In this document: positions 1 to 12,575 of the stretch, in pieces | How positions within the stretch are numbered: the stretch's first letter is position 1 | Layout: every line of letters starts with the position of its first letter | IMG/VR virus record: IMGVR_UViG_2698536677_000006 | Location: 1-12,575 of that record | Strand: one strand, 5' to 3' | Source: a virus | Lineage: Duplodnaviria; Heunggongvirae; Uroviricota; Caudoviricetes | Length of the DNA stretch: 12,575 nt | The notes under the pieces: model-generated | The model's database searches: none | What the model was told of the DNA's origin: nothing | Seen by the model: only the letters and a program-made list of their open reading frames with translations | Program-made: the position numbers and the translations under genes

Positions 1-185
1 TCCGGCTCAGTTGCACCACTGACCACCACATCACCTTCTGCTGTAATCGCCTGCATCAGGGTATAAGGGGTTATGGCCACCGGACTACCAAACGGCTGCC
101 AGCCCTCTTTCAGTTTGTGTGTCAGCTTTTCCGCAAGGTCTGACGGCGACGCCGCCCTGACAACATCATAATGTTTAATCGACAT
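1..185 (-). CDS. Partial CDS (5' end only, continues past window start): small phage protein resembling the DUF1737-type proteins found just upstream of lysis genes in lambdoid prophages
   Basis: Hand translation of minus strand from ATG at 185..183 gives MSIKHYDVVRAASPSDLAEKLTHKLKEGWQPFGSPVAITPYTLMQAITAEGDVVVSGATEP with no stop before the window edge. GGGAGA Shine-Dalgarno about 8 nt upstream. Family call is from memory. Confidence 0.45.
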   Translation of the reverse strand, partial: MSIKHYDVVRAASPSDLAEKLTHKLKEGWQPFGSPVAITPYTLMQAITAEGDVVVSGATEP

Positions 186-271
186 CGAATTTCTCCCGTG
201 TACAGGAACAGAGTTAAAAAGCCGGAACCGGAATCAAATCACAGGATGGCCATCTGCCAGTGGCTGGTCGT

Positions 272-298
272 AAAAAAAAGGCCACGCCATGCGCAGCC
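272..298 (-). terminator. Candidate rho-independent terminator downstream of the TerB/peptide cassette
   Basis: Minus-strand RNA GGCUGCGC-AUG-GCGUGGCC (8-bp stem including two G-U pairs, 3-nt loop) followed directly by U8 (plus-strand A8 at 272-279). Confidence 0.4.
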
Positions 299-499
299 GG
301 AAATAAAGGGATAACGATGATAGTTTGAGAAAAACAGAAACAACACTTTTGTGGCAAAGCATGGTGCCGGGTGCCTCCCGGTGAATTCAGTATCAGCACC
401 TGAATCCGCGATTATCCCATATACCTGGTTGCTGATCGCCCCTCCGCACAGGGGGATTCACCATGCAGAAGTGTTTTTAATAAACAGCAAACAAAAAAA

Positions 500-667
500 T
501 CAAGCATTATGCAGGCTGTTTCTTTTTATCACCGGCCACAGCAATACCACAATGCCGCAGACCAGCACCCCATCCGCCAGCACCGACATGATTCTGCTGG
601 TGAAATCCACCATCACCACCAGAAACAGCAGGAGTGCAGCCACAGCCAGGCGCAGTTTTACCGTCAC
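500..667 (-). CDS. Small hydrophobic protein (55 aa, two predicted hydrophobic segments), translationally coupled to the upstream TerB gene
   Basis: Not in the ORF track (below 60 aa). Hand translation: VTVKLRLAVAALLLFLVVMVDFTSRIMSVLADGVLVCGIVVLLWPVIKRNSLHNA, stop TGA at 502..500. GTG start at 667..665 overlaps the TerB stop TGA (666..664) in a GTGA arrangement; GGAG lies 8 nt upstream. Confidence 0.3.
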   Translation of the reverse strand: MTVKLRLAVAALLLFLVVMVDFTSRIMSVLADGVLVCGIVVLLWPVIKRNSLHNA

Positions 668-1095
668 AGGTGATTCTCCAGACGAAGACCCAGAACACCG
701 GCAATCTCTTCCAGCACCTTGCGCTCTTCCGGCTCAATTTCGCCGTCTGCCTCCGCAATGGCCACCGCCACATCCAGCACATCTTCCGCTTCACGCGTAT
801 CGTGTTTCACATCCTCAATCTCGCGTAACGCGGCACGACGACCAATTTTAAAATTGGTATCCAGCTGACCGATAATGGTTGCGCTAATCGCATTAATTTC
901 CGAGGTAAACGCAGACAACGCAGGCTGATTACGTAAGACCTGTTCGATCTTCGCTTTCTCGGATGCCTCGCATTCACCATCTGCATAGGCCACCAGGTAT
1001 GCAGCGTTAATCACCGCCTGTGCCAGATCGCGTTTCTCAAACTTTTTAATTTCCGTTGCCGCTCTGCGGGCTTTTTTACCAAAAATACCAAACAT
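664..1095 (-). CDS. TerB-family (tellurite-resistance TerB-like) protein, about 143 aa
   Basis: ORF track 664..1167; likely real start is the internal ATG at 1095 (MFGIFGKK...) with AGGA 8 nt upstream. Two acidic helix motifs typical of TerB: AAYLVAYADGECEASEKAKIEQVL and VAVAIAEADGEIEPEERKVLEEIAGVLGL. Confidence 0.7.
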   Translation of the reverse strand: MFGIFGKKARRAATEIKKFEKRDLAQAVINAAYLVAYADGECEASEKAKIEQVLRNQPALSAFTSEINAISATIIGQLDTNFKIGRRAALREIEDVKHDTREAEDVLDVAVAIAEADGEIEPEERKVLEEIAGVLGLRLENHL

Positions 1096-1227
1096 CGTGA
1101 CGTTCCTTTGGGTGGGTGAGCCAACGCCCGGGAGCGATCTGCCCACAGAGAAAGTCACACTGACCACTCCGTAAGCTCACCCCCGAAAGGCTCTGTGGTT
1201 GATATGCGCCGGGCGTGGCGCAGATAC

Positions 1228-1251
1228 AAAAAAGGCCCGCCAAAGCGAGCC
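1228..1251 (-). terminator. Rho-independent terminator immediately 3' of the tRNA pair
   Basis: Minus-strand RNA GGCUCGC-UUUG-GCGGGCC (7-bp stem, one G-U pair) followed by U6 (plus A6 at 1228-1233). Confidence 0.5.
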
Positions 1252-1263
1252 TGGAAAATAAGT

Positions 1264-1340
1264 GTGGTGCGTTGTACTGGATTCGAACCAGTGACCGATT
1301 GCTTAGAAGGCAATTGCTCTGTCCGGCTGAGCTAACAACG
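1264..1340 (-). tRNA. tRNA-Arg (anticodon UCU), phage-type
   Basis: Reverse complement folds as a 77-nt cloverleaf: acceptor GCGTTGT/ACAACGC, D-arm GCTC-AGCCGGACA-GAGC, anticodon arm ATTGC-CTTCTAA-GCAAT (anticodon TCT), T-arm ACTGG-TTCGAAT-CCAGT, discriminator A, encoded CCA. Confidence 0.85.
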
Positions 1341-1421
1341 CAGAATACCGATAATGGACCGCCACCGGGGACTCCGAATCTCGCACAGGGTGACGTTCTT
1401 TCCTGATGAGCTAGTGGCGGT

Positions 1422-1497
1422 TGGTGGCTCTTGCTGGATTTGAACCAGCGACCTGGCGATTATGAGTCGCTCGCTCTCACCACTGAGCTAAAGGGCC
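1422..1497 (-). tRNA. tRNA with CAU anticodon, ileX-like (tRNA-Ile2, lysidine type) rather than elongator Met
   Basis: Reverse complement GGCCCTTTAGCTCAGTGGTGAGAGCGAGCGACTCATAATCGCCAGGTCGCTGGTTCAAATCCAGCAAGAGCCACCA: D-arm GCTC/GAGC, anticodon loop CTCATAA, T-loop TTCAAAT, encoded CCA. Strong resemblance to E. coli ileX as recalled. One C4:A69 mismatch in the acceptor stem. Confidence 0.75.
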
Positions 1498-1537
1498 GAT
1501 AACATAATGATAACGTTACAGAATAAATTCAGCAATA

Positions 1538-2596
1538 TCACTCTCTCTTTCTGATTAAATTCTGTACATCCCTTGCGGTCTGCTCAAAACGTTCAGCCTC
1601 CAGCTCGACACCAATTGCACGACGCCCCAGCGCCATCGCGGCTTTGACTGTCGAACCCGACCCCATGAAGAAATCTGCAACCAGGTCACCCGGACGACTG
1701 CTGGCGGTAATCATTTGCCGCAACATATCTGCCGGTTTTTCACAGGGATGTTTGCCCGGATAATACTGCACAGGCTTGTGCGTCCAGACATCCGTATAAG
1801 GAACGGCTGCCGATACGGAAAAATAACGCCGCAGTGATTTGTACTCTTCCAGCAGGCTGGCATACTGCCGGTTCAGCTCACTGTATGTGCTGACCAGTTG
1901 GTGATGTGGCTTTTCCAGTTCTCCCCGCTGATGTTTCTCTTCTGCCACCCGGGCAAACAGCACCTGAAGTTTTCTGTAATCATCCTCGTTCGGTAACTGC
2001 CACTGGCTGGCACTGAACCAGTGCGACACCATGTTTTTCTTTCCTGTGGCATCTGCAATCTGTTTTGCCGTTATCCCCAGGGCCGCGCGCGCATCACGAA
2101 AGTAAGAAATCAGCGGGGCCATCACATGCTGTTTCAGTGCACTGCCCTTCGCCGCATACCCGGCATCTTTCGGACGATACGGCCCCTGATAATGTTCCGC
2201 GAACAGAATGCGCTCTGTGGCGGGGAAATACGCCCTCAGGCTTTCCTTGTTGCATCCGTTCCAGCGTCCGGACGGCTTCGCCCAGATAATATGGTTCAGC
2301 ACACTGAAGCGTTCACGCATCATGATTTCGATATCAGATGCCAGGCGATGACCACAGAACAGGTAAAGACTTCCGGCAGGTTTCAGCACCCGCCAGAACT
2401 GCGCCAGACACTGGTCCAGCCACTTCAGGTAATCATCGTCGCCCTTCCACTGGTTATCCCAGCCCTCGGGCTTCACTTTAAAGTATGGCGGGTCTGTGAC
2501 TATCAGATCGACAGAGTTTTCCGGTAAGGTCTGGATAAATTCCAGGCAATCAGCGTTGATTAACTCACAACTGGATATTTTTACAGTATTAGCCAT
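1538..2596 (-). CDS. DNA N6-adenine (or N4-cytosine) methyltransferase, beta-class, orphan (no adjacent endonuclease)
   Basis: 352-aa ORF. Catalytic motif IV DPPY near the N-terminus (LIVTDPPYFKV) and SAM-binding motif I near the C-terminus (DLVADFFMGSGSTVKAA), the circularly permuted order typical of phage amino-methyltransferases. Confidence 0.85.
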   Translation of the reverse strand: MANTVKISSCELINADCLEFIQTLPENSVDLIVTDPPYFKVKPEGWDNQWKGDDDYLKWLDQCLAQFWRVLKPAGSLYLFCGHRLASDIEIMMRERFSVLNHIIWAKPSGRWNGCNKESLRAYFPATERILFAEHYQGPYRPKDAGYAAKGSALKQHVMAPLISYFRDARAALGITAKQIADATGKKNMVSHWFSASQWQLPNEDDYRKLQVLFARVAEEKHQRGELEKPHHQLVSTYSELNRQYASLLEEYKSLRRYFSVSAAVPYTDVWTHKPVQYYPGKHPCEKPADMLRQMITASSRPGDLVADFFMGSGSTVKAAMALGRRAIGVELEAERFEQTARDVQNLIRKRE

Positions 2597-2734
2597 AGAT
2601 CAATAAGCACTTCTCTGATAGGCTCATACCGCTTTTGCGCAAAGCAGATGGGCCTGAGGTTTGCTTGTGACCACAACGCATGAGCAGATGGCTGGTGAGT
2701 GCCCCTAACACCCACCAGCCGCCCATTACCACAA

Positions 2735-2760
2735 ATAAAAAAGCCTTCACTGAGGAAGGC
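2735..2760 (-). terminator. Terminator copy in the methylase leader (copy A); the upstream gene is missing because of the N gap
   Basis: Same hairpin as at 3222..3247 and 6207..6232: GCCTTC-ACTGAG-GAAGGC followed on the minus strand by a U-run. Confidence 0.4.
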
Positions 2761-2780
2761 GTCTGTAACAACCGAACTGA

Positions 2781-2791
2781 NNNNNNNNNNN
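2781..2791. other. Run of 11 N: scaffold gap or assembly join
   Basis: Literal n characters. Sequence on each side belongs to different copies of the same repeated module (2597-2780 matches 6069-6252; 2792-3083 matches 2305-2596). Confidence 0.95.
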
Positions 2792-3083
2792 TGAAGCGTT
2801 CACGCATCATGATTTCGATATCAGATGCCAGGCGATGACCACAGAACAGGTAAAGACTTCCGACAGGTTTCAGCACCCGCCAGAACTGCGCCAGACACTG
2901 GTCCAGCCACTTCAGGTAATCATCGTCGCCCTTCCACTGGTTATCCCAGCCCTCAGGCTTCACTTTAAAGTACGGCGGGTCCGTGACTATCAGGTCAACA
3001 GAATTTTCGGGTAACGACCGGATAAATTCCAGGCAGTCGGCGTTGATTAACTCACAACTGGATATTTTTACAGTATTAAGCAT
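2792..3083 (-). pseudogene. 5' fragment of a second, diverged copy of the adenine methyltransferase gene, truncated by the N gap
   Basis: ORF track 2589..3083 begins MLNTVKISSCELINADCLEFIRSLPENSVDLIVTDPPYFKV and runs into XXXX; it differs from the 1538..2596 copy at A2L, QT to RS and A to V. The part of the ORF below 2781 is out-of-frame read-through, not gene. Confidence 0.6.
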
Positions 3084-3221
3084 GGATCATTAAGCCTGTC
3101 TCTGATAGGCTCATTCTGCTTTTGCGCAAAGCAGTGGGCCTGAGGTGTGCTTGTGAACCCAACGCATGAGCAGATGGCTGGTGGGTGCCCCTAACACCCA
3201 CCAGCCGCCCATTTACCACAA

Positions 3222-3247
3222 ATAAAAAAGCCTTCACTGCGGAAGGC
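3222..3247 (-). terminator. Rho-independent terminator overlapping the 3' end of the small CDS 3234..3431
   Basis: Minus-strand RNA GCCUUC-CGCAGU-GAAGGC followed by U6-7 (plus A-run 3222-3229). The stop codon of the small CDS lies in the hairpin loop. Confidence 0.5.
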
Positions 3248-3431
3248 GTCTGTAACAACCGAACTGATAGTCTGCCAGACCCGCCATAACCAGCTGGGTC
3301 AGTATTAACTGGCAGCGTTCGCGTGAAAGGTAAGTATTCTGCGCAATCTCCCCGACTGTCGCCGGGTCGTTAACGCTTAATTCATTAAACACCACTCTGG
3401 CGGTTTCTGTCATATCCTGCTGTTTTAGCAT
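3234..3431 (-). CDS. Small conserved protein (65 aa), first ORF downstream of the Q-position gene; function unknown
   Basis: Internal ATG of ORF 3234..3518 (MLKQQDMTETARVVFNELSVNDPATVGEIAQNTYLSRERCQLILTQLVMAGLADYQFGCYRRLPQ). The same protein with only three substitutions is encoded at 6219..6416 although the two DNA copies differ, which favours real coding. Confidence 0.45.
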   Translation of the reverse strand: MLKQQDMTETARVVFNELSVNDPATVGEIAQNTYLSRERCQLILTQLVMAGLADYQFGCYRRLPQ

Positions 3432-3553
3432 GTCTTTTTCCCTTTTCCGGTTAACGTGACACACCAATAACTCTTGTCGAAAAAGCCAGCAAGCTGAAAG
3501 ACAGGTATTCACCGCCACCAGCGCGTTTACTGTACTGACGCGATTTCAGTCAT

Positions 3554-3575
3554 AAAAAACCCGCCAGGCGGCGGG
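3554..3575 (-). terminator. tR'-like intrinsic terminator downstream of the Q gene
   Basis: Minus-strand RNA CCCGCC-GCCU-GGCGGG (6-bp GC stem) followed by U6 (plus A6 at 3554-3559), about 80-100 nt after the Q stop, as expected for the lambda PR'/tR' arrangement. Confidence 0.5.
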
Positions 3576-3657
3576 GTGTAAAAAATCTTCTAACGTCAGG
3601 CATAAAACGCCCATCGTTAGAGCAAATTTACCACAGATTCGGGAAAAATCAACAACA

Positions 3658-4479
3658 CTATCGCGTTACCCTCTTTAACTGCCGCTCCGCCCATGCCTCT
3701 TCAATGTCAAACCGAACCACCAACGTATCGTAAAAGCGTTTCACTGATTTTTTCCACGTATCAAGCGTGATAGCACTCGTCACTTTGCATATGGCATTAA
3801 ATGCCTCCGTTGATGGCAGCCTTTCACAGCCACGACCACCACAACGCTGGCAATCTCTGATAACAGGCATACCACGTTTTACCGACTCTTCACGATGAAT
3901 GGCGACACCACGCCCACGGCAATCCTTACAGGCGGTGGAAACCTCACCCTTTCCGCCACACTCCGGACAGGCAACTTTTACCACCTCCCTGACTTTTTTC
4001 CATTCTTCCCAGTAAGACGGATACACGCCTTTTGTGCACTTTGCCCACACTGGTGGCTTACCATCCGGATACTGGATCTTGTTTGTAAAAACCTCGCTTT
4101 CAATAAATTTTTTTCCGTGACAGCAGGGGCACTGTTTTTTGCTCGCCGCGCTACGGGCATAATCTTCAAACGCATACGAAGCCATAATGCGCATCACTAC
4201 CGGTTTTATTTCTGCCGGAAGTTTTCTCAACGCCGCCACACGATCGCACCGACTGAGTGCATAATCTGCCAGTAATTCTGTTGCCCGCGCCCTGTCATTC
4301 ATACTGATGCCCATTTTCCCCAGGAACGCAGAAAACCCCATCTCAGCCCGATTCTGTGTCATGCCCTGCGCGGCCATCACATCAGTGATACTCAGCGCAT
4401 CTTTTGACGTTGAGGCCGATGCATCGGTCAGGCCAGGGGATTTTGGGGAGTAGTATTTCGGTAAATCTTCCAGTTTCAT
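3658..4479 (-). CDS. Late-gene antiterminator Q, lambda-Q family, with an expanded cysteine-rich domain
   Basis: 273 aa. Recalled lambda Q matches at the N-terminus (KYYSPKSP vs KFHSPKSP; TDVMAA) and C-terminus (FYDTLVV vs LYDALVV; ends VTR). Four CxxCxGxG repeats (CPCCHGKK, CPECGGKG, CKDCRGRG, CQRCGGRG). ATG overlaps the RusA stop (ATGA). Confidence 0.8.
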   Translation of the reverse strand: MKLEDLPKYYSPKSPGLTDASASTSKDALSITDVMAAQGMTQNRAEMGFSAFLGKMGISMNDRARATELLADYALSRCDRVAALRKLPAEIKPVVMRIMASYAFEDYARSAASKKQCPCCHGKKFIESEVFTNKIQYPDGKPPVWAKCTKGVYPSYWEEWKKVREVVKVACPECGGKGEVSTACKDCRGRGVAIHREESVKRGMPVIRDCQRCGGRGCERLPSTEAFNAICKVTSAITLDTWKKSVKRFYDTLVVRFDIEEAWAERQLKRVTR

Positions 4480-4856
4480 TTTTTGACCTGCTCTTCATGC
4501 ATTATGGGGTAAATCTTCACCCCCATACGTCCACCAGATACTGGCTGACCACGAACGATATTGATTTCATCAAACTGCTCATCGTCCATTAACACTCCCG
4601 CATGCGTCAGCGCATCCAGCGGTGCTTTCAGGATATTGTCCAGGTCGCGACGACGCTTATCCGGTGGCTCTGCAATCACCTTTATCGCCAGCCTTCCGGA
4701 CAGGATTAATTTCAGCCGCTGCTGGCGAACAATAAGCGCCACAGCCCGGCGATAACGCTTTCCCTCCTCCGAGATAAAATATGTGCTGCCACGGCGTCGC
4801 CAGTAAGTGTTCACCGTTGGCGGGTAAGGCAAAACAAATTCTATGCGTTCAGTCAT
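4476..4856 (-). CDS. rusA: RusA-family Holliday junction resolvase
   Basis: 126 aa. Catalytic spacing D-x-D-x3-K ... D as in RusA (RRRDLDNILKAPLD ... LMDDEQ). Directly abuts the upstream YdfU-like stop (TAAATG) and overlaps the Q start. Confidence 0.85.
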   Translation of the reverse strand: MTERIEFVLPYPPTVNTYWRRRGSTYFISEEGKRYRRAVALIVRQQRLKLILSGRLAIKVIAEPPDKRRRDLDNILKAPLDALTHAGVLMDDEQFDEINIVRGQPVSGGRMGVKIYPIMHEEQVKK

Positions 4857-5912
4857 TTATGCTTTCCACTTCAGAACACCCGAATTTCTCGCGTGCATTA
4901 AAAAACGAATCAGCAACAACAGCTGGCTGCCGTGTTTTTCTTCAAAATCTTTTACCCCGGCGTGTAGTTCGCTATGGCATTTACGGCACAGCGGAATAAC
5001 AAACAAATCATCAGCCTTTGTTCCCATCCCTCCCAGTCCATGACCAATGATGTGATGCGGATCATCTGCCTGATTGCCACACGTCATGCATTTCTGCGTT
5101 TTTACCCAACGCGTGTATACAGGCATCTCTTCCCGTTGTGATTTCTGGCGCTGGAGATACTGAGCCGGTGACTCCGGATCAACGGCAATGCTGACCACCG
5201 TCTTTTCCTGTGGCGGGTTTTGCTGGTGGGCGTGAGGCAGCGGCGCAAGATTTTTTGTGCGCTGCTTCAGTATGCTGGTGGCGGTCTGCTCTCCCGGTAC
5301 GATGTCGCTTTCACGGTACATTGAGCGGATTTTTTCCGCACGCAACCCCAGCGAACGACGTAATACCGCTTCCGGTAGCGCGTCCGCCACCTGATTGCGG
5401 ACCGCCCACCAGGATAATTCAGCCAGCGATAATTCCCGTTCCTGCGAGCCATTCATTGCATGGCGTATGACGTCAATCATCCATGCAGACAGGTTTTGGT
5501 GAGCAAGTTGCCCGAGTGATTCGGAGGTCTGGTCGCGCAGCTGGTTGTCGCAGTGCCAGCACAACACCATTGCGCCGGTACCATAACGGTGAATGACGGT
5601 TTCACTGTGGTGATAATCGCCGTGTGGCCACTGGCAGGATTTAACATGGCGCAGTAACCAGTCAGACAATGCGCCAGCGCCACCAGCAGCACGAATCACT
5701 CGTTCGTCGCTGAAAAATGGCAGTAATGATTTATCCTCCGCCAGCGGCTGGCGAACGGCAGGAACGACCCCGGACGGCAGATTACGCATGCTTTTCGGTT
5801 CCGGCTCCACCAGTACCCGGGTATTGTGGAATACCGGCATGGATTCACGGCCCGGCTTAACGATCACCAGCCCGAGTTCCGGTACCAGAACAGGTCGAAG
5901 TAATACCCGCAC
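4857..5912 (-). CDS. YdfU-like (DUF968) prophage protein with C-terminal HNH-like zinc motif
   Basis: Homologous to the 7572..8621 copy; GTG start at 5912..5910 preceded by GGAGG. C-terminal CxxC ... HH ... C..C..H..LH motif (CMTCGNQADDPHHIIGHG ... CRKCHSELH). The ORF-track extension to 6068 is a chimera across the n at 5957. Confidence 0.7.
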   Translation of the reverse strand: MRVLLRPVLVPELGLVIVKPGRESMPVFHNTRVLVEPEPKSMRNLPSGVVPAVRQPLAEDKSLLPFFSDERVIRAAGGAGALSDWLLRHVKSCQWPHGDYHHSETVIHRYGTGAMVLCWHCDNQLRDQTSESLGQLAHQNLSAWMIDVIRHAMNGSQERELSLAELSWWAVRNQVADALPEAVLRRSLGLRAEKIRSMYRESDIVPGEQTATSILKQRTKNLAPLPHAHQQNPPQEKTVVSIAVDPESPAQYLQRQKSQREEMPVYTRWVKTQKCMTCGNQADDPHHIIGHGLGGMGTKADDLFVIPLCRKCHSELHAGVKDFEEKHGSQLLLLIRFLMHARNSGVLKWKA

Positions 5913-5956
5913 GTTACCTCCAGATGCGTTGCTGGAATGTGCGGGACGGACGCGGT

Positions 5957-6068
5957 NTGGCGGGTCTGTGACTATCAGATCGACAGAGTTTTCCGGTAAG
6001 GTCTGGATAAATTCCAGGCAATCAGCGTTGATTAACTCACAACTGGATATTTTTACAGTATTAGCCAT
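5957..6068 (-). pseudogene. Orphaned 5' end (37 codons) of the adenine methyltransferase gene, joined through a single n to the YdfU-like leader
   Basis: Encodes MANTVKISSCELINADCLEFIQTLPENSVDLIVTDPP, identical to the start of the 1538..2596 gene. 5958-6068 matches 2486-2596. The join falls at a shared GGCGGG microhomology. Confidence 0.55.
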
Positions 6069-6206
6069 AGATCAATAAGCACTTCTCTGATAGGCTCATA
6101 CCGCTTTTGCGCAAAGCAGATGGGCCTGAGGTTTGCTTGTGACCCCAACGCATGAGCAGATGGCTGGCAGGTGCCGCTAACACCCACCAGCCGCCCATTA
6201 CCACAA

Positions 6207-6232
6207 ATAAAAAAGCCTTCACTGAGGAAGGC
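6207..6232 (-). terminator. Rho-independent terminator overlapping the 3' end of the small CDS 6219..6416
   Basis: GCCTTC-ACTGAG-GAAGGC hairpin plus A-run on the plus strand (U-run on the minus transcript). Confidence 0.5.
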
Positions 6233-6416
6233 GTCTGTAACAACCGAACTGATAATCTGCCAGACCCGCCATAACAAGCTGGGTCAGTATTAACTGGCAG
6301 CGTTCGCGTGAAAGATAAGTGTTCTGCGCAATTTCCTCGACGGTCGCCGGTTCGGTGACGCTTAATTCATTAAACACCACTCTGGCGGTTTCGGTCATAT
6401 CCTGCTGTTTTAGCAT
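6219..6416 (-). CDS. Small conserved protein (65 aa), second copy
   Basis: Internal ATG of ORF 6219..6539. Identical to the 3234..3431 product except ND to TE and G to E. Confidence 0.45.
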   Translation of the reverse strand: MLKQQDMTETARVVFNELSVTEPATVEEIAQNTYLSRERCQLILTQLVMAGLADYQFGCYRRLPQ

Positions 6417-6539
6417 GCCTTTTTCCCTTTTCCGGTTAACGTGACACACCAATAACTCTTGTCGAAAAAGCCAGCAAGCTGAAAGAACGGTATTAATAAC
6501 CACCAGCGAATTTATTGCGCTGCTGTATATTACGGACAC

Positions 6540-6561
6540 AAAAAAACCACCTTCCGGTGGC
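6540..6561 (-). terminator. tR'-like intrinsic terminator downstream of the Q-position gene (second module)
   Basis: Minus-strand RNA CCACC-GGAA-GGUGG followed by U8 (plus A8 at 6540-6547), about 80 nt below the stop of the 6640..7203 gene. Confidence 0.5.
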
Positions 6562-6639
6562 TTCCTTGTGCGAAAAAACTTGCATTTCGCCTCGCGATAC
6601 AGCTTTGCGAAGCTTATACGGATTGAAGCAGTTTATTGA

Positions 6640-7203
6640 TCAGTTTGCAACATTTTTCTCTGTAACAAAAGCCATGCGCATGGGGGCATATAACATAAAT
6701 TCAGATACCCCCAACCATTGATCAATTCGGCGTCTGCACGTAACCAACGACCAATCAGGATGATCTGCATTTAACCTTTCGGCCATTTTCAGTTTGCTCA
6801 TTCCCCGTCCTTCGTACCTTTGCCGGAGAACATTGATTAGCCCGGGATATTCCCCAAGCACCTCACTGATAACGCGATCAATAATCAACGCCTCTGTGTC
6901 TGTACAATGTGACAACCAGCTCTTCTGCTTTCCTCTTGTCATATCCCGAAAAAATGCCTCAAGTTCCGGTTTTTCCAGCCCGGATTTCTTCATTCTGCGT
7001 AAAACCTCATTAACTGCTGTTTTCGTCAGCTTTTTCGAAACCAGTAACCGGTTAAACATATTTCCGGATTTACCCCCACCGATATACGACCACCGCCCCC
7101 ACATCCGTAATTTCCCCTGGATCCAGACTGCTTCCAGCGTGTTCAGGCGTAAATGTTCGCCGCTTTTGCCTGTAATTTCCGGATATATCATATTTACGCT
7201 CAC
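6640..7203 (-). CDS. Q-position protein of a different sequence family (putative alternative late antiterminator)
   Basis: 187-aa ORF in the same slot as the lambda-type Q of the other module: start (GTG 7203, or ATG 7191) overlaps the RusA stop, and a tR'-like terminator follows. No sequence similarity to the 3658..4479 protein. Function inferred from position only. Confidence 0.45.
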   Translation of the reverse strand: MSVNMIYPEITGKSGEHLRLNTLEAVWIQGKLRMWGRWSYIGGGKSGNMFNRLLVSKKLTKTAVNEVLRRMKKSGLEKPELEAFFRDMTRGKQKSWLSHCTDTEALIIDRVISEVLGEYPGLINVLRQRYEGRGMSKLKMAERLNADHPDWSLVTCRRRIDQWLGVSEFMLYAPMRMAFVTEKNVAN

Positions 7204-7559
7204 TCACTCTCAATTTTGTAAATCTTCACACCCAGCCGTCCACCAGATACTGGCTGACCACGTACAATATTGATTTCATCAAACTGCTCGTCATCAATGA
7301 GCACTCCCGCATGCGTCAGCGCATCCAGCGGTGCTTTCAGAATGTTGTCCAGGTCGCGACGACGCTTATCCGGTGGCTCTGCAATCACCTTTATCGCCAG
7401 CCTTCCGGACAGGCTTAATTTCAGCCGCTGCTGGCGAACAATAAGCGCCACAGCCCGGCGATAACGCTCACCGGCTTTTGATACAAAATATGTGCTGCCA
7501 CGACGTCGCCAGTAGGTGTTCACCGTCGGCGGGTAAGGCAAAACAAACTCTATGAGCAT
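7200..7559 (-). CDS. rusA: RusA-family Holliday junction resolvase (second copy)
   Basis: 119 aa, near-identical to the 4476..4856 product; same DLDN...K...D motif. Confidence 0.85.
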   Translation of the reverse strand: MLIEFVLPYPPTVNTYWRRRGSTYFVSKAGERYRRAVALIVRQQRLKLSLSGRLAIKVIAEPPDKRRRDLDNILKAPLDALTHAGVLIDDEQFDEINIVRGQPVSGGRLGVKIYKIESE

Positions 7560-7571
7560 CAGTCACCTCTT

Positions 7572-8621
7572 TTACCCGAGCACGCCAGTCGCAAAGGCGT
7601 GATCAAGAAAACGAAAAATTAAATCAACCTGGGAACCATGCTTTTCTTCGAACGCCAGCGGATCCGCATGAAGCTCGTTGTGATGCTCCCGACACAGCGG
7701 TAGCGTGAAAATATCGTGGGATTTTGTTCCCATTCCACCCTGACCATGACCAATCAGATGATGAGGATCGTCCGCTGGCTTACCACAACACGCACACGGC
7801 TGTGTCTTTACCCAGCGTGTGTATTTCTCATTTACCCAGCGGCGACGTTTAGGTCGTTTCATGAAGGATTCCGGAGACTCCGGATCAACGGCAATGCTGA
7901 CCACCGTCTTTTCCTGTGGTGGGTTCTGTTGCTGGTGGGTGTGAGGCGGTAGCGCAATATTTTTTGTGCGCTGCTTCAGTATGCTGGTGGCGGTCTGTTC
8001 TCCCGGTATGATGTCGCTTTCACGGTATACGGAGCGGATTTTTTCCGCCGGTAATCCCAGAGAACGACGCGCTACTGCCTCAGGTAGTGCATCCACCACC
8101 TGATTGCAGGCCGCCCACCAGGATAATTCGGCCAGCGATAACTCCCTCTCCTGCGTACCGCTTATTGCGTGACCGATGACGTCAATCATCCATGCTGACA
8201 GGTTTTGATGAGCAAGTTGCTCGAGTGATTCGGATGTCTGGTCACGCAGCTGGTTGTCACAGTGCCAGCACAACACCATCGCGCCGGTACCGTAACGGTG
8301 AATGACTGTTTCGCTGTGATGATAATCGCCGTGTGGCCACTGGCAGGATTTCACGTGACGTAATAACCAGTCAGACAGTGCACCTGCACCACCTGCTGCA
8401 CGAATTACCCGCTCATCGCTGAAAAATGGTAGTAATGTTTTATCCTCAGCCAACGGCTGGCTAACGGCTGCAACGACGCCGGACGGAAGACTGCGCATGT
8501 TTTTGGGTTCCGGTTCCACCAATATTCTGCCGTTATGGAATACTGACATTGATTCACGGCCTGGCTTAACGATAACCAGACTGAGTTCCGGTACCAGAAC
8601 AGGTCGAAGTAATACCCGCAC
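7572..8621 (-). CDS. YdfU-like (DUF968) prophage protein with C-terminal HNH-like zinc motif
   Basis: 349 aa. GTG start at 8621..8619 with GGAGG 5 nt upstream, which overlaps the stop of the upstream small gene. C-terminus CACCGKPADDPHHLIGHGQGG ... CREHHNELH. Confidence 0.75.
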   Translation of the reverse strand: MRVLLRPVLVPELSLVIVKPGRESMSVFHNGRILVEPEPKNMRSLPSGVVAAVSQPLAEDKTLLPFFSDERVIRAAGGAGALSDWLLRHVKSCQWPHGDYHHSETVIHRYGTGAMVLCWHCDNQLRDQTSESLEQLAHQNLSAWMIDVIGHAISGTQERELSLAELSWWAACNQVVDALPEAVARRSLGLPAEKIRSVYRESDIIPGEQTATSILKQRTKNIALPPHTHQQQNPPQEKTVVSIAVDPESPESFMKRPKRRRWVNEKYTRWVKTQPCACCGKPADDPHHLIGHGQGGMGTKSHDIFTLPLCREHHNELHADPLAFEEKHGSQVDLIFRFLDHAFATGVLG

Positions 8622-8622
8622 G

Positions 8623-8895
8623 TTACCTCCAGATGCGTTGCTGATATGTGCGGGACGGACGCGGCGGGCGTTCGGAATAAGGGAGCCTGACGGAAATTAT
8701 CCAGTGTCGGAAGTCAGGATTGAGGCCTTTCTGAAACTGGTATCCACGTCTGCGGTAATTCTGAATCAGCCACTCGGCCTGTTCTTCAGTGCATTGGTCA
8801 TGCTGGTACCAGTCATATTTGAATGCGTGAGAGCGCCGTCCGTGTCTGCTGGCAGGGTCGGCATCAGAATTGTGGTGTTTGGTATTGTGCGCCAT
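8623..8895 (-). CDS. Small prophage protein (about 90 aa), function unknown
   Basis: Internal ATG (MAHNTKHH...) of ORF 8623..8976. The longer ORF-track start would run through the terminator at 8968-8993, so the internal start is preferred. Stop TAA lies 1 nt before the YdfU-like GTG. Confidence 0.4.
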   Translation of the reverse strand: MAHNTKHHNSDADPASRHGRRSHAFKYDWYQHDQCTEEQAEWLIQNYRRRGYQFQKGLNPDFRHWIISVRLPYSERPPRPSRTYQQRIWR

Positions 8896-8967
8896 CGGTT
8901 GTCTCTGCTGGCGCAGCAGGTGCCAGTTGTTCAGGCTGGCGTGTGGATTGTAAACCAGAATGCCAGG

Positions 8968-8993
8968 AAAAAACAAAACCCGCGAAGCGGGTT
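8968..8993 (-). terminator. Strong rho-independent terminator separating the restriction-modification island from the nin-region genes
   Basis: Minus-strand RNA AACCCGC-UUCG-GCGGGUU (7-bp stem, UUCG tetraloop) followed by UUGUUUUUU, about 75 nt downstream of the endonuclease stop. Confidence 0.65.
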
Positions 8994-9065
8994 AGTAAAA
9001 ATGTACTGAAGTCAATGACGTGCCATCACAGTTAAAATATGACAGACTCTATTTACGTAGAGATG

Positions 9066-9944
9066 TCAGACTGCAAGATCCAAGGGAAGATCAGAAATAT
9101 CCTTTAATCTTTTACCATTAACCATCACGGAAAGCATGTCAGCTGCATCGCTGAGCCCCAGTATTTCAACTGCTGATATAAGTTCATAAAGCGCAAAATG
9201 ATACACGCAATCTATATCACCAGTACCAAGAGCAATAGACGCCAGACGACTTGGAGTAGGCTCAGCAGTAACAACCATTACATGAGGGAGATTTCCCTTA
9301 CGGTTGCGAATAAGATTTAATGCCTCAGAACGAGCATTCTGGGCCCGGTCGCTTCTTATTGTCCATTTGCAGGAAATACTTGCGTGTAATATTGGTTTCC
9401 CACCATTCGAACTCCTGAGAGCTGACATGCGGGTAACAGAATCATCCACCAGTAATTCAGGACTGTTGATAACTTGATCACATTCAGGTTCTCTTTCAAC
9501 AATAATATCTGGTGAAATCGTATAATCACTCCCCAGTGCAGCAGCTAGCTGAGGATTACTTTTTGCAGCACTATCCAATGCTATAAGATGGGCATATTGT
9601 TCATATTTAGCTATCTCTAATCTGTTTCTACCAGAAACCTGATGTACATTCCATTTTCCAGGGCGTAAGTGGCTGAGTTTAAAAAAGGTTTTTTCTATAA
9701 ACTCTGCGCAGATACTCTCAAACTGATTACCAGATGTTTGCCCTGCAACACGTTCACCAATCGTTTCAGCCTGCAAGAAGCGAGCAATTTCTCTTGCTAT
9801 AGCTTTACTGTTTTTGTTACTGCTATCTGCGTTACTAACAACTCCGGCAGTATTAATTGTGAGCGTATTCAGTAACAATTGGGCATGAAACTCCTTTCTG
9901 GCTTCAGCAAAACCAACTATGCTGTCAACCAAATCTCCATTCAT
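9066..9944 (-). CDS. Type II restriction endonuclease, NgoMIV/Cfr10I/Bse634I-like (predicted CCGG-core specificity)
   Basis: 292 aa from ATG 9944 (MNGDLV...), with AGGAAA Shine-Dalgarno and only 13 nt after the methyltransferase stop. Active-site pattern SPD(146) ... SCK(193) ... E(207): D-to-K 47 and K-to-E 14 residues, the spacing recalled for NgoMIV D140/K187/E201. Recognition-type motif K-x3-R-x-D-R (KWTIRSDR). Confidence 0.6.
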   Translation of the reverse strand: MNGDLVDSIVGFAEARKEFHAQLLLNTLTINTAGVVSNADSSNKNSKAIAREIARFLQAETIGERVAGQTSGNQFESICAEFIEKTFFKLSHLRPGKWNVHQVSGRNRLEIAKYEQYAHLIALDSAAKSNPQLAAALGSDYTISPDIIVEREPECDQVINSPELLVDDSVTRMSALRSSNGGKPILHASISCKWTIRSDRAQNARSEALNLIRNRKGNLPHVMVVTAEPTPSRLASIALGTGDIDCVYHFALYELISAVEILGLSDAADMLSVMVNGKRLKDISDLPLDLAV

Positions 9945-9957
9945 TTCTGGATTTCCT

Positions 9958-11082
9958 TCAGGCTGCTTGACTATTCTTACTGATGTTATTCTTATACCGT
10001 CCCTGCAAAACTCCATACACATATTGTGCGATTTTTGCCGCAAATAGCGGTGGAACAGCATTCCCGATCTGCTTTGCAATCTCAGTTTTTGAACCGGTAA
10101 AAATGAAATTATCAGGAAAAGACATTAATCTCGCTGCCTCACGATGAGTTATTGGCCGATCCTCTTCCGGATGTAAATATCGCCCTTTCTCCGGTTTGAA
10201 AAACTCAGTACGAATCGTTACTGAAGGTTTGTCCCACCACAGACGTCCAAACAAATCGGTCCCTCCAGATTTCTTTTTTAGCCAGCACGCCGGGGTTATA
10301 TCAGGTCTTTTTTTCTGTAAATCGAAACGGTTACCTCCTGGTGGAACCGCTTTATATCGCTCCAGAGAAACAGGAGTGGGATTACGCCCAAAATGTAAGT
10401 TCAGCGGAGGAAGTTCATTACGAATATCAGTTCCAACAGGAGCAGGTAAGTCACCAATTGCATCACGCGTACAGACCCATTCAGGCAAAGCGACATCCTT
10501 ATCAGGGGAACGATGCGTTGGTGCTGGCGGGAACGCCGGAATACTATGCACATCGAAGAGTTCTCGTTTGATACCGATTGCTATCGTTCGTTTTCTTGTC
10601 TGAGGTACTCCATAGTCAGCAGTATTCAACACCATTGGATTAAGCAGAATAAAGCCCATGGATTTCGCTCTAAACGTAATGTCCGCAAACTCATCGCTTA
10701 TCAGCAATCCGGGGACATTTTCCATGACGAACATACAAGCCCTTGAACGCTCAATGACATCCATATAAGGCTCCCACAATGCTCTTCGGTGATCACCATA
10801 ACGATTCTTATTCAATAAACTGAATCCCTGACACGGGGGGCCACCTATGACCACATCAGCCTCAGGAACAGTATTGCTGGATGCCCACTCCTCAATATTT
10901 GCCTGAACTCCATGCAAACCAAAATTGGCATTGTAGGTATTTATAGCTGCAGCATTATTATCAATAGCAAGGATACTTTCAAAGTAGTCAGACATCTCTC
11001 CATGAAGAAAACCATAAGATAATCCACCTGCCCCACAAAAGAGGTCTATCACTCTGAATTTATTTAATTCTTTCATCCGCAT
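9958..11082 (-). CDS. DNA cytosine-5 methyltransferase (Type II restriction-modification methylase)
   Basis: 374 aa with the canonical m5C motifs in order: I DLFCGAGGLSYGF, IV GGPPCQGFS, VI ENVPGL, VIII QTRKR, X GNAVPP. GAGG Shine-Dalgarno before the start. Confidence 0.9.
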   Translation of the reverse strand: MRMKELNKFRVIDLFCGAGGLSYGFLHGEMSDYFESILAIDNNAAAINTYNANFGLHGVQANIEEWASSNTVPEADVVIGGPPCQGFSLLNKNRYGDHRRALWEPYMDVIERSRACMFVMENVPGLLISDEFADITFRAKSMGFILLNPMVLNTADYGVPQTRKRTIAIGIKRELFDVHSIPAFPPAPTHRSPDKDVALPEWVCTRDAIGDLPAPVGTDIRNELPPLNLHFGRNPTPVSLERYKAVPPGGNRFDLQKKRPDITPACWLKKKSGGTDLFGRLWWDKPSVTIRTEFFKPEKGRYLHPEEDRPITHREAARLMSFPDNFIFTGSKTEIAKQIGNAVPPLFAAKIAQYVYGVLQGRYKNNISKNSQAA

Positions 11083-11165
11083 CCATATGCCTCAGATTAA
11101 TGTTGAGCGTCTTACAGGACGCGTAATGTTAACTGGGGCTTTCTCTATCTGCCTTTTGGTGTTCA

Positions 11166-11190
11166 TGCCTGAGGCAGACAGCCTCAGGCA
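11166..11190. promoter_or_regulatory. Perfect 9-bp inverted repeat (TGCCTGAGG-n7-CCTCAGGCA) upstream of the methyltransferase gene; candidate operator or RNA hairpin
   Basis: Read directly from the sequence. The arm sequence TGCCTCAG recurs at 11094-11101, overlapping the methyltransferase ribosome-binding site. Confidence 0.3.
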
Positions 11191-11260
11191 CCCGCAGCAA
11201 TTCTACTTAACTCACGTCACCTCGCCAATATGAAATCAATCAGAAAGGTGATCCATAAAA

Positions 11261-11947
11261 TCACTCCTTCTCTTCTTTTCCGTAGTGGAGTTGGCCAATT
11301 TTGATAAGAGGGCGTCCCTGAGATTTGCGGTGTAGATTGGTATCGCGCAGAGAATACACACAGCCACAATATTCCTGCTGATAGAATTTTTCGCGCTTGC
11401 TGATTTCAATCATACGGGACGAGCCGCCCTGCTTGCGCCAGTTATAATCCCAGTACACCATACCCGGATAATGCGCAACAGCTCGCCGCCCACACTCGTT
11501 AACCTGCTGCATATTTTTCCAGCGTGAAATGCCCAGTGAACTACTGATCACACTGAAACCATTTTCAGCAGCGTACAACGCTGTCCGCTCAAAACGCATG
11601 TCAAAACACATGGTACAACGGATCCCCCTCTCAGGCTCCCATTCCATTCCTTTGGCACGTTCAAACCAGTTGTCGGTGTCGTAATCAGCATCGATAAACG
11701 GCACGCCGTGTTGTTCAGCAAAGCGAATATTTTCATCCTTACGAATTAAATACTCTTTCTGAGGATGAATGTTCGGGTTGTAGAAAAAGATGGTGTAGTC
11801 GATTCCCGAGGCCTGAAGCGCCTCCATCACTTCACCGGAACATGGAGCACAGCAAGAGTGCAGTAGTAGTTTGTTTGCCCCGTTTGGAAGCTCCAATTTA
11901 GGCCGTTTGAAATCAGCAATAGTCATAAATATTTTTATTGGGGTCAT
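11261..11947 (-). CDS. DUF208 / QueH-like protein (putative cobalamin-independent epoxyqueuosine reductase homolog)
   Basis: 228-aa ORF with the N-terminal [11 protein letters not shown] signature recalled for QueH/DUF208 and further conserved Cys residues (CTMCFD, YCGC). Start may be ATG 11947 or 11926; neither has a clear Shine-Dalgarno. Confidence 0.5.
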
Positions 11948-12100
11948 GAAAATAGCACAGAGTGTAGCATCAGAGCAGGGCTATCGGGAATATATGTCTA
12001 AATCTGGTAATATCTGGTTTTGACGCAAAGCGGACAACCACGCTGGCTCTACCCTGCGCCATGAAAATGTCAATTCACATCTGAACTAATGCTCTTTAAT

Positions 12101-12526
12101 CTAGTAACGTCTAAAATATCTAACATTTCCTTGATAAAATGCCAGTACACGCTGCATAGCTTCGCTCTTCCGGCACTCGCGACAGATTATATTCAGGCGC
12201 CTGTCGTAGCGGCGTATTTCGCCGTCTGGTAACGACCAGATAAGGTCCGGATCAACCACTGCAGGTTTCTTCACCTTTGCCCTTGAGAGTTTTTTGCGAG
12301 CATTTTGCCAGTCCTTACGCGCCTGTTCAGACGGGAATAACCCGTAACCAGAGTTGTATACATCGCCACTGGCAACCAGCTCTCTGGCGAGAACACTCAT
12401 CAGATATCTTGTCGCACCTGTCCTGGCTTCCAGTTGCCGCAACGTCTCGCGACCGCTCAGACGTACAAGTTCAACAACCTGCCCTTTAATTTTTTCCCGC
12501 TCTTCTTGTGTAAATACTTTTGCCAT
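12101..12526 (-). CDS. Hypothetical basic protein (141 aa), possible DNA-binding protein
   Basis: ORF 12101..12541; the first ATG at 12526 (MAKVFTQEEREK...) has GGAGG 5 nt upstream, whereas the ORF-track start is a TTG. Lys/Arg-rich centre (ARKKLSRAKVKKP) and a single CRECRK. No family recognised. Confidence 0.5.
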   Translation of the reverse strand: MAKVFTQEEREKIKGQVVELVRLSGRETLRQLEARTGATRYLMSVLARELVASGDVYNSGYGLFPSEQARKDWQNARKKLSRAKVKKPAVVDPDLIWSLPDGEIRRYDRRLNIICRECRKSEAMQRVLAFYQGNVRYFRRY

Positions 12527-12575
12527 AAGCGCCTCCGGCAATCACTTTTCCGATACAACACGGCGGGAAGAATCA

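Follow-up and report, generated by a model that had tools for sequence, protein, structure and literature searches.

What does a TerB-family gene do in a lambdoid prophage, at the place that Shiga toxin genes hold in Stx2 phages, and how is it expressed there? The question is raised by positions 664-1095 of a 12,575-nt stretch of Caudoviricetes DNA (IMG/VR record IMGVR_UViG_2698536677_000006; hereafter the window), where an earlier note, made from the letters alone, had described a minimal, stand-alone TerB cargo gene that was bracketed by its own terminators and independently expressed. The features of the locus and the evidence for each, in the direction of transcription, are as follows.

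1422-1497, minus strand: tRNA gene with a CAT anticodon, ileZ-type (tRNA-Met(CAT) according to ARAGORN; tRNA-Ile, ileZ, in RefSeq and in Stx-phage records)
1265-1341, minus strand: tRNA-Arg (TCT) gene (ARAGORN; Rfam tRNA, 71 bits)
1223-1252, minus strand: intrinsic-terminator-like hairpin (1233-1252) with a T-run, at the end of the tRNA block (hairpin scan, folding, Stx2-phage match)
1096-1221, minus strand: structured 5' leader of tciA (folding, covariation, covariance model R1)
664-1095, minus strand: tciA, encoding a 143-aa TerB-family protein (Pfam, 2JXU, AlphaFold2, phrog_632)
500-667, minus strand: tciB, encoding a 55-aa DUF3927 protein (PF13064, phrog_1470, conserved adjacency)
323-495, minus strand: STnc100-family (PasD-related) sRNA gene (Rfam RF02076)
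272-298, minus strand: hairpin (280-298) followed by U8 (hairpin scan, folding)
1-173, minus strand: 5' end of a DUF1737/SASA esterase gene (NanS-p-like) that runs off the window (Pfam DUF1737, E 3e-16; annotated neighbours in related records)

The overlapping DUF3927 gene at 500-667, the STnc100-family sRNA and the structured leader were absent from the earlier note.

The tciAB interval and the stx slot

Stx2 phages match the window along 1217-2700, a stretch with a methylase gene, both tRNA genes and the upstream hairpin, and match it again at 28-178 (esterase gene) and, inside the sRNA, at 360-391 and 436-484. In these phages stx2A-stx2B substitutes for approximately 485-1216 of the window, and in Stx2a_1447 the distance from the end of the shared stretch to stx2A is 43 nt. 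Judged from these alignments, the tciAB interval is the stx slot of a lambdoid prophage, between the Q/tRNA genes and the lysis genes. The description of the gene as cargo at an stx-equivalent locus is thereby borne out, since Stx2 phages have both flanks and exchange only the segment of about 485-1216. The order Q, tciAB, holin/lysozyme was also observed in prophages of Pantoea, Pseudescherichia, Franconibacter and Klebsiella, the Q genes belonging to two separate families. The tciAB and stx2AB cassettes occupy the same interval, from the ileZ/arg tRNA block and its terminator to the STnc100 sRNA and the NanS-p gene, and expression of both would be expected from pR' via Q. By contrast, the proteins encoded by stx2AB are unrelated to TciA and TciB, and stx2A is devoid of a long leader.

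The hairpins on the two sides of the pair (minus strand, 1252-1233 with a tail to 1223, and 298-280 with a tail to 272) have eight pairs each, six of them G-C, with folding energies of -14.6 kcal/mol for the upstream and -12.8 kcal/mol for the downstream one (z-scores of -2.3 and -1.8, respectively). Two terminator-like sites in 1.7 kb is the level found in shuffled sequences (1.8 ± 1.3), so that the hairpins take their meaning from position and not from number. As the Stx2-phage match indicates, the upstream hairpin (1233-1252) is tRNA-block backbone, which precedes stx2A as well, and is not part of the cassette. The downstream hairpin lies beyond the sRNA gene at 323-495, which scored 104.7 bits against RF02076, for a gathering score of 47. 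Small RNAs of the Pas/STnc100 type are reported to have a stem-loop and a poly-U stretch at their 3' end, and by analogy hairpin 280-298 probably terminates the sRNA itself and also the tciAB transcript when the polymerase is not antiterminated. In a published report STnc100 lies 75 nt downstream of stx2; hence the sRNA is also backbone, as is, probably, the terminator at 280-298. The window copy resembles the STnc100/PasD prophage sRNAs (RF02076; Zhu, Shabalina & Storz 2026 preprint) in being far over threshold and in its position, which is the reported one adjoining a sialate esterase gene, on the downstream side of the cargo in the stx slot; the sRNA adjoins tciAB and is distinct from it.

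A scan for the strict sigma-70 consensus, a method with weak or non-sigma-70 promoters beyond its reach, yielded no promoter-like site on the minus strand of positions 1-1700; what lies between the upstream terminator and tciA instead is a G+C-rich folded leader that sequesters a Shine-Dalgarno sequence. Both of the hairpins with T-runs on which the earlier note relied do exist. However, the upstream one is common to the window and Stx phages, the downstream one lies on the far side of the sRNA and no promoter-like site was detected, so that the claim that the gene has its own terminators and is independently expressed is unsupported. In Stx phages, stx2 is transcribed from pR' via Q antitermination. 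On balance it is probable, by analogy, that tciAB likewise has no promoter of its own and that Q-modified RNA polymerase starting at pR' would read through the tRNA-block terminator to reach it, as for stx2.

TciA, TciB and their spread

The open reading frame at 664-1095 (minus strand) encodes 143 amino acids from an ATG located 8 nt 3' of the motif AAAGGA. Its assignment to the TerB family held in a profile search, in which residues 26-138 matched Pfam TerB (PF05099) with 60.5 bits (E 2.4e-16), well over the cut-off of 24.4, and residues 14-137 aligned with K. pneumoniae TerB, whose structure has been solved (2JXU, a 153-residue chain; E 4e-8). An AlphaFold2 model made with 29 homologues (pLDDT 86, pTM 0.80) contains seven helices, and its best PDB neighbours by Foldseek were the TerB-like 2H5N (prob 1.00, TM 0.54-0.62) and 2OU3. 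Residues D23, D39/G40, E46, D95, D117 and E124 are conserved among 13 diverse phage TciA proteins, and in the same set two acidic D-G..E motifs, D39/G40/E46 and D117/G118/E124, vary little or not at all; the residues of these motifs are presumed to bind metal. Because the match runs along most of 2JXU and the AlphaFold2 model is confident, TciA is taken, on alignment and model, to be a full-length TerB-fold protein, nearly as long as the 2JXU chain, and the word "minimal" does not fit it. TciA shares with the TerB of the K. pneumoniae terZABCDEF operon its family, a similar length, an alignment over most of both proteins and the acidic motifs, and differs from it in being encoded away from other ter genes and in having as a partner TciB, which is absent from ter operons. 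Genes terZ, terA, terC, terD, terE and terF are absent from the window and from related loci; the neighbours of tciA here are tRNA genes, tciB, the sRNA and the esterase gene. A survey of gene neighbourhoods located the homologues in phages and prophages and not in ter operons, in agreement with the view of the gene as phage cargo.

The description of the gene as stand-alone, by contrast, did not survive the analysis of its surroundings. The GTG start of the open reading frame at 500-667 overlaps the tciA stop codon by 4 nt (GTGA), and its 55-aa product matches DUF3927 (PF13064) with an E value of 4e-17. TciB is made of two hydrophobic helices, with D21, F22, S24 and D32 nearly invariant. A narrow TciA profile yielded 14 loci from genomes of different species, and in all 14 a tciB gene encoding 49-58 aa begins between -4 and +3 nt relative to the tciA stop; Pantoea, Pseudescherichia, Franconibacter, Serratia, Pectobacterium, Dryocola and an Aeromonadaceae MAG are among the sources. 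Gene tciB also follows tciA in 76 of 80 close viral contigs, and natural tciA-tciB fusions exist (P0007 and P0066; a single-sequence AlphaFold2 model of the former had a pLDDT of 42). Unpaired occurrences are phages 434 and 2B8, which have tciB only, and Pseudomonas PMBT3, which has TerB only. From its sequence and gene arrangement, TciB is a two-helix membrane peptide translationally coupled to tciA, and the pair is conserved as a unit.

The earlier note could not name the system. The two proteins correspond to those encoded by tciA and tciB of phage P1 and belong to phrog_632 and phrog_1470, respectively, in the PHROGs category "moron, auxiliary metabolic gene and host takeover". Copies that are 100% identical are labelled "tellurite resistance TerB family protein" and "DUF3927 family protein" in RefSeq. 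In phage JLK-2012 a TciA that is 98.6% identical is annotated tciA, within the order Q, three tRNAs, tciA, tciB, yjhS, S, R, Rz. The names tciA-tciB-tciC were reportedly given in the annotation of phage P1 by Lobocka and colleagues in 2004. The pair is thus already named and widely annotated, and the new part is its uncatalogued RNA leader.

Phages P1 and P7 carry tciA, tciB and tciC; the window TciA has 41-52% identity to TciA alleles of this type, with E values of 1e-22 to 6e-38 for the P1 TciA match. The P1 and window loci are alike in being phage-borne, in encoding a TerB-type protein followed by a DUF3927 two-helix peptide and in being flanked by phage tRNA genes. They differ, beyond that level of identity, in that the P1 copy lies in the ban region and the window copy in a lambdoid late operon, in that the leader was not found in P1, and in that the window pair is without tciC, for which tblastn with P1 TciC gave no credible match in 1-1300; the sRNA fills that space. 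No P1 C1 operator was detected upstream of P1 tciA at three or fewer mismatches, and early, repressor-controlled expression of the P1 gene was rejected on that ground. A literature search on tciA, tciB and DUF3927 returned annotation-level mentions and, besides these, a P1 CRISPRi screen in which tciA, tciB and tciC were non-essential, and the observation that tciABC is a variable region among P1-like phage-plasmids; a functional test was not found.

Among 5426 complete E. coli genomes, 1145 carry the allele of the window; carriers have a median of 4 copies and at most 10. Relatives were found in 131 phage records and in 956 plasmid records; most of these plasmids are non-mobilizable replicons, and many measure about 90-130 kb, the size of phage-plasmids. 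The pair is encoded by the N4-like phage Pollock, among early/middle genes, and by Erwinia jumbo phages, and TerB without TciB by Pseudomonas and Vibrio phages; all of these are lytic phages. Genes for tRNAs adjoin tciAB in P1, JLK-2012, the window and ChrisDB, and lie at most 1.5 kb upstream in 64 of 80 E. coli-type contigs. As a general property, a functional link between tciAB and tRNAs was nonetheless rejected, any tRNA gene within 6 kb being present in only 2 of the 14 species loci; given its failure in the other 12, the association is treated as lineage history.

The leader of tciA

The stretch of 137 nt from the upstream T-run to the tciA ATG is G+C-rich and folds with a minimum free energy of -55.3 kcal/mol (z -2.6). 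It contains a leader of about 125 nt that is conserved across genera upstream of tciA, precedes tciA alleles of both the window type and the P1/Klebsiella type, whose proteins are 41% identical, and is kept in Erwinia jumbo phages according to covariance model R1. The leader consists of the P0 hairpin (1206-1221), helix B (1172-1190 with 1105-1124), helix C (1162-1170 with 1131-1139) and a long-range helix A, in which the 5' flank at 1191-1198 (CCACAGAG) pairs with the apical region at 1143-1150 (CUCUGUGG). At the base of helix B, CCUUU (1186-1190) is paired with the AAAGG of the Shine-Dalgarno sequence AAAGGA (1104-1109). Helices A and B cross, and no linker separates their 5' strands; the two would form a pseudoknot or represent alternative states, and may not coexist.

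Pairing was assessed in an alignment of 29 non-redundant sequences (A4), which come from few independent lineages and in which the collecting pattern fixed some columns. There, 91.7% of cells were paired, versus 38-52% when the 3' partners were slid by 1-3 columns, 13 pairs were changed on both sides, versus 3-6 in the slid controls, and a covariation score as high was reached in none of 500 shuffles. The complementarity of helix A is kept by at least 11 different sequence pairs, among them CCGUAGAG/CUCUACGG in jumbo phages, CGCAGAG/CUCUGCG, CCACCGAG/CUCGGUGG and CGAUAA/UUAUCG; since helix A stands outside the covariance model, its test is unbiased by that model. On the sense strand G.U pairs outnumbered A.C pairs by 78 to 42 and by 63 to 22, an excess that argues for RNA rather than DNA structure. 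Insertions and deletions in the leader are not multiples of three, which rules out a coding function. No match to the window at 1096-1221 (minus strand) was obtained with the covariance models of Rfam 15 up to an E value of 10.

The basal helix resembles those of the rpoS leader, the lambda N leader and the T7 early RNase III sites, long imperfect hairpins whose base pairs with the ribosome-binding site and which need to be opened for translation. By contrast to these, to which it has no sequence relation, the tciA leader has an extra covarying long-range helix, from the 5' flank to the apical region, and leaders of its type are common to several unrelated phage genes. In five members the predicted unpaired probability of the Shine-Dalgarno sequence was 0.16-0.42, mostly about 0.2, and rose little from 20 to 50 °C. 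With pairing that is predicted to melt so little over that range, an RNA thermometer of the fourU/ROSE-like kind is unlikely and was set aside. Opening of the leader by pairing with the downstream STnc100-like sRNA was likewise not retained: the duplex energy was no better than that of 26 of 300 shuffles, in a calculation that is not meaningful at such length.

Role of the module and reach of the leader

The reading favoured here, held at just short of an even chance, is that tciAB is a late-transcribed, translationally gated and membrane-associated TerB/TciB module that serves the phage. For the gate the chances appear even: the leader would control translation of tciA and, via coupling, that of tciB. 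Candidates for the opening of helix B are RNase III acting on the helix of about 26 bp, as in the lambda N leader, a trans-acting factor, and a switch to helix A. More tentatively, TciB may anchor TciA to the inner membrane on its cytoplasmic side, and the module may condition or guard the envelope during lytic growth. Published work, as relayed by a source that cites it, places TerB at the membrane. The proposal of an envelope guard matches the class of phenotypes of the ter operon, which confers resistance against pore-forming colicins and against other phages. Because the pair is also found in lytic phages, the module would be of benefit to the phage in infection and not only protect the lysogen.

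Sibling leaders extend the subject beyond tciA. Model R1 locates them some 4.3 kb downstream within the same prophages, each directly after a terminator and directly before another accessory gene; the genes that follow encode antirepressor-like proteins (Ant in phage phi-O153), a KilA-N protein, a periplasmic binding protein and proteins of unknown function. One sibling type is present in 291 phage records, among them those of the best-studied Stx phages; in 933W, VT2-Sakai and phi24B it is unannotated, and the sibling copies had no match in Rfam at gathering scores. In the extended family, an alignment of 30 forward-strand members and two partial reverse-strand matches that was fitted to the structure and leans towards it, double changes were seen at 22 of 34 pairs, versus 6-10 in slid controls. 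It is possible, if doubtful, that the tciA leader is the founder of a new class of pseudoknotted cis-regulatory RNAs that gate late-operon accessory genes on one common signal, with TciA and TciB acting as a phage-benefit membrane guard or as an anti-TerB decoy. So read, the class would cover tciA, Ant-type, KilA-N and binding-protein genes, in lambdoid phages (933W, VT2-Sakai) and in Erwinia jumbo phages.

Rather unlikely is a role of TciA and TciB as a defence or superinfection-exclusion module that protects the lysogen by blocking incoming phages at the membrane, a role of the kind that the earlier note had suggested. The position in the cargo slot would suit such a role, as would the variability of tciABC in P1-like phage-plasmids, the inhibition of phages by the ter operon and the occurrence of TerB domains in the Shango and Bunzi defence systems, for which membrane surveillance has been proposed. 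The pair is, however, carried by lytic N4-like and jumbo phages, no promoter was detected and the Shine-Dalgarno sequence is sequestered, and comparison of the window with PADLOC defence models gave only a 14-bit match, to PDC-S48. Whereas Shango and Bunzi have helicase or ATPase partners and lie in host defence islands, tciAB is in phages and is devoid of such partner genes nearby; identity with Shango, Bunzi or another defence system was rejected on these grounds.

An anti-defence decoy, in which free phage TerB would titrate the partners of host TerB systems (the ter operon, Shango, Bunzi), is improbable, being an idea drawn from analogy only that leaves the obligate partner TciB unexplained. 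Consistent with it are the carriage of tciA by temperate and lytic phages whose hosts often have ter operons, and the alignment of TciA with canonical TerB (2JXU) over most of both proteins.

Slightly less probable still is that the leader is a recombination linker, a boundary sequence for the swapping of accessory genes, and not a regulatory RNA. It does lie at module junctions and is followed by unrelated genes, the breakpoint between Stx and tciA phages falls inside P0, and in some prophages an IS110-family element is inserted in it. What weighs against such a role is that pairs are held by compensatory changes in diverged sequences, that on the sense strand G.U is two to three times as frequent as A.C, and that the Shine-Dalgarno sequence is always within the basal helix. 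The roles of linker and regulatory RNA are not mutually exclusive.

An accessory function in lysis timing, with TciB as a small holin- or antiholin-like peptide and TciA as its regulator, would account for the location of lambdoid tciAB immediately upstream of the lysis cassette and for the two helices of TciB with their conserved intramembrane Asp, but is very unlikely given that the P1, N4-like and jumbo-phage copies lie away from lysis genes, that separate holins are present and that the pair is dispensable in P1. The annotation taken literally, as tellurite or metal resistance for the host, has TerB family membership and conserved acidic residues of the presumed metal-binding kind in its favour and is the least credible of all, as resistance by the R478 ter operon needs several ter genes and no other ter gene accompanies tciA.

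For the favoured reading of tciAB as a phage-serving module, a coupled pair of a TerB protein and a membrane peptide that is also carried by lytic phages would shift experiments from "tellurite resistance" and "host defence" to a role in the infected cell. Many pathogenic strains carry tciAB in the slot that otherwise holds Shiga toxin, and the function assigned to it has been a homology-based guess since 2004. The leader, for its part, would provide a testable handle on the post-transcriptional control of cargo in a Q-antiterminated late operon.

Composition of the window

The window sequence is broken by two runs of N, at 2781-2791 and 5957. Across 1538-8621, a module of DUF968, RusA, late antiterminator Q, small ORF and methylase genes is found in three tandem partial copies, whose joins fall within the methylase gene, and two differing types of Q are present. 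The window looks like a scaffold stringing pieces of several similar prophages together, so the native Q driving tciAB (the TerB-family gene tciA and the DUF3927 peptide gene tciB) is not readable from it. Other genes include a restriction-modification pair, in which an NgoMIV-family endonuclease (E 1e-126) overlaps a C-5 cytosine methyltransferase, adjoined, as is a DUF977 prophage gene, by a gene for QueH. The latter is a tRNA-modification gene, and the same prophage also has tRNA genes.

Features of the window
3658-4479, Q of the PF03589 type
6640-7203, Q of the DUF1133 type
9066-11082 (-), type II restriction-modification pair, within the prophage region's early/nin-like part
11261-11947 (-), QueH (epoxyqueuosine reductase) gene, E 1e-65
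323-495 (-), STnc100-family (PasD-related) sRNA gene, directly 3' of tciB

The tciA leader and its sibling copies

The structured 5' RNA leader of tciA is not uniformly retained. In the phage records of PPompW prophages (LC567818, LC567822 and relatives), the match was restricted to the first 43 nt, corresponding to the P0 region. The IS110-family element ISEc20 is annotated under or at this match, and the leader of these prophages apparently harbours an insertion sequence. In three loci (L055, L062, L067), a full leader copy precedes, by ca. 2.5-4 kb, the tciA match through which the locus was collected. The leader was not found upstream of tciA in P1 (L094) or in Pectobacterium prophages (L106, L107). 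Upstream of tciA, P1 (L094:1430-1465) and both Pectobacterium loci contain a CACCGGGA(A/G)GCACCCGGCACC-like hairpin, similar to the STnc100 sRNA's 3' hairpin (window 360-391).

Sibling leaders, related copies ahead of other accessory genes, were located in six loci downstream of the lysis cassette, preceding antirepressor-like, KilA-N or unknown genes. One sibling type is present in 291 phage records, including 933W and VT2-Sakai, where it is unannotated.

Sibling leader copies
L031:9319-9473
L069:9563-9714
L179:1344-1501
L002:10197-10353
L205:3727-3852
L097:9439-9567
933W, AF125520 26747-26852
VT2-Sakai, 26215-26320

Cargo variants and the adjacent sRNA

One Pantoea prophage has, ca. 0.8 kb downstream of tciAB, an additional TerB-like ORF that is divergent (L102:7203-7616; PF05099, E 9e-5). 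Gene tciB occurs without tciA in some E. coli prophages (L093:4053-4169) and in phage 434 (L004:2612-3599), where it follows a gene for a 248-aa putative membrane protein within the same Q-to-esterase interval. In the related loci L031, L069, L179 and L205, the STnc100-family sRNA gene lies 3' of tciAB or of another cargo gene. For Stx2 phages, a distance of 75 nt from stx2 to this downstream sRNA has been reported.

Follow-up and report, generated by a model that had tools for sequence, protein, structure and literature searches.

What is encoded by the short reading frame that overlaps the stop codon of a TerB-domain gene in this prophage, and what might its product do for the phages that carry it? 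The window (the whole stretch of DNA analysed, 12,575 nucleotides, positions 1 to 12,575 of virus record IMGVR_UViG_2698536677_000006) is the late region of a lambdoid prophage, where the frame runs on the minus strand from a GTG start at 667–665 to a TGA stop at 502–500 (500–667, stop included) and specifies a hydrophobic peptide of 55 amino acids, (M)TVKLRLAVAALLLFLVVMVDFTSRIMSVLADGVLVCGIVVLLWPVIKRNSLHNA. The start overlaps the stop codon of the upstream gene, tciA (TGA, 666–664), by 4 nt as GTGA (664–667, minus strand), and a GGAG Shine-Dalgarno sequence (676–679, minus strand) is situated within the final codons of tciA, 8 nt 5′ of the GTG. The junction reads CTGGAGAATCACCTGTGACGG on the minus strand, and the region of the Shine-Dalgarno sequence and start is kept in E. 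coli alleles as CTGGAGAA(T/C)CA(C/T)C(T/A)GTGA. The original prediction had pointed to a GTG start overlapping the TerB stop as GTGA and to an upstream GGAG, both of which are borne out by these coordinates, and had proposed that the frame is translationally coupled to TerB, a proposal supported by the GTGA overlap together with the placement of the GGAG inside the end of tciA.

The frame is almost certainly a real protein gene, and one with a name: it is tciB, a phage gene of the DUF3927 family that is already known, and no new gene is described here. TciB matches Pfam DUF3927 (PF13064) over profile positions 2–50 of 53 (62.3 bits, cut-off 25, E 4.3e-17) and PHROG 1470 (“TciB-like”) over its full length (E 4e-30). 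The 801-bp tciA-tciB region is present as 100% identical copies in several complete E. coli genomes, and at a 100% identical locus RefSeq records a DUF3927 family protein (WP_000216636.1) next to a “tellurite resistance TerB family protein”, which is tciA. The names tciA and tciB originate from phage P1, where the order is tciA-tciB-tciC, and are also used in the annotation of phage JLK-2012; tciB is annotated in phage 434 as well. Thus, the earlier description of the frame as unannotated holds solely for the gene track that accompanied the original prediction, since RefSeq, PHROGs and the P1 and JLK-2012 annotations already contain tciB or DUF3927. Our search of the literature for a functional study of TciB found none, returning annotation-level mentions and one CRISPRi table only.

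Comparison with relatives establishes that tciB is under purifying selection. Among 21 divergent sequences, dN/dS has a median of 0.20 and a maximum of 0.48 (Nei-Gojobori, 122 pairs with usable dS), as against 0.91 and 2.64 for the shifted frames of the same DNA, and the entropy at the three codon positions amounts to 0.78, 0.37 and 1.49. The aligned relatives are 34–61% identical to TciB of the window and the alignment is nearly gap-free, with D21 invariant and R6, S28, D32 and P45 each conserved to at least 90%. Members of DUF3927 are characterized by a length of about 50–60 amino acids, two hydrophobic segments flanking a (V/I)DF(T/S)(S/G)xxxSxxxDG core and a C-terminal WPxxK, all of which are found in TciB of the window. 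The family is small: a search of 1.84 billion representatives gives 62 clusters (50% identity) and a profile search gives 388 (90% identity); in both searches the clusters come essentially from Enterobacterales and their phages, to which phage records add members from Pseudomonas.

The composition of the peptide suggests that TciB is an integral inner-membrane peptide, which may form a hairpin of two transmembrane (TM) segments with both termini in the cytoplasm (N-in/C-in). The two strongly hydrophobic stretches noticed in the original prediction are clearly present: Kyte-Doolittle means over 11 residues peak at 3.3 (residues 7–20) and 3.1 (residues 33–44), and the GRAVY value of the whole peptide is 1.43. 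The two segments are separated by DFTSRIMS, lysine and arginine residues are located at both ends, and each half has a favourable octanol sum on the Wimley-White scale. AlphaFold2 (AF2) models the TciB monomer as one continuous helix (residues 2–54, pLDDT 91) with no hairpin, and the two-TM topology of TciB itself is therefore unproven. In the N-in/C-in arrangement, which is derived from the charge distribution, only about 3 + 8 residues would face the cytoplasm. The C-terminal tail varies between alleles, such that at least three different C-termini are encountered among E. coli alleles whose TciA proteins are at least 97% identical.

The upstream gene, tciA (664–1095, minus strand), encodes a TerB-domain protein of 143 amino acids, with an ATG start at 1095–1093, a TGA stop at 666–664 and a ribosome-binding site, AGGA (1104–1107, minus strand), that we read from the sequence 8 nt ahead of the ATG. 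TciA matches Pfam TerB (PF05099; 60.5 bits, cut-off 24.4, E 2.4e-16) and PHROG 632 (E 2.6e-69), and its profile matches the TerB structure PDB 2JXU (E 1.2e-10). The AF2 model is an all-helical bundle (pLDDT 87) for which the best Foldseek matches are 2H5N and 2OU3, both TerB-like; matches to DUF533 and to NCBIfam DjlA are weak and sub-threshold. Residues 1–22 are basic (+8/−2) and the remainder of the protein is acidic. The N-terminal tip bears the sequence MFGIF, the hydrophobic moment of the N-terminus reaches 0.6–0.7 and residues 1–20 are modelled with low pLDDT, features that are compatible with a flexible membrane-binding tail.

Do TerB genes of this type always carry the overlapping small frame, as the original prediction had wondered? 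For the TciA subfamily the answer is positive, at 21 of 21 informative loci and in many phages besides: tciB almost always follows a TciA-type terB gene directly and overlaps its end. An alignment search of species-representative genomes with TciA returned 22 loci, whose TciA proteins are 38–100% identical to that of P1; one of these is truncated where its contig stops, and at each of the other 21 a hydrophobic two-segment frame of 49–55 amino acids is located at the terB stop. All except one of these frames (20/21) match a TciB HMM (E 1e-17 to 1e-27), the exception, at locus L102, being a divergent positional analogue. The junctions read GTGA, TGATG or TAATG at the 19 loci where they are clear (TAATG at L102); at locus L110 there is no obvious start at the terB stop.

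The same pair is present in phages P1 and D6, in the virulent N4-like phages Pollock and FSL SP-058, in the lambdoid phages Fostie and Evi, in Klebsiella phage 5 (also lambdoid) and in Pantoea phage LIET2. It also occurs in Pseudomonas phage ZY21, with tciB annotated from a start too far downstream, and in jumbo Machinavirus phages infecting Erwinia and Salmonella, whose DUF3927 proteins have diverged and are devoid of the DFTS/ADG motif. Overall, the stop of terB overlaps or abuts the start of tciB in at least 12 phage lineages, and strict adjacency with overlap is seen at more than 40 divergent loci. The position of the pair varies, from the late region in E. coli to the vicinity of cro and DUF1391 in Serratia prophages and to a site between the repressor and kilA-N/kil in Yersinia prophages. 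Thus, tciA and tciB move jointly among phages of Enterobacterales and of some Pseudomonas, temperate as well as virulent, that are not related to one another, and the pair, found at different genome positions, behaves as a mobile two-gene cassette.

Several searches define the reach of these counts. Scanning species genomes with the 55-amino-acid peptide, a short and low-complexity query, gave 600 pattern matches, none of which was confirmed by tblastn; tblastn of TciB against phages, with residues 1–20 masked by the low-complexity filter, returned at least 29 records; and the IMG/VR scan with TciA retrieved copies of at least 97% identity only, and serves the counts of alleles and disruptions, not of diversity. 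Four apparent TerB-DUF3927 fusions (P0130, P0172, P0235 and P0294) were considered as linkage evidence and rejected as frameshift or gene-calling artefacts. Within E. coli, 2,822 of 5,426 complete genomes match at least part of the 801-bp region, and in 799 of these genomes the match covers 80% or more of its length. A single genome can contain up to 15 matching places, and the tciAB copies are therefore redundant.

The pairing has exceptions. Among 77 complete E. coli prophage copies that are nearly identical, 5 have a broken tciB and an intact tciA; most of the lesions are indels of one base in homopolymers, and one is a nonsense codon. Loss of the small frame beside an intact terB, the pattern that the original prediction had set against itself, is thus seen in E. 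coli, but is rare and absent from divergent lineages. The reverse is also encountered: at locus L112 an intact tciB stands beside a frameshifted tciA, and phages 434 and 2B8 carry an orphan tciB without tciA, behind an unrelated polytopic membrane protein. The divergence of TciA correlates only weakly with that of TciB (Spearman 0.36). TciA proteins 90–93% identical to that of the window are paired with TciB proteins of just 50–62% identity, TciA proteins that are almost the same also stand beside the jumbo-phage TciB variants without the DFTS/ADG motif, and one type of TciB occurs with both P1-type and window-type TciA. With a correlation this weak and pairs so mismatched, a specific co-evolving interface between the two proteins is not evident.

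TciA-like TerB proteins were found in 131 phage records, and where DUF3927 is missing, another membrane protein often takes its place beside the phage TerB. In Pseudomonas phages AF and Zuri, homologous single-TM frames of 67–73 amino acids without DUF3927 lie directly 3′ of terB; that of AF is unannotated and overlaps the terB stop as ATGA, and its counterpart in Zuri starts 4 nt downstream. In the Vibrio Schitoviridae MS02 and BUCT194, a TerC-family gene adjoins terB, with the order TerB-TerC-TerB in BUCT194; among the neighbours of TciA-like TerB proteins, TerC-type genes were found in Vibrio phages only. No obvious membrane partner is seen beside terB in phages PMBT3 and K481. That other phages exchange TciB yet keep TerB argues that the constant need is for TerB plus a membrane partner.

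The setting of the pair in the window bears on when it would be expressed. Along the minus strand, the gene for the antiterminator Q (3658–4479) is followed by DNA methylase genes, tRNA-Ile2/Met(CAT), tRNA-Arg(TCT), tciA and tciB, and then, 3′ of tciB, by the sRNA STnc100, a terminator and the start of the gene for a SASA/NanS-p esterase that precedes the lysis genes. An intrinsic-terminator-like hairpin with a T-run (1233–1252, minus strand) lies between tRNA-Arg and tciA, and a second such hairpin, with T8 (280–298, minus strand), lies 3′ of tciB and STnc100. A simple consensus scan between the upstream terminator (1252–1233) and tciA found no sigma-70-like promoter, and expression in this prophage is therefore probably Q-dependent and late. 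The slot occupied by tciAB is the late-region position that the stx genes hold in Stx phages. The pair would thus belong to a Q-antiterminated late transcript and be made during lytic growth. STnc100 itself (323–495, minus strand; Rfam RF02076, 104.7 bits, gathering score 47) is a prophage sRNA directly 3′ of tciB that is a neighbour of the protein module and stands outside it, and it is the same neighbour in other tciAB prophages.

The reading that we favour, and hold to be somewhat probable, is that TciB is an inner-membrane partner of TciA produced by coupled translation, the two forming a dispensable accessory module that phages use during lytic growth; the partnership with TciA, taken on its own, we regard as evenly balanced. 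In such a module, tciB would be translated by coupling, through the GTGA overlap and the internal GGAG, from an mRNA shared with tciA, and the membrane-embedded TciB would place the acidic cytoplasmic TciA at the inner membrane or couple it to the membrane. So arranged, TciA and TciB may make up the smallest form of a two-protein module, comparable to TerB–TerC or to the tethered domains of DjlA and YebE, whose task would be to alter the condition of the envelope or membrane (for example the handling of ions or metals, or the ability to withstand membrane insults) and not to serve as the device for lysis. The main support for TciB as a partner comes from the alternative membrane proteins beside TerB in AF, Zuri and the Vibrio phages. 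In addition, TerB has been reported to be membrane-attached and DjlA to possess a membrane-tethered TerB-like domain. As regards dispensability, P1 tciA, tciB and tciC scored as non-essential by CRISPRi, with efficiencies of plating of 0.65–1.3 (PMC10695390).

A bolder extension of the partner reading, which we offer as speculative and consider improbable, is that a phage TerB of the TciA type may always need an adjacent membrane partner and that these partners are interchangeable, with TciB serving as a minimal oligomeric substitute for TerC in which the conserved, membrane-embedded aspartates D21 and D32 would line a path for cations or metals that the acidic TerB domain gates or senses. If this were true, the partners would comprise DUF3927/TciB in enteric phages and some of Pseudomonas, the protein of 67–73 amino acids in AF and Zuri, and TerC in Vibrio, and virulent and temperate phages alike would control membrane or ion state in the course of infection, for instance against depolarising host defences or colicins.

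The best surviving alternative to a TciA–TciB partnership, albeit a rather unlikely one, is that TciB acts alone as a small inner-membrane effector, with TciA merely co-transcribed or regulatory. Such an effector could block the entry of superinfecting DNA, or could modulate a host membrane protein through the DFTS...S...DG motif, which probably faces the periplasm. Exclusion by small membrane proteins of phages is exemplified by T4 Imm and HK97 gp15. The most conserved residues of TciB (D21, F22, T23, S28 and D32) lie in the stretch that links the hydrophobic segments or where these segments end, and not in the short cytoplasmic tails, the alleles of TciA and TciB are shuffled against each other, and tciB persists as an orphan in 434 and 2B8 and beside a tciA pseudogene. 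A lone effector would not, however, be expected from the strict adjacency and start/stop overlap with terB that is maintained across the divergent loci at varied genome positions, nor from the retention of TerB in other phages where another membrane protein replaces TciB.

We consider it improbable that TciB is a membrane-permeabilising toxin or a holin-like peptide, the possibilities raised in the original prediction, with TciA as its inhibitor or regulator in a toxin–antitoxin (TA)-like or lysis-timing pair. An antitoxin-first layout with overlapping genes is typical of TA operons, and here an acidic protein is encoded first and a small hydrophobic protein second, with a 4-nt overlap; the size, hydrophobicity and basic ends of TciB are also like those of small membrane toxins and class II holins, and the lambdoid pair is situated shortly 5′ of the lysis cassette. 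Yet DUF3927 is the only Pfam match, with no holin or toxin family, and a role as a toxin is likewise unsupported by PADLOC, where TciB matches no toxin family. Further weight against the holin reading comes from the canonical holins that genomes with tciB encode separately, at annotated downstream genes of homologous prophages and phages, and tciB contains no dual-start motif. Moreover, the pair is found among early/replication genes in N4-like phages and far from lysis genes in both N4-like and jumbo phages. Orphan copies of tciB persist without tciA, and the P1 knock-downs had no effect, that of tciA, the putative inhibitor, included, which caused no loss of plating (PMC10695390).

A still smaller probability attaches to the sensor/effector layout of abortive infection (Abi) with which the pair had also been compared, in which TerB would sense infection and TciB would act as the membrane effector of a prophage system protecting the lysogen. 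Defence morons are frequent in prophages, and TerB-like domains are present in some catalogued defence systems. TciA itself has a weak match to PADLOC PDC-S48 (E 0.004, 14 bits) that is below a meaningful threshold. The classical ter operon, terB included, has been linked to phage inhibition and colicin resistance. However, neither protein has a significant match in PADLOC-DB, TciB having none at all, and the cassette is carried by N4-like and jumbo phages that are obligately virulent, for which there is therefore no lysogen to protect. The lack of a sigma-70-like promoter for tciA in the simple consensus scan and the placement of the pair between two terminators in a probably Q-dependent late region also speak against a system of this kind.

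Finally, there is next to no likelihood that the frame is a chance one 3′ of terB, or part of the 5′ flank or promoter region of STnc100, and makes no protein: it is short and begins with GTG, its composition is biased, its antisense frame is likewise open and the sRNA starts 5 nt past its stop, but the comparative data effectively refute such an origin, by the selection specific to the tciB frame and by a curated Pfam family whose conserved alignment keeps its motifs across genera at 34–61% identity, and tciB is retained in settings that lack STnc100 (P1, N4-like phages, Serratia and Yersinia).

TciB is thus preferably read as a membrane partner of TciA, encoded with it by a compact and widespread cassette of lambdoid, P1-like, N4-like and jumbo phages, of which over half of complete E. 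coli genomes match at least part. A role of the TerB domain at the membrane would bear on the long-unexplained ter phenotypes (tellurite, colicin and phage resistance) as well as on the TerB-like domain of DjlA.

Among known systems, the small inner-membrane peptides of phages and prophages are one point of comparison. TciB resembles class II holins and pinholins, T4 Imm and GhoT-type toxins in its size, its two hydrophobic stretches and its basic termini. It differs from the small phage membrane peptides in that it has no match to their families, lies outside the lysis cassette, bears its own conserved polar motif and is dispensable in P1. The closest counterpart is the pair of P1 itself. P1 TciB belongs to the same family as TciB of the window (a significant HMM match, with about 50% identity over the global alignment and lengths of 54–55 amino acids), shares the VDFTS...S..DG...WP..K motif and is likewise encoded directly 3′ of tciA with overlapping stop and start. 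The P1 locus is distinguished by a third small gene, tciC, which has no counterpart in the window, and by a junction that reads TGATG instead of GTGA. Furthermore, the P1 pair is located in the tRNA/ban region, whereas that of the window occupies the lambdoid late region, between Q and the tRNAs on one side and nanS-p and the lysis genes on the other, with STnc100 following.

As in TerB-TerC of the terZABCDE operon, a soluble acidic TerB-domain protein is encoded in tciAB beside a putative integral membrane protein. The membrane components are of very different build, TerC being a polytopic protein of about 300 amino acids, and TciB a peptide of 55 amino acids with at most two membrane segments and no TerC (PF03741) signal. 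Moreover, TerZ, TerA, TerD and TerE are absent beside tciAB, the phenotypes of the ter operon being resistance to tellurite, colicins and phages. A similar principle is found in DjlA and YebE (DUF533), in which a TerB-like domain is anchored on the cytoplasmic side of the inner membrane, as proposed for TciAB. TciA lacks the J domain of DjlA, and whereas DjlA and YebE have their membrane helix fused to the TerB-like domain, TciAB would supply the helix in trans, from the translationally coupled gene.

The gene tciB, which encodes the 55-aa DUF3927 peptide, is followed on the same strand by an STnc100-family prophage sRNA (window 323-495, minus strand; Rfam RF02076, 104.7 bits), which starts 5 nt beyond the tciB stop codon and ends ahead of a terminator at window 298-280. 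Because a -10-like hexamer, CATAAT, sits inside the 3' end of tciB (about window 512-507), the putative STnc100 promoter and the coding sequence of tciB may overlap. The sRNA likewise lies 3' of tciB, with variable spacing, at several more loci from E. coli and Enterobacter (L001, L003, L013, L023, L026, L039 and L093). No STnc100 was detected at P1, Klebsiella phage 5, Fostie, L103, Serratia and Yersinia, six loci from outside the E. coli/Enterobacter group, or at phage 434, L074 and L113, three loci of the E. coli type. On the opposite strand, a 54-aa frame lies open across tciB (window 509-673, plus strand), and the corresponding frame is free of stops in nearly all tciB homologues; this is most simply explained as a by-product of hydrophobic codon composition, rather than as evidence of a gene.

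Phage 434 (L002 2567-2725) and phage 2B8 carry an orphan tciB that has a TTG start, lacks coupling and lies 85 nt behind an unrelated polytopic membrane protein of ~250 aa, which occupies the place of tciA, the TerB-domain gene. Nucleotide homology to the window begins within tciB at these loci, marking a recombination junction. For Pseudomonas phage ZY21, the annotation of the DUF3927 ORF (L131 about 987-1174) begins at an internal GTG and gives 39 aa; an in-frame GTG 3 nt past the TerB stop yields the full 62-aa, two-segment protein.

The tciAB cassette is adjoined by tRNA genes in the window (1265-1497) as well as in L005, L122, L123, L128 and L131. The adjacency recurs across unrelated phage types, encompassing lambdoid prophages, P1, D6, the jumbo Machinavirus phages and ZY21, but may reflect mere clustering of accessory genes.

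Elsewhere in the window, a DUF968-RusA-Q-like module occurs twice in tandem (3658-8621, minus strand), first as DUF968 (7572-8621), RusA (7200-7559) and the Q-like DUF1133 (6640-7203), and then as DUF968 (4857-6068), RusA (4476-4856) and Antiterm Q (3658-4479). The two modules are of different types, and their arrangement suggests that the nin/Q region is recombinant or duplicated. Minus-strand genes of the prophage at 9066-10079 and 9958-11082 encode an NgoMIV-type restriction enzyme and a C5 cytosine methylase, respectively; another, at 11261-11947, encodes a QueH epoxyqueuosine reductase homologue, and Rfam matches a sok antitoxin RNA at 11013-11193. Immediately upstream of a full-length 352-aa methylase (1538-2596, minus strand), and overlapping it, is a 164-aa ORF (2589-3083, minus strand) whose match to the N6_N4 methylase domain is confined to the first 70 positions at the N-terminal end; this ORF is likely a remnant or partial duplication.

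In some other phages, different membrane proteins accompany TerB. Behind the TerB gene of Pseudomonas phage AF and phage Zuri, a conserved single-TM ORF of 67-73 aa (L125 1132-1353 in AF, where it is unannotated; L130 1143-1346 in Zuri) takes the place of DUF3927, its start overlapping the TerB stop (ATGA) in AF and lying 4 nt downstream of the TerB gene in Zuri. The Zuri product labels look shifted, 'dCTP deaminase' being assigned to TerB and 'tellurite resistance protein' to the small ORF. In the Vibrio Schitoviridae MS02 (L127 1-597) and BUCT194 (L133 376-1395), the gene directly adjoining that of the TciA-like TerB encodes a TerC/Alx-family membrane protein, the order in BUCT194 being TerB-TerC-TerB.

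Follow-up and report, generated by a model that had tools for sequence, protein, structure and literature searches.

Repeated late-region module of prophage record CYFX01000063.1 is very probably a false join of paralogous contigs in a short-read draft

In the canonical late region of lambdoid prophages, the nin genes, RusA and Q are followed by a late promoter/terminator leader and by cargo such as a methylase, tRNAs and, in Stx phages, stx. The order found in closed genomes is DUF968, RusA, a Q-type protein, a 65-aa ORF, an N6/N4 methylase, tRNA-Ile/Arg, TerB, DUF3927, a SASA esterase and lysis genes. In a real tandem duplication the copies are nearly identical, and there is a single new junction whose sequence is fully determined. 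As for errors of assembly, a 3.2-kb contig set between two truly overlapping contigs is not the commonest mistake of a scaffolder. Users of SSPACE/GapFiller-type programs, who ran them with Velvet, call the algorithms greedy and liable to join contigs falsely, with each join making an N gap that is then partly closed (PMC5320598).

The window analysed here, 12,575 bp long, is the entire record CYFX01000063.1 of draft assembly GCA_001285605.1; a literature search found no publication on CYFX01 or GCA_001285605. Both of its ends fall inside prophage genes, which fits a draft broken into fragments, and its only non-ACGT characters are a run of 11 N at 2781-2791 and a single N at 5957. These separate three segments, hereafter contigs A (1-2780), B (2792-5956; 3,165 bp) and C (5958-12575), and all features described below lie on the minus strand. 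Both N sites coincide exactly with breaks of colinearity to every reference, and the lineage switches at each, which confirmed the initial annotation in placing the N characters precisely at copy boundaries. We conclude that the repeat array is almost certainly a false join made by scaffolding or gap filling in a short-read draft and not a real feature.

Self-BLAST of the window likewise confirmed three occurrences of the methylase 5′ end and leader, with 2305-2780 matching 2792-3267 (93.9% identity), 2483-2780 matching 5955-6252 (98.0%) and 2974-3532 matching 5959-6517 (91.4%). A YdfU-RusA-Q block had also been reported twice. This held for DUF968-RusA, for which 4509-5955 aligned with 7218-8664 (82.0%), but not for the two ‘Q’ genes, a PF03589 Q and a DUF1133 protein, which are unrelated in sequence (BLASTP E = 3.7) and gave no DNA alignment with each other. 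The divergence of a few percent ascribed to all copies was mistaken for this large block, since its DUF968 and RusA copies are only 82% identical as DNA (81% and 91%, respectively, as protein). The array bears a superficial likeness to genuine tandem prophage arrays or duplications in that module content is repeated head-to-tail on one strand. In contrast to a real tandem duplication, however, it has two different junctions, both at N characters, copies diverged by 2-18% and unrelated Q genes.

Contig A carries the 5′ end of a SASA-esterase gene (1-185), an STnc100 match (323-495, Rfam), DUF3927 (500-667), TerB (664-1095), tRNA-Arg(TCT) (1265-1341), a CAT-anticodon tRNA annotated as tRNA-Ile in RefSeq relatives (1422-1497) and a complete N6/N4 DNA methylase (1538-2596), after which the leader starts; the tRNAs were found by tRNA search and the protein genes by Pfam and the annotation of relatives. 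The body of the contig (1-2672) is 100% identical to the independent assemblies L006 and L008. Its tail (2673-2780) is leader sequence and holds the only mismatches to them, five substitutions at 2673, 2696-2698 and 2704. The core of this variant (2665-2712) occurs exactly in the closed genome B19374 (L005), in a prophage of a different type, and this match identifies the tail of A as an allele from a third lineage of paralogous prophage.

Contig C starts with a duplicate (5958-6252) of 2486-2780, comprising methylase codons 1-37 (5958-6068) and then leader. Its remainder (6253-12575) is 99.97-100% identical to L006, L008, L010 and L012, and encodes the rest of a 65-aa ORF (6219-6416 in full), a DUF1133 Q-like protein (6640-7191; Pfam DUF1133 at E = 2.9e-105, plus PF06530, over 6640-7203), RusA (7200-7559), DUF968 (7572-8621), a 90-aa ORF (8623-8895), an NgoMIV-family restriction enzyme (9066-9944), a C5 cytosine methyltransferase (9958-11082), QueH (11261-11926) and DUF977 (12101-12526), as assigned by Pfam and annotation. 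Among closed genomes, the best match for C in the collection was NZ_CM136167, in one piece at 98.7%, and the collection had none that belongs to the same lineage.

L006, L008, L010 and L012 derive from isolates other than the source isolate or have no established relation to it. In each, A and C align (99.7-99.98%) to one continuous locus that is free of B, and on that locus their coordinates overlap by 298 bp. Joining window positions 1-2669 to 6142-12575 (equivalently, 1-2672 to 6145-12575) gave a sequence of 9,103 bp in which L010 (7,719 bp) and L012 (7,393 bp) are found without a single difference. Both matches span the join, extending from it at least 1.4 kb into A and 5.9 kb into C. L008 differs from the reconstruction by 1 SNP. 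A and C are shown by this to be halves of a single lambdoid prophage locus, and 5958-6252 is their un-merged overlap. The proposal that paralogous prophage contigs had been chained by a scaffolder was supported, as deletion of B restores the sequence of independent assemblies and the junctions are absent elsewhere. It needs amending in one respect: paralogous contigs were chained, but not as three paralogues, the body of A and C being one locus split by B. A collapsed repeat, also suggested in the initial annotation, does not describe the structure, which is instead a false join with an un-merged overlap of 298 bp.

The restored locus is a single ordinary module, DUF977-QueH-R/M-DUF968-RusA-DUF1133-leader-methylase-tRNAs-TerB, and keeps the canonical lambdoid single-copy order of closed genomes. 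It departs from the canonical region in having a DUF1133 Q-like protein in place of a PF03589 Q and a type II restriction-modification pair within the nin region. In both the C module and that of B, the nin genes DUF968/YdfU and RusA precede the Q-type gene (Pfam).

Contig B comprises a methylase 5′ fragment of 97 codons (2792-3083), a leader (3084-3233), a 65-aa ORF (3234-3431) and, by Pfam, a Q antiterminator (PF03589, E = 2e-49; 3658-4479), RusA (4476-4856) and DUF968/YdfU (4857-5912) with 44 nt upstream. It matches the single-copy module of closed genome NZ_OZ547038 in one piece (99.2%), and in that genome the methylase and the 90-aa ORF run on past both ends of B. In L006, L008, L010 and L012 the locus is identical except that these 3,165 bp are missing. 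These comparisons show B to be foreign to the A/C locus; it is an interloper there, a contig that probably stems from a paralogous lambdoid prophage. Exact-protein look-ups in relatives did not locate B's own locus in the isolate, because DUF968 and Q are too widespread and the RusA allele of B is on record only in CYFX01000063.1.

The origin of B bears on whether the sample was mixed or contaminated, such that B and/or the tail of A came from a second E. coli strain and was chained in by the scaffolder, in which case the array would still be an artefact. The window itself offers no evidence that B belongs to the same genome, and its best relatives (AF58, PCN033 and 55989) are not the ones found for A and C. 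However, different best relatives are to be expected because prophage modules are mosaics. Closed E. coli genomes carry a median of 2 and a maximum of 15 places matching the window; since these genomes routinely carry several such modules, paralogues of the same genome are the simpler source. Contamination is in our estimate the least probable of the readings considered, and B and the A tail probably come from elsewhere among the isolate's own prophages.

The junctions themselves are of two kinds. To the left of 2781-2791, the gap marker of the false join between A and B, the leader stops where all references go on as TAGTCTGCC/TAATCTGCC, and to the right it resumes at a point 476 nt earlier, within the methylase gene, so that leader is joined to methylase codon ~97. 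At the second false join, between B and C, the region upstream of DUF968 is joined to methylase codon ~37: B ends in ...GCGGT, the single N follows at 5957, and C starts with TGGCGGG.... The N is A in relatives and belongs to the C/A sequence. A GGCGGG microhomology had been proposed at this join, but B's own lineage reads GACGCGGT|GGGCG, and GCGGCGGGCG belongs to the paralogue in the C module (8655-8664). The flanks of the two junctions differ and are non-homologous.

BLAST with a query spanning junction 2 found it in 0 of 5,426 closed E. coli genomes. Exact pattern scans of IMG/VR, GTDB species-representative genomes and JGI metagenomes gave 0 matches to either junction; as an N in the pattern may miss a literal N in the target, these scans cover resolved junctions elsewhere and not the source record. 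For junction 1, at which 11 bases are undefined, the BLAST design does not amount to an exhaustive count. Places in closed genomes reported as ‘97% covered’ by this query were rejected, being the normal single copy matched twice in permuted order; the matches listed had a 477-bp span with overlapping coordinates on L005 and were in normal order. No GenBank phage covered at least 80% of the window. Within the collections searched, both junctions are, by sequence comparison, unique to CYFX01000063.1.

An alternative is that part of a nin/Q module from another prophage really became nested in the late leader of a resident prophage through two illegitimate recombinations, the N characters being just poor base calls. 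Lambdoid prophages do recombine frequently, B is itself a natural-looking mosaic, and its RusA allele, not recorded outside this record, shows that it does not reproduce a contaminant in common circulation. A real insertion would nevertheless need two different non-homologous junctions, each falling exactly on the sole ambiguous characters in 12.6 kb, together with a 298-bp target duplication, one side of which has the allele of a third lineage. The insert is absent from the near-identical loci of four other assemblies, junction 2 is missing from every closed genome searched, and neither junction was recovered from the scanned collections. Both junctions consist of N, and the proposed microhomology does not occur in B's lineage. 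One phage record whose annotation lists two Q genes was considered as a precedent and rejected, as it holds a single module with a mislabelled DUF968. Were the nested module real, a PF03589 Q and a DUF1133 Q-like protein, as well as two leader/terminator copies, would stand in series before one methylase-tRNA cargo. We regard this as very improbable.

The favoured explanation, false joining, can be set out as a sequence of steps. The source genome would carry several paralogous lambdoid prophages whose methylase 5′ ends, leaders and 65-aa ORFs are 91-98% alike, and the assembler would break contigs inside this repeat. The 298-bp overlap of A and C would have stayed un-merged because the tail of A followed the third paralogue's allele, with its five mismatches. 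Contig B, from another prophage, would then have been chained between A and C, and the runs of 11 N and 1 N would be what is left of the gaps. Compared with the false joins of paired-read scaffolding by Velvet, SSPACE and GapFiller (PMC5320598), the window has small N runs of variable length in a multi-copy prophage repeat, a contig end extended along the wrong paralogue (the A tail) and an un-merged overlap of true neighbours. From the N pattern, the joins may have been made by an SSPACE/GapFiller-like scaffolder and gap filler. A single de Bruijn k-mer size was rejected as the source of the breaks, since the exact repeats at contig ends (76, 71, ~20 and 187 nt) do not fit one k; no assembler can therefore be deduced from repeat lengths. 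Reference-guided ordering by start coordinate on one prophage, also considered, would fit the order A, B, C but not the unequal N runs.

The false joins have left two chimeric ORFs, both annotated as genes in the public record. One, of 403 aa (4857-6068), fuses methylase codons 1-37 across the N at 5957 to the DUF968 of B and has no Pfam match on record; the other, of 164 aa (2589-3083), runs from B's methylase N-terminal fragment through the 11 N into the leader of A. Gene content had been called reliable and gene order across the joins unreliable. The former is true of the intact genes but not of these two ORFs, and the latter proved right, the order in CYFX01000063.1 being false over 2781-2791 and 5957. 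The record shows more copies of Q, RusA and DUF968 than the locus has, and protein databases can take up the methylase-N-terminus/DUF968 fusion and the 164-aa fragment as ‘novel fusions’ that are spurious. Beneath the joins lies a standard lambdoid late-regulation region, so the biological significance of the array is nil and its relevance is confined to data hygiene. Independent assemblies queried by exact protein can resolve such joins without reads.

With regard to late regulation, a scan by consensus found no match to the sigma-70 consensus on the gene strand. The same kind of scan found terminator-like hairpins with T-runs on the gene strand in all three leader copies (2760-2743, 3247-3230 and 6232-6215), and a further one at 3575-3560.

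Every gene of the window lies on the minus strand, and its only non-ACGT characters, a run of 11 N at 2781-2791 (junction 1) and one N at 5957 (junction 2), split it into three segments, with A at 1-2780, B at 2792-5956 and C at 5958-12575. Self-BLAST and a repeat finder bore out the earlier count of three copies of the methylase 5' end plus leader (the stretch between the methylase and a 65-aa ORF) and two of DUF968-RusA. The former were located at 2305-2780, 2792-3267 (93.9% to 2305-2780) and 5955-6252 (98.0% to 2483-2780). A leader and small-ORF repeat paired 2974-3532 with 5959-6517 (91.4%), and the DUF968-RusA repeat paired 4509-5955 with 7218-8664 (82.0%). Pfam identified an N6/N4 methylase (1538-2596), a PF03589 Q antiterminator (3658-4479), two RusA genes (4476-4856 and 7200-7559), two DUF968 genes (4857-5912 and 7572-8621) and a DUF1133 Q-like protein (6640-7203 in the Pfam scan; 6640-7191 in the record annotation). 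The divergence of a few percent given for the repeated block in the initial annotation was too low, as the two copies share 81% (DUF968) and 91% (RusA) protein identity and the PF03589 and DUF1133 sequences are unrelated (BLASTP E=3.7).

Taken separately, A (98.1% to FORC_042), B (99.2% to NZ_OZ547038, one piece) and C (98.7% to NZ_CM136167, one piece) each matched ordinary single-copy prophage DNA. Closed E. coli genomes covered the whole window within ~9,990 bp or less, each with a single DUF968-RusA-Q-65aa-methylase-tRNA module. At both N sites, the window tracked one lineage and then restarted within the methylase gene of another. Past 2780, all references go on TAGTCTGCC or TAATCTGCC, and the window instead resumes at the equivalent of 2305; past 5956, B's lineage goes on GGGCGTTC, and the window instead resumes at the equivalent of 2486. 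Junction 2 reads GCGGT, N, TGGCGGG, and the GGCGGG microhomology previously proposed there does not occur in B's own lineage, where the sequence is GCGGTGGGCG. None of 5,426 closed genomes covered a 401-bp query spanning junction 2 at ≥80%. For junction 1, the places matching the query spanned 477 bp, a normal single copy in which the query halves matched in permuted order; in closed genome B19374, the two query alignments overlapped each other. Neither junction had an exact-pattern match in IMG/VR, GTDB species genomes or JGI metagenomes, and no GenBank phage covered ≥80% of the window. Phage Evi, whose annotation lists two Q genes, was considered as a precedent and rejected, as it really holds one module with a mislabelled DUF968.

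By exact-protein look-up with the complete methylase, the window proved to be the whole of record CYFX01000063.1 (12,575 bp; draft assembly GCA_001285605.1); one retrieved locus, L009, was the reverse complement of window 1-8596. The same methylase was found in independent assemblies (GCA_025669865.1, GCA_013052725.1, GCA_048126935.1, Logan DRR843064 and others), all with the gene order QueH, C5 methyltransferase, NgoMIV-type endonuclease, 90-aa ORF, DUF968, RusA, DUF1133, 65-aa ORF, methylase, TerB. Segment B was absent from every one of them. Window 1-2780 and 5955-12069 aligned at 99.7-99.98% to a single continuous stretch, in which their coordinates overlap by 298 bp, with mismatches in A only at 2673, 2696-2698 and 2704, and the N (A in relatives) as the sole difference in C. 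Joining window 1-2669 to 6142-12575 gave a 9,103-bp reconstruction, of which two loci from independent assemblies (L010, 7,719 bp; L012, 7,393 bp) are exact substrings across the join and from which a third (L008) differs by one SNP. This exact containment and the A/C overlap within one stretch show A and C to be halves of one locus whose overlap was left un-merged, and B to come from outside that locus. The five changes in the end of A represent a natural allele, present in a different prophage type in B19374, and so at least three paralogous leader alleles went into the record. All five lie within or beside a hairpin formed by a 12-bp inverted repeat (GGCTGGTGGGTG ... CACCCACCAGCC; 2687-2717, 3174-3204 and 6159-6189), which is perfect in B and has one mismatch in the A allele and three in the C allele.

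Both joins are false relative to every comparable genome and coincide with the sole N characters, and deletion of the insert gives back an independently observed sequence, which upholds the original reading of a scaffolding artefact. A real nested insertion of B in this prophage is highly improbable, as it requires two different non-homologous junctions that both coincide with the sole ambiguous characters, and a 298-bp target duplication carrying another lineage's allele, in an arrangement that no relative or closed genome shows. An origin of B in contaminating DNA, which would leave the arrangement an artefact all the same, is less simple than paralogous prophages within one genome and is less probable still. 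Segment B resembles an ordinary natural mosaic. Its exact 126-aa RusA (4476-4856) occurred on no other contig in a 153-billion-gene index, and it differs from every fetched relative by one private SNP, at 4705; the allele may be genuine but rare, or may stem from a consensus error in multi-copy sequence.

Per closed genome, the number of places matching the window had a median of 2 and reached 15. The mis-join of paralogous contigs probably arose when short-read assembly broke within the 91-98% similar late-leader repeat common to several lambdoid prophages. The end of contig A would have been extended along the allele of a third paralogue, so that it could not merge with contig C; a paired-read scaffolder would then have inserted B, a paralogous contig, between the two, and the 11 N and 1 N would be what gap estimation or filling left behind. 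According to their own authors, pipelines of the Velvet, SSPACE and GapFiller type are greedy and can make false joins, with N gaps later partly filled (PMC5320598). A single assembly k-mer size was rejected, as no one k fits the exact repeats at contig ends (76, 71, ~20 and 187 nt). A literature search for a paper on CYFX01 found none.

The tandem array as described is not real and holds no new biology, and gene order across the N characters should be disregarded. Two junction-spanning ORFs, 4857-6068 (403 aa) and 2589-3083 (164 aa), are chimeras with no Pfam hit on record; both are annotated as genes in CYFX01000063.1, and spurious fusion proteins from the mis-join are therefore now within public gene and protein collections. 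Once de-chimerised, the locus conforms to a textbook lambdoid late-regulation region, in which the cargo is the usual methylase/tRNA/TerB set and the nin region includes a type II restriction-modification pair. A consensus scan found terminator-like hairpins with T-runs kept in each leader copy.

The restriction-modification cassette comprises an NgoMIV-family endonuclease (9066-9944) and a C5 cytosine methyltransferase (9958-11082), between QueH and the 90-aa/DUF968 genes. In many relatives (e.g. L003 and L023), this position is occupied by hokD, and an Rfam sok-antitoxin match (11013-11193; 61 bits against a gathering score of 59) adjoins and overlaps the methyltransferase 5' end. Together, the residual sok match and hokD at the same position suggest a former hok/sok locus in which the cassette has taken the place of the hok part. 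The window holds only two tRNA genes (1265-1497), Arg(TCT) and a CAT-anticodon tRNA (Met according to ARAGORN, tRNA-Ile in RefSeq relatives). Their spacing varies by lineage, with an additional tRNA-Arg between them in relatives L001 and L002. In the prophage late region, a strong full-length Rfam match to the STnc100 sRNA family (104.7 bits; 323-495, minus strand) sits between DUF3927 and the start of the SASA esterase. Finally, in L007 (GCA_013051945.1), a relative of the reconstructed locus, an IS91-family transposase (PF14319/PF04986, 395 aa) and a 121-aa ORF lie between RusA and the DUF1133 Q-like gene (3185-4737), the insertion shortening the DUF1133 product to 168 aa.

What the first reader, a model, noticed from the sequence alone, without database searches (positions are those of the whole stretch)
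9066..11082. Complete Type II restriction-modification system (m5C methylase plus NgoMIV-family endonuclease) inside the prophage early/nin region
All ten-motif landmarks of a C5 methyltransferase are present, followed 13 nt later by a gene whose PD...SxK...E spacing and K-x3-R-x-D-R motif match the Cfr10I/NgoMIV/Bse634I family, which recognises CCGG-core sites. The region looks more AT-rich than its neighbours by eye (not computed) and is closed off by a strong terminator, suggesting a horizontally acquired island. A phage-carried restriction system would protect the lysogen and affect phage host range.
Basis: partly seen in the sequence, partly recalled or inferred. Interest (0 to 1): 0.55.

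Follow-up and report, generated by a model that had tools for sequence, protein, structure and literature searches.

The report
Prophage restriction-modification pair replacing Hok toxin
The window carries an intact, already-annotated two-gene restriction-modification system, a cytosine-5 methylase plus a close relative of the enzyme NgoMIV; it is ordinary as such, but it sits in a prophage exactly where related prophages carry the hok toxin gene.

Summary

- **Methylase.** Window 9958-11082 (- strand) encodes a cytosine-5 DNA methyltransferase (PF00145, 4e-54). Motifs I, IV, VI, VIII and X were checked and are present.
- **Endonuclease.** It starts 13 nt downstream, at 9066-9944 (- strand), and is 292 aa long. 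It matches Pfam NgoMIV_restric end to end (6e-127) and NgoMIV itself (PDB 1FIU/4ABT, E 1e-118).
- **Motifs.** The PD-x46-K-x13-E catalytic motif, the RxDR CCGG-reading motif and the equivalent of NgoMIV Gln63 are all conserved. I predict G^CCGGC cleavage.
- **Already known.** The same DNA (>=99% identity) is in 60 of 5,426 complete E. coli genomes. RefSeq already names the genes "DNA cytosine methyltransferase" and "NgoMIV family type II restriction endonuclease". It lies in a lambdoid prophage between queH and a DUF968 gene.
- **What is new here.** About 580 other E. coli genomes have the type I toxin gene hokD at the same position. About 2.09 kb (8997-11088) replaces 287 bp of a hok locus. 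The hok promoter, the 5' half of the hok leader and a hok-type terminator are kept.
- **Methylase lineage.** It differs from the one partnered with most NgoMIV-family enzymes.

No enzyme activity has been tested.

The parts
11200..11228 (-). hok-type sigma-70 promoter (TTGGCG, 17-nt spacer, TAGAAT). It is the likely promoter of the methylase-endonuclease transcript, with a predicted start near 11193.
   Evidence: Promoter scan. The identical element sits upstream of hokD in L085. The Rfam hok-leader model starts 7 nt downstream of the -10 hexamer.
11089..11193 (-). Remnant 5' half of a hok mRNA leader (first two hairpins, up to the GAGG at 11093-11090). It now forms the 5' UTR of the methylase gene.
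   Evidence: Rfam RF01794 scores 61 bits here (gathering score 59), against 113 bits for the intact hokD locus. The region is 98.5% identical to L085 down to 11089 and unrelated after that. It folds at -41.6 kcal/mol, z = -2.95.
8997..11088 (-). Acquired cassette of about 2.09 kb that replaces 287 bp of the hok locus (the hok coding sequence and its surrounding regulatory region).
   Evidence: Pairwise BLAST and alignments against the hokD-bearing prophage L085. G+C is 0.43 against a 0.52 left flank. Breakpoints are accurate to a few bases.
9958..11082 (-). Cytosine-5 DNA methyltransferase gene (374 aa from 11082; 372 aa from the conserved ATG at 11076).
   Evidence: PF00145 4.1e-54; TIGR00675 5e-45; motifs I, IV, VI, VIII and X present. 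RefSeq WP_001427299.1.
9066..9944 (-). NgoMIV-family type II restriction endonuclease gene (292 aa).
   Evidence: PF09015 6.1e-127, full length; PDB 1FIU/4ABT 9.6e-119; E76, D146, K193, E207, R197-x-D199-R200 and Q69 conserved. RefSeq WP_001012717.1.
8968..8993 (-). Intrinsic terminator (AACCCGC-TTC-GCGGGTT followed by a T-run) that closes the operon. The hokD locus has the same hairpin (one extra G in its loop), and so does the cassette copy in L112.
   Evidence: Terminator scans; alignment; L112 sequence.

Best explanation
This is an intact type II restriction-modification operon carried as cargo (a 'moron') by a lambdoid E. coli prophage.

- **Methylase (inferred target).** The first gene encodes a cytosine-5 DNA methyltransferase. 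It should methylate a cytosine within GCCGGC, or within a broader site that contains it, and so protect host and prophage DNA.
- **Endonuclease (inferred activity).** The second gene starts 13 nt downstream. It encodes a close homologue of NgoMIV and is predicted to cut unmethylated G^CCGGC. Like NgoMIV, it probably works as a tetramer that needs two sites.
- **Origin (shown by sequence comparison).** The cassette replaced the toxin part of a hok type I toxin-antitoxin locus that occupies the same slot in related prophages.
- **Expression (inferred).** The operon is most likely transcribed from the retained hok promoter, through about 105 nt of hok leader, and stopped at a hok-type terminator. 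That would make expression independent of phage lytic transcription, so the system would be on in the lysogen.
- **Role (inferred).** It should restrict incoming unmodified DNA, and it may stabilise the prophage by post-segregational killing.
For: - **Family assignment.** PF00145 at 4e-54 and PF09015 at 6e-127. PADLOC MTase_II and REase_II models at 9e-88 and 8e-126.
- **Similarity to NgoMIV.** phmmer E 9.6e-119 over residues 12-292 against chain residues 5-286.
- **Motifs.** The family motif PD-x46-53-K-x13-E and the RxDR CCGG-reading motif, as described in PMC3413111, are present as P145-D146, 46 residues, K193, 13 residues, E207, and R197-S-D199-R200. The equivalent of NgoMIV Gln63, which contacts the outer base pair, is Q69.
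- **Known properties of NgoMIV.** It is type IIF, cuts G|CCGGC and is a tetramer (PMC3413111, PMC4081073).
- **Purifying selection.** Against a 97%-identical copy in another prophage, dN/dS is 0.06 for the endonuclease and 0.16 for the methylase.
- **Conserved pairing.** The same methylase lineage sits directly upstream of the endonuclease in Klebsiella michiganensis and in a metagenomic lambdoid prophage contig. It does so too in 33 of 58 IMG/VR viral contigs: 27 near-identical E. coli-type copies and 6 at 73-79% methylase identity.
- **Distribution.** 60 complete E. coli genomes carry the cassette at >=99% identity. The 20 listed hits are annotated with both product names, and both are unflagged full-length genes in strain 9000.
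- **Replacement of hok.** 641 genomes match both flanks. The 30 best-ranked hold hokD between them, as annotated in L085. Breakpoints are and the leader remnant. The promoter and terminator are shared with the hokD locus.
Against: - **No biochemical or methylome evidence was found.** Full-text searches found no paper on this E. coli system. REBASE could not be queried.
- **The methylase target is only inferred from pairing.** Its target-recognition domain is unrelated to that of the methylase lineage partnered with most NgoMIV-family enzymes (28% identity, confined to the catalytic motifs). Its 67-68% relatives in Idiomarina and Cycloclasticus are paired with an HNH nuclease instead.
- **Use of the hok promoter is an inference from position.** A second copy of the cassette (L112) works without the hok leader. 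The promoter match is only 9 of 12, and such matches were no more frequent than in shuffled sequence.
- **Origin of the terminator is ambiguous.** The hairpin also travels with the cassette in L112.
Confidence: 0.88

Rival explanations
1. The pair is a decayed system. The methylase works as a solitary (orphan) enzyme and the endonuclease gene is intact in length but catalytically dead.
For: Phage-borne solitary methylases are common (general knowledge). No activity data exist for this locus.
Against: All catalytic and recognition residues are conserved. The endonuclease dN/dS of 0.06 is lower than the methylase's 0.16. Both genes are annotated as unflagged full-length genes in strain 9000, and both product names sit under all 20 listed hits.
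Confidence: 0.05
2. The system is active but recognises something other than GCCGGC, for example RCCGGY like Cfr10I/Bse634I or another CCGG-containing site. In that case the unusual methylase lineage reflects a different specificity.
For: The methylase target-recognition domain is unrelated to that of the usual partner lineage. Its relatives pair with a different nuclease fold. Specificity shifts within the CCGG family arise on a conserved scaffold (PMC3413111).
Against: Identity to NgoMIV is roughly 70% over the full length, with no gaps after residue 25. The equivalent of the outer-base contact Gln63 is kept. Cfr10I/Bse634I-type enzymes were not detected by phmmer against the PDB at E<=0.01, where only NgoMIV matched, so this protein is much closer to NgoMIV. 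Different methylase lineages protecting the same site are common (general knowledge).
Confidence: 0.08
3. The operon is not driven by the hok promoter. It uses its own promoter or phage read-through transcription, and the hok leader remnant is an inert scar of the recombination event.
For: The L112 copy has a different upstream region with no hok leader. The cassettes in Klebsiella and in L086 have unrelated flanks. The promoter match is only 9 of 12.
Against: The breakpoint leaves only about 6-12 nt between the hok leader and the methylase start codon, so there is no room for a cassette promoter there. The only other - strand promoter-like sites lie inside coding sequence (10982-10954 and 9365-9336). 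The hok promoter is kept intact in the copies that retain the leader.
Confidence: 0.35

Closest known systems
NgoMIV restriction endonuclease of Neisseria gonorrhoeae (PDB 1FIU, 4ABT); type IIF; cuts G^CCGGC
   Same: Full-length alignment, E 1e-118, roughly 70% identity (estimated from the printed alignment). Same length class (292 against 286 aa). Same PD-x46-K-x13-E active site, the same RxDR CCGG-reading motif, and Gln63 conserved.
   Different: It has about six extra N-terminal residues. It is carried by an E. coli lambdoid prophage rather than the Neisseria chromosome. Its partner methylase is of a different lineage. Activity, oligomeric state and cleavage position are untested.
RefSeq WP_001012717.1 with WP_001427299.1 (E. 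coli O157:H7 strain 9000 and 59 other complete genomes)
   Same: The DNA is 99.9-100% identical across 9000-11250 in the listed hits, junctions included. The genes are annotated 'NgoMIV family type II restriction endonuclease' and 'DNA cytosine methyltransferase'.
   Different: None of substance: this is the same element. RefSeq starts the methylase at the ATG equivalent to window 11076.
Phage-borne NgoMIV-type restriction-modification pairs (for example Xylella fastidiosa prophage xap4, PMC2605562; 58 IMG/VR viral contigs)
   Same: An NgoMIV-family endonuclease with an upstream cytosine-5 methylase, carried as non-essential prophage cargo.
   Different: About 21 of the 58 IMG/VR contigs use the shorter (~320 aa) methylase lineage that has PCP instead of PCQ in motif IV. 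So, as far as the two loci read in full show, do the bacterial loci outside Enterobacterales. None of the other contexts examined has the hok-leader junction.
hok/sok type I toxin-antitoxin locus (hokD of lambdoid prophages; Rfam RF01794)
   Same: It occupies the identical slot between queH and the DUF968 gene. The promoter, the first ~105 nt of leader and the terminator hairpin are shared. Both are addiction-type modules (general knowledge).
   Different: The hok coding sequence, the rest of the leader (Rfam model positions from about 88 onward) and the sequence just upstream of the terminator are gone. No toxin-antitoxin function can remain.

Membership tests
NgoMIV family of type II restriction endonucleases (Pfam PF09015) | Sequence match to the family profile above the curated threshold, over the full length | tested here: met
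   423 bits against a cutoff of 23.2; profile positions 1-275 of 275.
NgoMIV family of type II restriction endonucleases (Pfam PF09015) | PD-x46-53-K-x13-E catalytic motif plus the upstream acidic residue (equivalent of Bse634I Glu80) | tested here: met
   P145-D146, 46 residues, K193, 13 residues, E207; E76 also present. Motif definition from PMC3413111. The NgoMIV residue numbers (E70, D140, K187, E201) are from my memory; they fit the motif spacing and the alignment.
NgoMIV family of type II restriction endonucleases (Pfam PF09015) | RxDR motif that reads the CCGG core | tested here: met
   R197-S-D199-R200, identical to NgoMIV in the alignment.
NgoMIV family of type II restriction endonucleases (Pfam PF09015) | Contacts that specify the outer G:C pair (NgoMIV Gln63 is the one documented in the text I read) | tested here: met
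   Q69 aligns with Gln63. The other outer-base contacts of NgoMIV were not checked against a source.
NgoMIV family of type II restriction endonucleases (Pfam PF09015) | Cleavage of G^CCGGC as a tetramer that needs two sites (type IIF) | not testable with these tools
   Needs enzyme assays. Predicted only from roughly 70% identity to NgoMIV.
Cytosine-5 DNA methyltransferases (PF00145) | Profile match and the conserved motifs I (FxGxG), IV (PCQ), VI (ENV), VIII (QxRxR) and X (GNAVP) | tested here: met
   184.6 bits against a cutoff of 22. Motifs at residues 15, 83, 121, 161 and 340.
Methylase lineage usually partnered with NgoMIV-family endonucleases (~320 aa, PCP in motif IV) | Homology across the target-recognition domain | tested here: not met
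   28% identity over the N-terminal catalytic part and 37% over motifs IX-X, with nothing in between. It is either 25-35% identical or undetected at E 1e-10 in 80 bacterial loci. That this lineage includes M.NgoMIV itself is assumed, not checked.
Cytosine-5 DNA methyltransferases (PF00145) | Methylation of GCCGGC that blocks the cognate endonuclease | not testable with these tools
   Inferred from the conserved methylase-endonuclease adjacency and from persistence of an intact endonuclease gene.
Type II restriction-modification operon | Adjacent, co-oriented methylase and endonuclease genes, with the pairing conserved across hosts | tested here: met
   13-nt gap. The same pair is adjacent in Klebsiella, in a metagenomic prophage contig and in 33 viral contigs.
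hok/sok type I toxin-antitoxin | A Hok toxin reading frame with a complete regulatory leader | tested here: not met
   Only about the first 87 model positions of the leader are homologous, scoring 61 bits against 113 in the intact locus. The hok coding sequence is absent.

The most novel reading that the evidence does not exclude
One addiction module has displaced another and taken over its expression signals. The restriction-modification operon is transcribed from the hok promoter, carries the first two hok leader hairpins as its 5' UTR, and starts translation just past the GAGG where the hok leader breaks off. I read that GAGG as the ribosome-binding site of the overlapping 'mok' frame, from memory of hok biology. 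If so, hok-type RNA features such as a stable, structured leader could shape the timing or level of methylase and endonuclease synthesis, and the prophage's post-segregational killing function has passed from a membrane toxin to a restriction enzyme.
Probability: 0.4. Interest if true: 0.4.

Novelty: already known. Interest (0 to 1): 0.2.

Why it matters
**Consequences for the host.** A prophage-borne GCCGGC restriction system would shape which foreign DNA and phages can enter its E. coli hosts, which include O157:H7, O111, O103 and EPEC strains. It would add m5C marks that standard PacBio methylome surveys usually miss (general knowledge). It could also stabilise the prophage.

**What the analysis adds.** These consequences are expected for any type II system, and the genes are already correctly named in RefSeq. 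The modest added value is evolutionary:
- The cassette occupies the hok toxin slot and inherits hok expression signals.
- NgoMIV-family enzymes are served by two unrelated methylase lineages.

Tried and rejected
- **Phage genome search.** INPHARED phage genomes do not contain the cassette. Only the 160-nt hok-leader flank matched.
- **Literature.** Searches for NgoMIV with O157, with prophage and with GCCGGC, and for hokD with restriction-modification, found nothing on this E. coli system.
- **NCBIfam.** It has no model for the endonuclease.
- **Residue numbers.** My first attempt to confirm NgoMIV residue numbers in the SgrAI paper found none. I used the motif definition in the Bse634I paper instead.
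- **Motif filter.** My first regex filter for neighbouring methylases was too strict and missed the PCP-type lineage. Reading the ORFs directly corrected this.
- **Site avoidance.** I considered that the lack of GCCGGC sites reflects avoidance caused by this system: 0 observed against about 3.6 expected in the window, and 2 against 8.6 in the 26-kb prophage. I do not rely on it, because I recall GCCGGC being rare across E. coli generally and could not test a genome-wide background.
- **Sok control.** I considered control by the Sok antisense RNA. The leader is homologous only up to the first bases of the third hairpin, which from memory of hok biology is the part Sok pairs with. No + strand promoter-like site lies near the junction. 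I judge it unlikely.
- **Controller or repair genes.** No additional ORF fits between the flanking genes, so there is no controller (C) protein or Vsr-like repair gene in the cassette.
Full report
**1. The observation**

The region holds two co-oriented ORFs on the - strand.

- **Methylase.** The upstream ORF (9958-11082, 374 aa) matches the cytosine-5 DNA methylase profile PF00145 at 4.1e-54 over nearly the whole profile. It also matches TIGR00675 at 5e-45. Motifs FCGAGG, PPCQ, ENV, QTRKR and GNAVPP are at residues 15, 83, 121, 161 and 340.
- **Gap.** The methylase stop codon ends at 9958 and the next ATG is at 9944.
- **Endonuclease.** The downstream ORF (9066-9944, 292 aa) matches PF09015 NgoMIV_restric at 6.1e-127 over profile positions 1-275 of 275. 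It matches the PADLOC REase_II model at 8e-126.
- **Composition.** G+C is 0.43 for the pair, against 0.52 for the 1.9 kb to the left and 0.47 to the right.
- **Terminator.** An intrinsic terminator lies 73 nt past the endonuclease stop, at 8977-8993.

Only two details need adjusting: the terminator position, and a two-codon uncertainty in the methylase start (11082 or 11076).

**2. What the endonuclease is**

A phmmer search of all PDB chain sequences returns one hit, NgoMIV (1FIU/4ABT). The E-value is 9.6e-119, covering query residues 12-292 against chain residues 5-286 with a single one-residue gap. I estimate identity at roughly 70% from the printed alignment.

The Bse634I structural paper defines the family active site as PD-x46-53-K-x13-E plus an upstream Glu, and the CCGG-reading element as RxDR. 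It reports that NgoMIV Gln63 hydrogen-bonds the outer cytosine (PMC3413111). In the window protein these are:

- P145-D146, then 46 residues, K193, 13 residues, E207
- E76
- R197-S-D199-R200
- Q69

All are in register with NgoMIV at a constant offset of +6.

NgoMIV is a type IIF tetramer that cuts G|CCGGC. I therefore predict the same site and mechanism here. This is inference from close homology, not a test.

**3. The methylase is a different lineage from the usual partner**

I fetched 80 bacterial loci whose endonuclease is 59-78% identical to this one, from several bacterial phyla. Their neighbouring methylase is either only 25-35% identical to the window methylase or undetectable at E 1e-10.

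In the two loci I read in full, the partner is a cytosine-5 methylase of about 320-337 aa with PCP instead of PCQ in motif IV. It shares only the catalytic motifs with the window enzyme and nothing across the target-recognition domain.

The 372-aa lineage accompanies the endonuclease in these settings:

- Enterobacterales and their phages. It is directly upstream in Klebsiella michiganensis and in a metagenomic prophage contig.
- Cedecea and Cronobacter, where both proteins are found in the same species, and in Cedecea on contigs of the same length.
- 33 of 58 IMG/VR viral contigs.

More distant members of the same methylase lineage (67-68% identity; Idiomarina, Cycloclasticus) keep a highly conserved recognition domain. 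They are paired with an HNH nuclease carrying a winged-helix domain instead.

The methylase target is thus inferred only from its stable pairing with an intact GCCGGC-type endonuclease.

**4. Functionality**

- Compared with a 97%-identical copy in another prophage (L112), dN/dS is 0.06 for the endonuclease and 0.16 for the methylase.
- Against the Klebsiella and metagenomic copies, the DNA is 72-74% identical. Methylase protein identity stays at 79-81%, and endonuclease identity at 85% for the metagenomic copy, with synonymous sites saturated.

Both genes are under purifying selection.

**5. Context and prior knowledge**

- **E. coli genomes.** The 2.25-kb stretch 9000-11250 is present at >=99% identity in 60 of 5,426 complete E. 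coli genomes. These include O157:H7 strains, O111:H8, O103:H2, O39:NM and EPEC E110019.
- **Annotation.** RefSeq annotates the genes as "DNA cytosine methyltransferase" and "NgoMIV family type II restriction endonuclease".
- **Other hosts.** The exact endonuclease protein is on at least 1,000 contigs in the protein collection. Close relatives occur in Salmonella and Kosakonia.
- **Prophage.** In strain 9000 the pair lies in a complete lambdoid prophage, between the replication-region genes (DUF977, queH) and the nin-type genes (DUF968, rusA, Q).
- **Precedent.** Phage-borne NgoMIV-type systems have been noted before in Xylella prophages (PMC2605562).

The finding is correct but already known at the level of annotation. 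I found no paper that characterises this E. coli system.

**6. What the cassette replaced**

I searched with the two flanks joined. This found 641 genomes covering at least 80% of the query. The best-ranked 30 all have hokD, a type I toxin gene, between queH and the DUF968 gene, as annotated in L085.

Homology with such a prophage (L085) runs as follows:

| Window | L085 | Identity |
|---|---|---|
| 11089-12000 | 2390-3301 | 98.5% |
| 8300-8994 | 1401-2102 | 87% |
| ~8997-11088 (2.09 kb) | 2103-2389 (287 bp) | replaced |

- **Leader remnant.** Rfam's hok-leader model (RF01794, named "sok") scores 113 bits on the intact locus and 61 bits on the window at 11013-11193. Only about the first 87 model positions are homologous.
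- **Upstream breakpoint.** It falls right after the GAGG at 11093-11090. In the hok locus this GAGG lies 8 nt before an ATG, which I take to be the start of the overlapping "mok" frame (from memory of hok biology). In the window the methylase ATGs lie 7 nt (11082) and 13 nt (11076) after it.
- **Promoter.** The hok promoter (TTGGCG, 17 nt, TAGAAT; 11228-11200) is identical in both loci and ends 7 nt before the leader start.
- **Downstream breakpoint.** It is at the base of the terminator hairpin, which is shared. The sequence GCACCC lies just upstream of the terminator in the hok locus. It is complementary to the leader's 5' GGGUGC, and I read it as the hok fold-back element. It is absent from the window.

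**7. A complication**

In L112 the cassette sits in an unrelated prophage context, without the hok leader. Homology runs from window 11080 to 8970, so it includes the same terminator hairpin.

So the terminator may travel with the cassette, or L112 may derive from the hok-slot version. I cannot tell which. The cassettes in Klebsiella and in the metagenomic contig L086 share only the coding region with the window and have no hok leader upstream.

**8. Mechanism**

- **Shown.** Gene content, motifs, adjacency, purifying selection, the replacement of hok, and the retention of the hok promoter, half the leader and the terminator.
- **Inferred.** GCCGGC specificity; m5C protection; transcription from the hok promoter in the lysogen; defence against unmodified DNA; a possible addiction effect.

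Regulation by the Sok antisense RNA seems unlikely. The part of the leader that I recall as its target (the third hairpin) is gone, and no + strand promoter-like site lies near the junction.

**9. Verdict**

The system is an ordinary, already-annotated type II restriction-modification pair. The hok-slot replacement and the two-lineage methylase partnership are modest new details. Interest is low (0.2).

Noticed in passing
window 11013-11228 (- strand): There is a remnant hok promoter and the 5' half of a hok leader (Rfam 'sok' RF01794, 61 bits) directly upstream of the methylase. The same ~160 nt matches 15 INPHARED phage records (14 E. coli phages including Rac types and mEp460, and one Actinobacillus phage record) and thousands of E. 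coli genomes.
   Followed up: yes
window 1-6500; N runs at 2781-2791 and 5957: The left half looks like a scaffold or collapsed-repeat assembly. It has three copies of the N-terminus of an N6/N4 DNA methylase (ORFs ending at 2596, 3083 and 6068), two DUF968 genes, two rusA genes and two Q-like genes. One chimeric ORF (4857-6068) joins the methylase N-terminus to DUF968 across an N. No complete E. coli genome is collinear with the whole 12.5 kb.
   Followed up: partly
window 323-495, 1268-1341, 1425-1497 (all - strand): An STnc100 small RNA (104.7 bits) and two tRNA genes lie downstream of the phage N6/N4 DNA methylase gene.
   Followed up: no
window 11261-11947 (- strand): The prophage encodes an epoxyqueuosine reductase QueH homologue (PF02677, 1e-65) immediately upstream of the hok/restriction-modification slot. 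It is a tRNA-modification enzyme carried as phage cargo.
   Followed up: no
whole window; L001 (26-kb prophage of strain 9000): GCCGGC is scarce: 0 sites against about 3.6 expected in the window, and 2 against 8.6 in L001 (order-4 Markov estimate). RCCGGY occurs 14 times in the window. I could not separate an effect of this system from a general E. coli bias.
   Followed up: partly
L082 744-2829; L083 and L084 3001-5073: Methylases 67-68% identical to the window enzyme, with a conserved target-recognition domain, are paired in Cycloclasticus and Idiomarina with a 322-335 aa HNH nuclease carrying a winged-helix domain. This may be an unrelated endonuclease for the same site.
   Followed up: partly
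L112 2865-4983 (IMG/VR UViG_2757320581_000006): The same cassette (97% DNA identity) sits in a different prophage context that is absent from complete E. coli genomes. It lacks the hok leader but ends with the same terminator hairpin.
   Followed up: partly
L002-L081 (80 bacterial loci): NgoMIV-family endonucleases are unusually conserved for restriction enzymes: 59-78% identity to the E. coli protein across several bacterial phyla (for example Proteobacteria, Acidobacteria, Planctomycetota, Actinomycetota and Bacillota).
   Followed up: no
window 664-1167 (- strand): There is a TerB-domain protein (PF05099, 7e-16) at the left end of the window, next to the tRNA genes.
   Followed up: no

Follow-up and report, generated by a model that had tools for sequence, protein, structure and literature searches.

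Locus make-up and prophage setting

An uninterrupted open reading frame of 228 codons, encoding the motif HSCCAPCS, occupies 11261..11947 on the minus strand of the window (the whole stretch of 12,575 nucleotides that was analysed, from IMG/VR record IMGVR_UViG_2698536677_000006). The 1-kb region of this gene, queH, is 100% identical to several E. coli chromosomes, including those of O39:NM F8704-2 and E110019, and the window segment that holds it (5958-12575) is colinear at 98.3% with the E. coli O39:NM chromosome. In the annotated prophage locus, where all genes lie on the same strand, QueH is preceded by repressor/Cro-like regulators, YdaT, a replication organiser, a DnaC-like ATPase, DUF1627 and DUF977. 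It is followed by a C5 methylase, an NgoMIV-family endonuclease, a hypothetical protein, DUF968, RusA and DUF1133 (Q-like), beyond which lie a DNA methyltransferase, tRNA genes, a SASA esterase and a holin. The locus is the early-right region of a lambdoid, Stx-phage-like prophage, and in all five contexts examined queH was found in the early-right region of a Qin/lambdoid prophage. The prophage setting given in the original prediction is borne out by the DUF977/Ren-like, DUF968 and RusA genes, the Q-type antiterminator (DUF1133), the phage tRNAs and the DNA methyltransferase.

In each prophage context that was examined, as in phage HannyBb, the gene next to queH on its upstream side encodes a DUF977/Ren-like exclusion protein (in the window at 12101..12541, minus strand; Pfam DUF977, 97.4 bits; PHROG phrog_142). 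A conserved non-coding leader (11927..12045, minus strand) moves with queH: about 100 nt upstream of the gene are alike in the window and in the E. coli B and HannyBb alleles, and the sequence further upstream differs. Within the leader, TGcTACACT at 11969-11961 reads as a candidate extended -10 promoter; it has no -35 element, and a sigma-70 consensus scan upstream of queH called no promoter. A promoter and terminator scan gave nothing above shuffled expectation, no clear Shine-Dalgarno sequence was seen before either queH ATG, and an Rfam scan returned no preQ1 or other riboswitch near queH. Induction should lead to transcription of queH, given its place in the early-right operon; its expression in a lysogen is plausible but unproven.

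Downstream of queH, a 2.1-kb restriction-modification cassette (8995..11088, minus strand) replaces hokD. It holds a C5 cytosine methylase gene (9958-11082, minus strand; Pfam DNA_methylase, 184.6 bits) and an NgoMIV-family endonuclease gene (9066-9944, minus strand; 879 nt from the PGAP start; Pfam NgoMIV_restric, 422.3 bits), so the restriction-modification genes originally reported to adjoin queH are a real pair. The longest open reading frames of the endonuclease (9066-10079) and the methylase (9958-11082) overlap by about 120 nt; with the PGAP endonuclease start, 13 nt separate the two genes. GC content drops to 0.40-0.44 across the cassette. Homology to hokD-type prophages ends at 11089 and resumes at 8994, and in a direct comparison window positions 8995-11088 stand in place of a 287-bp hokD segment. 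Between queH and the cassette, directly downstream of queH, lies a 5' remnant of hok/sok (hokD; 11089..11258, minus strand), with an Rfam sok match (RF01794, 61 bits against a gathering score of 59) at 11013-11193 on the minus strand. This stretch of about 170 nt was found in 3947 of the 5426 complete E. coli genomes, many more than have queH and irrespective of its presence, at up to seven places per genome; it is a widely shared lambdoid/Rac/Qin intergenic element, presumably the hok/sok leader. The common arrangement is that in which hokD follows queH, as in strain 4/4, E. coli B and phage HannyBb.

The window as a whole contains two runs of N, at 2781-2791 (11 bases) and 5957 (1 base), and is made up of three segments (1-2780, 2792-5956 and 5958-12575), each from the Q region of a different lambdoid prophage. 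Both runs fall inside three partial copies of one conserved DNA-methyltransferase N-terminus (MANTVKISSCELINADCLEF...), and the three-segment structure looks like the product of scaffold joins across repeated prophage DNA, not a real tandem arrangement. The first segment carries, all on the minus strand, a match to the sRNA family STnc100 (323-495; Rfam 104.7 bits against a gathering score of 47), an adjoining open reading frame with a TerB domain (664-1167), and two phage tRNA genes (1265-1341 and 1422-1497), a tRNA-Arg (TCT) and a tRNA with a CAT anticodon. The latter is Met according to ARAGORN, and PGAP labels the equivalent in related prophages tRNA-Ile; neither window tRNA is a queuosine substrate.

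Family membership, start codon and active site

Pfam profile PF02677 (QueH, formerly DUF208; cut-off 23.5 bits) matches the window protein at 221.5 bits (E 1.1e-65), covering profile positions 1-174 of 175. The crystallised T. maritima QueH (entries 7lc5/7lc7) was also matched, residues 27-203 of the window protein aligning with 4-178 of chain 7lc5_A at E 7.8e-22. A search of the NCBIfam profiles with the window QueH gave no match; as the Pfam and PDB matches are both strong, this was read as a missing QueH model and not as counter-evidence. The full-length Pfam match and the match to 7lc5 establish that the QueH gene is a real observation. The assignment to the QueH family that had been made from HSCCAPCS, with a profile search against DUF208/QueH as its proposed check, is upheld by these matches and by the retained cysteines described below. 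The gene is already known to annotation, since RefSeq names WP_000150294.1 "epoxyqueuosine reductase QueH".

The maximal open reading frame reaches the ATG at 11947, but translation probably starts at the second ATG (11926). The coding sequence is then 11261..11926 (minus strand), and its 221-aa product is identical to WP_000150294.1. This start is favoured because RefSeq/PGAP begins WP_000150294.1 there, because the alignment of homologues from other genera with the window QueH also begins there, and because the seven codons 5' of the ATG at 11926 show 5 changes between two prophage alleles, 4 of them non-synonymous, in contrast to the strongly constrained remainder of the gene.

A HMMER search of 1.84 billion representative proteins returned 2524 QueH relatives at E <= 1e-10. 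Among the best 150 of these (50%-identity representatives), the motif CC[AGS]Px was found in 114, of which 104 have the form CCAPC; CCAPD, the form of T. maritima QueH, occurred in only 3. The reading of CCAPC as a variant of the T. maritima motif was rejected: CCAPC is the majority form and thus the family norm, and the difference is not a real departure.

The cysteine pattern of the QueH family, CCxP[C/D] ... CxxC ... CxC, is present in the window protein, which keeps all seven family cysteines (C25, C26, C29, C104, C107, C187 and C189 in 221-aa numbering). In an alignment of 46 QueH sequences, six of these columns are invariant and that of C29 is Cys in 45; T. maritima QueH has six cysteines, which align with C25, C26, C104, C107, C187 and C189, and its D13 aligns with C29. 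The other invariant residues of the alignment (N52, Y59, R62, E99, R103, K137 and Q184) are likewise kept. The likeness to the QueH family (COG1636; solved structure T. maritima 7LC5) extends over the full profile, the length class, the conserved cysteines and the invariant residues, the motif being CCAPC where the crystallised enzyme has CCAPD. Li et al. are said to have found in 2021 that the QueH cysteines are the ligands of a [4Fe-4S] cluster and of a single iron next to it. The sequence suggests no loss or change of QueH function.

Distribution, origin and selection

The queH coding sequence was found in 995 of 5426 complete E. coli genomes (about 18%), 985 of them with at least 80% of the open reading frame covered; about 82% of the genomes are without it. 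Carriers mostly have one copy, with a maximum of two, and every E. coli record among the matches listed bears the PGAP name "epoxyqueuosine reductase QueH". They include STEC strains of E. coli O157:H7, O111 and O103, as well as E. coli B, REL606, ATCC 11303, E. coli C and ATCC 8739, but not K-12. In E. coli B the gene sits in a defective Qin-like prophage, and the REL606 allele is 100% identical to that of E. coli B. When compared with E. coli B, BL21(DE3) has a clean 1,361-bp deletion in the Qin-like prophage, with 100% identical flanks, through which it lacks queH together with a methyltransferase remnant and the 3' end of DUF977 (6704-8064 of the retrieved E. coli B locus, against about 1550 of the BL21(DE3) locus).

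Among isolated phages, a copy with 96.8% identity occupies the equivalent place (5980-6666 of the retrieved locus) in the temperate Escherichia phage HannyBb, where it is annotated as hypothetical, and a nucleotide search of isolated phage genomes found no queH besides that of HannyBb. A protein search of isolated phages added 24 weaker records. Two of these, "Acinetobacter phage" records of 330-380 kb with 79% identity, are suspected to be bacterial, and the other 22, with at most 52% identity, are mostly short unannotated faecal contigs; none was counted as a queH phage. In IMG/VR, at least 189 viral contigs encode close QueH relatives, and the best 80 loci are all 100% identical. The PHROG family phrog_3217 matches the window QueH at 459.7 bits and is labelled "unknown function". 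Given the RefSeq annotation, the 995 E. coli genomes and the IMG/VR contigs, the original description of a prophage QueH as unexpected was overstated. A survey by Hutinet et al. (2019) reported no QueA, QueG or QueH homologue among the viruses analysed (PMC6884629). Queries for the E. coli prophage gene (QueH, DUF208 or epoxyqueuosine reductase with phage; COG1636; the RefSeq accessions) found no account of it in the searchable literature, within which it is thus named in genome annotation and undiscussed.

The window QueH is 80-92% identical to the chromosomal QueH proteins of Enterobacter, Kluyvera, Erwinia, Providencia and Photorhabdus. Its closest relatives outside Escherichia are those of Scandinavium (92%), Kluyvera (91%) and Enterobacter (88-90%), and many QueH proteins of Erwiniaceae, Pectobacteriaceae, Yersiniaceae and Morganellaceae show 80-87% identity. 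In contrast to the window gene, with its place in a lambdoid prophage early-right region, these chromosomal genes, in the contexts examined, occupy housekeeping sites: between tmcA and purC in Providencia, between purL and glrK/glrR/glnB in Erwinia, beside rluE-icd in Enterobacter and among metabolic genes in Scandinavium. Among 80 species representatives, phage markers around queH were found in Escherichia albertii only. Since queH outside Escherichia lies in ordinary chromosomal neighbourhoods, the prophage gene is most simply a captured host gene, probably taken from an Enterobacterales chromosome by a lambdoid (Qin-like, often Stx-phage-like) prophage lineage.

Conservation of QueH across Proteobacteria is unusually strong: copies from Sphingomonas, Stenotrophomonas, Pseudomonas and Neisseriaceae still share 75-81% identity with the prophage protein of E. 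coli. The titles of some records (Bacillus subtilis, Avacidaminococcus) suggest that the assemblies are contaminated or mislabelled. In some Erwinia/Pantoea-like chromosomes queH lies beside dcm-vsr (retrieved loci L013, at 3893-6663, L102, L106 and L108), a second, independent adjacency to a C5 methylase that is probably coincidental.

Comparison of the window gene with the E. coli B and HannyBb alleles gave 31-33 synonymous and 7-8.5 non-synonymous differences, with dS of about 0.27-0.29 and dN of about 0.013-0.016. The resulting dN/dS is 0.06 in the comparison with E. coli B and 0.05 in that with HannyBb. QueH is under strong purifying selection within prophages, defective ones included.

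Predicted role in queuosine synthesis and competing explanations

De novo synthesis of B12 is beyond E. coli, and Frey et al. reportedly found in 1988 that the reduction of epoxyqueuosine (oQ) to queuosine (Q) in E. coli tRNA is cobamide-dependent. We know of no growth phenotype that separates oQ from Q in E. coli and, to our knowledge, no decoding difference between the two is known. The chromosomal queG gene, located beside nnr-tsaE-amiB-mutL-miaA-hfq, was present at 80% coverage or more in all 5426 complete E. coli genomes, as expected from the original statement that E. coli hosts use QueG; every queH carrier therefore also has queG, and QueH is a second reductase. The two genes differ in that queG is core and queH accessory (5426 and 995 of the 5426 genomes, respectively). 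The full Q pathway has E. coli as its model organism (PMC5372724). QueG is described as cobamide-dependent and QueH as its cobalamin-independent, non-orthologous replacement (PMC5615194, PMC5372724, PMC6461909). QueG (yjeS in E. coli; cobalamin and Fe-S) carries out the reaction predicted for QueH, oQ34 to Q34 in tRNA, but its fold and cofactor are unrelated to those of QueH and it needs a corrinoid (PMC5615194, PMC6461909).

From its sequence, the prophage gene probably encodes a catalytically competent QueH that would let the lysogen or the induced cell convert oQ to Q without cobalamin. As an iron-sulfur reductase, QueH would act on oQ at position 34 of tRNA-Asp, -Asn, -His and -Tyr. Because QueG needs a corrinoid that E. 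coli cannot make, the prophage enzyme would finish Q without B12, and the beneficiary would be the lysogen, or the infected or induced cell, when B12 is absent. Completion of queuosine without B12 was also the role first proposed for the gene, and it is judged the most reasonable predicted function. Whether QueH is expressed in lysogens, with about one in six E. coli strains being cobalamin-independent for queuosine as a result, is an evenly balanced question. Against this role stand the loss of queH from BL21(DE3), at no obvious cost, and its absence from about 82% of complete E. coli genomes.

In its genomic position, queH would be early-right cargo, placed between the replication and Ren-like genes and a slot that holds either hok/sok or a restriction-modification pair. 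It has the features of a moron, being located in a prophage, dispensable for the phage, variably present and under selection. Other lambdoid morons (the ileZ-argN-argO tRNA genes, hok/sok, and restriction-modification genes in the nin-like region) are likewise non-essential cargo between the replication genes and Q, and their presence also varies among otherwise similar prophages; queH differs from them in encoding an enzyme that belongs specifically to the queuosine branch of tRNA modification.

It is possible, though rather doubtful, that QueH serves the phage, being transcribed from the early-right unit only after induction or infection and silent in the lysogen. On this view it would raise Q and so improve the translation of those phage genes in which codons for Asn, Asp, His and Tyr are frequent. 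The strand of queH and its position, between the replication genes with DUF977 and the group of DUF968, RusA and Q, place it inside the early-right transcription unit; the failure of the consensus scan to call an upstream promoter is in keeping with this, as are the rare-codon tRNA genes of the same prophages, which make translation tuning a theme. According to a 2026 preprint, Q rises at the expense of oQ when phages infect Shewanella, through induction of queG (10.64898/2026.03.05.709803), which makes it plausible that a phage gene would target the oQ-to-Q step. Against transcription from the early-right unit alone, the conserved 100-nt leader with its possible extended -10 element moves with queH, and the gene is under purifying selection in defective remnants such as the Qin prophage of E. 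coli B, in which the tail-tip gene is truncated and interrupted by IS3, the DUF968 gene is also truncated and the antitermination-dependent late region is not intact. The retention of queH under selection in such defective prophages argues for a benefit to the host. Service to the phage is compatible with service to the lysogen, and the two are not exclusive. That queH is instead a hitchhiking passenger, carried with the prophage backbone and having no current function, is unlikely. Its dispensability, its absence from most genomes, its clean deletion in BL21(DE3) and its redundancy with the universal queG would fit such a passenger, but a dN/dS of 0.05-0.06 across alleles at a dS of about 0.28, a reading frame covered to at least 80% in 985 genomes and the retention of all catalytic-site residues would not. 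Still less likely is a neofunctionalised QueH, with another substrate or a part in phage-host conflict such as the evasion of an anticodon nuclease or colicin. The gene does adjoin a slot that gathers addiction and defence modules (hok/sok or restriction-modification); its divergence, however, is not accelerated, the prophage protein being 83-86% identical to housekeeping QueH proteins that are 82-83% identical among themselves, and no active-site change was seen in the 46-sequence alignment.

The original prediction had also offered a link between QueH and the neighbouring methylase in a new 7-deazaguanine-type DNA modification, a reading that now appears extremely improbable. What speaks for it is the adjacency in the window and, as a curiosity, the dcm-vsr genes beside queH in some Erwinia and Pantoea chromosomes. 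The pair is not co-inherited with queH: a query spanning the restriction-modification pair and queH was covered to at least 80% in 57 genomes, against 985 for queH, and in E. coli genomes beyond those 57 the homology to this query ends at 11089. In IMG/VR, 72 loci combine an identical QueH with sufficient downstream sequence; hokD is present in 53 of them, the restriction-modification pair in 19 and both in none, so that the co-occurrence first suggested as a check speaks against a joint function. This exchange, of hokD for a discrete cassette of lower GC content, indicates that the adjacency of queH and the methylase is a cassette swap at an addiction/defence hotspot and not a functional pairing. 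The methylase itself is a C5 enzyme of ordinary type whose partner is an NgoMIV-type endonuclease. No DpdA/TGT-family transglycosylase was found among the larger open reading frames of the window (Pfam) or in the annotated 25-kb segment of the matching prophage, and the preQ0 genes folE, queD, queE and queC were absent from both, which leaves the DNA-modification idea unsupported. In the phage survey of Hutinet et al., deazaguanines in DNA are tied to DpdA and preQ0 genes, not to QueH (PMC6884629). The likeness of queH to such Dpd-type systems (DpdA with FolE/QueD/QueE/QueC, as in phage 9g) is one of deazaguanine chemistry only; they insert the base into DNA, whereas QueH acts after the base has been inserted into tRNA.

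The corrected reading is that queH belongs neither with its restriction-modification neighbour nor with DNA deazaguanine modification. For annotation there is a gap to close, as phrog_3217 and the HannyBb gene are labelled unknown or hypothetical although they represent a full-length QueH. If the prophage gene is expressed in lysogens and does complete queuosine there without cobalamin, its product would be the first documented phage-carried enzyme of tRNA modification that is specific to the queuosine branch, and a phage gene would act on the oQ-to-Q step, which is reported to be regulated during phage infection (10.64898/2026.03.05.709803). The practical value is modest, and the relevance is to studies of tRNA modification, to codon-dependent translation and to comparisons of B, C, K-12 and BL21 strains, for which REL606 and BL21(DE3) form a convenient natural pair with queH present and deleted, respectively. 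Common E. coli lineages would, on the same condition, differ in whether their tRNAs carry Q or oQ when B12 is absent.
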